This document shows, in pieces, positions 1 to 64,000 of a stretch of DNA of 64,000 nt. Below the pieces are notes generated by a model. It ran no database searches, was not told where the DNA came from, and saw nothing but the letters and a program-made list of their open reading frames with translations. Both the position numbers and the translations under genes were made by a program. Each line of letters starts with the position of its first letter. Position 1 is the first letter of the stretch. The stretch is from an uncultured Methanomicrobiales archaeon (lineage in GTDB: Archaea > Halobacteriota > Methanomicrobia > Methanomicrobiales > JACTUA01), in contig CAVQHA010000003.1 in assembly GCA_963712215.1 (NCBI GenBank), forward strand, positions 62,675 to 126,674. Direction: 5' to 3'.

Positions 1-816
1 CGGCTACCTGGCGGTGGGACTTTGGTGACGGAAGCATTGCTGCAAACCAGAACCCATCCCATACTTACGCAAAGGCAGGGACCTACGGGGTCACCCTCAC
101 GGTGACGAACGCCTACGGGTCCTCGACGAAGACAAAGGCGGGCTACATCACGACCGGCATGCCGCCGACCGCCGATTTCACATCGGGAGCGAGAACAGGC
201 CCGGCTCCCCTGACGGTGGCATTCACCGACGCATCGAAAGGAAGGCCGACCTCATGGGCCTGGAATTTCGGTGACGGGAGCACCTCCACCGCCGTGAGCC
301 CTGCCCACACCTACACCAGTGCCGGGACTTTCACAGTGACACTCACGGTGACGAACGCCTACGGGTCTGACAGCGAGGTCAAGGCGGGCTTTGTTACCGC
401 CGGCGGTAAGCCCACCGCGGACTTCACCGCCAACGAGCGGCGCGGGGTCAAGCCCTTCACCGTGATGTTCACCGACCTCTCGACCGGGAACCCCACAACT
501 TGGAAATGGGACTTCGGCGACGGGACCACGTGCCACCGAGCAGAACCCGACGCACGTGTACCAGGCCGAGGGTGCATATGATGTCACCCTCACGGTATCG
601 AACAGCTACGGTTCCGACACCGAGAAGAAGACCGGAGCCAGCCCCATCGTGACAATCCCCATGGCCACCCCGACAGCAGCTGCCACGACCCAGGCAGCCC
701 AGGGGACCACAGCCGCAACGACCGCAATACCCCAGGAGACCGCGACACCCGGGTTCGAGGGCATCCTCGCCATCACCGGCCTCGCGGCGATCATCTACCT
801 GGCAAAGAGACAATAA
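1..816 (+). CDS. PKD-repeat cell-surface protein with PGF-CTERM sorting signal (5' partial, frameshift near 531)
   Basis: Repeated WxWDFGDG / VTLTVTN PKD motifs in the frame running from the window edge; shifts frame near 531 into a Thr/Ala-rich linker, TPGF, a TM helix and basic tail (PGF-CTERM). Confidence 0.9.
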
Positions 817-947
817 ATCCCTTTTTTCCGCGTATTCAGGAAAGCCCGTAGGGAACTCTTCCCGGCCGGTTATTCCTTGAAGAAGCCCCGTTCTCTCACC
901 TGTTCATCCTGCTCGATCCCCGATCAGGGGAATGCCGGAACCTGCCC

Positions 948-1707
948 CTAGCACTGGCACCGCTCGAAGAAGAAGGCACCGAGGGCGACCATGACGAGTG
1001 AGAAGAGGGCGAGGATGCCGAGATCGAGGAGGAGGGGGAAGGCTCGAGATGCCGAGAAGGGCGCCCCGGAGCCCGTCCACCCCGTAGGTGAGAGGATCAA
1101 GATAAGCGAAGACCTGGGCCTGGGCAGGAAGGTTCGCGACGGGAAAAAGGGCGCCCGAGAGGAGGAAGAGGGGGAAGACGATGAAGTTCGTGATCATGTT
1201 GAACCCGTGGATGTCCTTCATGTTGGAGGCGAAGACGAGGCCGAGGCTGATGAAGATGACCGAGATGAGGAGCATGAAGAGGACGGCGGCAGGACCCGGG
1301 ATTATGCCGTGGATAGAGAACCCCAGCGGGATGGAGAGGAGGAGGATGGTCGCCCCCTGGATGAGGGAGGTGGTCGCCCCCCCGGCGATCCGGCCGAGGA
1401 CGATGGAGACCCGGCTCACGGGTGCGACCATGATCTCCTTCAGGAAGCCGAACTCACGGTCCCAGAGGACCGAGATCCCCGAGAAGGTCGAGGAGAAGAG
1501 GAGGGTCATCCCGACGATTCCGGGCACGAGGAACTGGATGTAGTTCACCCCGGCGGGGAGGTTGGGGAGCTGGGCACGGGAGAACCCGAAGCCGAGGAAT
1601 GCCATAAAGAAGAGCGGCATCCCCAGGGTCCCGATGACACGGGACTTTGCCCTCACGAACCGGGTCATCTCTCTCAGCCAGAGCACATAGATGGCGATCC
1701 CGATCAC
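948..1707 (-). CDS. ABC-2 type (DrrB-like) exporter permease, frameshift near 1035
   Basis: GTG start overlaps the ATPase stop; DREFGFLKEIMVAPVSR and LSGALFP motifs; removing one C from the homopolymer near 1035 restores a final TM helix ending TAG at 948. Confidence 0.85.
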
Positions 1708-2699
1708 CGGAGCAGCCTCCTCGTGATGAGCTCCTTCCTCGACTCTGTCGCCGATACCTCCCTCTCCCGGATCGAGCGCCCCGTGAAGTGGATGAAGACA
1801 TCCTCGAGGCTCGGTTTCCGCAGGAGGACCGAGTTCACGTGGATCCCACGGCTCTGGGCGATGGAGACGAGCTCGGGGACCCTCCGTTCCCCTGCCTCGA
1901 CGGTGACCGTAACCTCCCCGTTGTGCTCCTTCGCGCCCTTCACCCAGGGGATGTCCCCGAGGAGAGGGAGAAAGCCGGTCCCCGTCCCCTCGACCTCCAG
2001 GGTGATCACGTCGCCCCCGAGGACGTCTTTCAGGCCCGAGGGGCTGCCCATGGCGACGATCTTTCCCCTGTCGATGATGGCCACCCGTCCCGAGAGGTAG
2101 TCCGCCTCTTCCATGTAGTGGGTGGTGAGGATGATGGTGACCCCCTCCTCGCGGTTCATGCGACGGATATACTCCCATATCCTCCGCCGGGTCTGGGCAT
2201 CGAGCCCGAGGGTCGGCTCGTCGAGGAAGAGGACCGACGGGTGGTGGATGAGCCCCCTCGCAATCTCCAGCCTGCGCTTCATCCCCCCCGAGTAGTTCTG
2301 GACGAGGACGTTCGCCCTCTCGGTGAGCTCCACGAGCTCGAGGACCTCGGCTATCCGCCGGGACCGCTCGGCCCGGGAGAGGCCGTACATCATCCCGTGG
2401 AAGTCCAGGTTCTCCCTGCCCGTGAGGTCCTTGTCGAGTGCAGGCTCCTGGAAGACCACCCCGATATGCCGGCGGACCGCATCCTTCTCCCGCGAGACAT
2501 CGAATCCCGCTACCGAGGCGCTCCCCGAGGTGAGGGGGAGGAGCGTGATGAGCATGTTGATGATGGTCGTCTTCCCCGCGCCGTTCGGCCCGAGGAGGGC
2601 GAAGAGCTCCCCGTTCTCCACGGTGAAGGAGATGGCATCCACGGCCGTGAGGGTCTCGAACCGCCTGGTGAGGTTCTCGACGGTGATAGCTGCTGCCAT
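1704..2699 (-). CDS. ABC exporter ATP-binding protein (DrrA-like)
   Basis: Walker A GPNGAGKTT, signature YSGGMKRR, Walker B LFLDEPT, C-terminal PSLEDVF. Confidence 0.95.
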   Translation of the reverse strand: MAAAITVENLTRRFETLTAVDAISFTVENGELFALLGPNGAGKTTIINMLITLLPLTSGSASVAGFDVSREKDAVRRHIGVVFQEPALDKDLTGRENLDFHGMMYGLSRAERSRRIAEVLELVELTERANVLVQNYSGGMKRRLEIARGLIHHPSVLFLDEPTLGLDAQTRRRIWEYIRRMNREEGVTIILTTHYMEEADYLSGRVAIIDRGKIVAMGSPSGLKDVLGGDVITLEVEGTGTGFLPLLGDIPWVKGAKEHNGEVTVTVEAGERRVPELVSIAQSRGIHVNSVLLRKPSLEDVFIHFTGRSIREREVSATESRKELITRRLLR

Positions 2700-2892
2700 G
2701 ATCCCCAGCTCCCTGAGGTGGATCTCGACCCCGTGCACAATAAACGTGCCCTGCAGATCATGGGGTGAGCCTGCCGGATCTCCCCCCAGTCTCCGAAAGC
2801 CGGGGCACAGGGCGGAGATCCCGCCTTCGGGCTGATCAGCTTAATGGAAAAAAGTATGTTCCGGTATTTCGTCAACCGAAGGGGGGATGAGA

Positions 2893-3339
2893 TCAGGATG
2901 CCGCAGTAACCGGGATCCTGAGCTGGTATGTTGCCGGGCCCCGCCTGGGTGCGAACCGCGTCTTCTCCCCGGGCACCTCAGCGACCATTGCATACCGGCT
3001 CACGCCCGAAAGAACCGAGCGGAGGGCCCGCAGGGAGATGGTATACCTGTCGGACGCGAAAAACTCTATGTTCACCGCTTTTCCGGAACGGGACACCGCC
3101 GCGACCCCTTCCACTCCGTCAAGGTAGAACCTCCAGTTCCTCCTGAGCCTCTCGACCCGTGCCTGTGCCCCGCCTCCGAGGAGCCCCTCGATCTCGGAGG
3201 CCCGGACCCCGAACCGCATGCCCCGGATATGCAGGGTGAGGACCTCCTCCTCGTTCCCCTCACCGTCAAGGACCCGCGACCGGTCCATGAGGATATACCC
3301 GACGTTCTCCATGCTCATCTCCGACCTCCTCTCTATCAC
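2893..3339 (-). CDS. hypothetical protein
   Basis: 148-aa ORF with protein-like composition and an AT-rich TATA-like patch just upstream (about 3357-3364). Confidence 0.6.
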   Translation of the reverse strand: MIERRSEMSMENVGYILMDRSRVLDGEGNEEEVLTLHIRGMRFGVRASEIEGLLGGGAQARVERLRRNWRFYLDGVEGVAAVSRSGKAVNIEFFASDRYTISLRALRSVLSGVSRYAMVAEVPGEKTRFAPRRGPATYQLRIPVTAAS

Positions 3340-3432
3340 TCGGTTGCCGGGATGAGTATATAATGGCTCGATGGGCGCGGGGTGAAAGTGAACGGTCGGC
3401 GGAGATGACGGTCGGGAGAGGGGTTGCCACGC

Positions 3433-3628
3433 GAGGGCATTCGCGGGGAGTGGATGACGTCGGGGGAAGACTTCACGTGGCCGTGGGGGTCTTCAGATGA
3501 GGGCGTTCACGGGGAGCGAACGACCGCGGAGGAAGGGTTCACGCCGGGTGTAAGGGCTTCAGATGTGGGCATTCGCGGGGAGCGAATGACCGCGGAGAAA
3601 GACCTTCACGATGTGAAGGTCTTTAGAC
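3433..3628. repeat. three imperfect 66-bp tandem repeats, each with palindromic arms
   Basis: Units start at 3433, 3499, 3565 (GxGGGCxTTCxCGGGGAG...GAC...TTCAC...CTTxAGA); unit 3 has CATTCGC/GCGAATG and a perfect 12-bp stem AAAGACCTTCAC-gat-GTGAAGGTCTTT. Confidence 0.8.
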
Positions 3629-4207
3629 AAGGGCCTGTATGCCTGCCACGATGATCTTCACCGCGATGGCGGCGACGAGCATCCCGAGGACCTTCCCCAT
3701 GACATCGGTGACCGTCTCCCCGAGGAGGTGTTCGATCAGGGTTGCGTACCTGAGGACGAGCCAGCAGGCCGCGAGGGAGATGGCGGATGCAAGAGCAACC
3801 ACGGGAATTCCAAATTCCTTTGAGAAGAGGAGAACGGTGGTGATGGTCCCCGGCCCGCAGAGGAGGGGGGTCCCGATGATGACCGATGCCGAGGACTGGG
3901 TCTTCTTCGCGGTCCCGAGGGTGATCCCGAGGGTCTCCTGCAGACCGAGGAGGAAGAGGAAGATCCCCCCCGCCACCTGGAATGTGGCGAGGGTAATCCC
4001 GAGAGTCTCGAAGATCACGAAGTTCCCGAAGAGGAAGAGGTACATGAGGGCTCCGGCGACCCCAATGGCGACCCCTGCCTCACGACTCACCTCCCGGGAA
4101 CTCTTCCCCTTTGTCATGGAGGCGAAGATAGGGACCGAAAGGATGGGGTCAAGGATGATGATGAGAGCGAGGGTGGTATAGAGGATCGCCCCGAGCACCG
4201 CGTCCAT
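3623..4207 (-). CDS. marC: MarC family integral membrane protein
   Basis: ILDPILSVPIF, FQVAGGIFLF and PLLCGPGTITT motifs; six hydrophobic segments. Confidence 0.9.
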   Translation of the reverse strand: MDAVLGAILYTTLALIIILDPILSVPIFASMTKGKSSREVSREAGVAIGVAGALMYLFLFGNFVIFETLGITLATFQVAGGIFLFLLGLQETLGITLGTAKKTQSSASVIIGTPLLCGPGTITTVLLFSKEFGIPVVALASAISLAACWLVLRYATLIEHLLGETVTDVMGKVLGMLVAAIAVKIIVAGIQALV

Positions 4208-4385
4208 AAAAGGTGGTTCTCCCGGAAGGGGATAAAGCTGGGGCAGAACGATCACGCCAAGGAGATGTGCCCTCTTCATTCGAGATCCTTATCAATTTTC
4301 AGGGCCTTCGCCCCTTTCGTGCTTACCTCGTCGGTTCATCACATTCGATACCATTATGAATTTTCAGGGTTCACCGGTAAAGCAC

Positions 4386-4457
4386 GCGCCGATAGTGTAG
4401 TGGTTATCACTAGGCGTTGCCAACGCCTAAACCCGGGTTCGAATCCCGGTCGGCGCA
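4386..4457 (+). tRNA. tRNA-Gly(GCC)
   Basis: Acceptor GCGCCGA/TCGGCGC, anticodon arm AGGCG-ttGCCaa-CGCCT, T-arm GGTTCGAATCC. Confidence 0.97.
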
Positions 4458-4562
4458 TGGATTCTTCTCCGGTCCTCCTCCAGGGAGCTGCACCCGCTTT
4501 CACAGAAACCTGTTATAGTCCCGGGTTGCACAGTACCCGGAAAACCGGGTTCCGGTGAAAGC

Positions 4563-5099
4563 ATGGACGAGGATACGACCTTTCTGAAATTCCGGGATCT
4601 CGTGGAACGGACCGGCCTCCCCGAGGCGGACGTGAAGAGGTTTCTCCGGGCGTTCGGCGAGTTCTTCACCTCCACAAAGCAGGGGAGGACCCGCTTCTAC
4701 TCGCCCGAGACGATCGGCCAGCTGAAGCAGATCGCCGAGCTCGATGGCATGGGGACGGCAGTCCCCACGATCCGGGGTATTCTCCGGGGTGAGCCGTCCG
4801 AAGCGGGACAGGAAGGGGATCCTGCGGCCGGCATGACGGGCGGGTCCGTCACCTATGCGGGAGAGAACCTCACCCTGGGTGTCCTCTCGGATATGAAGAA
4901 CCTCCAGGAGATGGTTGCGGATCTCGGGGAACAGGTGGCCTCCCTCGCGGGGAAGATCGCCGAGCATGAGCAGCGGCTGATAGGCCACCAGCAGCAGCTC
5001 AGGCTCCTGAGGCGGGACCTGGACGAGCAGAAGACCGAGACCCTCTCGAAGAGGATGGAAGGAAGGAACACCCCGTTCTGGAAGCGACTGTTCCCGTAG
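4563..5099 (+). CDS. MerR-like HTH protein with coiled coil and amphipathic C-terminal tail
   Basis: N-terminal HTH/wing (DLVERTGLPEADVKRFL...GRTRFYSPETI), heptad-rich C-terminal half, ends PFWKRLFP. Confidence 0.7.
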   Translation: MDEDTTFLKFRDLVERTGLPEADVKRFLRAFGEFFTSTKQGRTRFYSPETIGQLKQIAELDGMGTAVPTIRGILRGEPSEAGQEGDPAAGMTGGSVTYAGENLTLGVLSDMKNLQEMVADLGEQVASLAGKIAEHEQRLIGHQQQLRLLRRDLDEQKTETLSKRMEGRNTPFWKRLFP

Positions 5100-5235
5100 G
5101 GACGACTTTTCCCGTAAGGGAAAGGAGTCCCGCGACGCCAGTCGCAGGGAACAGGAGTAGAGCGACGAAGTCGCGATGCGACTTTTCGGAAGAAAAGGAG
5201 GCTCAGAGCAACGCGAAGTGGTGCGGGTGAAGCTC
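5084..5235. repeat. highly structured palindromic element A
   Basis: Nested stems TGTTCCC/GGGAACA, GGGAC-GA-..TTCCC-gtaa-GGGAA..-GA-GTCCC, GCGAC-gcca-GTCGC, GCGAC-gaa-GTCGC, CTTTTC-ggaa-GAAAAG. Confidence 0.65.
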
Positions 5236-5310
5236 GTCCCCGGGAAAGGCGGCCTGCGCCGGTGAATCGGCCACCGGGCCGCAATCTCTTGTTTCAAAAG
5301 GTGCCGGAAA

Positions 5311-5328
5311 CCGAAAGCTATATATTTC
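5311..5328 (+). promoter_or_regulatory. putative BRE/TATA promoter of ferritin-like/encapsulin operon
   Basis: Purine-rich CGAAAG followed by TATATATTT about 75 bp upstream of the start codon. Confidence 0.5.
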
Positions 5329-5401
5329 TTCTTACTGACGTGCACGAGAAGAGGCGGGGAATGCCCGCCCACCGTGATTCTATGACCCAATGGAGGTTTC
5401 T

Positions 5402-5764
5402 ATGCCTGAATTCCTGAACCCGTTCAATGGTATGGCTCCCGAGCGGAAGCTCACAAGGGAGGAACTGGTGCGTGCAATGCGCCAGAATCTCGCTGCCGAG
5501 GAGGAAGCGACCCACCTGTACATGGCCCATGCAGACGCGACCGATCACCCTCTCGCAAAGGCGATGCTCATCGATATCGCGAACGAGGAAAGGGTCCATG
5601 TCGGGGAGTTCGCCCGGCTCATCGCCATCCTGACCGGTGACGAGGATGCCTTCCTCGCGAAGGGTGCGAAAGAGGTGGATGACATGGCTCTCCGCATGGG
5701 AGCGAAGGAGAACCCCCCTGCACCTGCCGGCGGAGCAAAGACCGTCGGGTCGCTGAAGGAGTAA
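5402..5764 (+). CDS. encapsulin-associated ferritin-like protein with C-terminal targeting peptide
   Basis: AEEEATHLY and DIANEERVHVGEF di-iron motifs; Pro/Gly linker followed by TVGSL cargo-loading peptide; alternative start 5390. Confidence 0.9.
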   Translation: MPEFLNPFNGMAPERKLTREELVRAMRQNLAAEEEATHLYMAHADATDHPLAKAMLIDIANEERVHVGEFARLIAILTGDEDAFLAKGAKEVDDMALRMGAKENPPAPAGGAKTVGSLKE

Positions 5765-5777
5765 GGAGGCGCTGACG

Positions 5778-6566
5778 ATGGATGGAAATTACCTTGGGCG
5801 TGACGATGCCCCGATAAGCGCGGGTACCTGGGATCTCCTCGATACCGTGATGGTCGAGGCAGCGAAGGGGATCCTCTCGGGGAGGCGCCTCCTCGGCATC
5901 AGCGGGCCCTATGGCCTCGGGCTGAAATCGATCCCGATGTCGGACGGGAAGGGAAGGAAGGGGTTCATCACGAGCGAGTGCGTGCCGGTCCCCCTGCTCC
6001 AGGTCAACTTCTGCCTGGGGAAGAGGGATATCGCCGCATACGAACGGGACCATCTCGCGTTCGACGCCTGTGCGGTGGCGACGGCGGCCTGTGCCTGTGC
6101 CAGTGCGGAGGATGCCCTTCTCTTCCAGGGGGCCCCGGGTATCCCGGGCCTCCTCTCGGCGAAGGGCTCCCAGTCCGTGAAGATCTCCCCGTGGGAGGCC
6201 GCGGGTGCGGCGGCCGACGAGATCATCGGCGCCGTCACGGCGCTCGACGATGCAGGCTTCCACGGCCCGTACACCATGGGGCTTGCACCCCGTCGGTATA
6301 ACCTCCTCTTCAGGCGGTACCCGCAGGGGGAGGGGACCGAGCTCGACCACATCCGCTCTATCGTGACCGGCGGCATCTACAAGGCGCCGGTGCTCGCTGA
6401 CGGCGGCGTGCTCCTCGCCTCGGGGAAGCAGTTCGCAGAGATCGTGCTCGGGCAGGACATGTCCGTCGGGTTCATCGGCCCGGCGGAGGAGAACCTCGAG
6501 TTCTCCATCTCCGAGAGCCTCGTCCCGCTGATCCACACGCCGGACGCGGTCTGCGTCCTGAAATAA
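5778..6566 (+). CDS. family 1 encapsulin shell protein (linocin M18-like)
   Basis: YLGRDDAPIS..W, GRRLLGISGPYG, AEDALLFQG, GPY and IVLGQDMSVGF motifs; GGAGG RBS upstream. Confidence 0.95.
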   Translation: MDGNYLGRDDAPISAGTWDLLDTVMVEAAKGILSGRRLLGISGPYGLGLKSIPMSDGKGRKGFITSECVPVPLLQVNFCLGKRDIAAYERDHLAFDACAVATAACACASAEDALLFQGAPGIPGLLSAKGSQSVKISPWEAAGAAADEIIGAVTALDDAGFHGPYTMGLAPRRYNLLFRRYPQGEGTELDHIRSIVTGGIYKAPVLADGGVLLASGKQFAEIVLGQDMSVGFIGPAEENLEFSISESLVPLIHTPDAVCVLK

Positions 6567-6576
6567 GGAAAGAATT

Positions 6577-6592
6577 TCCCTTTTTTTTCTAT
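6577..6592 (+). terminator. oligo-T archaeal terminator after encapsulin
   Basis: T8 tract about 15 bp after the stop codon. Confidence 0.5.
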
Positions 6593-6644
6593 CTGGTTGT
6601 GCTGATCGAGGTTCGACCGGTATCGCACAAGAGGCCACCCCCTC

Positions 6645-7754
6645 CTAGAGACCGAGGAAGAAGATGACGACGAAGGAGACCCCCATGGCGGCGAGGCCGA
6701 TGGGAACCCCCACCCTCCCCCATTCCCTGCTCGTGATCCCGAGCTTCCCCGCGGCGAGGATATTCGGGATATTCCCCGGGATGAGCATCCCCCCCGAGAC
6801 GAGCAGGCCCATGAGAGCCGCCTTGATCTGGAGGGGGGAGAGGTAGGGCCCGATCTCGGCTGCCGTGAGGGTCGCATTGTCAAGGACCGCCGAGACCATG
6901 TTCACCCAGAAGAGCCCGTCGGCCGGGATCCCTGCCACGAACCCGAGGATGAGCGGCTTGAACCCCTCGCCCAGGAAGACGAGGGCCATGATGAATAGGT
7001 AGACCCGTGCGGCCCGGAGAGCGACCTCCGCGAGCGTGCCCCGCTCGACCCTGCAGAAGACCGGGCAGTCTCCCGGGCAGGCCGGGTACCTGACCGCGTA
7101 GACGGCGAGCAGGCCGAACGCGAGGATCCCTGGCAGGATGTAGATCCCGAGCATGCGTGCGAGGTACTCGAAACCAGCGTAGTAGGGGGCCCCCGCGAGC
7201 TTCGAGACCGCGATGGTGGAGAGGGGCTCCCCGAGAGGGGTGAGGGCCGCCCCGAGGCCGATCGCAAAGCAGGCAACCACCGTGAGCCGGATCTTGGGCT
7301 CCTTCGGCAGCGGGAGGGCGCAGAGGATCTCGATCAGGAGGATGGCAGCGAGGATGGCCGAGATGATGCTCGACAGGAGGCCGAGGCCGACGACGAGGAG
7401 GAAGGCGAGAGCCTGGAGCGGAACGGTGTTCACGACCCGCTGGACAGCCCTCTCCAGGTGGCGGTAGCCCAGGTAGATCAGGAACCCTGCGAAGAGGACT
7501 ATCTGGACGATCCCCAGGGGAACCCCGAACACCCTGCCGATGAGCACAGGGGTGGTGAGGGCTTCGAGGACGATCGCGGGCGACCAGCCGGTAGCGACCC
7601 CCGTGATGGATATAAATCCAGCAATGGTGAGGGCGGCGACCCCGCAGGCGAAGAGGAAGACCTCGAGGTTCTGCTCGATCCGGCGGACCAGGAACGGGCC
7701 GGCGAGGACGATGGCGAGGATGGCAACGAGGCCGGCGGTCGGGAGGATCTCCAT
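6645..7754 (-). CDS. DUF1646 family multi-pass membrane protein (putative ion transporter)
   Basis: IEQNLEVFLF, GLGAALTPLGEPLSTIA, SAVLDNATL, SGGMLIPGNIPNI motifs. Confidence 0.85.
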   Translation of the reverse strand: MEILPTAGLVAILAIVLAGPFLVRRIEQNLEVFLFACGVAALTIAGFISITGVATGWSPAIVLEALTTPVLIGRVFGVPLGIVQIVLFAGFLIYLGYRHLERAVQRVVNTVPLQALAFLLVVGLGLLSSIISAILAAILLIEILCALPLPKEPKIRLTVVACFAIGLGAALTPLGEPLSTIAVSKLAGAPYYAGFEYLARMLGIYILPGILAFGLLAVYAVRYPACPGDCPVFCRVERGTLAEVALRAARVYLFIMALVFLGEGFKPLILGFVAGIPADGLFWVNMVSAVLDNATLTAAEIGPYLSPLQIKAALMGLLVSGGMLIPGNIPNILAAGKLGITSREWGRVGVPIGLAAMGVSFVVIFFLGL

Positions 7755-7925
7755 TATCTCTTCCCCGAGCCTGCCTCTCACCGCCTTGGCGGATGACAGG
7801 AGAAGCAGGGTCAGGGTACGTTTGGTGCCGGACGATTAAAAAGGAACGATCGGGATACCATGGCGATCCGCCTGACCCAATCTTTTTATCGACCCCATCC
7901 CCATGCGTACCAGGGGCAGAATACC

Positions 7926-8528
7926 ATGAAGAAGGTCGCTGTCATCGATTATGGCCTCGGGAACCTCCGAAGCGTGATGCGGGGGCTCGAGCGTGCGGGC
8001 GCAGAGGTTTCGATTACCTCCGACGCCCCCGAGATCGAGGCAGCGGACGGGATCGTTCTCCCGGGGGTAGGGGCATTCCGGGACGGCATGGAGATGCTCG
8101 GCGATCTCAGGGCCACCGTCACTTCCCTCGCCGGAAAAGTCCCGATGCTCGGGATCTGCCTGGGTATGCAGATGCTCGCCGAATGGAGCGAGGAGCACGG
8201 GGTCCACGAGGGGTTGGGCCTCGTGCCCGGCGGGGTGCGCCGGTTCCCCACCGAACCAGGCTTCAAGGTCCCCCACATGGGGTGGAACACCATCCGGAAG
8301 GTCAGGGACGATCCCCTCTTCGACGGCCTCAAACCGGACGAGTACGTGTACTTCGTCCACTCCTATTATTTTGACACGCCGGAGGAGTTCGCCGTTACAG
8401 AGACGGATTATATCGTACCCTTTGCCTCATCGGTCTGCCACGGCACAGTCTACGGGGTGCAGTTCCACCCCGAGAAGAGCGGTGACGTGGGGCTCCGGAT
8501 CCTGAAAAATTTTATCGGGATGTTGTGA
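7926..8528 (+). CDS. hisH: imidazole glycerol phosphate synthase glutaminase subunit
   Basis: IDYGLGNLRSV, LPGVGAF, GICLGMQ, YFVHSY, QFHPEKS. Confidence 0.97.
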   Translation: MKKVAVIDYGLGNLRSVMRGLERAGAEVSITSDAPEIEAADGIVLPGVGAFRDGMEMLGDLRATVTSLAGKVPMLGICLGMQMLAEWSEEHGVHEGLGLVPGGVRRFPTEPGFKVPHMGWNTIRKVRDDPLFDGLKPDEYVYFVHSYYFDTPEEFAVTETDYIVPFASSVCHGTVYGVQFHPEKSGDVGLRILKNFIGML

Positions 8529-8537
8529 AGGGTTCCC

Positions 8538-9236
8538 TCAGCCTTTCCTTGCCCGGTGCCACACCCACATCTCGTATCCCACCATCAGGAGGATCACGAG
8601 TGCCCCTCCGAGGAAGAAGACGAGGGGTAGGGGAAGAGGGAAGGGTGCGGCGGGTGTGGCAGCCCACTCCTGGATACCCGCCGTCACCTGGGTCCCCTCC
8701 GGCGTCGGCGTCAGGTTCGCGGCACCCTTGAGGAGGTGATCGGCTGCGTTGCCGGCCTCGGGCGCCGCCCGGGGCAGGGTTGAGGGGAGTGCGCTCTGGA
8801 AAGCAGGGGATGCCACCGGTGTAAAGGACGGGCCAAGGAGGGCAAGGACGATGCTCGCGAGGATCACCACCGCGAAGAGCGACCCGTACCTGAGGAGAAT
8901 ACCCTTCAGGTCACCTCCGTGCGGGACCACGATGAGCATCTGGTCGCGGAGACCGTAGACCTTCACTTCGCGCCCTTTCTGCGACCACCGGCGCTCGACC
9001 ACGTTGATGATCCCCGCGTCCACCAGGTTCTCCAGGTGGTACTGGACGGTAGTGATGGGGATCGAGAGTGCCTCGGCGATCTGGTTGGAGGCATGGCCCC
9101 CGTCCTTCAGGAGATGAAGGATCTCGCCCGCCGTTTTACTCGAGATGGCCTTTGCGATCTTCTGGGCCTTCTCGTCGCCGGGCTCGAGGATGACGACACC
9201 ACCGCCCTGCGTCGGGGGGGACGTGCCATCAGGCAT
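8538..9236 (-). CDS. ArsR-like winged-HTH regulator with two TM segments
   Basis: IAKAISSKTAGEIL...TTVQYHLENL...WSQKGREVKVY, then two hydrophobic helices. Confidence 0.8.
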   Translation of the reverse strand: MPDGTSPPTQGGGVVILEPGDEKAQKIAKAISSKTAGEILHLLKDGGHASNQIAEALSIPITTVQYHLENLVDAGIINVVERRWSQKGREVKVYGLRDQMLIVVPHGGDLKGILLRYGSLFAVVILASIVLALLGPSFTPVASPAFQSALPSTLPRAAPEAGNAADHLLKGAANLTPTPEGTQVTAGIQEWAATPAAPFPLPLPLVFFLGGALVILLMVGYEMWVWHRARKG

Positions 9237-9322
9237 GGAGCACCTCCCGTATGAAGGTGGAGGGCCTCCCTGCCGCTAGGCAGGAGGGGTCCATACGGGC
9301 AAGTATGGGCCACTTCATGGCA

Positions 9323-12063
9323 TCAGGCATGAAGGGCCTCCCGGATCGCCTGCATGGCGAGGGCGAGTGCTTCGCTGACTGCCGCCGCATCCGGCCCGCC
9401 GCCCTGTGCCCGCTTCGGGCTGCCTCCCCCCTTCCCTCCGAGGACGGCGCACACCCTTGCGACGAGGTCTGCGGCGCTCACGCCGTCCCTGCCCGATGCC
9501 CCTGCCACGTGGACCGGCCCGTTCCCGCCCGCGAGGATGGCAATCCCACCTTTTTCAGAGATCCTTGCAGCGAGGGCCACCAGGTCCTTCGGCGCGAGAT
9601 CGATGCGCCGTCACAAGGACCGGGATGCCCCCTATCATCTCGGGCTCGGCGGTCTTCGCCTCGAGTTCGGCGAGCCGCTCCCTGAGCCGCTCGATCTCCT
9701 TCCCCCGCTCCTTCCACTCGGTGAAGAACCGGGTGGCCGACGAGGGGAGGTTATCGGGCTGGACCGAGAGGTACACCCGATGCATCGGCGAGGAGCCGCT
9801 CGATCCGCTGCATCTGGTAGAGCGCTGCGATCCCGGCGGCGAACTCGATCCGTTCCACCCCGTCCTGGATATGCTCGACCCGGATGACCTTGATCGCCCC
9901 TACCTCGCCTGTCGAGTGGCAGTGGGTGCCTGCGCAGGCCTGTACCTCCCCGTCCACCTGGACCACCCGGATCTCCTTCCCCGGCGGGACGCCGCCCTGG
10001 TAGAGGTCGAACCCGAACTTCTGCTCGGCCTTGTCCCGGTCCTCCCACCGGATGTAGACCGGGAGGTCCATCATGACCATCCGGTTCGCCTCGACCTCGA
10101 TCTTCGAGAGCTCCTCGGGGGTGATGTGCTTGAAGTGACGGACGTCCAGCCGGGAGGACTCGCTCCCCTTCTGTGCCCCTGCCTGGTGGATATGGCTCCC
10201 GAGGACCACCTTTGCCGCATGGAGGAGGATGTGCGTGCCCGTGTGGTGGCGCATGAGGGAGAGCCGGCGCTCCTCGTCGAGTTTCCCCTTCACCCGCTCG
10301 CCCTTCTTGACGACCCCGCCCTTCGTCTGGTGGAGGATCGACCTCCCCGAGCTTGACCACCGACTCGACCCGGGAGATCCCTCCGGAGGTGACGAGGGTC
10401 CCCGTATCCGACGGCTGCCCCCCGCCCTCGGGATAGAAGAGGGTAGCGTCCATCACCGCGAACCCGTCGAAGTAATCGAGGACCGTAGCCTCGAACTCCA
10501 TCTCGCCCGTCGCTTCGTAGTAGAGCGGGCGGGTCGGCGGGAGCTCTTCGTCCGGTCCCGGTACTTCGCCATGGGGTCGTCGGCGGCATGCTCCTCGCCG
10601 GCATGGAGGTCCGCGATCCGGGAGTAGAAGTCGTCAGGGACCTCTGCGCCCGCGCCCTCCGCCGCCGCGAGATCCGCAACCATCTCCGGGGGAATGCCGT
10701 GGGAGTCATAGAGGGTGACGATCTCATCGAGGGGGATGGGCACGTTCTTCTTCCGGTAGCCTGCCGCTATCCGCTGGACGATCCTCGAGCCCCGTTCCAT
10801 GGTCTGCCGGTACCGTTCCACCTCGCGGTCGACGATCTCCCTGACAACCCTGTCCTCCTGGACGAAGCCCTCCTTCCCGATGATCGCCATCTGCCGGTCC
10901 ACGAGATCGGCTAGGTTGATCGAGAGGTTGAGGTCATGCACCATCCGGAGGGTGCGGCGGAGCACGAGCCGGGCGAGGTAGCCCTCCCTGACATTCGAGG
11001 GTACGATGCAGTCCCCGAGCATGTAGGCGAGGCAGCGGGTATGGTCGGCGATGGCATAGATCTTCTCCACCGGGACGATCTTCTCGGTGAGGACCTCAAC
11101 GGGGACCCGGATCGATGCCGCCACCTTCCTTCGTAACTCGGAAAGGTTCGAGCCATGGATGTCCATGAGCCCCGCGAACTTCGCGCTTTGCCCGAGGATC
11201 TTCCGGTATTCAGGGTCCCGGTAGGCATCACCGAGGCCGGCCGCTTCCATGAGGTCCGGGATAACCTCGGGGAAGACCGCGTCGTACACGGTAGGGGAGC
11301 CCTGGGAGGCCCATGCGAGCCGTTCGAGGCCGTAACCGGTGTCCACGATCCTCGTCTTCATCGGGTAGTAGTCCACACCGTCGAGCGTTACGGGGGGCTT
11401 CCCCGTGTTGATCCTCCCCAGGTTCATGAAGACCAGGGTCGCCACCTCGAGGCCGCCGATGAGCACCTCGACGCTCGGGCCCGCGTTCCCGCCGCCGATC
11501 CAGGGGTGCTCCTTGTAGGTGACCCGGGGCAGATCGGCGCCGATGGATGCGAGGAACTCGTCGCAGAGTTCTACCGTCCGGTCCTTCCAGTAGACCTCGT
11601 GCCCCTCGGTGTTGAAGGCATGGTGGGCCATCATCTCGAAGAGGGTGAGGTGCCGGCCCGACCTCCCCACCGAGTCGAGGTCATTGAGCCGGATGCAGGG
11701 CTGGGAGATGGTGAGGGGGTTTGCCGGCGGCGGGACGACGCCCGAGGTGACGAAGGGCTGGAAGTCGGCGATGGAGGCGATGGTGAGGTAGATATCTGCC
11801 CTCCACCGGGCCACGACCGGGTACCTGTCGATCCGGGCATGGCCGTTCCTCTCAAAGAAGGAGAGGAAGGCCTCCCGCATTTGTTCGAGGGTGTGGTGCC
11901 GGAAGACCGGGTCCCCGATGAAGTTGTAGGGCTCGCAGGGGGCGTCCCCGCAGAGGGTCCTCTCCGGGTCCCGGGTCCAGAAGGCCGACCCGCATGCGGT
12001 GCAGACCCTTCTCTCGAGCCCCTTGTCCCTGAAGTAATCGAGCAGGTACTCATCCTCGAGCAT
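9323..12063 (-). CDS. alaS: alanyl-tRNA synthetase (archaeal type), split by several frameshifts
   Basis: [47 protein letters not shown] and GGKGGG pieces across consecutive ORFs. Confidence 0.95.
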
Positions 12064-12111
12064 GAAAACCCACGGTTCCTTAACGATCTTCGCGATGCTC
12101 CGATAAAAACC

Positions 12112-12444
12112 TCATGCCTCGCGGTTCTCCTGCTTCCAGCTGTCCTGGTACCAGAGGGGGAACTCCTCGTACTGCCCCGTGAGGGCCGCGATACGGACGG
12201 CGATGACATGGGAGCACTCCCCCCTGCGGAAGAGGGCGTCGCTGCAGGTGCAGAACTCCTCCTCGACCACGTACTCGTCGGAGCTCCCGACCACGACGAA
12301 GAAGTCCAGGTACTTCTTCACCCGCCCTTCGTCCACGATCTCGAGTGCCTTCACTCCCCTCTGCCCGTACCGCTCCCCGATGAGCCTCCGGATCTCGGGG
12401 GTGAGCTTCTTCTCCTTCTCGAGGACCTTCCAGGGATCGGTCAT
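12112..12444 (-). CDS. SWIM zinc finger protein
   Basis: CTCSD...CSHVIA motif; ATGA overlap with upstream gene. Confidence 0.85.
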   Translation of the reverse strand: MTDPWKVLEKEKKLTPEIRRLIGERYGQRGVKALEIVDEGRVKKYLDFFVVVGSSDEYVVEEEFCTCSDALFRRGECSHVIAVRIAALTGQYEEFPLWYQDSWKQENREA

Positions 12445-13148
12445 GGGACGTTTCTGACTTCGGGCGGGTCGTCGATGAACTGCCACCCCATCTGAGAGGC
12501 GATCCGCCTCATCCCGGGCGCCTCGAGTGCGTAGTGGGTTGCCTCGATGCAGGGGATGGGGGCAGAGAGTGCGACATGGTGCTTCATCTCTGCAGAGAGG
12601 AAGGCATCCGCCCCCCTGTATGCCGCTTCAAGGATCAGGTCGGGATCAAAGCCGCTCCCCCCGACGATCGCGAGCCGGGAGAGTTTCTTGATCCTGCCCC
12701 ATACCCGCACCGGTCCCCCAAGGCGGCGGGCCAGCTCCGCGAGGTCGAGGGAGCATTCCCCGACAAGCCCCATCTTCATCGCCTCGGTGTCCCGAAGGCC
12801 GAGCAGCTCGGCGAGTGCGTCGTTGATGCCGCGGGGGGCCCGGTCGAAGTTCGTGTGCATGACAAAGACATTCACCCGGTTCGCGAGGAGGGGCGCAAGG
12901 AGGCTGCCCAGCGGGCCGGTGAGGGAGGTGACCGGTTCCCAGAGGGGCGTATGGTGGACCACGAGCATTCCTGCCCCGGACTCAACGGTCCGGGCAACGA
13001 CCCGGGGGGTGACGTCGAGCGCCGTGCAGATATCCCCGACATCCGTCCTTCCCTCGATGATGAGGCCGATCCTTCCCGCATCCTCGGCGTCCGCGAGCTC
13101 CCTCGGGGCGAGGGCCTCGAGTTCCCTGATGATGCCATCCCTCTGCAT
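12441..13148 (-). CDS. Nif3-like dinuclear metal-center protein
   Basis: ALDVT, VVHHTPLW, HTNFD, EMKHH, ATHYALE motifs. Confidence 0.9.
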   Translation of the reverse strand: MQRDGIIRELEALAPRELADAEDAGRIGLIIEGRTDVGDICTALDVTPRVVARTVESGAGMLVVHHTPLWEPVTSLTGPLGSLLAPLLANRVNVFVMHTNFDRAPRGINDALAELLGLRDTEAMKMGLVGECSLDLAELARRLGGPVRVWGRIKKLSRLAIVGGSGFDPDLILEAAYRGADAFLSAEMKHHVALSAPIPCIEATHYALEAPGMRRIASQMGWQFIDDPPEVRNVP

Positions 13149-13239
13149 ACATACCCGTATGCCGGCGGGGCATATAGCGGCATTTATTACTGTGGATAAT
13201 ACAAAACCTTAATATTTATTCGCGGGAAAGGGTATGGGC

Positions 13240-14749
13240 ATGGAGAAGTCCATCGAGCTCGATCAATACACGGATCCGCGAAGGGAACGCCCGCGTGGTC
13301 ACCGCCGAGGAGATGCCCGGGATCGTCGCCGAGCTGGGCGAGGAGCGGGCCCTCGCCGAGGTCGACGTGGTCACCACAGGCACCTTCGGCGCCATGTGCT
13401 CGACCGGGGCCTTCCTCAACTTCGGCCACTCCGACCCGCCCATCCGGATGTCGCAGGTCTTCCTGAACGACGTCGAGGCATACGGGGGGGTCGCAGCGGT
13501 GGACGCGTACCTCGGGGCGACCCAGCAGTCTGTCACCCGGGGGATGGAGTACGGCGGGGCGCATGTCCTCGAAGACTTCGTGGCAGGGAAGCGGGTCGAG
13601 CTCCGGGCCCTCTCCCCGGGGACAGACTGCTACCCCCGGCGCGAGCTCACCACCGAGCTCATCCTCGAGGACCTGAACCAGGCGATCATGGTGAACCCGA
13701 GGAACGCCTACCAGCGGTACAACGCGGCCACCAACTCCACCGACCGCACCATCCAGACCTACATGGGGATGCTCCTCCCGTCCTGCGGGAACATCACCTA
13801 CTCGGGGGCGGGCGTCCTCTCGCCCCTCTCCAACGACCCCTCCTTCCACGTCATCGGGAGCGGCGTCCCCATCTTCCTCGCCGGGGCACCGGGCATGATC
13901 ATCGGCGAAGGGACCCAGCACTCGCCGGGGAAGGGGTTCGGGACCCTCATGGTAACCGCGGACATGAAGGAGATGTCCCAGGAGTACCTGCGGGCGGCCA
14001 CGATGACAGGCTATGGGGTAACCATGTACATCGGGGTCGGGGTCCCTCTCCCGGTCATCGACCTCAATGTCGTCAAATCCACGGCGGTACGGGACGAGGA
14101 CATCAGGGTGAATGTCATCGACTACGGCATCCCCTCCCGCGACCGCCCGTCGCTCAGGGAGGTCACGTATGCCGATCTCAAGACCGGGAGTATCGAGATA
14201 CGCGGGGAGATGGTAAAGACATCCTCGCTCTCGAGCTTCCGTCGGGCCCGGGGGGTCGCCCTGGAGCTGAAGAAGTGGGTGGAGACAGGGAAGATGACCA
14301 TGTCCCTGCCTACGCGGAAGATCAGTGCGACCAGGCTCGCGAGGCCCATGCGCGAGACGGCCCGGGTGCCCCGGGTCCAGGACATCATGGACAGGAACAT
14401 CTACTCGGTCTCTGACGAGGATGAGATCAGGGAGGCGGCCAAGAGGCTCCTGAAAGGGGATACCAACCACCTGGTGGTCCTCGATAAGGAGGGGAAGCTC
14501 CTCGGGATCATCACGACGTACGACCTCTCCAAGGCCATCGCCCGGCCCGGCAGGGCGAAGAAGGTGAGGGACATCATGACAACGAAGGTGATCACGACCA
14601 ACCTGGACGAGCACGTCGATATCGTCGCCCGGAAGCTCGAACACTACAACGTGAGCGCGCTTCCTGTCGTCGACCCGGATGAGAAGGTGCTCGGGATGCT
14701 CACGGCGATCAACCTCGGGAAGCTCTTCGGCGGGAGGTGGCTGAAATGA
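13240..14749 (+). CDS. L-aspartate semialdehyde sulfurtransferase (DUF39 + CBS; MA1821-like homocysteine biosynthesis), frameshift near 13260
   Basis: VVTAEE, VDVVTTGTFGAMCSTGAFLNFGHSDPPIRM, TDCYPR, NPRNAYQRY, C-terminal CBS pair. Confidence 0.9.
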
Positions 14750-15138
14750 AGCTCCTGGTCACCTTCTCGAGGAGGAAGGGGTACGAGCCGATCATCGCGA
14801 AGGCGGTGAAGGAGACCGGTGTCCTCATCCGGGTCGACCGGGCCCACATCGACTCCTCGGGCGGGGAGGTCCTCATCGATGTGCCCGAGGAGAGCTGCAG
14901 GCTTGTATCCGAGAAGATGGGGTCCCTCGGCGCGGCGGTGAAGATCCTCGAGCACCCCGTGGTGAGGGACGAGGACGAGTGTGTCGACTGCGGGGCATGT
15001 ATCAGCGTCTGCCCGAGGGAGGTCTTCACCTTCGACGGGGAGTGGCGCCTCGTCATGGAGGTGGAGAAGTGCGTCCTCTGCGGGAAGTGCATCGACGCCT
15101 GCCCCCACGACGCCCTCTCGCAGCAGGTGCCGGGCTGA
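14746..15138 (+). CDS. NIL-domain 2x[4Fe-4S] ferredoxin (MA1822-like)
   Basis: CVDCGACISVCP and CVLCGKCIDACP; translationally coupled to the DUF39 gene. Confidence 0.9.
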   Translation: MKLLVTFSRRKGYEPIIAKAVKETGVLIRVDRAHIDSSGGEVLIDVPEESCRLVSEKMGSLGAAVKILEHPVVRDEDECVDCGACISVCPREVFTFDGEWRLVMEVEKCVLCGKCIDACPHDALSQQVPG

Positions 15139-15192
15139 AAAGACCATCCTTCCTGCGCCGGTTCATTTCGGGAAACGCGGCAGGGAGTGGGA

Positions 15193-16251
15193 TCAACCCT
15201 CCCGGTTTTCCACCCACCGCGACAGGCTCCCCAGCCTCCTGAATGCCTCGAGCATGGGGAGGCCGATACCCGAACGCCGGGCATTCCGGTAAAACCTCCA
15301 CCTGTCCCGGATCCTCGGCCCTGCCTTCCCCTTCCGCGAGAGGAGGTAATCAAGGGTTTCCCGCTCCTTCCTCATCCAGGCGAAGCGGGCCAGGACGGAC
15401 CTGGCATATTCCTCCGGACGGAGCCAGGAGTCCGCGAGCATCCTGGCACACTCCAGGGAATATGCGATACCTTCCCCGGTAAAGGGCGATACCGTTCCTA
15501 TCGCTTCACCAATCCCGACGACGAGCTGGGGATCCCCGTCATTCCGGGTCCTCCTCAGAAAAAACGGGGTGGAATAATACGGGGAGGCGACCCGGACGGA
15601 CCCGCTGCAGCCGCAGAGCGGAGTAAAGGAAAATCCTCCGGCCGATTCACGGTAAAACCGTTCCAGGAGGCTCCCGTGGCTGGCGAGGCCGATGCCACCG
15701 ATGCCGATATGATACTCGTCGTTCCCGAGGGGGAATATCCAGAGGTACCCGAGACCAGGGACATCGTTTCCGAACACCCCGACCTTCATTCGTCCGCCGT
15801 CCTTCGGTTTGACGGCAACCCGGTGCTGCAGCGTCGGCAATGTCAGGTCCGACCTGCACGGGGGCAGGAACGACCGGGCGACCCCGGTCGCATCCACCAC
15901 GACATCATAGTCCCCCGCCTTCTCCGGCCCCAGGTTGCATCGTTTCAGCCCGGCCTCTCCCGCGAGATCCCGGAGAAGGCGTGGCTTGTCGATGGTAGAG
16001 AGGGGCGTCTCTGCCATGAGGCCGTCGAAGTTCATGGAGGACATGGATCCGATCAGGTACTCGTCCAGGTCGAGGCCGACCCCGGCAAGACAGGGCCTGA
16101 TACCCTCGGGCACCCCCCATCCACATGAGCGGTACCCGCACCGGGTGCCATGATCCATGCCATCAAAGACGTCCGGTGAGATCCCCCTTTGCCCGAGGAG
16201 CCGTGCCAGGTATCCACCGGCGATCCCTGCCCCCGCTATCGCCACCTTCAT
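15193..16251 (-). CDS. FAD-dependent oxidoreductase, geranylgeranyl reductase-like
   Basis: VAIAGAGIAGG Rossmann, SCGWG, VVDATG, GYLWIFP, IGEAIGTVSPFTGEGI. Confidence 0.8.
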   Translation of the reverse strand: MKVAIAGAGIAGGYLARLLGQRGISPDVFDGMDHGTRCGYRSCGWGVPEGIRPCLAGVGLDLDEYLIGSMSSMNFDGLMAETPLSTIDKPRLLRDLAGEAGLKRCNLGPEKAGDYDVVVDATGVARSFLPPCRSDLTLPTLQHRVAVKPKDGGRMKVGVFGNDVPGLGYLWIFPLGNDEYHIGIGGIGLASHGSLLERFYRESAGGFSFTPLCGCSGSVRVASPYYSTPFFLRRTRNDGDPQLVVGIGEAIGTVSPFTGEGIAYSLECARMLADSWLRPEEYARSVLARFAWMRKERETLDYLLSRKGKAGPRIRDRWRFYRNARRSGIGLPMLEAFRRLGSLSRWVENREG

Positions 16252-17261
16252 CCTATCCCCCCGAACGCCACCAGGACGACGGTGATGGCGAGCGCATGCA
16301 CTAGGGATGCCCCGACCTGCTGCAGCATGATCCGGTGCGCCCGCATCTCGAAGTCGGGAAAGACGGAGAAGAGAGCACGGGTGCAGAGCTGGTCGATCCT
16401 CGCCCCATGGACCGTGTTGATCCCCGCGATGAGGGCCGTGACAAGGATGAGGATATACGCGAGCCCCATGTTCCCCAGGACGAGGGTCAGGGGGTAGAGC
16501 ATCAAAACAGACGTGAGGAGAGTGACGATCCCGTAGATGGTCGAGTGGGGGACCTCGGGATGCTGCACGGAGGAGGTATATTTCCCGCCGAGCCGGTCGG
16601 AGTTCACGTCGCGGCGCATCATCGATACCACGAAGCAGGTGACCGTGAGACCGTGGAGCAGCGACAGGACCAGGGCGAGGAGGGAGAAGATGCCGGTCGC
16701 GGCATAGACGAGCGTCACCGTCACCCCGACAACCAGCCAGGGGAAGATATACCACTCGGTGAACCGCCCGTACGCGAGGGCGAAGCGGGGGTGATTATAC
16801 CCGTAATCGAAGAAAAAGCCGATGACGAACAAAAACGGGATGAACATCCGCTGTATCGTGAGGTCGGCGGCGAGGACCACCACGAGGACCGTGATGATCG
16901 CCGAGAGGACTTTATATTCCCCGACGGTGGCCCACCCGAGGACGAGGGGGCGATCCCTTCCTGTCTCGCTGCTCTTCTCCTGCCGGTCGACTTCCAGGTC
17001 CATGATATCGTTCCAGAGATGGGCATCGACGTGGACGAGGACGGCCGCGGTAACCCCGACGAGAAAGAGGCCCCAGTCGGCGCCCTTTAGACCGACCTCC
17101 CACAGGGTGACGACAAACCCGAGGAGGATTGCACACCCCGTAAAGGGGAGAAGCCCCTCTATCCGCAGGATGCGGGAGACGGTGTGGAGAAAGGAAACGT
17201 TCCCTGCCCTCACACCGGAAAACCCCGTGCCCGGGACCGGTTCCGTCGTTTCGAAGGTCAT
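16248..17261 (-). CDS. UbiA/MenA-family prenyltransferase
   Basis: NDIMDLEVD and RDVNSDRLGGKYT Asp-rich motifs, RPL motif, multiple TM helices; start uncertain (up to 17336). Confidence 0.85.
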   Translation of the reverse strand: MTFETTEPVPGTGFSGVRAGNVSFLHTVSRILRIEGLLPFTGCAILLGFVVTLWEVGLKGADWGLFLVGVTAAVLVHVDAHLWNDIMDLEVDRQEKSSETGRDRPLVLGWATVGEYKVLSAIITVLVVVLAADLTIQRMFIPFLFVIGFFFDYGYNHPRFALAYGRFTEWYIFPWLVVGVTVTLVYAATGIFSLLALVLSLLHGLTVTCFVVSMMRRDVNSDRLGGKYTSSVQHPEVPHSTIYGIVTLLTSVLMLYPLTLVLGNMGLAYILILVTALIAGINTVHGARIDQLCTRALFSVFPDFEMRAHRIMLQQVGASLVHALAITVVLVAFGGIG

Positions 17262-17569
17262 GGACACCTGCCGCGGATACCCGCGGCGAGTGAGGCGCTC
17301 CCGTGAAAGCACGGGAGGCCCCGTTCGCATTGCCATACATCGCAGGCCGGCTTATAATAACTTCCCTGAACGGCAAATATTGAAACGGATTTCAGGGTTA
17401 TCTCCCTTCCGCGAGGCTGGCTCTCAGGATCGGCCCTGGAAGAGGAGTTCCTCCCCCGGAAGATGGATCTTCGGCGGGGGCAACCCGTATTCACCCGGCA
17501 GGATATCCCGCCATTCCGGGGAACTTCAGATCTCGGGAACCCGGGGGATAAGTCCCCGTCAGGCTGTGA

Positions 17570-19059
17570 TCACCTGGCCCTTCCCTTCGGGCTATCGTTC
17601 GTGATCCCCCGTGCAACAATCTGCGACGAGATAAGGGTCATGGGGACACCGATGCCCGGGATGGGTGTACTGGCCGGTATAGTAAAGGTTCTTCACCTTC
17701 CTGCTCTGGTGTGAGGGGCGGAAGAGGGCGGTCTGCCAGAGGGTGTGGGAGAGGCCGAGGGCGGTCCCCCGGAAGGCATTGTACCGGTCCCGGAAGTCGT
17801 TCAGGGAGAAGATCTTCTTGACTGCGATCGAATCCCGGATCTTCTCCCCTGTCGATCGCTCTAAGTGATCCAGGATCAGGTTGTAGAACCGCTCCCGGAT
17901 CGCCGGCGTATCGGGGAGGCCAGGTGCAAGGAGAGCGAGGATGATGAGGGTATCGCAGCCCTCGGGGGCGGCAGTGGTGTCGGTCCGGGAGGGCACGTTT
18001 ACGTAGTATGAGGGATGGTCGGGCCAGGCCGCCCGCTTCGGGTCGAAGATCAGGTCAAAGCCCTTCTCCCAGTTCATGTCCAGGAAGATGGTGTGGTGGG
18101 CGAGCCCCCGGACCTTCTTCCTCACCCCGAGGTAGCAGACGAAGGCGGATGGGGCAAGGATCCGCTTCTCCCAGTAGTCCGCGGGGAAGGAACGGTACTC
18201 CTCGTCCAGGAGCTGCATTTCCGAGTAGGCATAATCGGCGTTCACGAGGACGATATCGGCCGGGTAGCATCCCCGGGCCGTTGTCACCCCGTGGGCCCGC
18301 CCGTCTTCAACATCGATCTTTGTCACCGGCTCGTTGAAGAGGAACTTCACCCCGTGGGAGAGGGCGAGGTCGCGGATGGCGTAGGCGACCCGCCGGATAC
18401 CGCCGTCGGGATACCACACCCCCCGGGTGAGGTCGGTGTGGGAGAGGACATGGTAGAGGGACGGGGTGTTCTGGGGTGACCCGCCCAGGAAGCCGATGGA
18501 GTACTCGACGATCTTCCTCGCCCGGTCGCTCTCGAAGTACCGGTTCACGAAGGTCTCCAGGTTCTCGAAGAGGTGGATGCTCGCCTCCTGCACGAGTATC
18601 CGCCTGTCCAGGAAGTCGAAGAGGGTGCGGTAGTCCCGGTAGAGCAGCTCGCGGCGGGCGAGGTCGGACTTCTCCCTCGCGGAGACGAGGTAGTTCCTGA
18701 GCTTCTGCGCCCCGTTCGTCTCCAGTGCGTCGAAGAGGGCGTAGGTCTTTCTCAGGTCCGCAGGGATGTCGAGGGTACCTCCGCCCCCAAAGTAGACGCG
18801 GTAGCTGGGGTCGAGCCTGCGGGAGCTCGTAGAAGTCCGAGGGCTTCTTCCCGAACTCGGCGAAGAACCGCTCGAAGACATCGGGCATGATGTACCAGGA
18901 GGGGCCCATGTCGAAGGTGAACCCGCCTTCGCTGAACACCCCCGCCCTCCCGCCGATCTGCTCGTTCTTCTCGATGACCGTGACCCCGTGGCCGTCCCGT
19001 GCGAGGAGCGCTGCCGCTGCGAGCCCGCCGAAACCGGATCCGATGACAACTACCTTCAC
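17570..19059 (-). CDS. phytoene desaturase (CrtI)-family FAD oxidoreductase, frameshifts near 18820 and 17657
   Basis: IGSGFGGLAAA, GGRAG, FDMGPSW, WYPDGG, GTALGLSHTLWQTALFRP; YTGQYTHPGIGVPM after frame repair. Confidence 0.9.
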
Positions 19060-19209
19060 GGGGCCTCCCTCGGGGATGGGAAAGAACCGGCCCTCCAGGA
19101 ACGCGGGATCGGCGCCCGGTTCATCCCGTCCCGCGGTGCCTCAAGAACCTAGAGATTAATCTGCGACGAGGTATAAAAAAGATTGGGGGGATATTTGGGG
19201 AGACCAGGA

Positions 19210-19810
19210 CTAGAAGAAGATCTCCCCGCTCGGGAACCGGACCTTCGGTCCCGGTTTGTCCGCGGCGTAGCCCACCGGGCAGAGCATCGTGGGGACGAGG
19301 TTCGACGGGAGGGCGAGGATCCGAGAGTACTCCTTCGGGTCGAACCCGCCCATGGGGCAGGAGTCGAGCCCGAGGGACTTCGCCCCGTTCACGGCGTTTC
19401 CCATGGCGAGGTAGACATGGTGCTGCGCCATGGCGAGCTGTGCTTCCGGGGGGACCTTCAGGAAGTAATCCCGTGCCATCCCCATCACCCTCTTTGCGAT
19501 GTCTTCGGGCATCTTCGCCTGGTTCAGCAGGCTCTCGAGTCTCCCGAGAAGCCCCGCGAAATCGGTATTCGCGCAGAAGACGAGGAGGTGAGAACAGACT
19601 CGTGACCTGCTCCTGGCCGAAGGTCGCGGGCTTCAGCTGTTCCTTCACTTTCGGGTCGGTGACGACCTTGATCTTCCAGGGCTGGATATTCAGCGCCGAC
19701 GGTGCGAACCTGATCAGCTCGTACAGCTCTTTCATCTTCGGTTCCGGCACCTTCCGGCCATCGAACTTCTTCGTCGCGTACCGGCTCATGACAATATCCT
19801 TGAACTCCAT
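19210..19810 (-). CDS. nitroreductase family protein, frameshift near 19597
   Basis: RYATKKFD, APSALNIQPW, LGLDSCPMGGFD, VGY motifs. Confidence 0.9.
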
Positions 19811-19877
19811 CCGTTATCACTCCGAAAACAGAGAGTGAATGCGCTACGGGGGTATTAACATTATTCCCGTGGCACCT

Positions 19878-20669
19878 TCACTCGTTGAACTTCCGGTAGA
19901 GATAGTTCCCGAAGACCTGGAACGCGACGGTGAAGGCAACGAGAACGAGGATATCAAGGAACGGGCTGAGGTGGCTTACCCCGTTATACCCGAACCTGAT
20001 CAGGTCGCTCGTGTAGGTGAGGGGCGAGAAGAATGCCACAGCCTGCCCCCACAAGGGGAGGGAACTGAGGGGGATGAAGACCCCCGAGAGGAAAATGAGG
20101 GGGAACCGGATGAGGTTTAAGATCGACATCACCTCGCCGACATTCTCGGTCGGGTAGGAGGCGACGAGGGTCCCCATCGAGGAGAAGCAGAGGGAGGAGA
20201 GGAAGAGGACGACGATGAGGGCGACCGGCGAGACGATCAGGTTCCCGAAGAAGAGGACCCCGATGACGAGGGGGATAAGGGCAATCGCAACGCTGTAGAG
20301 GGTCCCGCTGATGCTCTCGCCGAGGACGAGTGCCTGGAGGGAGATGGGCGCCGAGATGAGCCGGTCGAAGGTCTTCATCCGCCGCTCGATGGGGATGGAG
20401 ACCGGCTCGATCGAGGACGCCGAGAAGAGGACGGTGATTGCGAGGAGGCCGGGGATAAGGGCCCCGAGCTGGGCGACCTCCGAGGATCCACCCGCCGGTG
20501 CCGTACCGCCGCCGATCGTCCCGATCGCGAAGGCGAGGAACATGAAGAGAGGGAAGAGGATCCCCGAGACGATGATGTTCGGCCGCAGGTAGTAGATGAC
20601 CATATCCTTCCGGGCGATGGCCCACGCCGCCATGAGATCGAGGGGGACCTGCCTGAGCCTCGCTCTCAT
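19878..20669 (-). CDS. ABC-2 type exporter permease
   Basis: ERRMKTFDRLISAP, FLSGVFIP, SPLTY; six TM helices. Confidence 0.9.
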   Translation of the reverse strand: MRARLRQVPLDLMAAWAIARKDMVIYYLRPNIIVSGILFPLFMFLAFAIGTIGGGTAPAGGSSEVAQLGALIPGLLAITVLFSASSIEPVSIPIERRMKTFDRLISAPISLQALVLGESISGTLYSVAIALIPLVIGVLFFGNLIVSPVALIVVLFLSSLCFSSMGTLVASYPTENVGEVMSILNLIRFPLIFLSGVFIPLSSLPLWGQAVAFFSPLTYTSDLIRFGYNGVSHLSPFLDILVLVAFTVAFQVFGNYLYRKFNE

Positions 20670-21628
20670 TTCCATAAGGACCTCCGATCATTGCCGGTAT
20701 CGAGATGAGTGAGCCGGATGAAGACATCCTCCAGGCTCGGCCCGCAGGTCGTGATCGAGAGCACCCGGAGATGCTCCCGCTCGGCATAGGCTACGACGGC
20801 CGGGATGACTGCCGAAGGATCCTCGGTGAAGAACCGGATCTTGTCGCCCTCCTTTCGCACCTCATTGACCGTGGGGATGTTCTGAAGGCCGTCCTTGATC
20901 TCCTGCACCTGCCGGTCGAACCCGACCTCCACCGACTGGACGGACTGGATGGTCTTCTTCAGCCGCTCGGGGGAGTCGATGGCCGCGATCTTCCCGTGGT
21001 CGATGATGGCCACCCGGTCGCAGGTGAGGTTCGCCTCCTCGATGTTGTGGGTCGTGAGGAAGACGGTGACCCCCTCGCCGGCGAGCTCCCGGATCACCCT
21101 CCTGATGATGAGGTTGGACTGGACGTCGAGGCCGGAGGTTGGTTCGTCGAGGAAGAGGAGACGCGGGTGGTTGATGAGCCCCATCGCGAGGGTGAGGCGC
21201 CGCTTCATCCCCTTGGAGAAACCGTGGGCGAGGTCGTCCCGCCTCTCGTAGAGATCGAAGGTCTTCAGGAGCTCCTTCGCCCACTCGTCCCTCCCCGCCT
21301 TCTCCACATGGTAGAGCTCAGCGGTGAAGATGATGTTCTGCCAGGCGGTGAGGTCGTCGTACACGTTGGAGGTCTCGTGCACGATCCCCATGTGCCTCCT
21401 CGACTCGATGGTCTCCCGGATGATGTCATGCCCGAAGATCCGGGCGGTGCCTCCCGTGGGCTGCGTGATCCCCGTGAGGATGCGGATGGTGGTGGTCTTG
21501 CCCGCGCCGTTCGGCCCCAGATACCCGAATATCTCCCCCTCGGGGACAGTGAAGGAGACACTGTCGAGGGCCTGGATCTCCTTGTACCGCTTCGAGAGGT
21601 TTTGCGCCTCGATGGCCGGGACGGGCAT
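20666..21628 (-). CDS. ABC exporter ATP-binding protein
   Basis: GPNGAGKTT, FSKGMKRR, LFLDEPTSGLD, PSLEDVF. Confidence 0.95.
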   Translation of the reverse strand: MPVPAIEAQNLSKRYKEIQALDSVSFTVPEGEIFGYLGPNGAGKTTTIRILTGITQPTGGTARIFGHDIIRETIESRRHMGIVHETSNVYDDLTAWQNIIFTAELYHVEKAGRDEWAKELLKTFDLYERRDDLAHGFSKGMKRRLTLAMGLINHPRLLFLDEPTSGLDVQSNLIIRRVIRELAGEGVTVFLTTHNIEEANLTCDRVAIIDHGKIAAIDSPERLKKTIQSVQSVEVGFDRQVQEIKDGLQNIPTVNEVRKEGDKIRFFTEDPSAVIPAVVAYAEREHLRVLSITTCGPSLEDVFIRLTHLDTGNDRRSLWK

Positions 21629-21735
21629 AAGGATAAGATGGGGTGTTCAGGGGAGAAAAAGGTTGAGGGGTAGAGATTAGACCGACGAGACCCCGGAATG
21701 GATGGGCGACGGCCCAGGAAAAATGACAGGGAGGT

Positions 21736-21948
21736 TCAGTGGGTGCCGACCCACCACAGGGACAGGAGGAGGATGATCACGAGGGGGCCGAGGAAGATGA
21801 AGACTTCCCAGCCCACCGAAAGGCCAACGGATGATGAGATCTCCTGCCAGGGGGCCCAGAGGGTGTTCCAGAGGGTCGCGACCGCGATGACGGCCCCGAT
21901 TACCGTCAGCCTGTCAACAAGGTTCTCCAGCGGATGTGAGTCTGCCAT
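21736..21948 (-). CDS. small two-TM membrane protein
   Basis: 70 aa, two hydrophobic segments, GAGG RBS and AT-rich promoter region upstream. Confidence 0.55.
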   Translation of the reverse strand: MADSHPLENLVDRLTVIGAVIAVATLWNTLWAPWQEISSSVGLSVGWEVFIFLGPLVIILLLSLWWVGTH

Positions 21949-22077
21949 AGGTAAACCTCATTGATTTCAGTATATATAATTTTTTAAATAGATCTCAGGC
22001 CGGAGATTCCGTTTGTGAGAACCGGTTTCGGGTCCTACCCACTGAAAGTATTTGTCCAGACTTGCAGAAGATGGTGT

Positions 22078-22503
22078 ATGCCTGATGCTCCCCCCGGACA
22101 ACCGCCAGGGAATACTCCGGAAGACAAGAAGATCTTTCTCATCGCCGTCGGCCTCATCGTCGTCCTCGTCCTCGTAACCATCGTTCCCACGCTCGTCATC
22201 ATGAGCATGGCCCCCAGCACCCCGAAGTACTACTCCGTCGCTGCAACTGCCCGCCAGTACGGGAACAACATCACGGTCGTCTGGATAGGCGGCCGCGACA
22301 ATGCCTTTGTCAGCGGCTACACGGTGGCGATTGCAGATGACCCGTCCCCCTATCCCGGGAAAACCGGCGGAGGCGTGTATTACCAGCCCATCGTCGGGGA
22401 CATCCACACGTTCCCCGGGGGAACGGCGGGATATGACCATGTTCAAATAATGGCGATCTTATCGAACGGGGGATCGGAGACGGTGCTGGATACGTACGTA
22501 TAA
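22078..22503 (+). CDS. pilin-like membrane-anchored protein
   Basis: N-terminal TM then VAATARQ..NITVVWIGG.D and VLDTYV end, resembling Methanomicrobiales pilin globular domains; no clear class III cleavage motif. Confidence 0.6.
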   Translation: MPDAPPGQPPGNTPEDKKIFLIAVGLIVVLVLVTIVPTLVIMSMAPSTPKYYSVAATARQYGNNITVVWIGGRDNAFVSGYTVAIADDPSPYPGKTGGGVYYQPIVGDIHTFPGGTAGYDHVQIMAILSNGGSETVLDTYV

Positions 22504-22527
22504 CGTTGTGATCTTCCCGGGATGTAG

Positions 22528-23835
22528 ATGATACAGAAAATGCATAGAACGGTTTCCAGAGTTCTTGCAACCCTGTTTATAATTGCTCTTCTCCCCGCAG
22601 CCTGTGCAGCCCAGGGGGAAACCCTGATCCTCCATCTCAACGAAGGAACAGGTTCCCTGGCTGTGGACTCATCGGGAAACGGTTTTAACGGAACCATCGT
22701 AAATGCCACCTGGACTGACGGCATATCGGGGAAGGCCCTGAGATTCGACGGGGTGGACAGCTCCATCCAGTTTAACACGACTGTTGTGAAAGATCCACCC
22801 TATACTATTGAAGCCTGGGTGAAGCCGGAATTCACGGTAACAGACCGGGACCGGTTTGTTCTTGCAACCGGGGGCGGGACCTGGCCCGACCTTGGCCTTT
22901 CCCTGTTTTACCATCCGGTGACAGCGTCGTCCCACCCCGGGTGGACCTTCGCTTCGGCCGGAAGGCTCGGGATAGGCGGGAATGCAAGCTTCGAAAGACC
23001 AGCGGAGAACGCATGGACCTATCTCGTGGGGACCTGGGACGGGAGCAGATCTGCAGGGAGTATCTGCATGTACGTCAACGGCTATCGCGCCGCAACGGGG
23101 GATCCGATCCGGCTCTGGACAGGGTGGGAGAACAATCTCCGCATCGGGGCCCGATCCATCGGAAGGTTCGATCAGGAAGACTTTGGCAATTTCAAGGGAG
23201 TCATCGACGAGGTGAAGGTGTACGACCGTGAACTCATGCCCGACGAGATCCGTACGAACTTCCTTGCGATGGAGGGCAAGCCCGGGTTCCCCCGCGTGAA
23301 CGCCCAGCTCACCACCGAAGCCGATCGGCGGGTGAGCACTCCCTCGGACGATACCACCATCACCGCGAACCTGGAAAATTACGGGCCTGCAACCATCTAC
23401 AATATCGACGTGGCCGACACGTCCTCCCCCTATTTCGAGGTAGTCGGGGGAAATTCCCATGTCCATATCGCTTCCCTGAAACCGTTCTCGGGATACACAT
23501 TCGTGTATCACGTCCGCCCGATATATGAGGGATTTCATGTCTTAGGAACCGCACGGGCGACCTTCACCGACGTTACCGGGCATTATCCATCATCCGTCAG
23601 TTCCAACACGTTCAGCGTCGATGTATTTCCTACCCTCCCGGTAACGACAGCCACAACGCCTCCGCCGACTCCTGTGCCCACTAACCCGGTTACCGCCATG
23701 CAGACGGCAAGTCCTGCCGAACCCGGCATACCCTTCCCTGCTCTCCCGCAGACGAAGTATCCGGGACTTCTTACCGGGCTCCTGGCAGCCCTTGTGGTGG
23801 TTGGGGCTTACTATGTATGGACGAAGAACAGGTAG
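22528..23835 (+). CDS. secreted LamG/concanavalin-like + Ig-like surface protein with C-terminal TM anchor
   Basis: Signal peptide, HLNEGTGSLAVDSSGNG, ALRFDGVD, FKGVIDEVKVYDREL, Pro/Thr linker, TM and basic tail. Confidence 0.85.
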   Translation: MIQKMHRTVSRVLATLFIIALLPAACAAQGETLILHLNEGTGSLAVDSSGNGFNGTIVNATWTDGISGKALRFDGVDSSIQFNTTVVKDPPYTIEAWVKPEFTVTDRDRFVLATGGGTWPDLGLSLFYHPVTASSHPGWTFASAGRLGIGGNASFERPAENAWTYLVGTWDGSRSAGSICMYVNGYRAATGDPIRLWTGWENNLRIGARSIGRFDQEDFGNFKGVIDEVKVYDRELMPDEIRTNFLAMEGKPGFPRVNAQLTTEADRRVSTPSDDTTITANLENYGPATIYNIDVADTSSPYFEVVGGNSHVHIASLKPFSGYTFVYHVRPIYEGFHVLGTARATFTDVTGHYPSSVSSNTFSVDVFPTLPVTTATTPPPTPVPTNPVTAMQTASPAEPGIPFPALPQTKYPGLLTGLLAALVVVGAYYVWTKNR

Positions 23836-23892
23836 CGTAATTTGGGAAGCATTCAGAAAAAAATAGTTGACCGGAGTAGAATCCGGTTCCTA

Positions 23893-25875
23893 TTATGTAA
23901 CTGATGCAATTATTTCCTGAGTTTCCGTCGCGTTTATGATCGATGGTGAGGGCTCGGTGGATTGATCTGACCCGGGCTGGGCAACCCCCATCAGTACAGG
24001 TGGGTCGTTCGAAGAATAATGCACCCAGGTTTCATGGTACCCAATACTGTAGGCATAGAGATCTCTCACATTTATCGTGATCTGGTTCACCCCGGAATGT
24101 AAAATCGGAGTAATATCGGGAATCCCCTGGTAATATCCGGAACCGGTGAACGTGCGGAAACCCGAATCTGTGGTGATATCAAAGGCATCATCGGCCCAGG
24201 TATTGATATAACCATCCCCGCCGGTGAGGTACACTTTGCCGACGCCGTCCCAGCTCAGGGTTCCCTTGTAGGCCTCGAGGACCTGACCCCTCGCGACGGT
24301 GTTAAAGCCATCGAAGAGTTTGTAATTTTTTATGGTACCGATTTCAGGTTTGAATGTTGCACTGATGGTATGATCTGAGGGCACAGCAGCAAATGAGTAG
24401 ATTAGATCGGGTTTTTGGGAAATTCCGTCAACCATTAAATCGTCAACAAGATATCCTGATTCGGTATGAGTTTAGAATTTATGCTCCCTGTATACACTAA
24501 ATTAGTCGGTGCCGATGGCGAGATTTTTCCATGCATCGCTGGTAAGGGGGTTATCGTGATGATTAAGGTTTTCCACCGGTAACGTAATCGGATAAGACCC
24601 CAGGCATTTCTTTCTATTTGAATAACACGTTCTCTTGTAATACCAATAACTACTGGGTTATTTTCAAAATCAAAGTTTCCATTTATTAATCGATGCCAAA
24701 AACAAATATATACTAATAGCGGGTTTTCGAGCCATGACGTAAATGCGAGATTCTGGGCGGAAGAGGTGGGATCGGTAATTATACATAGTCATTTACAGAA
24801 TTTGTGATAGAGTAGAATGTCTCTCCCGATGGCAGAGGATTGGTCCAGTATGAGTCTAAAAATTCTTCATATTCATCGTGAAGTTGTTCATAGTTACCAA
24901 ATATTTAGGAATAAAGGGTCATCGATTGAAATAAGGGGATGATTTGAGCCATCGGAGTATGGTAAGGATTTCCAACATCTTCCATAAAGTGGCTTGCAAA
25001 TCCGAGATTTTTAAAAGCAGTCTCATAATGATGGGCTTTAAAACTAGTTTTGGCATAAGATGCGTTCTCTCCACAATTCTATGGGGCCAACCCAAATCCA
25101 ATTGAGGGAATTCCACTAGGGATATACCCATCATTCAATTGGTGCGAATAGGGGACTGGAGTTCGGTCATCCCAATAATTAGGCTGGTCGTCCGGTTTTG
25201 TGGCTGAATCCTCTCCAATGGAGACGAAATCGGGGTGGATTCCCTCTTTCTCAAGGGCTATTCCGGTGAATCTCGAATGGTCAAGTTGAGCCCATGCAGG
25301 CACGATTGTATCTGTTATTGCACCATTCAAGCTGTTAGAAGGATCCTTGCTCATATCTTTTGCAATAAACAGTTCAATGTCCCGGAATGTTGCATTCTCC
25401 TGTTTGGTCAGGGAAAATCTTTGGACGTTTTCTCCGGGTATAACTTGGCTGAAGTACCTGATTTTATGTATTTCACTGGATACTTCATCCAAACTTTCTT
25501 CATAAAACGGACCCATTCAACTTTTTTCTGTGAATCAGGTCCGCCTTATTGATATATTTCGAGAAGAACTTTCTGCTCTGTCTTTCCTGCTGCGAGTAAA
25601 ACCCAATGAGGAGTTGCGCTTATCAGTGTCTTATCAATGGTTAAGTTTACTAGAGTGCTAAATGATTCTGGAACAGGAAGGCTACAGCGGTGCTTCTCAT
25701 CGTAACCTTCCTGGACAAAATTGGAGTACATCTCATCAGAATAATATACGTCATCATCCTTTCCGGCTCTTTGCTCCCCCGCCCAATTCTCGTTGGCAAA
25801 GACAGGGAATATCACAACAGTGATAAGAATGCACATAAAAATCAGGGATAGAATCAATCTGGTGACAACTCTCAT
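23893..25875 (-). pseudogene. fragmented secreted Zn-dependent phospholipase C/P1 nuclease-like multidomain protein
   Basis: Signal peptide at 25875; fragments WAQLDH, LGFASHFMEDVGNPYHT (read through TAG at 25079-25081), LHDEYE; then an InlB B-repeat-like segment (HGKISPS...GYLVDDLMVDG...DHTISATF) and a C-terminal beta domain. Confidence 0.7.
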
Positions 25876-26164
25876 TCTAAGTCAACCTCCCTCAAGCAAC
25901 GGGCCATAAGTCCTTAAAATATTTAAGAATTCCTTTTTGATTGCGATAAAAACGAAGAATATTCATCATATTGTTGAATTACTTCTAAATTTAGCAAAAT
26001 GAATAAGTCTGGATAATATTGTTCATTGAAATTAAAATTCATTAGATAATTCAGTTATGTTTCAATTGAAAGATTCAATTAAACCGATTAATGGGAAATA
26101 GGAGAGGCAAACCTTTTATAAGGATAAAGAAATTATTTGAATTATGTTTATGCGGGTGTAGTCA

Positions 26165-26996
26165 ATGGCTTACTCCAAATTCGTAGTCTTTTTACTAATA
26201 TTTTTTGCATTTATAATACTCTCCGCGGGATGCATTTCGACACTAGAATATCCGGGTAATTTACAGAAAAATGAACGCTATAAATTGGTAATAGATTCCA
26301 GCGATCCCTTACATGAGGCTACATTTTATATCCCTCTGCCGGTTAAAGATAACGCCCCAGAGATTGGGACTAAACTGATAAATGTGAGTGATTTCACAAG
26401 AGGCGGGTTCTCTGTTGATATCACCCAAATGGTACCTGAGGGGATTATGGGCGATCCACACCAAACTGAATATGCTCTTCGAGGGGACAATCCATGGTAT
26501 CTACAGATTCATGCCTACCAGTGGCCGAAAGGTAGGAGCGAATGGAATGTTGAAGATGGGCTGAATGACCTCTCATCGCCGCTTCTCTTCTATAATACGC
26601 TATATCCTGTCGGCAACGAGTCCCTACTTCTACCGAAACTTGAATTCTACCCGCCAGAAAATCTGAAAATAATGAAAAAGTATTCGGATTATGCCACAAT
26701 TTATTATGTACCCCAAAAGACTGGGCAATTCACGACTATCTATGCAAATTACAGCTCGGAGGATGAGACCACGGTTATGGTTTATATTCTCGTTTGAAGG
26801 GTCAAACTATTGGCGAGATATGAATGATACGGGCGGAAACAATAATTATTTTGACGAAATTTCTGGAACTTTATATACCAATCAGGGATGGAACAAAATT
26901 CCAGGAGATTTTAGTGTTGCAGATGGACCTTATCCAGATTTATCTTCGCCAAGATGGCAGAAGCTGATTCAGAAGAGTGTCACAAGATATCAATAA
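26165..26996 (+). CDS. putative lipoprotein, frameshift near 26790
   Basis: Hydrophobic signal ending LSAGC lipobox; continues in second frame (EGSNYWRD...GPYPDLSSPRWQK). Confidence 0.7.
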
Positions 26997-26999
26997 AAC

Positions 27000-27158
27000 A
27001 TGAACAACAAAACCCTATCAATCCTAATCTTGGTTATTCTCGCCACAATTTTCCTATTCGAGGGTTGCGTTTCAACTCTGGAATATCCTCGCGAATTGCA
27101 AAAAAGCGAACGCTATCAATTACAGATTGACTCGAGTGCCCTGAAAATTGAGAACTAA
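27000..27158 (+). pseudogene. truncated paralog of the preceding lipoprotein (52 aa)
   Basis: GCVSTLEYPRELQKSERYQLQIDSS aligns with GCISTLEYPGNLQKNERYKLVIDSS, then stops. Confidence 0.75.
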
Positions 27159-27204
27159 ATAAAATGGGTAAAGTGGTGTATGGCCACTTATGCTTGAAAT
27201 GGGT

Positions 27205-28473
27205 TTATCCAGTATCTTCCTGGGTTTCATTTCCAATGAACTTCGCCTTCATAACCGATGTCTGGGCCATCAAAGCCCGTTTTGTCGGGGAATTAATCTG
27301 GATAATATACGGGGTCTGATCGACCCCTGTCCCGGAGATCGAACCATAACTCATTGAGAGCCCCATCCAGTTCTGAACTACGAGGGTGAAGGTATTGAAT
27401 CCCGGAGTCATGCCGCTTGTCAGCTCAACGACAGGATGTTGTTCAGCAAAATGTTCAGGTGCATCGAATAGGGCCCCACTTGGCTGGATAGCTATGGTGA
27501 ACCCGTCATCCGCATATACTCCGGTAAGAGAGGCGACATCCCCGGATATATACACCTGCCCGGTTCCATCCCAGTTGGCCTGGAAAATCATCGGATCTGA
27601 TTTCAGAGTGTTCCGGCGGTATTTGTTTGAATCGAAAGGTATCCCTGCCTGGACAAGTGGTGTTATTGTTGTTCCTGGAACCACCTCCTTGTTTCCAAAC
27701 GAGAACCCCGCAATCCTCGGATTAACAGCCGAGTAGGTCTTCGAATAACCGGGATTCGAACCACCGGGAACAACGACCACATAGCCATCCGGAGCAACGG
27801 GTTCTGAAATCGTACAGGTCCAGATCTTTCCCGTTGGCGGAACAGGCAGCAAGTAGGAGAACTTGAGGCCGTCGGACCCAAGTGCATTCGTTGTGAAATC
27901 CACATCGTTCACAATGGCATTGGTATCGTCAGTCACGGTTGCATGAAGTATTCGTCCTGTTTCGCAGAGTTCAGTGTCCTGCTTCGTCTTGTCGCCATTG
28001 AGATCTGTCCAGAAACAACCTTCCGCAGAGGCAACCACCTGCTTGTTCCCGAATGAATATCCAGCGACTGGAGTTGTGCCTTGCTTCGACGTATAGGTTT
28101 TTGTGTAAGAATAGGTCACGGGCTTCCCTGATCCCGATGGGACCACAACTACAAACCCGTCGGGAGGAACCTCCGAAATTATGCATGACCAGGTTCCTGC
28201 CGTGGCAGAAGGAATCGTGTACGAGAACTTGCCACTTGTGCCTGCAGTGTTTGTTGTGAAGTCTCCATCCTGGATGACCGATCCCGTATTATCTTTAACC
28301 GTCGCATGAAGTGTCCAGCCCGGCTCGCATGCTTCGGTCGCATCTTTCAGGCCATTATTGTTGACGTCTCTCCAGACGCATCCCTCTGCCGTGAGAGCTG
28401 CCACGGCTCCGACGAGTGCAAACAGCAGTAGCACTCCGAGAATGACAGGTATTCTTCGTCCAACAGTCCCCAT
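27205..28473 (-). CDS. secreted protein with two SdrD-B/Cna-B-like repeats and a C-terminal beta domain
   Basis: Signal peptide; repeats AEGCVWRDVNNNGLKD..E...FGNK and AEGCFWTDLNGDKTKQ..E...FGNK. Confidence 0.8.
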   Translation of the reverse strand: MGTVGRRIPVILGVLLLFALVGAVAALTAEGCVWRDVNNNGLKDATEACEPGWTLHATVKDNTGSVIQDGDFTTNTAGTSGKFSYTIPSATAGTWSCIISEVPPDGFVVVVPSGSGKPVTYSYTKTYTSKQGTTPVAGYSFGNKQVVASAEGCFWTDLNGDKTKQDTELCETGRILHATVTDDTNAIVNDVDFTTNALGSDGLKFSYLLPVPPTGKIWTCTISEPVAPDGYVVVVPGGSNPGYSKTYSAVNPRIAGFSFGNKEVVPGTTITPLVQAGIPFDSNKYRRNTLKSDPMIFQANWDGTGQVYISGDVASLTGVYADDGFTIAIQPSGALFDAPEHFAEQHPVVELTSGMTPGFNTFTLVVQNWMGLSMSYGSISGTGVDQTPYIIQINSPTKRALMAQTSVMKAKFIGNETQEDTG

Positions 28474-28794
28474 GAAAGTCCCTCCTTTTCCCATCTTCTC
28501 ATTGTTCAAAATGCATGCCAATCCTTACAATATGTCAAGGATAAAAAACAATTAAAACAGTCAAATTATTTAAATTGTTCTGCAGAAGGGTTTTTCTTTA
28601 ATTAGCTCAAAGATCCCATGGACTTTTACCAGAATATCTATATATTGTCAGGTTTTTTAGACCAGAACTTTTCCGAGACGATAGATTTTCTGAATTTGCA
28701 TTTCTCTTCCATTCTGGTCTGATAAGGAATGTTTCAAAATATCAGGATTTTACGTGATTTGCTCGTCGTTAAAGGGTGGGCTGCCAATACGGAT

Positions 28795-29016
28795 TCACGC
28801 CCGGACCGTCCACCGGGTGCTGATGGCATGGTTGGGGCAGAACTCGCTGCACCTGAGGCAGGTGCAGCAGAGGTGGCTCTTGTAGGGGAGGACGCTGTCC
28901 TCGTACCGGCCGAAGACCCCCATCGAGCACATGTCGATGCAGAGGCCGCAGTTCTCGCAGAGGAGAGGATCGATAGAAACCTCGACTGCAATGGTCGCGG
29001 GGGCAGAGATCTCCAA
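28795..29016 (-). CDS. 2x[4Fe-4S] ferredoxin
   Basis: CENCGLCIDMC and CCTCLRCSEFCP; true ATG may be 29023 with one extra base. Confidence 0.85.
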   Translation of the reverse strand: MEISAPATIAVEVSIDPLLCENCGLCIDMCSMGVFGRYEDSVLPYKSHLCCTCLRCSEFCPNHAISTRWTVRA

Positions 29017-29386
29017 TGTCCATCACACCTTTCCTGGATGCTGCCAGTTGCGAGAGCCGGATCGGGCGAAGCGGCAGGTAAACAGATATTTTACTCTGTT
29101 TTTCGTATAAAAACGAATCGTTTTGTCTTCCGGGGGAAGGCAGGGTCCTGTATCGTGATGTTAAGCATAATCCTTTAATAATTGCTGTACTCAAATAATT
29201 GCGGCTCTTTGTCGGATAGGTGACAATAAAAGACCTTTATACCGAATAAAACCCGATTAATGCCGATTTTTGTTTATCTATTTATTATTATATAAATTAT
29301 CTTTCGAAATGTTCTTTATTCAAGAGTGTGGAATCATGAAAATGTCACTGGTTTGCGAAGGTTAATTGCAGGGAGTGTGGTGTGGT

Positions 29387-32300
29387 GTGAAATCGATCGA
29401 TCCCAGATGGATAGCGGTAGGAGCCCTTTTCGCTCTCGTCCTTGTCCAGGGTGTGCAGGCGGAGAACTATGGGTTCGTGGCCCGTTGGGGGTCCAACGGG
29501 TCTGCCGACGGACAGTTTTACCAGGCCTATGGTCTCGGGGTGGACTCGGCCGGCAACGTGTATGTCGCGGACAATTATAACAGCCGGGTCCAGAAATTCA
29601 CGTCTGACGGGACATTTGTCTCGAAGTTCGGTTCCTATGGCACAGACGGTGGACAATTCTACTATACAAGCGATGTCGCCGTGAATTCAAGCGGGTACAT
29701 CTATGTCCTCGATGTCGGGAACTACCGTGTCGAACGGTTCACCCCTGCCGGTTCCTACAGGGGCTCCTGGGGTTCCTTCGGCACAGGCATCAGGCAGTTT
29801 TACTATCCCACAAGGATCGCCATTGATGCAGCAGGGTATGTCTATGTCACCGATGCCCAGTTGAATCGCACCCAGAAGTTCACCCCTGAAGGGGGTTTTG
29901 TAACCCAGTGGGGGTCAACAGGGACAGGGAACGGGGAGTTCGGGCAACCCATTGGAATTGCCGTGGATGCAGCCGGCTATGTGTACATAGCAGACAGCCA
30001 GAATAACCGCGTCCAGAAATTCACCTCCGGCGGAGCATACGTGGCCCAGTGGGGCACACTCGGAACGGGAAACGGACAGCTCGATCAACCTTCGGGCCTC
30101 GACGTGGATCCGGCGGGGAATGTGTTCGTCAGCGAGTACGGGAACTCGAGGGTCCAGAAGTTTACCTCCGACGGGACGTACGTGACGAAGTGGGGCTCGA
30201 ACGGGGACGGGGACATGCAGTTCCGGAACCCTCTGGATGTAGCGGCCACCTCTTCGGCAGTCTATGTCATCAACCCGGCCAGCGACGGGGTCCAGGAATT
30301 CGCTCCCGTTGAAGGGTATCTGACCGTGTCGTGCGACGTTCCGACCGGTCCCCCCGGCGCAGTCCTGACCTGCCACGGTGCGAATACCTACGGAGACAGT
30401 CCCGATTATTACACGAACATCCTTGTCACCAACAATTCACCCCCCTATTTCACCGGCAGCCTCCCTGCAAATGGGGTCAGGCCTGACGCCTTCTCCGTCA
30501 AGTCGATCTCAGGAGTGGGTTCTACCTTCGTCCGGGCACCCGTGACGGGGGGTGTATGGTCGTATTCCTGGGACACATCGTCAATCTCAGGAGGATCGGT
30601 TCTCCCGGGTTCGGAATACTACTTCATCGCCGCGAATGAGAGCCTGAACGTGACCGACGCCCGGGCCCGCCTGGGCACCTATGTGCAATACACCCTGGGG
30701 ATCCAGGCATCCGTGCATGCGGATTTCACGTTTGATGCATCGCAGGGGAAGACCGTCCGGTTTACCGATACCTCGACGGGGTTACCCACAAATGTAAACA
30801 TTGATTTCGGGGACGGGGACGTGGCGGGCGTTACGCCAGGCGGGACAGTGACGCACTCGTACAAGAGCCAGGGGGAGGAGTTCACCGCCACCCTGACGGC
30901 AGGGAACTCTCTCGGGAGCGACAGCATGACAAAAGATATCGTTGCCCTCGCCGTGACCCGGGATGATGCATACGCGGCCGTGTTACACGATCCCGCGATC
31001 CTGGGCGACGATATAACGGGAAAATCGATATCAGCAAGCCTGAACCCGCTCCCTGCCGGTTCGAGTGTCGTCGGTTGGGCCGGCACCTTCGGACTGCCCA
31101 ATACGAACGGGTGGATCATATTCGTCGACGACCACCCGAAGGCCAACTGGGAGCACCCGGTCAGGTACGTCCACGTGGATAACAACAATGTCCGGACGGT
31201 GTTCCAGGGCACCTCGCCGGCGAAGAACATCCAGATGTCCCACATCGCGGGAGAGATCCCTCCTGTAGGAGGCACGAACGATGTCGGTGGTGGGTACACC
31301 GGGGGATACACCGGCGGGGGCGGGGGGAGTGCGTCCTGTCCCACCATGGACTGCACGCATTGCTATGCGGTCCTGATCAGCGGCGGGTTCGACAGGGATA
31401 ACAACTACGTTCGTTACTGGAATGACCTGTCAGCCATGTACAGGACCCTGAGGGGGACGTACTGCTATCCGAAGGATCATATCTACGTCCTGATGTCTGA
31501 CGGGAACGACCCGGGCCTGGACCAGCGTACGGGATCGGGAGCGACCGATTACGCGGATTCCAACACGGACCTCGATGGCGATGGCATAAGCGATGTGAAT
31601 GGTGCGGCGACGAAACAGGACGTGATAGATCTGTTCGCTCACCTGAATGGCGCAAGCAACAGTCCGCCGACGCTCGGGCCCGACGACAACCTCTTTATCT
31701 TCACGACGAACCACGGGGGAGAGGATCCCAGCTCGGACAGGGTCCGGCTCTGGCTCTGGGGGTCAGGGGACCAGCAGTTCATCTGGGACAGTGACTTTAC
31801 GGCCCTCCTCGCCAATTCCCCGGCGAAGGCGATCATCATGACGATGGAGCAGTGTTACGGCGGAGGGTTCGTGGATGATTTCATCTCCTCCGGGCCCGCG
31901 GGCCAGACGAGGGTGATCGCGACCGCGGCAGACGCGGTTGAACCGTCGTACGGGAACGACTTCTCCTTCTGGTGGATCGACGGGGTGGCAGGGATCAACG
32001 GGGCAACGGGGCCCGCGAACCTCCCGCCGTCCGGCAATAACGATAAACTCATCTCCCTGCGGGAGGGCTTCGAGTACGCAAAGGCGAACGACCCGTCAGC
32101 GGCGGCCCAGCCGGAACCCCTCGAACACCCGCAGTACCAGGACGCTGTTGCGAATGCCGGTGCATCCCTCGGTCTCAGTTCCTGTGCCATGTGCCCGGCC
32201 CCCAGCCATCCGCTGCCGGACCAGGGCTCGGTCCCCGCGGATCCCAAGGGCTGGGGCTTTGCCGAGGATCTGGATAACAGCGGGATCTTTGACGTGCAGG

Positions 32301-32434
32301 ATGTCGTGCTTTACTTCAACAACATGGAGTGGATGGCAGACCCGGCGAACGAGCCGACCTGTGCGTTCGATACCAACGGGAACGGAAGGATCGATTTTGC
32401 GGATGTCGTGAACCTGTACCAGGGGGTGCAGTGA
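29387..32434 (+). CDS. secreted NHL beta-propeller + PKD + C13 (legumain-like) peptidase + C-terminal dockerin-like domain
   Basis: Signal peptide; six WGS.G...GQF..P.G.AVD repeats; PKD (VRFTDTSTG..DFGDG); LISGG..NYVRYWND, TTNHGG (His), MEQCYGGGF (Cys); duplicated Ca-loop DLDNSGIFDVQDV / DTNGNGRIDFADV. Confidence 0.88.
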   Translation: MKSIDPRWIAVGALFALVLVQGVQAENYGFVARWGSNGSADGQFYQAYGLGVDSAGNVYVADNYNSRVQKFTSDGTFVSKFGSYGTDGGQFYYTSDVAVNSSGYIYVLDVGNYRVERFTPAGSYRGSWGSFGTGIRQFYYPTRIAIDAAGYVYVTDAQLNRTQKFTPEGGFVTQWGSTGTGNGEFGQPIGIAVDAAGYVYIADSQNNRVQKFTSGGAYVAQWGTLGTGNGQLDQPSGLDVDPAGNVFVSEYGNSRVQKFTSDGTYVTKWGSNGDGDMQFRNPLDVAATSSAVYVINPASDGVQEFAPVEGYLTVSCDVPTGPPGAVLTCHGANTYGDSPDYYTNILVTNNSPPYFTGSLPANGVRPDAFSVKSISGVGSTFVRAPVTGGVWSYSWDTSSISGGSVLPGSEYYFIAANESLNVTDARARLGTYVQYTLGIQASVHADFTFDASQGKTVRFTDTSTGLPTNVNIDFGDGDVAGVTPGGTVTHSYKSQGEEFTATLTAGNSLGSDSMTKDIVALAVTRDDAYAAVLHDPAILGDDITGKSISASLNPLPAGSSVVGWAGTFGLPNTNGWIIFVDDHPKANWEHPVRYVHVDNNNVRTVFQGTSPAKNIQMSHIAGEIPPVGGTNDVGGGYTGGYTGGGGGSASCPTMDCTHCYAVLISGGFDRDNNYVRYWNDLSAMYRTLRGTYCYPKDHIYVLMSDGNDPGLDQRTGSGATDYADSNTDLDGDGISDVNGAATKQDVIDLFAHLNGASNSPPTLGPDDNLFIFTTNHGGEDPSSDRVRLWLWGSGDQQFIWDSDFTALLANSPAKAIIMTMEQCYGGGFVDDFISSGPAGQTRVIATAADAVEPSYGNDFSFWWIDGVAGINGATGPANLPPSGNNDKLISLREGFEYAKANDPSAAAQPEPLEHPQYQDAVANAGASLGLSSCAMCPAPSHPLPDQGSVPADPKGWGFAEDLDNSGIFDVQDVVLYFNNMEWMADPANEPTCAFDTNGNGRIDFADVVNLYQGVQ

Positions 32435-32447
32435 GATGGAGGGAAAT

Positions 32448-33712
32448 ATGGCGGGAACATTGAAACAGAACCATCTGTTCAAAATCCTGGCCGTCCTGCT
32501 GGTACTGGCCGCCTGGGCCTGTGCCGTTTCCGCGAATACCCTGACCCTCGGAAGCGTGAACCTCCAGAAGGTCGGTGACCAGGGTGTCATCGATCTCTAC
32601 CTGGATACCGTGCCGCCCCACGGAGTTGCTGGCTATAGCGTCACATTCACCATTACCGACACGTCTGTTGCGGACATCGTGGGCGTGAAGTATCCGAACT
32701 GGGCCGTGCAGGGTTTCAGCTCAGGGTCGCCCGGGACAAACAACGTGAATATCAAGGTGGCTGACGTGGGGGATATCATCAATACGACAACCCCTGCGCC
32801 GGTCTATCTCGGCTCGGTACAGGTTGAAGGGCTGGCGGGAGGGACAACCGATATAACCATAACCGCCGACCAGGTGGATGCCGAAGACGGCTCTCCCGTG
32901 AACCCGGCGGTGACGAAAGGTACGATCGCCGTGCAGCTCCCCCCGGGTCCATCCAGGTAACCTGCACACCGGTAACAGGGGCCCAGATCTACGTGGATGG
33001 AGTACTGCAGGAAGGGAAGACGACCGATACAACAATCGAGAATGTCCCCGCAGGGCTCCGAAAGGTGAGAGTGACCTATTCGGGGTACGCCGACTCGCTG
33101 GAGAAGGACGTAACCGTCGAGAGCGGGAAGACCGCCACCGTCTCATTTACGCTCGTGAGGACCGGAAGCATCCGGGTTCTCTCCGTGCCGCCAGGAGCGA
33201 ACGTCATTCTGGATGGGGTACCGACAAACCAGGTAACGCCGTATACCTTCTCGAGGCTGGACCCCAACGTTGTCCACCTGGTGAGGGTTGAGATGCCGGG
33301 CTATTATGGAAAAGAGACCTCGAAGAAGACCACCCCGGGGGGCACTGTCACGGTATCCTTCACCCTCTCTCCGGCGGGGAACGATGTCGCTCCCTACGGG
33401 AATATCTCGGTCGGTTCCGTACCGGATGGAGCGGAAGTCTTCATCGATGGTGCGGATGCAGATGCCGAGACCCCCGCGAACATCGAGATGGATCCAGGCC
33501 CCCACACGGTGTCGGTCGCCCTCGCCGGCTATGGAACCCCGGCCGAACAAAGCGTGACGGTCGAGACCCATAAGACGGTCACCGTGAATTTCGACCTCGA
33601 GGGGAATCCACCGGTCCCTATTCCGGAATTCCCGACAGCCGTAGTGCCCTTTGTCTTCGTGCTGGTCATATCCCTGCTGGTCTTCTTCCTGAAGAAACAG
33701 GAAGAGAAATAA
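32448..33712 (+). CDS. cohesin-like + 3 PEGA domains + PEF-CTERM anchor (frameshift near 32948)
   Basis: Signal peptide; GVAGYSVTFTITDTSVADIVGVKYPNWA...VYLGSVQVEG..GTTDITI cohesin-like sandwich; adding one base gives GSIQVTCTPVTGAQIYVDG in frame with PEGA repeats; ends PIPEFPT + TM + KK. Confidence 0.8.
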
Positions 33713-33884
33713 CTTCCCCTTTTTCCGTCGGACCTGCTCTTACATACCGTGAGCCTGACGTGCGAACGGGACCTCCTGCAATGGAACGGGGATTCGGGCC
33801 ATCGGACGTGGAACGGCGAACCTCAGGTCGGGGCAGGGATGATGGACCGTGGGAGTGACCCTCCTGTCACAGGTGAAAAAAAAG

Positions 33885-36561
33885 TCAGGGGAACCGGTCG
33901 CGCTGCTTCTTCCGCCGGAGGCGCTGCCTTCTCCTCCCGAACAAGCCGATCCCGATGGCGAGGATCACCACCCCGGCAACGAGAGGATAGCGGATCACCT
34001 GGTTCCCGGTCCAGAGTATCAGCCCTGAGAAGATGGACATCGCTGTAGGTGGCGGAGAGGGTCGCACCGTGGGCGCTGGCGCGGCCGGGACGGTGCCAGC
34101 GCCGGTTGTCGCCGGAGGTACCGACCCCTTCGCAAAGAGAGCGAAAGTGCAGAAATGGGATACGTCCGCGGTCACTGTTGCGGACTGCGGATGGTAAACC
34201 GTCGGAAGATCCAGCCAGGTGTTGGTGGATTCGTCCATGGTCCGGACGGTAAATTCCTGCCCCTCCATTCCCTGGGGAACGGTGAAGGTGAGCGTTACTG
34301 CCGGCGAGAATGTCGCACCGTCCGGCCCGAGCTCGTACGCCATTCCTGCAAAGGTGAACGCACTTCCTGAGGTGTCGGCCGGAACCGCGGACGCGGCGAG
34401 CGAGGAGATGGTGACCGAACTGAGCGGGGTACCTGCCGCGTCCTTTGCGACGATGCCTTCAGGGATCGAGAGGCTGGCCTGGTTGTCCTCCGACTGAACG
34501 GCGGTCACCTCGGTGACGACACCAGCCGCATCGACAGACAGATCGGCTGTCGTCTCGGCCCCGGCCACGGCAGGAGCTGCCGGTTCCGCTGCCGGCTGGT
34601 TCTGGGCCGCGGCAACGGCGTTCGAGGCACTGGATGACGGAGCAGAACCCGAGGAGCCCGTCTGCCCGGACCCCGAACTCGCGGCGCTCTTTGCCATGTA
34701 CACGACGAACTGGAAGATGTTGTTGTCCCCCAGAAGGGAGTTCTGGTTCCCGGGGTTTATGACGGAAAGCGTCCAGTCACCGTCAGTTGCCGATGACAGG
34801 TCGAAGGTGCAGGTAATGCCTGTTGCCGAGGTCACCACCACATTGGTAGCGTCGATCGAAGTCTGCCCGGTCTTCGTGAGCACGACGGTTGCCCCGCTGG
34901 CAAAATTGGTCCCCTCGAGGGTGACATCGACAGGGCCCGTGTTGTACCCCGAATCCGGTGAAATACTGGTCACGGTGGGTATACGGGGGAGTACGGTGAA
35001 CCCGTTCACGAGTGTGCCGGACTTGCCATCCAGGTTCGTAACCGTCACATTTCTTTTCGCGTCCGCGACTCCGGTCAGGTCAAACAGGCAGGTGATGATC
35101 TTCCCTGTGGGATCGACGGACACACTGGTCGCCGTGATATCGGAGCTGGCGGTGCTGTTGACCAGTTTCACCGTGGCGCCGGTTGCAAAGCCGGTTCCGG
35201 CAAGATTACTGATGCTGACGGAACCGGTGTTGTAACCGGTCGTCGGGGTGATACTGCTCACGGTCGGAGCGGGTGCCGTGACGGTAAACCCGTTCGTGAG
35301 GGTAGCGGTCTCGCCGCCAGGATTTATTGCGGTAATGTTCCAGAGCCCTGCAGGTGTGGCGTTCAGGTCAAAGGTACAGGTTATCTTACCCGGTGAGACG
35401 GCGGTCACATTGGTGGCATTGACATAGGCATGGCCTGCCCTCGTGAGGTTCACAGCAGTCGCGCTGACGAAACCGTTCCCCGCGAGGTTGGTGATAGAGA
35501 TGAGGCCTGTGTTCATGCCGGTCGCCGGTGTGAGAGAGGTTACGGCGAGCGGGAGGGGGACAAGGGAATACCATGCATCACGGGATGCGACGGTGTTATC
35601 GAACCCGCCTATCACCCACATCTTACTATTGAAGGGAATGGAGCCATGGCCATACCGTGCGGAGAATCCGGCATGACTCGGTTGCCCTGTTCCAGCTGAT
35701 CCCATCCACCGAATACCAGGTATCGTTGAGAGGGTTCCCTCCGTTGTCGAGCCCGCCGATCACCCAGATCTTGTTATCAAAGACCACGGAGTGTGTCCGT
35801 ACCGTTCCGGGAACGCGGCGGCAGGAGTCAGCTGGTCCCAGGTGATCCCATCGCTGGAATTCCAGACATCGTTGTACACCGTCCCGCCGTTGTCATAACC
35901 GCCGATCACCCACATCATGTTATTGAAGACAACAGAGGAGTGACCTGCCCGCCCGAGGAACCCGGCCGAGGGAGTTGCCTGGCTCCAGGTGATCCCGTCG
36001 GTGGAATTCCAGACATCGTCGAATACCGTCCCCGTTTCGTCGTCCCCGCCGATCACCCATATCTTGTTGTCGAAGGCCACGGGAGCTGTGGCTCTTCCGT
36101 TTCGCGAAGTCCGCGGCGGGCGTTGCCTCGTTCCAGGTGATCCCATCGCTGGAATTCCAGACCTCGTTCACCGCCGCGAACGTATCGTCGTACCCTCCCA
36201 TCACCCACACTTTGCTCCCAAAAACAACGGAGGAATGGCCGAACCGCGGTGCCGGCAGGGTACCGGTCTTGCCCCAGGTGGTCCCATCGGCGGAACTCCA
36301 GACATCGTCGAGATAGGTGGATGTGCCGTCGTCCCCGCCGATCACCCATATCTTCTCCCCGCTCCCGTTATCGAAGGCCACGGAGCTGTGGCCATACCGT
36401 GCAGGGAAGGTGGAGGAACCGGTCGCGTTGTACCAGTCGGCACCTGTAACCGCCTGGACTGCAGGAAAACTCCCCCAGAGGAGGAGCACCGCGGTGCAGA
36501 TGAGAACGAGAGTACATGCTCGTGGATAGAGTATGAAAACAGGAACCCGGGATGCGGACAT
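33885..36561 (-). CDS. Kelch-repeat + IPT/TIG surface protein with C-terminal TM anchor (frameshifted)
   Basis: Repeats R.GHSSV.F..K.WVIGG...DVW.S.DG.TW across three ORFs; three ITCTFDL-type TIG domains; GPDGATFSPAVTLTF..VSHFCTFALF domain; TM plus Arg-rich tail. Confidence 0.85.
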
Positions 36562-36853
36562 AGGGACACCGTGTGAAGATAAAGATGAATCCTCAAATTA
36601 TTATAAATAGTTTTCTTTTTTATAAAGGCGAATTCACGTCTCCCCTGCGATTACCCTGAAAGAAGAAGAGATGCGAAAACCTGAGGCGAGCCGCAACATG
36701 GCCGGATATTTTCGTGTTTCCCCGGAGCTTCCGACCGAAGGTCATGGCCGCCAGAGGCCTCCCAAAGATGGAAAGAGAAATTTATTCCCGAACCTCCCGC
36801 GGCTCGTTCCCATCAACGGGGCCTGTCCGTGACGCAGGCTTTACGGATTTGTC

Positions 36854-37490
36854 TTATCCCAGCGTCGGGATCCGCCGGATCAGCTCCGCCCAGTCGTCGC
36901 CGGTCGCCTTCCGGATAAGCGGCTTCACCTGCGCGAAGAACGGGGGAGGCATCAGCATCTGCCAGATGCGGGTCATATTCTCGCGGTCGTCGTGACCTAT
37001 CAGGGGGAACATCCATGCAATGAGCTCCGGGAAGCGTTCTTTTGGCACGGTGCTTGACATGAGCCCCACCGCCTTACCCTGGTCGGGCACAGGAATCCGT
37101 TCCCTGACGATGCGGTACAGGTGTGCGTCCTCCTTGGCGAGGTGAATATCGAGGTGGAACTTGAATGCCGCCGACGCTCTCGCCGTTGCCAGAGCATCGC
37201 GTGCTGACACCGCAGTGTCCAGGGCTTCGAACGCCCTGTCCAGTCCACGGTGATCCCTCTCGTACGCCTCAGCTACCGAGGGTGTGACTGCCTCGACGGC
37301 TGGGAAGATGGCCAGCTCCTCTCCCTTCGCGTGCCATACCAGTACCTCGTTGAAGAACCGGAACCGCTCGACCACCGGCGCAAGCCCCGGTTTGCCCGCG
37401 TGCAGAGTCGAGCGCCGCGGCGTCTATCCCGCTCATGTCCCGCCGGAATGCGTTGTGAATAGCGAGTACTGCATCAATTGGTCCTGCCAT
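36854..37490 (-). CDS. hemerythrin/HHE domain protein, frameshift near 37390
   Basis: HNAFRRD, HAKGEE, DH, HLAKED motifs. Confidence 0.85.
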
Positions 37491-37529
37491 GGTGCAAATC
37501 CTCCGTGAAAAATTATGTCTGGTTTCCGG

Positions 37530-37933
37530 TCACTTCCACTCGTACCACTTGTCTTTGATCATCCCGTCGGGGGTGATCTCGATCTCGAAGAGGATTGCCA
37601 TGTCGTTCAGCCGCTTCAGGGCCGGCGAGGTGGTCTGCCCATACCGGGCCCCCCGCATGCTCCAGCCCGGCCCCTTCGACGGGACGCTGACTCCGGCCCC
37701 CGGAGCATCACCTTACCCCCGTCCTTCGTCATCAGGACCCCGTTGCCCTTCGAGAACATCCCGCCCTGTGGCCTCTCCATCCTCCAGAACGTGGCGAGCA
37801 GGGTCACCTCCTGGCCGAGGATCTTCCCCTTCGTCTCCATCGTGCTCTCGATCTTCGTCGGCCCGCCCCAGTGAGCGACGATCCGCTGCCCGATGATCTT
37901 TCCCGTCAGTTCCCCAAGCATCTCGCCGATCAT
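37530..37933 (-). CDS. hypothetical beta-rich protein, frameshift near 37695
   Basis: MIGEMLGELTGKIIGQR...; second frame continues SMRGARYGQTTSPALKRLN...KWYEWK to stop at 37530. Confidence 0.7.
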
Positions 37934-38019
37934 GTCGGTTTCACCGGATGGACGGATATCATGGTGACGGATAACGGTATCGACGAGTTATAAAAATTGA
38001 GAATAACTTGAATTGAATG

Positions 38020-38349
38020 TTATCTGGAAATGAGAAGACAGCTTGCTTGTGCCAGATGCCCATAACCCGCACCAGCCGTGCGGTGAATCGAAGAAAAGGA
38101 ATTGTATGATTCTTCATCGAAGACGAACCCGATGAGGACGGGGAGGTTTCCGGGCGAGTATATGAATACCGGGTTGAACCAGTGCTTTTCGCAGTACGCC
38201 CTGGCATCGTCGCTCATGAGATGCCCGGCGCATGCGCTGGTCCTGTCCACTTCGACCGTGGTTTTCCCATCGATGTTGATCTCCCGCCCGGGATAGAAGA
38301 TAACGCTCTCCGGGTTTTCCGGGATCTCAAACAGGTTCTTCTTGCTCAT
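38020..38349 (-). CDS. hypothetical protein
   Basis: 109-aa ORF with strong TATA-like tract upstream (about 38369-38384). Confidence 0.55.
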   Translation of the reverse strand: MSKKNLFEIPENPESVIFYPGREINIDGKTTVEVDRTSACAGHLMSDDARAYCEKHWFNPVFIYSPGNLPVLIGFVFDEESYNSFSSIHRTAGAGYGHLAQASCLLISR

Positions 38350-38441
38350 TGGCCCTATTTATTTTATCTTATAATATATATAAATCTAATCCCATTCTCC
38401 ATGACACAAAGTGACAGCCCATGGAGGGAATGGGAAATCTA

Positions 38442-39034
38442 TCAGAGGATATACGGGATAAGCATCTTCGTCGTTTTCTGGTACTGAACATACGCTTCGC
38501 CGAGCTCGGAGACAAGGACCCTCTCTTCCATCTCGATCCGGTAGCCGTACGCGAAGCCGGTGATGACAAGAATCACGAGGACCGCTCCCCATGACCTGAG
38601 TGCGAGGCCGACCCCGGTAATAATCAGGAGTCCTCCCGTGTATGAAGGGTGGCGTACAAGCCGGTAGGGACCGCTGTTCACCACTTTCTGACCTTTCTGG
38701 ATTCCAACAGTAGGAGAGAAGTACCTCCCGAGCACCGCTATGGACCATTGTCTGACGGCAATTCCCGCAAGCATCAGGTACCTGATCCGGCGTAGGAGAT
38801 GAAGCCCGGTAAAAGTGCAATACCGGATGCCGCGAAGGCGAAGGCAATAACGATAGAGAGAAGAATGCATCCGATGATCAGAAACGGTGAGCCCCTGTCT
38901 CTTCTCTCGATCTTTGACCCGTGGCGGCGCAGGCGGGGGATGATGCCGCCCCCGACAACCTCGCTCAGGATCCAGAGGGCAGCTGCGAGGCTGTAGAGGT
39001 TTGAGGCAAGGTCAGAGGGAAAGAGCTGGGTCAT
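38442..39034 (-). CDS. isoprenylcysteine carboxyl methyltransferase family membrane protein, frameshifted
   Basis: LGRYFS, GPYRLVRHPSYTG, RIEMEERVL, YQKTTKMLIP. Confidence 0.88.
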
Positions 39035-39155
39035 GAATCTCTTTTCAGCTTCTCCACGGTACCAGTTCTATGTTTTGGTCAGATGGGGTTGTATTCGGGA
39101 CGACTGGAATTCGGAAAAAGTGCTAAGATTGTGATTGAATGAACGGTATCCCCGT

Positions 39156-40847
39156 TCACCGGTGCCCCCAGTACGCCTCGATGAGCATCGCGTTCGCCTT
39201 CTCGATGCGGACAAACCCGATCCGCTCGAACTGCACCACTTTACCTACGTCGAGGGAGACCATCGGCTCGCAGTAGCCCATGAGATCACCGTCGGGCTTG
39301 TGAAGGATGCAGGGGATCGTGTGCTCAGGCGGGAGCCACTGGATGATGGGCGCTTTCACCTTCCGTGCCTCGTCGAGGGACTTGCCGGCGAAGGTGGCGG
39401 TGAGGCATTCCTTGTCTTTCCCGAGTGTGATGTTGAAGAGGTCCTTCAGCCGGATCATCCCGGGGCACACGAGGTCGGCCTTCGGGATGAAGACGCTCCC
39501 GTCGAAGGGAAGGCTGCGGTACCCCCGCGAGGGGTCGTTCGGGTGAAGCATGGCCTGCGCGACGAAGCCGGCGGGGGCGTCCGCGATCTCCAGGAGGACC
39601 GGGTCGGGGACGAAGGAGTACCGGTTCGCGACGGGGTCGACGACGTCGCGGTTCTTGGCATAGAGGTTCTCCCAGGAGAAGGAGATGTCCGTCTCGCCGA
39701 TACCGATCTCGAGGACCGCGTTCCTCACCGCCTCAGGGGTGATCCCCCGTCGGGCGATGGCCCGGAGGGTCCCGAGCCGGATATCGTCCCAGCCGGTGTA
39801 AAGCCCGTCCCGGATCCCGGCCTTCATCTGCGAGGTCGAGAGGACGACACCCTCGATGCCCATCTTGCCGTAGTGCCGGTAGACGGGCGGTTTCCAGCCG
39901 AAGTAATCGAAGATGTAGCGCTGGCGGGCGGTGTTCGCGATGTGGTCCTTGCCACGGATGACGTGGGTCACGCCGAGGAGGTGGTCGTCGATGGCGACCG
40001 AGAAGTTCATGAGCGGGAAGACCGTCGCCTCCACCCTCGGGTGGGGCGGGGAGGAGACGATGCGGAGTGCCGAGAAGTCCCTGACGGCCGGATCGGGGTG
40101 CCCGATATCGGTCTTCACGCGGAGGGTGACCTCACCCTCGGCATAATCGCCATTGAGCATCGCATCGAAGAGTTCGAGGTTCCTCTCGGGGGAGATCTCG
40201 CGGCAGGGGCAGGCCTTCTTCGCGAGCTTCAGCTCCCGGAACTGGTCGGCCTCGCAGGTGCAGACATAGGCCCCGCCGATCTCAATGAGCTTCCTGGCAT
40301 ACTCGTTGTAGGTGTCGAGCCGGTCGCTCTGGAAGACGATCTCGTCGATGACGAGGTCGAGCCAGGCGCAATCCTCCCGTACGGTCGTATAGGCGTCGGG
40401 GTCAACCCTTCTCGGGTCGGTGTCCTCGATCCGGAGGATGTACTTCCCGCCGTAGCGGCGGACGTATGCGTCGTTCAGGAGCGCCGCACGGGCATGGCCG
40501 AGGTGGAGCGGGCCGCTCGGGTTGGGGGCAAACCGCATCACCACGCCGTTCTCGGCGCCCTCGAGGGCGGGGAGGCCGGCCTTCACATGCTCATGCGTCT
40601 CCGAGAGTTCCTCGAGGAGCCCGGGGGCGATGAGCGCCAGCTCCTCCTTCTGCTTCTCGGGAGAGATCTTCGAGATCTCCTTCACGATCGCGCTGGTGAG
40701 CAGGGAGATCTTTCGTCCTTCCGACCGGAACTCGGGGAACTCGCCCATCACCCGGGAGATGACCGTCCCTGCCTGGGGCTTTCCCCCGTACTTCACGGCG
40801 TTCTGGAGGACGTACTTCCGGAGCAGGATATCGAGATCCTCTGTCAT
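39156..40847 (-). CDS. gltX: glutamyl-tRNA synthetase
   Basis: RFAPNPSGPLHLGH, RIEDTDP, THVIRGKDH, QFERIGF. Confidence 0.97.
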   Translation of the reverse strand: MTEDLDILLRKYVLQNAVKYGGKPQAGTVISRVMGEFPEFRSEGRKISLLTSAIVKEISKISPEKQKEELALIAPGLLEELSETHEHVKAGLPALEGAENGVVMRFAPNPSGPLHLGHARAALLNDAYVRRYGGKYILRIEDTDPRRVDPDAYTTVREDCAWLDLVIDEIVFQSDRLDTYNEYARKLIEIGGAYVCTCEADQFRELKLAKKACPCREISPERNLELFDAMLNGDYAEGEVTLRVKTDIGHPDPAVRDFSALRIVSSPPHPRVEATVFPLMNFSVAIDDHLLGVTHVIRGKDHIANTARQRYIFDYFGWKPPVYRHYGKMGIEGVVLSTSQMKAGIRDGLYTGWDDIRLGTLRAIARRGITPEAVRNAVLEIGIGETDISFSWENLYAKNRDVVDPVANRYSFVPDPVLLEIADAPAGFVAQAMLHPNDPSRGYRSLPFDGSVFIPKADLVCPGMIRLKDLFNITLGKDKECLTATFAGKSLDEARKVKAPIIQWLPPEHTIPCILHKPDGDLMGYCEPMVSLDVGKVVQFERIGFVRIEKANAMLIEAYWGHR

Positions 40848-41804
40848 CTACGAGCCCCGTTCGAGGAAGTGGTCGCCGAGGGAGACGAGGAGGCGTTTCT
40901 CCTCGCTGTCGGGGATGACCCCGAGGCACGCCTTACCGGTACCGAGGATCCGTTCCGCCGTCTCTCTCACGTCGGTGATGACCCCGGCCTCCTCCAGCTT
41001 CTTCACCACCTTCTCCACCTCGTCATCCGAGAGGGGGCCGTGCGGGAGGGAGATCCCCTTCTCCTCCGCCTTGATCGCGATGATCGTTTTCTTCCCCTCG
41101 CGGAGGTCCGATCCGCGGTCCTTGCCGCTCACCGACGAGGGGACGGTGAGGTCGATCAGGTCGTCCTGGATCTGGAACGCTATCCCCGTGGTGAGGCCGA
41201 ACTGGTAGAGGGCATCGGCCTGGACCGGCTTTGCACCCGCAAGGATGGCCCCGATGGATGCGGAGGCCGCGTAGAGTGACCCTGTCTTCTTCCTCACCAT
41301 CTCCAGGTAATCCACCTCGGAGACCTCGGACCGGTCCTCGAAGGACATGTCCAGGTGCTGGCCATTGCAGATCTCGGCGCAGGTCCGGGCGAGGAGTGAG
41401 ACCGCCCTGACCCGGGCGTTATCGGTCGCCGGTGCCCGGCAGAGGAACTCGAAGGCCTGGGCATAGAGGACGTCGCCTGCGAGGATGGCCGTCGGCTCGT
41501 CCCAGAGGGTGTGGACCGTGGGGACCCCCCTCCGCTCCGCGTCCTGGTCCATGATATCGTCGTGGATGAGGGTGAAGGAATGGATGAGCTCGACGGCGAG
41601 GGCGGCGGGCATGAGCTCGAAGGCCGCCCCCTTCTTCACGGTATCGGCGGCGAGGAAGAGCATCGCGGGCCGGAGCCGCTTCCCGCCCGCCGTGAGGAGG
41701 TGCGCGGAGGCCTTCGCGAGCTCGCCATAGGGGGTTCCGAAGTAGCGGTGGATCGCGAGGTCCACGTCACCTGCCACGTCTGCAAGGTACTCGGAGAGTT
41801 CCAT
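40848..41804 (-). CDS. idsA: geranylgeranyl diphosphate synthase (short-chain polyprenyl synthase)
   Basis: GGKRLRP, LIHDDIMD, KKTG, FQIQDD. Confidence 0.93.
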   Translation of the reverse strand: MELSEYLADVAGDVDLAIHRYFGTPYGELAKASAHLLTAGGKRLRPAMLFLAADTVKKGAAFELMPAALAVELIHSFTLIHDDIMDQDAERRGVPTVHTLWDEPTAILAGDVLYAQAFEFLCRAPATDNARVRAVSLLARTCAEICNGQHLDMSFEDRSEVSEVDYLEMVRKKTGSLYAASASIGAILAGAKPVQADALYQFGLTTGIAFQIQDDLIDLTVPSSVSGKDRGSDLREGKKTIIAIKAEEKGISLPHGPLSDDEVEKVVKKLEEAGVITDVRETAERILGTGKACLGVIPDSEEKRLLVSLGDHFLERGS

Positions 41805-41814
41805 CGCTCCCACC

Positions 41815-43155
41815 CTATCGTGTGAGGATCATCCTCTGGCCGTTCCGGAGGACGTGGAGGTCCTTCTGGAAGGTGTAGCCGCACTCCTCTGCAAACTCGA
41901 CGTAGGCACCGGTCTGTTCGATCCCGCCGTGCGACGGGATGATATGCTGGGGATCCAGGAGCTGGACGAGCTCGTAGTGGTCCTCCCGGTAGGCATGGCC
42001 CGAGACGTGGAGGTCGTCGAAGATCCGTGCACCACGCATCTTCAGCCGCGTCTCGACCATGTACCGCTGGCCGTAGTTCATGGGGTTCGGGATGACCTTC
42101 GCCGAGAAGAGGACCTTGTCGCCCTTGTCGATCTTATAGGGGGTATCGTCGAGAGCGATCCGGGTGAGGATGGAGCCCGGCTCCCCCTGGTGGCCGGTGA
42201 CGATGGGCACGAACTTCTCCTTGCCCATCTTCATCATCCGGCGCATCGTCCGCTCGACGGTCCGCCGGTTCCCGAACATGGAGAGGGTCTGGGGGAAGGC
42301 GACGAGCTTCATCTGCTCTGCGGTGGAGCTGTACCGTTCCATGGACCTGCCGAGGAGGACGGGTTTCCGCCCTATCTCGTGGGCGCACTCGGCGATGGTC
42401 TTCACCCTCGCGATATGGGAGGAGAAGGTGGAGACGATGATCGCGTTCTTGTCGTCCTCATAGCTCGTCATCGTGTCCCGCACCAGGTCCCGGGCCACCC
42501 GCTCGCTCGGCGTCCTCCCACTCAGGTGGACGTTCGTGGACTCGGCGAAGAGGGCGAGGACCCCCTCCTTCCCGATCTGCCTGAGCCGGCCGAAGTCCGG
42601 GGGTTCGCCGATGATGGGCGTCCGGTCCAGCTTGTAGTCGTTCGAGTACACGATCGCTCCCTGGGGGGTGTGGAGCACGGGCATCACCGTCTCGATGATG
42701 GAGTGCTGCATCCGGATGAACTCCAGGGTCAGCGTGGGCGATATGGTGTACTTCTGCCCTGCCCGGAGGACGAAGAGCTTGTTATTCACCCCGAACTTCT
42801 GTTCACCGGCGATCTGCTGCCGGATCAGCTCGATGGTGTAGGACGTGCCTATGATCGGCGCATTGTACCGGTGGGCGAGCTTCGTTATCGCGCCGATATG
42901 GTCCAGGTGCCCGTGGCTGCAGACGATGGCCCGCACCGTCCCTTCCACGGTATTCATCAGTGTGTCGTCCGGGATGGCCTTCATCTGGATGAGATCCAGC
43001 GAATGCATGTTCTCGATCTCGGCATCCTCGTGGATCATCACCTGGTCGAGGCGAAGCCCCATGTCGAATACCACGATCTCCTTTCCGCAGCGGACGGCGG
43101 TCATGTTCCGGCCGACCTCGTCGTAGCCGCCCACCGCTATAACTTCAATCTCCAT
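41815..43155 (-). CDS. rnj: RNase J family beta-CASP ribonuclease
   Basis: GGYDEVGRNMT, SHGHLDHIG, TGHQGEP, HVSGH. Confidence 0.95.
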   Translation of the reverse strand: MEIEVIAVGGYDEVGRNMTAVRCGKEIVVFDMGLRLDQVMIHEDAEIENMHSLDLIQMKAIPDDTLMNTVEGTVRAIVCSHGHLDHIGAITKLAHRYNAPIIGTSYTIELIRQQIAGEQKFGVNNKLFVLRAGQKYTISPTLTLEFIRMQHSIIETVMPVLHTPQGAIVYSNDYKLDRTPIIGEPPDFGRLRQIGKEGVLALFAESTNVHLSGRTPSERVARDLVRDTMTSYEDDKNAIIVSTFSSHIARVKTIAECAHEIGRKPVLLGRSMERYSSTAEQMKLVAFPQTLSMFGNRRTVERTMRRMMKMGKEKFVPIVTGHQGEPGSILTRIALDDTPYKIDKGDKVLFSAKVIPNPMNYGQRYMVETRLKMRGARIFDDLHVSGHAYREDHYELVQLLDPQHIIPSHGGIEQTGAYVEFAEECGYTFQKDLHVLRNGQRMILTR

Positions 43156-44212
43156 ATGGTTTCTCCTGTGTCTTCTTGGTCATCTGCCGGGTCGTCCCGG
43201 TGATGAATGTACGAACGTTTCTCATTGTCTTCACGGTCCTGGCACCCGAGAGGAACATGGCGACCGCCAGCTCCTTCGTGAACCCTTCTATGACGCCTGA
43301 TACTGCCTCTTCGGACGCAATCGCCGGGGCAAGGAGCGGGAGCGCCATCCCGCAGAGGTCTGCCCCCAGTGCAAGGGCCTTTGCCATGTCGAGGCCGCTC
43401 CTGACGCCCCCTGTGGCGATGACCGGCCCTGTCCCCGCCACCTCCCTCAGGCTCACCACGGTGGGGATGCCCCAGTCCGCGAACCGGCTCCCCATCCGGG
43501 CCTGCGGGCTCTCGGGCGAGCGGATGCACTCGACCCGCGCCCAGGAGGTCCCGCCGAGTCCTCCGATATCGATGGCCGATACGCCCGCGGCCCAGAGGAG
43601 CCCCGCCATCTCCCGGGAGATCCCGGCGCCCGTCTCCTTCACGATGACCGGGACCGGGAAGTTCCTGCAGAGGGTGCGGAGTGCGTCCAGGCACCCACGG
43701 GCGTCGTGGTCGCCCTCGGGCATGAGCGCCTCCTGGAGGAAGTTCGCGTGGATGCAGATCGCCTGGGCGTCGATCATCTCCACCGCCCGCTCGGCCCACT
43801 CGACCCCATGGTCCCTGAGCTGCACCACCCCGAGGTTCGCGCAGATGAAGGCACGGGGCGCCGCCTCCCGTACGACGGTGAAGGTGTCCTCGAGGTCCGG
43901 GTCCTCGAGGGCGGCCCGCTGGGACCCGACCCCCATCCCGATCCCGTGCTTCTCGGCGGCTGCCGCAAGGTTCCGGTTGATGGGAAGTGCGTCGCGGTGG
44001 CCACCGGTCATCGCCGCGATGAAGAGCGGCGAGGCGAACCGGTGGTTCAGGAACCTGACCTCTGTGTCAATCTCGCCGAGGGAGCACTCGGGGAACGCGG
44101 CATGGACGAGCCGGACATCGGAGAACCCCGAGAAGCCTGCCTCCACCTGCTTCTCCACGCAGATCTTCAGGTGGTCCTGCTTCCGTGTCGATGTGATGAT
44201 CTCTTCTGGCAC
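43145..44212 (-). CDS. fni: type 2 isopentenyl-diphosphate isomerase
   Basis: RKQDH, AMTGG, GVGSQRA, VKETGAG, GGTSW, ATGGVR. Confidence 0.95.
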   Translation of the reverse strand: MPEEIITSTRKQDHLKICVEKQVEAGFSGFSDVRLVHAAFPECSLGEIDTEVRFLNHRFASPLFIAAMTGGHRDALPINRNLAAAAEKHGIGMGVGSQRAALEDPDLEDTFTVVREAAPRAFICANLGVVQLRDHGVEWAERAVEMIDAQAICIHANFLQEALMPEGDHDARGCLDALRTLCRNFPVPVIVKETGAGISREMAGLLWAAGVSAIDIGGLGGTSWARVECIRSPESPQARMGSRFADWGIPTVVSLREVAGTGPVIATGGVRSGLDMAKALALGADLCGMALPLLAPAIASEEAVSGVIEGFTKELAVAMFLSGARTVKTMRNVRTFITGTTRQMTKKTQEKPYGD

Positions 44213-44213
44213 C

Positions 44214-44969
44214 TTACATCCCTCCTTCCACCGTGGTTCCCCCGTGGGGGCGGCCGTCCAGGAAGTCCCCGATCCGCGAAGCATGGAAGATGGAGGAGCC
44301 GATCCCCGCATCCGCGAGGGCCAGGAGCTCCTCGAACTTCCCCTCCATCCCGCCGGTCACGTCGGTGTTCCGGGAACCTCCCGCGAGCCCCTTCCCTTCG
44401 CCGCGCCGGATCCTCCCAACCACGGCGCCGTCCCCGCCGAGCACTCCCGGGACGTCGGTGGCGAGCCCGACCCTGTCGGGGGAGAGGGCCCGGGCGAGGC
44501 TCGAGACGAGCTGGTCGCCCGACACGATCGAGGCCCCCGGACGGTGTCCATCACGACGTCGCCATGGAGCACGGGGGTCAGGCCCAGGGAGAGCATGAGG
44601 CCGACCGGCCGCCAGTCCGGGTGCTGGAGCCTCCCCGCGGCCGCCACGCAGTGGCCGAGGGGATGGATACCCGACGGCCTCCCTGCCGGCCCGCCGGAGT
44701 GCATCGACGACGGTCCTGTTCAGGTCCGCGACGGCATGGTGGGTCTCGGGGATGCCTGCGAGGTCGCCGGGCGGGACCCCCTGGTCCAGCCGGTGACGGT
44801 GCGCCTGGGGGTGGCCGCACGATCCCGCCCCGTGGACGAGGACGACCTGGACCCCGGGGCGGCGGGCGATCTCCCCGGCGCACTCGGCGATCCTGTCGTT
44901 CCGGACGGCGCAGTCGCCGGCCTTGTCGGTGACGACGCTCCCTCCCAGCTTGAGGATAACTCTAGGCAT
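44214..44969 (-). CDS. ipk: isopentenyl phosphate kinase (internal compensating frameshifts)
   Basis: LKLGGSVVTDK, VHGAGSCGH, PVLHGDVV (alternate frame), IVSGD, DVTGGM. Confidence 0.92.
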   Translation of the reverse strand: MPRVILKLGGSVVTDKAGDCAVRNDRIAECAGEIARRPGVQVVLVHGAGSCGHPQAHRHRLDQGVPPGDLAGIPETHHAVADLNRTVVDALRRAGREAVGYPSPRPLRGGRGEAPAPGLAAGRPHALPGPDPRAPWRRRDGHRPGASIVSGDQLVSSLARALSPDRVGLATDVPGVLGGDGAVVGRIRRGEGKGLAGGSRNTDVTGGMEGKFEELLALADAGIGSSIFHASRIGDFLDGRPHGGTTVEGGM

Positions 44970-45831
44970 CCTTCTCCTTCCTTGCCCCTTCTGTATCGAG
45001 GGTGGTCATGATGGCCTGGGCATCGCACGACCTGATGGCCCCGGCGACGCTCCCCTTCGCCCGCGACGGGGCGAGGGCGATCATGCACCCGCCCCCGCCG
45101 GCACCCGTGATCTTCGCCCCGAACGCCCCCGCGGCCCGTGCGGCGAGCACGAGACGGGTGAGGGCAGGGTGGCCCACCCCGAGGGCGTCGAGGAGGGCGT
45201 GGTTCGTGTTCATGAGCATCCCGAGGACCCTCGGGTCATGGAGCTGGAGGAGGGCCTCCTGGGTGACGGCCCCGATCGAGTCGAGGATGGGGTTCACGAT
45301 GCCCGGGTGGCGTTCCCGCTCCCGGCCCACCTTCTCGACCATCTGGGAGGTGTTGTGGGAGACCCTGCTGTTCCCCACCACGAGGGGGAGGTTCATGGGG
45401 GGGAGCCTCTTCTTCTCGGTGCCCCGGATGAGGACGACCCCCCCGAAGGAGGAGACGAAGGTGTCGGTCGCGGAGGCGCGCCCCTTCTGGACCTTCCTCT
45501 CGATCTCGTACCCCTTCTGGGCGACCTCCTCCCTGGTGAGGCCCTTCCCGAACTCGTCATTGATCGCGGCGAGGGTGGCGACGGTCACCGCCGCCGAGGA
45601 GCCGAGGCCGCTCGACGAGGGGAGCTGGGACCGGACATAGACCGTGGCCCGGACATCCATCGCCCCCAGGCACTCGTTGATGTAGGGGGACTTCACCCGG
45701 CCCGGACTCCGCTTCTTCCTCACCGTGACGGAGACGCGGTGCTGGATGGCCATGGCAAGGCCCGGCCGGCCATAGACCACCGCATGCTCCCCGAAGAGGA
45801 AGACCTTCCCGGGCGCGGACCAGGTAGCCAC
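44962..45831 (-). CDS. mvk: mevalonate kinase
   Basis: APGKVFLFGEHAVVYG, SGLGSSAA, KITGAGGGG. Confidence 0.96.
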   Translation of the reverse strand: MATWSAPGKVFLFGEHAVVYGRPGLAMAIQHRVSVTVRKKRSPGRVKSPYINECLGAMDVRATVYVRSQLPSSSGLGSSAAVTVATLAAINDEFGKGLTREEVAQKGYEIERKVQKGRASATDTFVSSFGGVVLIRGTEKKRLPPMNLPLVVGNSRVSHNTSQMVEKVGRERERHPGIVNPILDSIGAVTQEALLQLHDPRVLGMLMNTNHALLDALGVGHPALTRLVLAARAAGAFGAKITGAGGGGCMIALAPSRAKGSVAGAIRSCDAQAIMTTLDTEGARKEKDA

Positions 45832-45832
45832 C

Positions 45833-46621
45833 CTACATCACCGCGATGGCGGCATAACCCACCACTTCCTCGAGGTCGCCCGTGACATCGCCGCTCGTCC
45901 GGTAGGTGAGGAGCTCTCCCCGTCGAGGCCCCCATCTCCCTCCCCGCGAGGCAGAGGGTCGCGATGGGGCCGTACCCGCAGGCAGAGACACCCCGTTCCC
46001 CGACCCGCCGGTAGAACTCGCCTGTGTCCAGGTCCTTCAGGGCCTCGATGGCATAGAGGTCATTGCTCCGTGCGACCCCTTCGGGGACGTAATGGGAGAA
46101 GTCGCTCGAGGCCACGATACGGATCTCCCGACCTGTCTTCTTCCGGGCCTTCCCAATCTTACCGGCGAGATCGGCTGCTGACTGGGGGCTCTGGTCACCC
46201 ATCATGACCGGTGCCACCCGTGCGCGGGGGAACCGGTACCTGATGAAGGGCATCTGGACCTCGAGGGAATGCTCGCCCTGGTGCGAGAACTCGTCCACCT
46301 CGATCCCGAGCTCCTCCACGAACGCGGTGTCCACGTCTACGATCCCCACGGGGGTCTCCCAGGGGATGGCCGAGGCGCAGGTCAGGTAGCCCCGGTGGCT
46401 CGGGCCGACGACCACGAATGTCCCCGAGAACTCCGGATCCATGGTGGAGAACGCCTCCCCGGCGACCGCTCCCGAGTAGGGGTACCCTGCATGGGGCGAG
46501 ACGATCCCCTTACCCCCTTGAGAGCCGGGCGGGCGTTCAGGTATCCTGCGACGAGCTGCTCCAGGTGGTGCGGGTCCCGTGGGTAGAACATGCCTGCGAC
46601 GCTGCAGGTGCGGACCTTCAT
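45833..46621 (-). CDS. MEMO1-family protein (frameshifted)
   Basis: VAGMFYP, GPSH, EHSLEVQMPF, ASSDFSHY, CGYGP, VGYAAI. Confidence 0.9.
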
Positions 46622-46645
46622 CCCTGTCACCTTCCCGGGGAAGGG

Positions 46646-47257
46646 TTAAATCTCTGTCTCAAAGTCCTCGAGGGTGAGGTTCGTCGCCACGCCCCTGAGG
46701 CGGAGCATCTCCTTTGTCAGGAGATAGTAGATCAGGGAGAGGGCCTTCCTCCCCTTGTTGTTCGTGGGGATGACGAGGTCGATGTAGCCCGTCATGTTGT
46801 TCGTGTCGCAGAGGGCGACGACGGGGATCCCCGACTGGACCGCCTCGGTAACGACCTGTGCGTCGCCGATGGGGTCGGTCACCATGACCACGTCAGGCTC
46901 CAGGTACCCCGGGATGACCTGGTTCGTGAGCATGCCCGGGATGAACCTGCCGGTCACGGACATGGCCCCGATGGACTCGGCGAAGCGCTTTGCCGGGTAC
47001 TGGCCGTACTGCCGGGAGGTGACGATCAGCACCTTCGGCGGGTCGAACTGGGCCAGGAACTTGGCCGCGGTCTTGATCCTCTCGTCGGTCGCCCGGATGT
47101 CCAGGATGTAGAGCCCGTCCCCCCGGACCCGGTAGATGTACCGCTTCATGTCCTTGGACTTCTGCTGGGTCCCGATATGGACGCCCGCGGCGAGGTACTC
47201 CTCGACGGGTGCCAGGGGCTCTTTTAATTCTATCTCCATCTCGTTCGCATTCGTCAT
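46646..47257 (-). CDS. rps2: 30S ribosomal protein S2
   Basis: [32 protein letters not shown]. Confidence 0.97.
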
Positions 47258-48442
47258 AGTATCTCCTCGATCCGTATCAGTTCGTTCAGTTTCGCGGTCC
47301 TCTCGCCCCCGACCACGCCGCACTTCAGGAAGATGCACCCGAACGCGGTGGCGAGGTGGGCGATGGTATCGTCGGTGGTCTCGCCGCTCCGGTGGCTCAT
47401 GACCGTCTCCATGCCATGCCGGTGGGCGAGCTTGACCGCCTCGAAGGTCTCGGTGAGCGTCCCGACCTGGTTGGGCTTGATGAGGACGCAGTCCGCCGAC
47501 CCCGTCTCGATCCCGGTCAGGATCCGCTCCGTGGACGTGACGAAGAGGTCGTCGCCGCAGACGAGGCAGCGGTCGTTCACCTGCCGGGTCAGCTCGGCGA
47601 AGCCCGCGAAGTCGTCCTCGTGGAGCGGGTCCTCGACATAGACGAGGCTGTAGGCGTCGATGAGCTCGGCCATGTAGGCGATCTGCTCCTCGGTGGTCCT
47701 CTCGGCCTCGCGGTACCGGTACTTCCCGTCGGTGAAGAGCTGGCTCGCCGCGACATCGATCCCCATGTTGATGGAGATCTTCAGGTCGTCGGAGACCAGG
47801 TCCACCGCCTCGCGGACCACGTCGAACGCGGCCCGGTCATCGATTCTGGGGTGCCCAGGCACCCTCGTCGCCCTTCCCGCAGGTGACCCCCCTCGCGGTC
47901 AGGTTCTCCTTCACCCGCCGGTGGACGGCCGCGTTCGCGAAGACCGCCTCGCCCGCGTCGGCCGCGCCGGTCGGGACGACGAGGAACTCCTGGATCTCGG
48001 TCGCGCCCGGGGCATGCGCCCCGCCCCCGATGACATTCCCCAGCGGGAGCGGGGTCCCGGTCACGAAGATCCCGCCCAGGTACCGGAAGAGGTCGAGCCC
48101 CATCGCCGAGGCCGCCGCCTTCGCGTTCGCGAGGGAGAGGGAGACCGCGACATTCGCCCCGATGGACGAGAAGTCCGGTGTCCCGTCCATCTCCCGCAGC
48201 AGCTCGTCAAAGCCGATCTGGTCGGCCGCGTCTTCGCCGGTGAGGGCGGGGATGAGCCTTGTCGCCGCATCCTCCACCGCCTCCCGGGCCGGCCTCGTCT
48301 TCGCCTCGTAGGCGCCTGTCGAGGCCCCGCTCGGGGCCGCCGCCCGGCCGAAGCCGTTCTCGGTCCAGACCTCGGCCTCCACCGTGGGGTTCCCCCGTGA
48401 GTCCAGGATGGTCCTCATCCTGATCAGCTCGATGGCGGTCAT
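47254..48442 (-). CDS. eno: enolase (frameshift near 47850)
   Basis: [36 protein letters not shown]. Confidence 0.95.
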
Positions 48443-48445
48443 CGG

Positions 48446-48625
48446 TCAGATTCCTACCTTGCGCTTCACGGTGATCGGAATCACCTCGGAGGCGAACTCC
48501 TCCAGCGCGATCTCGAGGGGATCGATCCGCTCGCTCTTCACGAGTACCGGTGCCCCCATCGAGATCTGGAGCGCCCGCGCCCCGATGATCCTCGCTCGTT
48601 CATACCTTGTATAGATCTCCATCAT
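48446..48625 (-). CDS. rpoK: RNA polymerase subunit K (Rpo6); below ORF-track cutoff
   Basis: Manual translation [29 protein letters not shown]...IPITVKR. Confidence 0.95.
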
Positions 48626-48655
48626 CCCTCCCCTTCGCTCGAAGATTACACTGGA

Positions 48656-48729
48656 TGGGGTCGCTGAGATTTGAACTCAGGTCACGGCATCCCGAACGCC
48701 GCAGGATGGCCAGGCTACCCCACGACCCC
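48656..48729 (-). tRNA. tRNA-Pro(CGG)
   Basis: Acceptor GGGGTCG/CGACCCC, anticodon loop ttCGGga, T-arm GTTCAAATC. Confidence 0.95.
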
Positions 48730-48918
48730 TCACTGGTACGGATTGAGATCGTCGATGATCTCCTTGTGGGAGAGGATCATCCTTCTGCAGCAGTAGCGCT
48801 CGACACCGAGCTCGGTGAGGACCTTTGCAGGGTCCTCGCCGGCATCCCGCCGCCTCTTGAACTCCTCCCAGACCGTGGATATCACCTTTCCACAGGTAAA
48901 ACATCGCACGGGAATCAT
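48730..48918 (-). CDS. rpoN: RNA polymerase subunit N (Rpo10)
   Basis: [11 protein letters not shown]...RYCCRRM. Confidence 0.97.
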
Positions 48919-48949
48919 GCCGATCGGCCTCTCATTAGTTCTTTGCCCC

Positions 48950-49360
48950 CTATCGATAAGACTTTTGGAACTTCTTCCTTGCCCCGCGGCCGTGCGGTTT
49001 CTTGCTCTCCTTCTGCCGCGAGTCGTTCACAAGGAGCGTCCGGTCGTACCCGAGGTAGAGATCCTTGACCTTCGGGTCATTGTGCCAGAGGAGGATCCCC
49101 CGGGCGAGGGCCGTCCGTACCGCCTCGGCCTGGCCCGTGACCCCTCCCCCGTTCACCTCGATGGTCGCATCGACGCCCTCCATCGCCTTCGGGAGGAGGG
49201 TGAGGGGCTCGGAGATCTTCATCCGGGCCAGCTCGGTCCCGTAGATCTCAAGGGGGATCGAGTTGATCCGGATCCTCCCCTTCCCCGCCTTGAAGGTGGC
49301 CCTCGCCACCGCGGTCTTTCTCTTGCCGCTCGTGTTGATGATCTTTACCACTGCGTTCAC
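48950..49360 (-). CDS. rps9: 30S ribosomal protein S9
   Basis: [31 protein letters not shown]. Confidence 0.97.
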
Positions 49361-49785
49361 CTCTCGAAGGATGACCCGAGGAACTTCGAGACCGCCCCGA
49401 GGGTCACGTACTGGGGGTTGGAGAGTCGCTTCATCGAGGCCGCCTCGATGGTCTCCATCTCTTTTCCCACGAATCCTTTCGGGATCCCGACGTACACTTT
49501 CACCCGCGCCAGGGCATCGTGCCCCCGTTCCCGCCGGTAGGGGACCATCCCCCGGATGGTCCGCTTCACGATATGGTCCGGGCGCCTGGGGAAGAACGGC
49601 CCCCAGCCCCGTGAGCCGCGTTCCCGCTTGTGCCGGTAGTTCTGTAAGACCCGGGCCCGCGTCCCCGAGATGATGGCCTTCTCTGCGTTCACGACCGCGA
49701 TCTCCTCGCCCGCGAGGAGGCGGGTCGCGAGGATGGACGCCATCCTCCCGAGGATCATCCCGTCTGCGTTGATGATGGTTACCAT
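49357..49785 (-). CDS. rpl13: 50S ribosomal protein L13
   Basis: [27 protein letters not shown]. Confidence 0.97.
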
Positions 49786-49790
49786 GGCAC

Positions 49791-50156
49791 TCACCTGAGG
49801 ATCCTCACGCCGTTCCCCTTGGGGTTCTTCTTCAGGAGCTCCTCGATGGTGAGGCAGGTCCCCTTGGCCTTCTCGATCTTCTCGGACGCCGACGAAGAGA
49901 AGTTGAGGGCCGCGACGACCACGGGCTCGGTGAGGGCACCCGTCCCGAGGACCTTCCCCGGGACGATGAACGTCTCACCGCCGCTCGCGTAACGGCTGAT
50001 CTTGCTGATGTTCACCTCGGCGTAATTCCTGCTCGGGGCCTCCAGCCGGTCGGCGATGTCGCGCCAGATGCCCACCTCGTTCTTCCTCGAGGTCTCCTTC
50101 AGGCGCGTGATGAGGGTGAGGAGGCGCGGGTTGGTCTTCCCGATCTGTTTTGTCAT
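49791..50156 (-). CDS. rpl18e: 50S ribosomal protein L18e
   Basis: [22 protein letters not shown]. Confidence 0.96.
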
Positions 50157-50983
50157 GGTGTCTCCCTCCCGGAGACGTCGGAGAGGATGGTCTCCAGGTC
50201 GGCTGCTTTCTTCCTGATGTTCTGGACGGCGGTCGAGAGGATCGTGATCACGGGGAGGGCCCCGTCCCCCTCGACGGTGAAGATGAACCTCGCCGGGTCG
50301 GTGTTCACCCGGATGGAGGACTCCGCCCCGATAGACGCCGAGAGGCATGCCCGCTCGCAGAGCTTGCAGAGGGAGCAGTCCTCGAGTTTGCCCTCCACGA
50401 CCTTTGCCTTCCCGTCCTCTGCGGCGAGGACCCCGCGCGGGCAGTCGTCCACGCACATCCCGCAGCCGTCACACTGCTCGTCGATGACGATGACCGGGTA
50501 GTTCTTGTACCCGCAGGCAGTGGTCGCCTGCCACTTGGCATGGTCCTTTCCCGTGGAGAGGTGCGCCTTCGCCTCGACGACCACCTTCTGGTCCTCGGTC
50601 AGTTTCACGATGGGGATGTTCTCATGGACCGGCGCAGAGGTCGAGTCCTGGGGGATGAGGTCGTTCGAGTAGACCGTGCGCGGCCCCTCCACCGAGAGGG
50701 TGTAGGTTGCCGTGCAGGTCGGGCACCCGGCCCCTTCACAGGAGCACTGGTCCTTCGGGACATGGGTGGAGAGATTGGTCCGGAGCGGGATGAGCCCCAG
50801 CCGGTGGACGAGCATCTCGTCGAAGAGGACGCTCGTGTTGTCATAGATCCTGACGTCCTCGATGGCGAGGGTCGGGACACCGGATATCATCTCCCTTCTT
50901 ATGCTGTTTGCAAACGCAGGCCAGGAGCCGGCGATGGTGAACCGGGCCAGGTTGTCCGTGACCCTGCCGAAGCTGATCTCCAT
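50153..50983 (-). CDS. rpoD: RNA polymerase subunit D (Rpo3) with ferredoxin-like domain
   Basis: [38 protein letters not shown] / CSLCKLC. Confidence 0.96.
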
Positions 50984-51379
50984 CAGACTCTCCTTCCCCG
51001 CCGGCCGCCCTTCGGCCGGCGAGCTGTCATGGGGCACGGGGGTGACATCCTCGATCCTTCCGATCCTCATCCCCGCACGGGCAAGCGCCCGGATGGCAGC
51101 CTGGGCGCCCGGCCCGGGGCTCCGCTGCTTCCCTCTCCCGGGGGCGCGGACCTTCACATGGACCCCGACGATCCCCTTCTCCATCGCGGCTACCGCGACG
51201 TTCCCAGCCATCTGCATGGCCGCGTAGGGCGAGGACTCGTTCCGGTCCTGCTTCACGACCATCCCGCCGCTTGACTTGGTCACCGTCTCGGCGCCGGTCA
51301 GGTCGGTGATGGTGATGATCGTGTTGTTGAAGGACGCAAAGATATGGGCGATCCCCCACTTCTCCTTCTCTCCTGCCAT
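50983..51379 (-). CDS. rps11: 30S ribosomal protein S11 (frameshift near 51020)
   Basis: [29 protein letters not shown]; repaired tail [11 protein letters not shown]-stop. Confidence 0.96.
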
Positions 51380-51381
51380 GG

Positions 51382-51927
51382 TTACCGACCTACCTTGCTG
51401 ATACGGGCCCGCTCAGGGTGGACCTCGTTTGCTATGGGCGAGTGGACCGCATAGCTGACCTGGCTCTCCTCGTTCCGGTTCACATGGTAACCGGGGATGG
51501 TGACCTTCCTCGTCCCGATCATGATATGTCCGTGGGTGATGAACTGCCGGGCCTGCTTCGGGGAACGGGCGAGCCCCTTCCGGTAGACGATGGTCTGGAG
51601 GCGCCGCTCCAGCTGCTGCTCCACCTTGAGGGTGAGGACGCTCTCGATATTGGCGTCTGCCCCGAGGAACCCCATCCGCTCCAGGTGCTCGAGCATCTGC
51701 CTCTTCTTGGTCTCGACGGCCTTCGGGTCGACCCCTGCCGAGGTCATGGCCGTGATGTCCCGTGCGGCGCGGCGGAACCGGCGGAGGACCATCTGTGCCT
51801 TCCAGATCTCCCGCTTGTTCCGGAGGCCGAAGTTGATGAGGAGCCGGACCTCGTCGGCCTGGCGCCCCTTCTCGAACTTGCGGGTCGGTTTCTCGTACTG
51901 CTTATGGTTCTTTCCCGGGTATCCCAT
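51382..51927 (-). CDS. rps4: 30S ribosomal protein S4
   Basis: [27 protein letters not shown]. Confidence 0.97.
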
Positions 51928-51937
51928 GCTTCACCCC

Positions 51938-52502
51938 TCACTCCTTCTTCCGTCTCACGCCGACGGTTGTTCCGGTCCTGCCCGTGGACTTGGTCCGCTG
52001 GCCCCGGACCTTCTGGCCGGTCTCGTGCCGGATGCCCCGGTAGCACCGGATCTTCCGCATCCGGTTCACGTCATCCTCCTTCCCGATGAGGTACATCGGT
52101 GGAGAGGAGATGCTTTCCCTCGCCGGTATAGGGGTCGGCGGGCCGGTTGAGCATCCACCTCGGGACCTGGGGCCCATAGTTGTCGACGACCTCGCGGAGC
52201 CGGTCCACGCCTGCATCATCGAGCTTCCCCATGATGGCCAGGGGGTTCACCTTCGCGATCTTCGCGATGGCCCGCGAGGTGATCCTCCCGATCCCCGGGA
52301 TCTTGGTAAGGGCTATCTGGACCGAACGGGTCCCGTCGAGATCCGTGTTCCTGACCCGGACGAAGTACTTGATGTCCTTGTCCACAGCCTTCTCGGGGGC
52401 CCGCTCCTTCCCCTTCTCAGCTCCCTTGTCCGTGCCCTTCTCCGGAGATTTCCCTTTCGCCTTCTCCGGAGCCATTTCCTTTGCCTTTTCCTGGTCTGCC
52501 AT
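51938..52502 (-). CDS. rps13: 30S ribosomal protein S13 with Lys/Glu-rich N-terminal extension (frameshift near 52093)
   Basis: [39 protein letters not shown]. Confidence 0.95.
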
Positions 52503-52530
52503 CCCATCGCCCCTAAGGAGATCCCGCAAG

Positions 52531-52615
52531 CGCTGAGGGAGGGATTTGAACCCTCGAGTCCCAGAGGGACACAGGTTTAGCAAACCTGCGCCATACCTGG
52601 CTTGGCTACCTCAAC
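52531..52615 (-). tRNA. tRNA-Ser(GCT)
   Basis: Acceptor GTTGAGG/CCTCAGC, anticodon arm CAGGT-ttGCTaa-ACCTG, long variable arm GTCCC-tct-GGGAC. Confidence 0.95.
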
Positions 52616-52702
52616 AGAGAATCTCGCATCTTTCGATACTCGCGATGCAAAACCTTGCACCGCTCCACGAACGGCGTATGTAATTGGCGACGTGTTCTCA
52701 TA

Positions 52703-52865
52703 AGGGTTGTGGTGAAGGAGGGTTCATCAGAACCCGACTTTGAGCGACGCAGTCGTGAGTGAGGGAGGTTTCGAGCGGTGAAACCGCGAGAAACCGACCT
52801 GGAGCAACCCGCCGTCAGGCGGGGTGCGACCTGGGAGGTTTCGTCAGAACCCGACCACTTACCCT
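52703..52865. repeat. highly structured palindromic element B
   Basis: Three GGAG-GKTTC..GAAMC-CGAC stems, GCGGT-gaa-ACCGC, CCGCC-gtca-GGCGG, closed by imperfect inverted ends AGGGT-GTGGT / ACCAC-ACCCT. Confidence 0.65.
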
Positions 52866-53033
52866 CTTCCCCGCCCGCTCTCTCGCCCCGTGCGACGAGT
52901 GCCGAGGCGACGAGGGGAGGGCGATGGTACTGGGAGACCCTCCTCTCTCATCACAAAGGTTTTGGAGGCCAAAACGGGAGATGGGGTGGGGATCACCCCC
53001 CTTCTCACTCGATCCAGGGAGGAATCTCTGGTA

Positions 53034-53642
53034 TCAGGCCTTCTTCATCATGCCGAGAGGCGCCACGACCTTTCCGTACGCCTCGTTGAGCACCTGGGCG
53101 AGGCCCGAGTATACCGCCGAGAAGCCGCTCAGGATCCCGACATATCCGGCAACTATCGTGATCGTCCCGTTCGCGGTGGCATCACCGGCAGCGAGGAGGA
53201 AGAAGAGCAGGGCGAGCGTGCCGAAGACGACCTGCATCGCGCGGGAGTGGTTCAGGGTGCCGATGAACATCACGGCGGTGAAGAGGCCCCACATGAAGAG
53301 GTACGCTGCCATCGCACCACCGGTCGAGGCATCGGCGAGCCCCATCTTCGGGAGGATGAGGAGGGCGACCAGGGAGAGCCAGAAGAGCCCGTACGAGACG
53401 AATGCCGTGGTCCCGAAGGTATTCCCCTTCTTCCATTCCATCAGGCCGGCGATGATCTGGGCGAGGCCGCCGTAGAAGATGCCCATGGCAAGGATCATCG
53501 AGCCCAGGGCGAAGAACCCCGCATTATGGAGGTTCAGGAGAACCGTGGTTACCCCGAACCCGAGCAGGCCCAGGGGGGCGGGGTTCGCGGTCAGGTCGAA
53601 GTTCTTTACCTCAAGTTTCTTGCTGGTTCCTGTTTCCATCAT
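53034..53642 (-). CDS. GPR1/FUN34/YaaH (SatP) family acetate uptake transporter
   Basis: [33 protein letters not shown]. Confidence 0.95.
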
Positions 53643-53862
53643 CCACAACTCCGTAAGTTGATCGGATTTCTGCGATAGGGCCTGGAGGTCACAACCGTTT
53701 CGGGGAGGACATATCTCCGGGTTTCAGAGATTTTACATTATTAATCATTTGAATTCCGGATAAGAAGGTTGCGATTTGATCCTGCCCTCGGTGAGAAGAT
53801 CAGATCCTGCTAGAGGGAGGACGAGCAATATCAGGGAAAAAAAGGGAATGGGGTTCTTAACC

Positions 53863-54639
53863 CTAGAGCGCCCTTACGAGCGACTCCAGAGTGAGCAGGC
53901 CGGCGAGCTGGCCCGACTCGGTGATGGGGAGGGCCGAGATGCCTTTCCCGAGCATCAGGTCGACGGCATCGGGCACCCTCGCCGTTTTCTCGGCCGCAAT
54001 CACGGGGGCGGACATGATATCGGACACGATAAGGTTCCTGATCCGGGCGTCCTGGTGCTTCGTCTCCACCATCTCCCTGAAGCTGCGGAGAGAGGTGGCG
54101 ACGTCCGTCTCGGTGACGATCCCCACGATGGACCCGTTCGCCGTGACGACGAACCGGGTGATGCTGTCGTCGAGCATCCTTCTCCTCAGGTGGACGACCC
54201 GCTCGTCCGCCTGGATGGTGTAGGCCTTCTCGAGCATCCTCTCGATGGGCAGCTCCGGTTTCATCACCTTCAGGATGTCCGCATAGCCGACCTGGCCGAT
54301 GAGATGGTGGTCGGCGTCGAGCACCACGACGACCTTGGAGGCCTGGAGGAGGGGCACCAGGATCTCGACCGACTGGTCCGGGTACGCGCTCGTGAAGTCG
54401 TCCTTCACATGGGTCGCGACATGGATCTTGGTCGGCGAGATCTGGGCGTTCTTCTTGGCCCCCATGATCTCGGCGATGGACCGCCTCGAGATGGTCCCGA
54501 TGACCTCGCTGTTGTTCGTGACGATGAGGGGGTCCACCCGACCGGCGAGCATCTTCTCGAGGGCCTCGGTGATGAATGCAGACTTCGCGATCGATGCCGG
54601 CCTCGCCATCACGTCCTTCACGCTGGTCTTCCTGATCAT
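53863..54639 (-). CDS. CBS domain protein
   Basis: Four CBS repeats (VKDVM, VGIVTETD, VSDIM, LAGLLT). Confidence 0.9.
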   Translation of the reverse strand: MIRKTSVKDVMARPASIAKSAFITEALEKMLAGRVDPLIVTNNSEVIGTISRRSIAEIMGAKKNAQISPTKIHVATHVKDDFTSAYPDQSVEILVPLLQASKVVVVLDADHHLIGQVGYADILKVMKPELPIERMLEKAYTIQADERVVHLRRRMLDDSITRFVVTANGSIVGIVTETDVATSLRSFREMVETKHQDARIRNLIVSDIMSAPVIAAEKTARVPDAVDLMLGKGISALPITESGQLAGLLTLESLVRAL

Positions 54640-55479
54640 TTCGCCACCTCCCTGATGATATCGTCCCTGTTCACGATTCCTGCGAGGTTCGTCCCGTCCA
54701 CCACGACCACGGAGTTGATCCCGTTCTCCCGCATCAGGGCGACCGCGTCTTTCACAGGGTCCTCCTTCCCGATGGTGATCACCGGCCGGGTCATGATGTC
54801 CTCGGCGACCGCGTGGACCTCCATCACGTACCTGAACCGTTTCCTCCCGCCCGACTCCCCCTTCCGCAGCATCTTCACGTCCTTCTCCGGAAGGCCCGTG
54901 CTGGAGTCGGTGGAATATTTGAAGAACGCGAGGTTGCTCTCGGTGATGATCCCTGCAAGCGTGGCGTCGGTGTTCACCACGACGAGGGGATCATGCCGCT
55001 CGCTCATGAGGTTGATCACATGGTCGAGCGAGTGGTACCTGTCCACGGTGACGGCTTCGGTCATGATCCCCGCGACCTTCAGGGTGAGGCCGTTCACCGA
55101 GGCCGAGCGGAGGAGATCGGTCTTCGTGACCATGCCGACGAGCTTCTTCCCGTCGATGACAGGGAGGCCCGAGAATTCCCGGGCCACCATGAGGGCCGCG
55201 ATGTCCCGGACGCTCGTCCCCGGGGTGACCGAGACGGGGTCAGGGACCATGAGGCACATGGACCGGGATCCTGTCGATCGGGCGCCGCCTCCAGATGGGG
55301 TCCGACTGCCTGAGCCGGTAGGCGAGGTCCTTCTTCGTGATGATGCCCACGAGCCGGTCCCCGTCGAGGACGGGCAGGCGCGAGATCTTGTGGGCGAGCA
55401 TGAGGTGGCGGGCATGGGCGACGTTCTCCTGGGGCCCCACCACGAAGACCGGCGATGACATGATGTCAGATGCGATCAT
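54636..55479 (-). CDS. CBS domain protein (frameshift near 55255)
   Basis: ASDIMSSP, ISRLPV, FSGLPV, AEDIMTRPV. Confidence 0.88.
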
Positions 55480-56426
55480 GCCTCTCTCCTCGCAAAGGCC
55501 TTCACGAGGTCGAACTCGGTGACGAGCCCGACGAGCTTCGCGTCCTCGATGACCGGGAGCGCCCCGACGTTCCGGGCGAGCATCTCCCGGGCCGCCTCAT
55601 TGATATTCTTCTTCGGGTCGATGGTGTGGAGGTTCCCTGAGACGAGGGTGCGGACGGGGAGTGCCATCACCTCGGCCACGTTTCCCGTGACCATGCGCTG
55701 GAAGACCTGGCCGGTGCCCAGGTACTTCATGATATCGGTGGCCGTGATGATCCCGTAGAGGACATCGTCCTTCACGACCGGGAGTCTCCTGAAGTGCTGG
55801 GTGATCATTTCTTTTGTCGCCTCGCCGATGGGGGTCTCGGGCCCCGTCACCTTGAGGGAAGTGGACATGATCTCCTCGACGAGACCCTGGCTCCTCTCTG
55901 ACGAGAGCACCTTCATCACGTCGCGCTCGGTGACGATCCCGACGAGGACATCCCCGCTGTCCACGATGGGAAGGCCGCCCATCTTCTTCCCGACGATGAG
56001 CGCCGCGGCATCGGCGATCTTCGCGTCGTTCCCGATGGTGAGGACCTTCTCGGTCATGATCGCGCGGACGCTCTCGTTGATCGCGGCGAGGAGGTTCCCC
56101 GCATGCTTCTTGCTGACGAGGTTGAACTTGTTCCCGCCGCCCATCATGTCGATGATGTCCCCTGCGGTCACTATTCCCCGCAGACGGCCGGTGCCGGCGT
56201 CTGTGACGGGGAGCCGCCTGAAGCCGCACTCGGTCATCTTCTCGATGGCGCCGATGATGGTCATCGTGGGGGGTACCGAGACAACCTCGGTGCTCGCGAT
56301 GGCCATGATCTCCCCTTCGCGGACGGCTTTCCTGGACTCGAAGTTGACCGGCCCCCGGTCGGAGTTGCCGGGAAGCCTCAGCTGCCGATCACCCTGTCTT
56401 TCATTGATCCTATTGTTCCGGTTCAT
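55476..56426 (-). CDS. CBS domain protein
   Basis: FRRLPV twice, GGLPIV, VGALPV, VGLVTEFD. Confidence 0.92.
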   Translation of the reverse strand: MNRNNRINERQGDRQLRLPGNSDRGPVNFESRKAVREGEIMAIASTEVVSVPPTMTIIGAIEKMTECGFRRLPVTDAGTGRLRGIVTAGDIIDMMGGGNKFNLVSKKHAGNLLAAINESVRAIMTEKVLTIGNDAKIADAAALIVGKKMGGLPIVDSGDVLVGIVTERDVMKVLSSERSQGLVEEIMSTSLKVTGPETPIGEATKEMITQHFRRLPVVKDDVLYGIITATDIMKYLGTGQVFQRMVTGNVAEVMALPVRTLVSGNLHTIDPKKNINEAAREMLARNVGALPVIEDAKLVGLVTEFDLVKAFARREA

Positions 56427-56446
56427 GGTTTCAACCTCTTGTGTGG

Positions 56447-57205
56447 TCACTGCTTAAAAACAAGACCCTTCAGCACATCGTGCCGGTCGATGATCCCTGC
56501 TATCTTTCCGCCCTCGACGACGGGCATCCTGCTGACGTCGTGCCTGACGAGGAGGTTCGCGGCTTCAGCCGTCGGTGTATCCGGGGAGACCGTGATGACC
56601 TCCTTCGTCATCACCGACTCCACCTCCACGCCGGCCTGGCTGTCGAGGGCCTTTCGTACCCTCCCCGCCGCGAGGAGGTCGTGGCGGGAGACGATCCCCA
56701 CGAGCTGCTTCTTCGAGAGGACGGGGAACGCGGTGAACCCGCTCTCCATGATGAGGGTGTAGACCTTCTGGATGGGTTCGTGGGCCATGGCGGTCACCAC
56801 GTTCCGGCTCATCCAGTCCCCGACCGACCCCCGGAGCTCGTGCCGGGTGATGAGGATGGGGAATATCTCGGAGAGGAGGACCGCCCCGAGGACGGTGCGC
56901 TGACCGTTGACGACCGCCGCACTGTCGGTCCCGGCGTCCCGGATGACGACCGCCGCCTTCTCCAGCGTGTCGGTGGGTGAGACGCTGACCGCGTCCTTGA
57001 GGAACCCCTCGACCGTGATGTTGGACCTCGTGTCGGTGATCCGGAGGGCATCGGTGATGTCGACGTAGCCCGCGAGATGCTTCTTCTCGTCCTGCACATA
57101 GACCTCGCGGAAGACGTCGTCGCGGAGGATCTGGCGTGCCTTCGTGATATGGTCGGTGAGGGAGAGGACCGTGACCTTCACCATGACGTTCTCGGCGGTC
57201 TTCAT
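56447..57205 (-). CDS. CBS domain protein
   Basis: AENVM, VGDWMSRNV, FTAFPV, VSRMPV. Confidence 0.9.
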   Translation of the reverse strand: MKTAENVMVKVTVLSLTDHITKARQILRDDVFREVYVQDEKKHLAGYVDITDALRITDTRSNITVEGFLKDAVSVSPTDTLEKAAVVIRDAGTDSAAVVNGQRTVLGAVLLSEIFPILITRHELRGSVGDWMSRNVVTAMAHEPIQKVYTLIMESGFTAFPVLSKKQLVGIVSRHDLLAAGRVRKALDSQAGVEVESVMTKEVITVSPDTPTAEAANLLVRHDVSRMPVVEGGKIAGIIDRHDVLKGLVFKQ

Positions 57206-57765
57206 ACGAGGAGGTCCTCCGTCCTGCAGGCCGGGCAGAGCATCAGGGTATCGCTCCGGCGGAGTTCGTCGGACATGGTACCGCACCGGTCGCAGACCCC
57301 CATCTCGAGGACCTCCTCCCGGTTCACGTCGATGAGTTCCGCGAGGATCTCCTCCATCGCGCTCGCCACGGAGAGGATATCCCGGACCGTGACGATCCCC
57401 ACGACCTTCTGCCCCTCGACAATCGGGAGCCTGCGGACCTTGTGCTTCACCATCATCTTCGCCGCGTCCCCGGCCGACTTCCCCGAGCTGATGGTGATGA
57501 GCGGGGAGGACATGGCATCCTTGACGAAGACGTCAGAGGGCTTCCTGTCCTTCGCCACTACCTTGCAGTTGATATCCTCCTCGGTGATGATCCCGATGGG
57601 GAAGTTGTTCTCGAGGACGATGCAGCTCCCCACCTTGTCCCGGCACATGGCAAGGGACGCATCTGCCACCGATGCATCTGAGTCGATGGTGGTGGGGGGG
57701 TATCGCATCACCTCTCGGAGGGGGACGCGAGTCTCGAACTGGATGGTCTGCCTTTTCTGGGACAT
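57202..57765 (-). CDS. CBS domain protein with C-terminal Cys4 zinc ribbon
   Basis: GIITEED, VRRLPIV, GVCDRCG...LCPAC. Confidence 0.9.
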   Translation of the reverse strand: MSQKRQTIQFETRVPLREVMRYPPTTIDSDASVADASLAMCRDKVGSCIVLENNFPIGIITEEDINCKVVAKDRKPSDVFVKDAMSSPLITISSGKSAGDAAKMMVKHKVRRLPIVEGQKVVGIVTVRDILSVASAMEEILAELIDVNREEVLEMGVCDRCGTMSDELRRSDTLMLCPACRTEDLLV

Positions 57766-57985
57766 ACGGATACCCTGTAAGACTGGATGATAGGTTCGCT
57801 ATGGTATCGATTTCACTCTTACTAGGTGAAAGAGGTATAAAACGATTCTTCTCACCGTGCGAAAACCGGGGCGTTCCGGGGCCGCCGGGGGAAAAAGGGG
57901 AGGGAGCGCACGGAGGATTATATATGCCGGAAAGGAGAAATTTAGCATTAAGAATCCCCATCAGGGGAGAATCAGGGGGAATGGA

Positions 57986-58627
57986 ATGAGTATCTTTGTC
58001 AGAACCAGGAAGAAGTTCTCGCATTTTCTCAAGATCTTCTTCAAGAAGCGGAGGGCGAGGATCGGGATCTACGGCCCGCCCAATGCAGGGAAGACCACCC
58101 TCGCAAACCGGATCGTGAGGGACTGGACCGGGGATGCCATGGGCACGGTCTCCGAGATCCCCCACGAGACCCGGCGGGCGCTCAGGAAGGAGAACATCAC
58201 CATCACGGGGGTGAACGGTGACTCGGTGGACATCGATATCGTCGATACCCCCGGCGTGACGACGAAGATAGACTACCGGGAGTTCATGAACTTCGGCCTC
58301 TCCAAGGAAGAGGCGGTGACGAGGGCCCGGGAAGCGACCGAGGGCGTCGCCGAGGCGATGCACTGGCTCCGCGAGGATATCGACGGGGTCATCTACATGC
58401 TCGACGCGACCCTCGACCCCTTCATGCAGGTGAACATCATGATGGTCGGGATCATCGAGTCGAGGAAGCTTCCCGTCATCATCGTCGCGAACAAGATCGA
58501 CCTCCCCGAGGCGGCCCCGAACCGGATCAGGAGTGCCTTCCCCCAGCACCCGGTGGTCCCCATCTCGAGCCTGGACGGGTCGAATGTCGAACAGCTCTAC
58601 GAGATCATGACCGAGAAGTTCGGGTGA
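57986..58627 (+). CDS. Era-like GTP-binding protein (OapA-like)
   Basis: GPPNAGKTT, IPHETR, DTPG, NKID. Confidence 0.92.
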   Translation: MSIFVRTRKKFSHFLKIFFKKRRARIGIYGPPNAGKTTLANRIVRDWTGDAMGTVSEIPHETRRALRKENITITGVNGDSVDIDIVDTPGVTTKIDYREFMNFGLSKEEAVTRAREATEGVAEAMHWLREDIDGVIYMLDATLDPFMQVNIMMVGIIESRKLPVIIVANKIDLPEAAPNRIRSAFPQHPVVPISSLDGSNVEQLYEIMTEKFG

Positions 58628-58632
58628 GGGAC

Positions 58633-59004
58633 ATGGTACAGGGAATTCAGATAGACCTCATCTCGGAGGAGCGGCTCCTCCGGCTCACCCCCATGGAGAA
58701 GATCCGGCTCATCCTCGACGATGTGAAGAAGGGGAACATCGTGGTCCTCGAGAAGGGGCTCCCGCCCGAGGAGGCCTCGAAGCTCATCGAGGTGACGATG
58801 ATGGAGATCATGCCCGACGGGTTCACCGGTATCGAGATGGAGACCTACCCGGCGAAGGAAGGGGCAGAGGGGATCTCCGGCATCATCTCCCGGATGGTCG
58901 GGAAGCGCCCCGAGTCCCGGCTCACGGTCATCGGGCCGGCGAACCAGCTCAGGATGATCAAGAAGGAGAAGGACCTCATCTCCGCCTGGGTCTCCTCCCG
59001 GTAA
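58633..59004 (+). CDS. DUF2073 family protein (OapB-like)
   Basis: MEKIRLILDDV..GNIVVLEKGL, FTGIEMETYP, LTVIGPANQL. Confidence 0.85.
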   Translation: MVQGIQIDLISEERLLRLTPMEKIRLILDDVKKGNIVVLEKGLPPEEASKLIEVTMMEIMPDGFTGIEMETYPAKEGAEGISGIISRMVGKRPESRLTVIGPANQLRMIKKEKDLISAWVSSR

Positions 59005-59009
59005 GGCCG

Positions 59010-59432
59010 ATGCCCCACAAGTGCACGAAGTGCGGGAGGGAGTTTAAAGACGGGTCCACCGAGATCCTGAAGGGCTGCCCGAGCTGCGGCAGCAAGAAGT
59101 TCCTCTACATCCGGGAGGAGCACCGGCACCGCGACGTGCTCGAGGAGAAGTCCATCACCGAGATCGCGAAGGAGACGAAGGAAGAGGTCCTCGAGGTCGT
59201 GAGTGATTCGTCAAGATCGGGTGACACCCGGGGAAAGATCGAGTCCATCCGCATCCTCTCGCCCGGGAGCTACGAGCTGAACCTGAAGAAGCTCGCCGAG
59301 AGCAACGACATGGTGGTCGGCCTCGGGAAGGATGCCAGGTACATGCTGGATATCTCCTCGATGGGGAAGCAGGAGGAGAAGAAGGGAGAGAAGGGAAAGA
59401 AAGAGAAAGGGAAGGGGAAGAAGAAGGGATAA
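59010..59432 (+). CDS. Zn-ribbon protein (DUF2072/OapC-like)
   Basis: MPHKCTKCG..ILKGCPSCGSKKF, IESIRI..PGSYELNL; Lys-rich tail. Confidence 0.88.
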   Translation: MPHKCTKCGREFKDGSTEILKGCPSCGSKKFLYIREEHRHRDVLEEKSITEIAKETKEEVLEVVSDSSRSGDTRGKIESIRILSPGSYELNLKKLAESNDMVVGLGKDARYMLDISSMGKQEEKKGEKGKKEKGKGKKKG

Positions 59433-59506
59433 CCCGTCCCGTCATAATTTTTCCATCTCTCCTGTTTTCAGACCATCTCTCATCCCTCTTCCGGAGAGTC
59501 GTCCGC

Positions 59507-60975
59507 CTAGTTCATGGTGGTCGGCTTCTGTTCCACGCTGACGGAAAGGAGAAAACCCCCGACGCCGGGGCTGTTCTCGTTGTTGTACTCGGTCGTGATC
59601 CAGTCCTGCGAGCGGGCGGTCGTGGAGACTCTCACCTCGTCGATGATCCCGTCGAAATAGTTGGCATTCACCTGGCTCCCGACATAGAAGGCCCCGTCGC
59701 TGTTGTAGATGCCGGCGTTGTAGGGTTCGCTGTCTGTCTGGACCGCGTTTTTATAGATCCGTGAGAAGGCGCCATCATAGTCCCCGACCACGAAGTTCCA
59801 GCTTCCGGCGGCGATCGAGTTCCCGCCGGGCTGGGCATCGGTCGGGTCTGCCCCGCAGGACCCGGTAGCCACGAAGGCCTCACGCACAAAACCTGCGGCG
59901 ATGTTGTTCAGGCGGAGGAAGTACGGGGGGTCGCCCGAACCGCAGCTCCCCCTCGCCTTGTCGACGATCTGGTAGGGGGCATTCGCGGTCTCGTCGACCT
60001 TCGCCCAGGCCTCGAGGGTGACGGGCCCGGTGACGTCGAGACCCGTCTGGGCCGCGTCGTTGATGTAGAGGTACTGCGCGCTCGCCCGGACGAAATCGGC
60101 CCCGTTCCCGATCTTGCTCGCGGCCATCGCGATGGGTCCGTTGTTCTGGGTGAGGTCATTGTGGTTGCCGGTCGAATCGAGGCGCGTCGCTCCGGTAGCA
60201 TCCGCCAGGTGCCAGACCCCCGCGTAGGCGTTGGTCCAGACGTTTGCTGCGTCCTGCTGGCTGGAAGCCCCCGAGTTCGCGTAGTACAGGTAAATCACGG
60301 TATCTGCCGTGGAGGAGAGGGCCGGGATCCTCACCCAGGCCACGGTGGCGCCGGAATTCCAGGTATAGGACTCGATCTCATGGGGAGCTTGGTCATCCCC
60401 GTTGAGTCGGTGAAGAGGATGTCGTTGCCGTCGTGCCGGGCGCTGGCCGAGATATCCACGTCCGTGATGCTGATGAGGACGGGGAAGCCGGACTGGTCCG
60501 AAGGCACCTTCGTATGGTCGATGGTGATCTTCTTCCGGTGGAGCCAGTCGCCGTCGTACCAGCCGTAGGGGACCTGTACGCGGTTCTTGACGAGGTCTGC
60601 AGAGAGGAGGACTGTCCCGCCGCCCCACGAGGTGTTGAAGATCAGGACCACCCGGCTCGACATCTTCGGGAGGGTCGCGTTCATCACCCTGCCGAGGGAG
60701 AAGGTCCGGTTGGGATCCGGGAGGGACTTCGTGAAGTTCCAGGTCTCGTCCACGTTATCGACGAGGATCTTGTACTGGCCCCAGTAGAGGGGATCACCGC
60801 CTTCGTGGGAGATGTAGATGGTGTTGCTCTGGTTGGAGACGAGCCCTGAGAACGAGGGGACTTTTGTCGGCAGGGGGTTGGCATAGAGCACGACGAGGAG
60901 GATCGTCATCGCGAGCACGGCGATCGCCACGAGCACGAAAGCACCGACTACCTCTGAAACTGCCTGTTTTCTCAC
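59507..60975 (-). CDS. archaeal type IV pilin-like protein with DUF2341 and LamG-like domains (frameshift near 60402)
   Basis: QAVSEVVG class III signal; RKKITIDH..FPVLI, DILFT, AWVRIP, GIIDEVRVS..RSQDWITTEY. Confidence 0.85.
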
Positions 60976-61079
60976 TAGCTGGCCTCTGAGATTCGGGCTG
61001 TACGATATTCCTGTGTACTGGTTTCTCATCAAACGAGAAAATGGTATGTCTGTCGGGTGAAGGGACCTGACAAACCCCA

Positions 61080-62489
61080 TCAGCTCATGGAGGCCTGGGT
61101 CTGCTCAATGCTGATGGAAGAGAAGGTGCCGGGGCTGTTCTGGTTCGCGTATTCGGTCTGGATCCACTGGCCGGATCGGGCGCTCCCGGAGACACGGACC
61201 TCGTCGATGATACCATTGAAGTCATTGTCGGGCCCCCCCGGGTGCTTCCCGATGAGAGTATTGAGGGCCGCCTGGTACACGATGGCCTCCACACCGAACC
61301 CGTTGGTCCCCTTCAGAACTCCATCGATATAGATGGAATTACTGTTCGCCGCAGGGTTGGCCACGTAGGTGATGTAGTGCCATCCTGTTCCCGCGAGGGA
61401 CATCCCGGAACCGGTCGGCGCCCAGAGAGAACTGTTGCGGTAGAACCCATAGGTGTGAAGGGACGAGGGGTGATCGATGCGGAAACTCACGTTGTCCCCG
61501 AGAGAGATGACCTCCCCGCCCCAGGTGTCCGGTGCGACCAGGCTCGCCCAGGCGCTGAGCGTGACGGTCGCCGGCTGGCCGAGGAGACCGGTGATGGTGA
61601 TATACTGGTTACCGGTCCCGTCGAAGCTCCGCCCGTCGGCGATCTTCCCCCCGACATCGACGGTAGCCGTGTTGGCGCCGTTGTTGCCATTGGAGGTGGA
61701 ATCGGTGAAGACGGTATTCAGGTGCCAGACGCCCCTGTAGTTCGCGTCCCAGACGCCCGGGGCGTTCTGCTGGCTCGCGGCGCCGGAGTTGCCGTAATAC
61801 ATGTACAGGGTCGTGTCACCCGCGGAGGTGACCGAGGGTACCTTCACCCAGGCGACGAGCGCCCCCGAGTTCCAGGTGTAGGCCTCTATCTCGTGCGGCA
61901 GCCTGGTCATACCGTCGGATCCGGTGAAGAGGATATCGTTCCCCGTATGAAGGGCCTTGCCCGAGATGTCGACGTCCGTGATGCTGATGAGGACGGGGAA
62001 GTCGGTCAGGGATCCCGAGACTTTTGTATGGTCGATGGTGATCTTCTTCCGGTAGAGCCAGTCCCCGGAGTACCAGCCGACCGGTGTGAAGGGTATCGTT
62101 TTCACGAGGTCTGCCGAGAGGAGGACGGTTCCGCCACCCCACGAGGTATTAAAGATCATGACCACCCGGTTCGACATCTTCGGGAGGGTGGCGTTCATCA
62201 CCCTGCCGAGGGAGAAGGTCCGGTTGGGATCCGGGAGGGACTTCGTGAAGTTCCAGGTCTCGTCCACGTTATCGACGAGGATCTTGTACTGGCCCCAGTA
62301 GAGGGGATCACCGCCTTCGTGGGAGATGTAGATGGTCGTGCTCCTGTTCGAGATGAGGCCGGTGAAAGAGGGGACTTTCGTTGGCAGGGGGTTTGCATAG
62401 AGGACGAGGACGAGGACCGTCATCGCGAGCACGCCTATTGCCACGAGCACGAAGGCGCCGACCACCTCTGAGACGGCCCCATGGTTCAT
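61080..62489 (-). CDS. archaeal type IV pilin-like protein with DUF2341 and LamG-like domains
   Basis: GAVSEVVG class III signal, HEGGDPL, RKKITIDH, AWVKVP, GIIDEVRVS. Confidence 0.88.
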   Translation of the reverse strand: MNHGAVSEVVGAFVLVAIGVLAMTVLVLVLYANPLPTKVPSFTGLISNRSTTIYISHEGGDPLYWGQYKILVDNVDETWNFTKSLPDPNRTFSLGRVMNATLPKMSNRVVMIFNTSWGGGTVLLSADLVKTIPFTPVGWYSGDWLYRKKITIDHTKVSGSLTDFPVLISITDVDISGKALHTGNDILFTGSDGMTRLPHEIEAYTWNSGALVAWVKVPSVTSAGDTTLYMYYGNSGAASQQNAPGVWDANYRGVWHLNTVFTDSTSNGNNGANTATVDVGGKIADGRSFDGTGNQYITITGLLGQPATVTLSAWASLVAPDTWGGEVISLGDNVSFRIDHPSSLHTYGFYRNSSLWAPTGSGMSLAGTGWHYITYVANPAANSNSIYIDGVLKGTNGFGVEAIVYQAALNTLIGKHPGGPDNDFNGIIDEVRVSGSARSGQWIQTEYANQNSPGTFSSISIEQTQASMS

Positions 62490-62493
62490 CCGT

Positions 62494-63471
62494 TCACCCT
62501 CCCTTGAAGGTTGCCATCTGGCACAACCAGTCCACGTTCTGGTTCGTTCCCGTGACTTTGTAGTAACCTTTCCTTGTTACCGTCTGGTCCCCGATAAAGT
62601 TGTTCGACAGGACACTCCTCGCTGTATAGGGCGAATCCATGGTCGCTGTTCCGGCACTCATCCCGAACCCGTAGATCAGCTCGGTCCCCTGCCCCGTGGC
62701 CTGGGTCCCGCTGTCCATGACCGTTCCTGTGCCTGTCTGGACCGATACCTGGTCGAGAGGATTGAAGGTTGCCACGCCTGAATACTCGGCCGCATACGTT
62801 ATCGTGCCCCCCTGGGCGCCGGAATATGTGATCGTGATCGTGATGGCACCTGCCCCGCCGGCAATGTTACTCGCATAATAGGTTGCCCCCCGGTAGGAAC
62901 CGCCCCAGTTGGTCGGGCCGGTGGCGAGGTTATAGGTATTGCCCTTGGTGTCGGTCACCGAGGTGAGGCTCACCGCCTGGGAGCTCCAGTAGGAGCTCAC
63001 TACGATGAGGTCCCCGGAGTTACTCGCCCCCGGGAAAGTGGCGGTGGTCGCGCCGTTTGCCGCAACCTGGACAAAGGCCGGGATCAGGAGCGCCTGCCGG
63101 GAAAGGTCGGTTTCAAGAAGGATGGTCCCGCCACTCCCCGACTGGTTCGCAATGAGGACCACCAGCTTCGGCATGCCGGCCGGGGTGTAATTCAGGGTCT
63201 CTCCCACCGACCACGGCTCTCCGCCGTCACTCACGAAGAGGCCGGTCCGGTCGACGCCGTCCACGAGGATCCTGTACTGCCCCTTGAAGAGTGGATCCCC
63301 GCCCCGGTGAAAGATGTAGATGGTCTTCGAGAGGTTCGTGACAAGAGGATCGAGCACCGGAACCTTCGAGGGGGCAGGGCCGGAGAGGAGGACGATCGAG
63401 ACGAGGGCCACCCCGGCCATCACGACCCCGACGAGGATCATCGTCCCGACCACCTCCGAGACGGCCTCCAT
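62494..63471 (-). CDS. archaeal type IV pilin-like protein with distinct beta-rich C-terminal domain
   Basis: EAVSEVVG, HRGGDPL, WSVGE; C-domain FVQ..VTDTKGNTY..EYSGV..PLD. Confidence 0.82.
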   Translation of the reverse strand: MEAVSEVVGTMILVGVVMAGVALVSIVLLSGPAPSKVPVLDPLVTNLSKTIYIFHRGGDPLFKGQYRILVDGVDRTGLFVSDGGEPWSVGETLNYTPAGMPKLVVLIANQSGSGGTILLETDLSRQALLIPAFVQVAANGATTATFPGASNSGDLIVVSSYWSSQAVSLTSVTDTKGNTYNLATGPTNWGGSYRGATYYASNIAGGAGAITITITYSGAQGGTITYAAEYSGVATFNPLDQVSVQTGTGTVMDSGTQATGQGTELIYGFGMSAGTATMDSPYTARSVLSNNFIGDQTVTRKGYYKVTGTNQNVDWLCQMATFKGG

Positions 63472-63478
63472 GACCGGC

Positions 63479-64000
63479 TCACCCGCCGACGGAGGGTGCG
63501 GCGGTCTGGATGGCCGTGTTGACCGTCACCTTGTTGAGGGAGAGCCTGACGCCGTAGATGTTCTTGGACGGCGTGATATTCAGGAAGCTCTCGACACCGG
63601 CCGTGTTGTTCGTATACATGTTCGTGGGGAACCCCGCCTTGTCGGCGGCGTCCTGGAGCGCATGGAGCCACATGAGGGCCGCGTTCGTCGAGAGCGCCCT
63701 CACGCTCACGTTCACGAACCGGGTATTGTTCCCGGTGGCCATGCGGGTGTCGGTGATATCAGAGACGGAGGAGGTCACCTGGACGGGGCTGGACCCCTCG
63801 ACGACCCCCGAGCCCGAGAGGAGGATCTGGTTGACCTTCGCCACGGGGATCCCGTTCGTCATCGAGAAGGTGATGGCGGGGGGGACCTTCACCGTGTTCC
63901 CGTCGTCCTGCTCGAGGAAGACGCCGCCCATCTGGTAGTAGTAATGCTGCGAGATCCAGGTACTCGTTCTGGGAGTCGGTACTCGAGGGATCCCATCGTC
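63479..64000 (-). CDS. pilin-cluster accessory protein (5' partial)
   Basis: Q.YYYQMGGVFLEQDDG motif; co-oriented and abutting the pilin genes. Confidence 0.6.
   Translation of the reverse strand, partial: DDGIPRVPTPRTSTWISQHYYYQMGGVFLEQDDGNTVKVPPAITFSMTNGIPVAKVNQILLSGSGVVEGSSPVQVTSSVSDITDTRMATGNNTRFVNVSVRALSTNAALMWLHALQDAADKAGFPTNMYTNNTAGVESFLNITPSKNIYGVRLSLNKVTVNTAIQTAAPSVGG

What the first reader, a model, noticed from the sequence alone, without database searches (positions are those of the whole stretch)
29387..33712. Cellulosome-style cohesin-dockerin module displaying a legumain-like protease on a methanogen surface
Seen: two co-oriented secreted genes 13 bp apart. Gene 1 has six NHL repeats, a PKD domain, a clan CD His-Gly/Cys dyad (TTNHGG, His codon 31712; MEQCYGG, Cys codon 31853) and ends in a duplicated Ca-binding loop-helix (DLDNSGIFDVQDVVLYF / DTNGNGRIDFADVVNLY) with no TM anchor. 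Gene 2 (after one-base repair near 32948) has a cohesin-like sandwich, three PEGA domains and a PEF-CTERM motif. Established: cohesin-dockerin pairs assemble cellulosomes, occur in Archaeoglobus without a known function, PEF-CTERM is a predicted archaeosortase target, and C13 enzymes include asparaginyl endopeptidases/ligases and GPI transamidase. Inference: gene 2 is a one-cohesin anchoring scaffoldin that tethers the protease on a PEGA stalk, for S-layer/adhesin processing, peptide ligation or antagonism rather than polysaccharide breakdown. Other dockerin proteins in the genome could be swappable cargo.
Basis: partly seen in the sequence, partly recalled or inferred. Interest (0 to 1): 0.82.

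Follow-up and report, generated by a model that had tools for sequence, protein, structure and literature searches.

The report
Protease docked to methanogen surface anchor
A methanogen encodes, side by side, a secreted legumain-like protease that ends in a dockerin and a membrane-anchored stalk protein that starts with a cohesin, so the protease is probably clipped onto the cell surface the way cellulosome enzymes are.

Summary
Gene 1 (29387-32434, +) is a secreted protein. It has a six-blade NHL propeller, a PKD domain and a C13 (legumain-type) peptidase with conserved His783/Cys830. It ends in a duplicated Ca-loop/helix dockerin. Gene 2 (32448-33712, +) is broken in the assembly at a C6 run (32939-32944). 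Two read-derived contigs carry a seventh C, which restores one frame, and the same-genus orthologue is intact. Its N-terminal domain has no Pfam hit, but it models at pLDDT 95 and its best structural matches are all cohesins. Three PEGA domains and a PEF-CTERM-like tail (below the model's cut-off) follow.

Evidence that the two genes work together:
- A second dockerin gene followed by a cohesin gene lies on another contig of the same genome.
- Of C13 genes ending in this dockerin, 4 of 5 are followed by a cohesin-PEGA gene. Of C13 genes without it, 0 of 57 are.
- Single-chain relatives fuse C13 to PEGA and an anchor with no dockerin or cohesin.
- The complex prediction gives weak support (0.55; best control 0.02).

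Binding, protease activity and substrate are untested. Archaeal non-cellulosomal cohesin-dockerin pairs are known, so this is a new variant. The cohesin subfamily is largely missed by Pfam's Cohesin model.

The parts
29281..29299 (+). AT-rich TATA-like element about 90 nt upstream of the gene 1 start; possible archaeal promoter
   Evidence: Read from the sequence. Inference only; no promoter tool for archaea was available.
29387..32434 (+). Gene 1: secreted NHL-PKD-C13 peptidase-dockerin protein (1015 aa from GTG 29387; the ORF is open from TTG 29366)
   Evidence: P0152
29387..29461 (+). Signal-peptide-like N-terminus MKSIDPRWIAVGALFALVLVQGVQA
   Evidence: Read from the translation. No signal-peptide predictor was run.
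29483..30301 (+). Six-bladed NHL beta-propeller
   Evidence: Pfam NHL 106.8 bits, DUF5128 six-bladed propeller 37.4 bits; blade motifs
30728..30940 (+). PKD domain
   Evidence: Pfam PKD 33.2 bits, residues 455-525
30953..31270 (+). Conserved beta-sandwich domain before the peptidase, function unknown. A low-confidence Gly-rich linker follows (about 31268-31336).
   Evidence: AF2 model residues 1-105 at pLDDT 85-97; residues 106-128 below 50. The closest homologues cover the query region 100%.
31361..32167 (+). Peptidase C13 (legumain-type, clan CD) catalytic domain. His783 codon 31712-31714; Cys830 codon 31853-31855.
   Evidence: Pfam 29.4 and 31.7 bits, above the 22.8 cut-off. TTNHGG and MEQCYGG align to the legumain His and Cys motifs. 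His, Gly and Cys are invariant in 36 sequences. Best fold matches are AEPs, legumain and PIGK.
32234..32431 (+). C-terminal dockerin module with Ca loops at 32267-32302 and 32369-32404
   Evidence: Dockerin_1 18.8 bits, below the cut-off. Homologous to copies above the cut-off. Alignment A3.
32448..33712 (+). Gene 2: cohesin-PEGAx3-PEF-CTERM-like anchor protein. Two frames in the assembly; one frame with the seventh C seen in reads. An alternative start is ATG 32436.
32448..32534 (+). Signal-peptide-like N-terminus ending AVSA
   Evidence: Read from the translation
32535..32938 (+). Cohesin domain (divergent type-I-like)
   Evidence: AF2 pLDDT 95; Foldseek top matches are all cohesins; 3 of 48 family members reach Pfam Cohesin at E<=0.01
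32939..32944 (+). C6 homopolymer where the assembly loses the frame. Read-derived contigs have C7.
32948..33604 (+). Three PEGA domains (about 32948-33154, 33164-33370, 33395-33604)
   Evidence: Pfam PEGA 92.8 bits, 3 stretches; translation
33608..33709 (+). PEF-CTERM-like sorting tail: PEF motif, hydrophobic helix, KK..K
   Evidence: TIGR03024 11.5 bits, E 0.27, below the 23 cut-off. Orthologue tail 21.2 bits. Archaeosortase C-like gene in the genome.
33721..33725 (+). T5 tract 9 nt after the stop codon; possible archaeal terminator
   Evidence: Read from the sequence. Inference only.

Best explanation
This looks like a two-gene unit, probably one transcript, that builds a non-covalent surface enzyme. 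Both proteins are exported. Gene 2 is held at the membrane by its C-terminal PEF-CTERM-like tail. That tail is probably cleaved and lipid-linked by the genome's archaeosortase C-like enzyme. Gene 2 then projects a stalk of three PEGA domains ending in a single cohesin. Gene 1 carries a ligand-binding NHL propeller, a PKD domain and a legumain-type (C13, His783/Cys830) cysteine peptidase. It plugs its C-terminal Ca-dependent dockerin into that cohesin. The result is a cell-bound protease equivalent to the single-chain C13-PEGA-anchor proteins of related archaea.

Shown by computation: the folds and family memberships, the conserved catalytic residues, the intact frame in reads, the conserved gene order and the fused relatives.

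Inferred: that this dockerin binds this cohesin, that the tail is processed by archaeosortase C, that the peptidase is active, and that it acts on envelope or external proteins.
For: 1. Cohesin fold. The AF2 model from a 48-row alignment has pLDDT 95.0 and pTM 0.88. Foldseek against PDB gave 83 matches at E<=0.001, and the first 47 ranks listed are all cohesins. These include the single-cohesin anchors OlpA (3ul4_A, E 1e-9, TM 0.78) and OlpC (4dh2), CipA cohesins, and the A. fulgidus cohesin 2xdh.

2. Dockerin. There are two 12-residue Ca loops, each followed by a helix segment. Dockerin_1 scores 18.8 bits for gene 1 and 30.4 bits for the paralogue. Homologues score 23.7-26.0 bits, above the cut-off.

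3. Peptidase. Pfam C13 is above its cut-off. The His-Gly and Cys motifs align to legumains and are invariant in 36 sequences. The fold matches AEPs, legumain and PIGK first, then metacaspases and MALT1.

4. Frame. Contigs of runs X1 (no other difference) and X2 (2 C>T) both have one more C behind 32938. The same-genus orthologue is an intact 445-aa cohesin-PEGA-PEF protein directly after its C13-dockerin gene.

5. Linkage.
- The genome's only other dockerin (C1:126267-126647) is directly followed by the only other cohesin gene.
- 10 of 12 distinct cohesin domains in family-level genomes have this dockerin in the same ORF or at the end of the upstream gene.
- In 30 order-level loci, 31 of 44 cohesin ORFs do. 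Of the 30 ORFs with an N-terminal cohesin, 17 have a dockerin gene upstream, 3 have a dockerin in the same ORF and 10 have neither.
- In metagenome contigs, 4 of 5 C13 genes ending in a dockerin, with room downstream, are followed by a cohesin-PEGA gene. Of C13 genes without a dockerin, 0 of 57 are. L106 and L107 are near-identical.

6. Fusions. P0183 is PKD-C13-Ig-PEGA with an IPEF...TM tail. P0203 is NHL-C13-Ig-PEGAx2. These are the same parts in one chain, without dockerin or cohesin.

7. Complex prediction: weak support.
- Score 0.55, best of 3 controls 0.02.
- The mark was reached by 58 of 80 solved complexes and 2 of 110 mismatched pairs. At 0.60 or under it was reached by only 7 of those 80 solved complexes and by both mismatches that passed.
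- The runs agree in 100% of contacts, and the partner's pLDDT is at least 71.
- Cohesin-dockerin complexes are solved, so the pass may reflect likeness rather than binding.

8. Anchoring machinery. An archaeosortase C-like gene lies at C10:~17-900(-). It scores 39.3 bits on model positions 170-270, and its N-terminal half is in another frame. PEF-CTERM matches lie beside it.
Against: - The window's own copies fail three curated thresholds: Cohesin (no hit), Dockerin_1 (18.8 against 22.9) and PEF-CTERM (11.5 against 23). The whole-genome PEF-CTERM search did not list gene 2.
- The cohesin profile finds no cohesin in PDB by sequence.
- The dockerin profile matches EF-hand proteins better than dockerins: 1jfj at E 1.6e-7 against 5lxv_B at 1.1e-3 and 4uyq_B at 3e-3.
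- The complex score is in the weak band.
- Adjacency is not universal. 82 of 106 dockerins of this type have no cohesin beside them, and 6 more had no room to tell. 10 of 30 N-terminal cohesin genes have no dockerin beside them. 1 of 5 C13-dockerin genes (L093) has no cohesin gene within 1693 bp.
- The read evidence is two contigs at depth 3.4 and 3.5 from one study. One of them may be the source sample.
- There is no RNA or protein evidence.
- Related genomes are not independent, so the counts overstate the support.
Confidence: 0.68

Rival explanations
1. The modules are real, but the gene 1 dockerin binds a different cohesin. This could be the paralogue on contig C1, or a cohesin on another cell or species. 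Gene adjacency would then reflect co-regulation or shared descent only, and the system would serve cell-cell or cell-matrix adhesion.
For: - Most dockerins of this type have no cohesin beside them (82 of 106), so non-adjacent partners must exist.
- Relatives carry up to 8 cohesins in one protein.
- Cohesin and dockerin occur in the same chain in 55 of 150 representatives, which suggests networks.
- The literature proposes cell-cell roles in ANME archaea (PMC9012536 section 32; PMC5244752 passages).
Against: - The genome holds just two dockerins and two cohesins, each dockerin directly upstream of a cohesin.
- The split of 4 of 5 against 0 of 57 ties this dockerin class to a downstream cohesin-PEGA gene.
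- The two classes differ in step in both modules. The C13 class has ..DFAD.V.LYQ with GVAGY in the cohesin. The other class has ..DFNDVVKLFQEL with LW[FY]Y. Shared descent would give the same pattern.
Confidence: 0.14
2. The C-terminal module of gene 1 is only an EF-hand-like Ca-binding stabiliser. The N-terminal domain of gene 2 is a structural beta-sandwich that no longer binds dockerins. The two proteins would act independently.
For: - The dockerin profile scores EF-hand proteins highest in PDB.
- Pfam EF-hand models give weak hits.
- Curated Cohesin and Dockerin thresholds are not met.
- The first loop of the orthologue is degenerate (EDLYGRGSFNQDD).
Against: - The module lacks the entering helix of an EF hand. 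It is loop-helix twice, at the extreme C-terminus of a secreted multidomain protein (95 of 106 are C-terminal).
- It co-occurs with the cohesin family far beyond chance.
- Family members reach the Dockerin_1 and Cohesin models.
- The complex score is 0.55 against 0.02 for the best control (weak support).
Confidence: 0.1
3. Gene 2 is a real pseudogene in this strain, or phase-variable at the C run. The protease would then be released rather than tethered.
For: The assembly has C6 and a stop at 32958-32960. Homopolymers can be phase-variation sites (general knowledge).
Against: - Both read-derived contigs that cover the site have C7.
- The downstream frame is fully conserved, with three PEGA domains and a sorting tail.
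- The same assembly has other single-base frame breaks in conserved genes. These include an A4 run before the C1 dockerin, the archaeosortase C-like gene and the Kelch gene at 35760-36561. This points to assembly error.
Confidence: 0.05

Closest known systems
Single-cohesin anchoring proteins OlpA and OlpC of Clostridium thermocellum (type I cohesin-dockerin; PDB 3ul4, 4dh2)
   Same: They are the best structural matches of the gene 2 cohesin (E 1e-9 to 2.7e-9, TM 0.77-0.80). In both, one cohesin on a cell-bound protein takes an enzyme-borne C-terminal dockerin. Their role as SLH-anchored single-cohesin proteins is recalled, not from a call.
   Different: - 14% identity.
- The Pfam Cohesin model does not match the window's domain.
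- The anchor is a PEGA stalk plus a PEF-CTERM-like tail in an archaeon, not SLH repeats on a Gram-positive wall.
- The cargo is a C13 peptidase, not a glycoside hydrolase.
Non-cellulosomal cohesin and dockerin of Archaeoglobus fulgidus (PDB 2xdh)
   Same: An archaeal cohesin with no link to cellulose. Structural match at TM 0.76 and E 2.5e-8. Binding of archaeal pairs is reported as verified (PMC9012536 section 32, citing Bayer 1999 and Haimovitz 2008; I did not read those two papers).
   Different: 15% identity. No C13 cargo, PEGA stalk or archaeosortase-type tail is known to me there (recalled). Here the partners are encoded in tandem.
Dockerin/cohesin proteins of ANME archaea (Chadwick et al. 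2022, PMC9012536; Timmers et al. 2017, PMC5244752)
   Same: Many dockerin and cohesin proteins occur in methane-cycling archaea, with scaffoldin-like chains of up to 5 cohesins and S-layer-linked dockerins. Function is unknown and a surface assembly role is proposed (section 32 of the first paper read; passages of the second).
   Different: The cargo named there is ABC-transporter binding proteins and S-layer domains, not C13 peptidases. No rule of a dockerin gene followed by a cohesin gene is described in the text I read. Their list of proteins (S4 Data) is a supplement I could not open.
Legumain, asparaginyl endopeptidase and GPI transamidase (MEROPS C13, clan CD)
   Same: Pfam C13 is above its cut-off. 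The His-Gly and Cys motifs and the preceding Asn/Arg (NNYVRYWND) are conserved. The best fold matches are 6l4y, 6ysa, 7fqk and PIGK 7wld_K.
   Different: - 13-21% identity.
- No legumain-type C-terminal prodomain was detected.
- An N-terminal beta-sandwich and a Gly-rich linker precede the catalytic domain.
- A conserved DLDGDG loop is inserted.
- It is extracellular and multidomain.
- Specificity is untested.
Single-chain C13 surface proteins of Methanomicrobiales-like archaea (P0183, P0203, and DUF3821-C13 proteins such as P0154 and P0200)
   Same: The C13 domain is 40-56% identical. The accessory parts are the same: NHL or PKD, PEGA, and a PEF-type tail in P0183. DUF3821 forms D1-D2 of the M. 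hungatei S-layer protein (PMC11641113, passages).
   Different: In those proteins the peptidase and the PEGA/anchor part are one polypeptide. Here they are two genes bridged by dockerin and cohesin.

Membership tests
Cohesin | Nine-stranded beta-sandwich (jelly-roll) cohesin fold | tested here: met
   AF2 pLDDT 95, pTM 0.88. Foldseek PDB top matches are all cohesins, TM 0.75-0.81 for type I.
Cohesin | Pfam PF00963 gathering score (24.1 bits) | tested here: not met
   No hit for the window's domain or anywhere in the genome. 3 of 48 family members match at E<=0.01, best 1.8e-5. P0008 scores 17.3 bits.
Cohesin | Binds a dockerin | tested here: inconclusive
   Complex prediction gives weak support: 0.55 against a best control of 0.02. 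Gene-order and fusion evidence is indirect. A bench test is needed.
Dockerin type I | Duplicated segment with a 12-residue Ca loop (D-x-[DN]-x-[DNS]-G-x-x-[DN]-x-x-D) followed by a helix | tested here: met
   DLDNSGIFDVQD and DTNGNGRIDFAD, each followed by VV..(Y/F). The loop consensus is recalled.
Dockerin type I | Pfam PF00404 gathering score (22.9 bits) | tested here: not met
   18.8 bits for gene 1. The paralogue scores 30.4. Homologues P0002, P0008, P0020 and P0164 score 23.7-26.0.
Dockerin type I | Sequence closer to dockerins than to EF-hand proteins | tested here: inconclusive
   In the profile search of PDB, EF-hand CaBPs rank first (E 1.6e-7). Dockerins 5lxv_B, 2y3n_B and 4uyq_B are at 1e-3 to 3e-3.
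Peptidase C13 (legumain family, clan CD) | Pfam PF01650 gathering score (22.8 bits) | tested here: met
   29.4 bits; 31.7 bits in the genome search
Peptidase C13 (legumain family, clan CD) | Catalytic His-Gly ... Cys dyad in the conserved motifs | tested here: met
   TTNHGG aligns to SNHGG and MEQCYGG to LEACESG of VPE-gamma 5obt. H254, G255 and C301 are invariant in 36 sequences.
Peptidase C13 (legumain family, clan CD) | Caspase-haemoglobinase fold | tested here: met
   AF2 pLDDT 84. Foldseek top matches are AEP 6l4y, legumains 6ysa and 7fqk, and PIGK 7wld_K, followed by metacaspases, MALT1 and caspase-7.
Peptidase C13 (legumain family, clan CD) | Cleavage or ligation after Asn/Asp | not testable with these tools
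   An enzyme assay is needed.
PEF-CTERM / archaeosortase C substrate | TIGR03024 cut-off (23 bits) | tested here: not met
   11.5 bits, E 0.27. The orthologue tail scores 21.2 bits. PEF-CTERM is the best-scoring model in both.
PEF-CTERM / archaeosortase C substrate | Tripartite extreme C-terminus: PEF motif, hydrophobic helix, basic cluster | tested here: met
   PIPEF-PTAVVPFVFVLVISLLVFFL-KKQEEK
PEF-CTERM / archaeosortase C substrate | Archaeosortase C (TIGR03762) in the same genome | tested here: inconclusive
   39.3 bits (cut-off 100) on model positions 170-270 at C10:59-364(-). The N-terminal half lies in another frame of the same stretch, so the gene is apparently frame-broken in the assembly.
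PEGA | Pfam PF08308 gathering score | tested here: met
   92.8 bits, 3 stretches

The most novel reading that the evidence does not exclude
Methanomicrobiales may build much of their surface proteome from split genes. A cargo gene ending in a dockerin would be followed by an anchor or scaffold gene starting with its own cognate cohesin. This would give a set of orthogonal, pair-specific cohesin-dockerin addresses, up to 8-cohesin scaffoldins, that current domain models mostly miss. In this locus the cargo would be an envelope-maturing C13 enzyme that trims or transpeptidates S-layer-type proteins, much as GPI8 (a C13 enzyme) does; PorU (a C25 enzyme) is a recalled clan CD parallel for surface cargo. 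It would not be a feeding protease.
Probability: 0.2. Interest if true: 0.78.

Novelty: new variant of a known kind. Interest (0 to 1): 0.56.

Why it matters
Cohesin-dockerin pairs outside cellulosomes, and especially in archaea, have no established function. This locus gives a concrete case that can be tested at the bench. It has one enzyme, one anchor and two small modules that should bind. The same genome holds a second pair that allows a 2x2 specificity test, and single-chain relatives show what the assembled product should look like.

The locus also exposes a large cohesin subfamily. The profile search found 2003 representatives at E<=0.001. The subfamily occurs in 68 of 201 sampled genomes of the order. 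Pfam's Cohesin model mostly misses it, matching 3 of 48 members. Counts of archaeal cohesins and scaffoldins based on that model are therefore probably too low.

A cell-bound legumain-type enzyme on a methanogen would bear on how archaeal envelopes are matured or remodelled. Legumain-family enzymes are also used as peptide ligases, and new cohesin-dockerin pairs are useful for protein assembly.

Tried and rejected
- The search for related loci with the cohesin alignment A1 failed because it has no conserved 7-10 column stretch. I then scanned genome contigs with the dockerin alignment A3 instead.
- Peer et al. 2009 (PMC3035643), the survey of non-cellulosomal cohesins and dockerins, is not held. 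Whether it lists Methanomicrobiales proteins or peptidase cargo could not be checked.
- The cohesin profile A1 found no cohesin in PDB by sequence. The best E was 0.26, for unrelated proteins. The link to cohesins rests on fold and on 3 of 48 members reaching Pfam Cohesin.
- NCBIfam gave nothing for the gene 2 N-terminal piece, and only weak sub-cut-off, non-informative matches for the PEGA part.
- The whole-genome PEF-CTERM search listed three other places, not gene 2.
- Searches for prior description found none:
  - 'dockerin' + 'legumain' returned 2 papers. Judged from titles and abstract starts only, both looked unrelated.
  - 'dockerin' with Methanomicrobiales genus names listed no paper that treats the subject.
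  - 'legumain' + 'archaea' + 'prokaryotic' + 'C13' gave only a mention of putative C13 genes in Thermoprofundales MAGs.
- No RNA runs were found or asked for. Only DNA holders were searched.
- A mirror-tree or co-variation test of dockerin against the adjacent cohesin was considered and dropped. Adjacent genes share descent, so a correlation would not show binding.
- The sigma-70 promoter and terminator scan was not used, because it does not cover archaeal promoters.

Full report
OBSERVATION

The window is G000:C3:62675-126674. The genome is a 1.76-Mb, 14-contig assembly rated 65.6% complete. It carries mcrA (960 bits). Its nearest named relatives are Methanomicrobiales MAGs.

Two co-oriented ORFs fill the reported interval. 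Gene 1 is open from 29366. Pfam finds NHL (106.8 bits), PKD (33.2 bits) and Peptidase_C13 (29.4 bits against a cut-off of 22.8). Six blade motifs can be read. The His and Cys codons lie exactly at 31712 and 31853.

Gene 2 starts at ATG 32448, with GGAGG 5 nt upstream, 13 nt after the stop of gene 1. An alternative start is ATG 32436. It loses its frame in a run of six C at 32939-32944. The other frame is open from 32939 and reads PPGSIQVTCTPV..., which continues into three PEGA domains (92.8 bits) and the tail PIPEFPTAVVPFVFVLVISLLVFFLKKQEEK.

IS GENE 2 BROKEN?

Two public DNA runs of one study hold parts of the stretch. Laid on it, the one contig of each run that covers the site has an extra C behind 32938. 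X1 has no other difference and depth 3.4. X2 has two C>T changes and depth 3.5. With seven C the junction reads ..AVQLPPGSIQVT... This matches the junctions of the orthologues..GVELPSGAIQVT.. and ..VATPPGSIQVT...

The same-genus genome G005 has an intact 445-aa orthologue. The assembly also has other single-base frame breaks in conserved genes:
- an A4 run before the second dockerin
- the archaeosortase-like gene
- a Kelch gene at 35760-36561

I therefore read the break as an assembly error. The caveat is that the depth is low and X1 may be the source sample.

WHAT THE PARTS ARE

Cohesin. The N-terminal domain of gene 2 has no Pfam or NCBIfam hit, and Pfam Cohesin finds nothing in the genome. 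A protein search in 20 family-level genomes found relatives in 6 of them. A profile of 12 domains (A1) against 1.84 billion representatives found 2003 proteins at E<=0.001 and 1410 at E<=1e-10, with up to 8 copies per protein. An AF2 model from a 48-row alignment has pLDDT 95.0 and pTM 0.88. In Foldseek against PDB the first 47 ranks listed are all cohesins: type I cohesins at TM 0.75-0.81, OlpA, OlpC and CipA, and the A. fulgidus cohesin 2xdh. By sequence the link is thin. The profile finds no cohesin in PDB, and 3 of 48 family members reach Pfam Cohesin at E<=0.01. The domain is a divergent cohesin that the curated model largely misses.

Dockerin. The last 66 residues of gene 1 hold two Ca loops with the right ligand spacing, each followed by a helix segment. 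Dockerin_1 scores 18.8 bits, below the cut-off of 22.9. The paralogue on contig C1 scores 30.4, and homologues score 23.7-26.0. Against PDB the profile ranks EF-hand proteins above dockerins. Sequence alone therefore does not separate the two. The loop-helix form, the C-terminal position (95 of 106 copies) and the company it keeps argue for a dockerin.

Peptidase. TTNHGG and MEQCYGG align to the catalytic His and Cys motifs of plant legumains. H254, G255, C301, N151 and R154 of alignment A4 are invariant in 36 sequences. The AF2 model has pLDDT 84. It matches asparaginyl endopeptidases, legumains and the GPI-transamidase subunit first, then metacaspases, MALT1 and caspase-7. A confident beta-sandwich and a low-confidence Gly-rich linker precede the catalytic domain. 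This is the only C13 gene in the genome.

Anchor. PEF-CTERM is the best-scoring NCBIfam model for the tail. It is below the cut-off of 23 in both cases: 11.5 bits here and 21.2 in the orthologue. An archaeosortase C-like gene is present. Only its C-terminal half scores (39.3 bits), and its N-terminal half lies in another frame. PEF-CTERM matches lie 2-5 kb from it.

ARE THE TWO GENES PARTNERS?

1. A home-made dockerin profile finds only two dockerins among 23,389 six-frame ORFs of the genome. The second, C1:126267-126647, is directly followed by the only other cohesin gene, which is cohesin-PEGA-PKD.

2. Of 12 distinct cohesin domains in family-level genomes, 10 have this dockerin at the end of the upstream gene or in the same ORF. 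The other two are third genes in cohesin clusters of G018 and G019.

3. In 201 genomes sampled from the order, 68 have the cohesin (56 of 144 high-quality genomes; 23 of 40 genera), with up to 21 matches in one genome. In the 30 loci returned, 31 of 44 cohesin ORFs have a dockerin in the same ORF or just upstream. Among the 30 ORFs with an N-terminal cohesin, 17 have an upstream dockerin, 3 have one in the same ORF and 10 have neither; 2 of those 10 have under 300 bp of upstream sequence. These loci overlap the family-level set.

4. Starting from the peptidase, 80 metagenome loci were examined.
   - Of the C13 genes that end in this dockerin and have room downstream, 4 of 5 are followed by a cohesin-PEGA gene. 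L106 and L107 are near-identical; L093 is the exception.
   - Of the C13 genes without a dockerin, 0 of 57 are.
   - 18 loci had no room or were cut.

5. Among the best 120 C13 homologues, 20 (the closest ones) end in the dockerin and none carries a cohesin. Other homologues hold the stalk in the same chain. P0183 is PKD-C13-Ig-PEGA with an IPEF...TM tail. P0203 is NHL-C13-Ig-PEGAx2. The two-gene form is therefore a split version of a known single-chain design.

6. The complex prediction of cohesin, dockerin and 2 Ca gave weak support.
   - The score was 0.55 against a best of 3 controls of 0.02.
   - The mark was reached by 58 of 80 solved complexes and 2 of 110 mismatched pairs. At 0.60 or under it was reached by only 7 of those 80 solved complexes and by both mismatches that passed.
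   - The runs agree in 100% of contacts, and the partner's pLDDT is at least 71.
   - Like complexes are solved, so the pass may come from memory.

Evidence on the other side: most dockerins of this type have no cohesin beside them. Across 80 loci there were 106 dockerins: 82 with none, 18 with one and 6 with no room. Dockerins outnumber cohesins in several genomes. Related genomes are not independent.

MECHANISM

The best-supported mechanism has these steps:
1. Both proteins are exported.
2. Gene 2 is fixed to the membrane through its PEF-type tail and raises one cohesin on a three-PEGA stalk.
3. The dockerin of gene 1 binds that cohesin with Ca.
4. This places an NHL/PKD binding head and a legumain-type cysteine peptidase at the cell surface.

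An AT-rich TATA-like element upstream and a T5 tract after gene 2 fit one transcript (inference). The substrate is unknown. Many close relatives fuse the C13 domain to DUF3821. DUF3821 forms domains D1-D2 of the Methanospirillum hungatei S-layer protein (PMC11641113, passages read). I therefore favour action on envelope proteins over feeding. This is inference.

COMPARISON WITH WHAT IS KNOWN

Non-cellulosomal cohesins and dockerins in archaea are established for A. fulgidus and counted in ANME genomes. There, scaffoldin-like proteins with up to 5 cohesins and cargo such as ABC-transporter binding proteins are described, and the function is open (PMC9012536 section 32 read; PMC5244752 passages read). 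The closest working analogue is the single-cohesin anchor OlpA/OlpC of C. thermocellum (titles; its SLH anchoring is recalled).

What is new here:
- the cargo, a C13 peptidase
- the archaeal anchor, a PEGA stalk with a PEF-type tail
- the tandem order of a dockerin gene followed by a cohesin gene, across an order of methanogens
- a cohesin subfamily mostly invisible to Pfam's model

I found no paper on a dockerin-borne legumain or on this system in Methanomicrobiales. Peer et al. 2009 and the ANME supplement could not be read (supplements are closed).

VERDICT

I rate it a new variant of a known kind with moderate interest. Its value lies in being directly testable and in the under-counted cohesin family.

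Noticed in passing
G000 contig C1:125160-128618 (locus L009), outside the window: This is a second, paralogous pair. A TolB-like beta-propeller + PKD protein ends in a dockerin (Dockerin_1 30.4 bits). A cohesin-PEGA-PKD-repeat gene follows directly. Both genes show frame breaks in the assembly, one at an A4 run near L009:1241-1244.
   Followed up: partly
window 33885-36561, minus strand: Three overlapping ORFs in different frames (35920-36561, 35760-36146, 33885-35705) look like one secreted Kelch-repeat + IPT/TIG protein with a C-terminal membrane helix. It is split by two frame breaks. This adds to the signs of single-base assembly errors in this MAG.
   Followed up: partly
G000 contig C10:17-956, minus strand: The archaeosortase C-like gene is split into two frames, with the N-terminal half in one frame and the C-terminal half in another. 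PEF-CTERM model matches lie at C10:2669-2749 and C10:5367-5420.
   Followed up: partly
L095:1014-2711, L096:1056-2645, L106:3987-5720; proteins P0200, P0201, P0203, P0204, P0206, P0215, P0220: A conserved C-terminal domain of about 110 aa has no Pfam hit. It ends like ..IKV[IM][SN]KK.T.KE..D.V....D..IF..F. It closes both cohesin-PEGA proteins and dockerin-less C13-PEGA proteins, in place of the PEF tail. It may be another anchoring or sorting module.
   Followed up: no
G176:C10:30432-33685; G198:C4; G184:C4; proteins P0010 and P0037: Methanomicrobiales genomes encode true multi-cohesin scaffoldin-like proteins. These have 7-8 tandem cohesin domains in one protein and up to 21 matches in one genome. 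The ANME paper cites the older view that archaea lack such scaffoldins.
   Followed up: partly
window 30953-31336 and 31568-31585: A conserved beta-sandwich (motif GW.FF.DD.P.ANW.HP.RYV.VD) and a Gly-rich linker precede the C13 domain. An invariant DLDGDG loop sits inside it. The first two might be a pro-domain and an autoprocessing site, and the loop a Ca site.
   Followed up: no
window 27205-28521, minus strand: The divergent neighbour gene encodes a secreted protein with two repeats weakly like SdrD B domains (19.8 bits, below the cut-off). The 26000-29400 region has much lower G+C (0.36-0.46) than the surface-protein genes (about 0.60).
   Followed up: no
alignment A2 members: 4 of 48 short cohesin-family proteins end in a PGF-CTERM signal (archaeosortase A type). 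Single cohesins on archaeosortase-type anchors therefore recur with different sorting signals.
   Followed up: no
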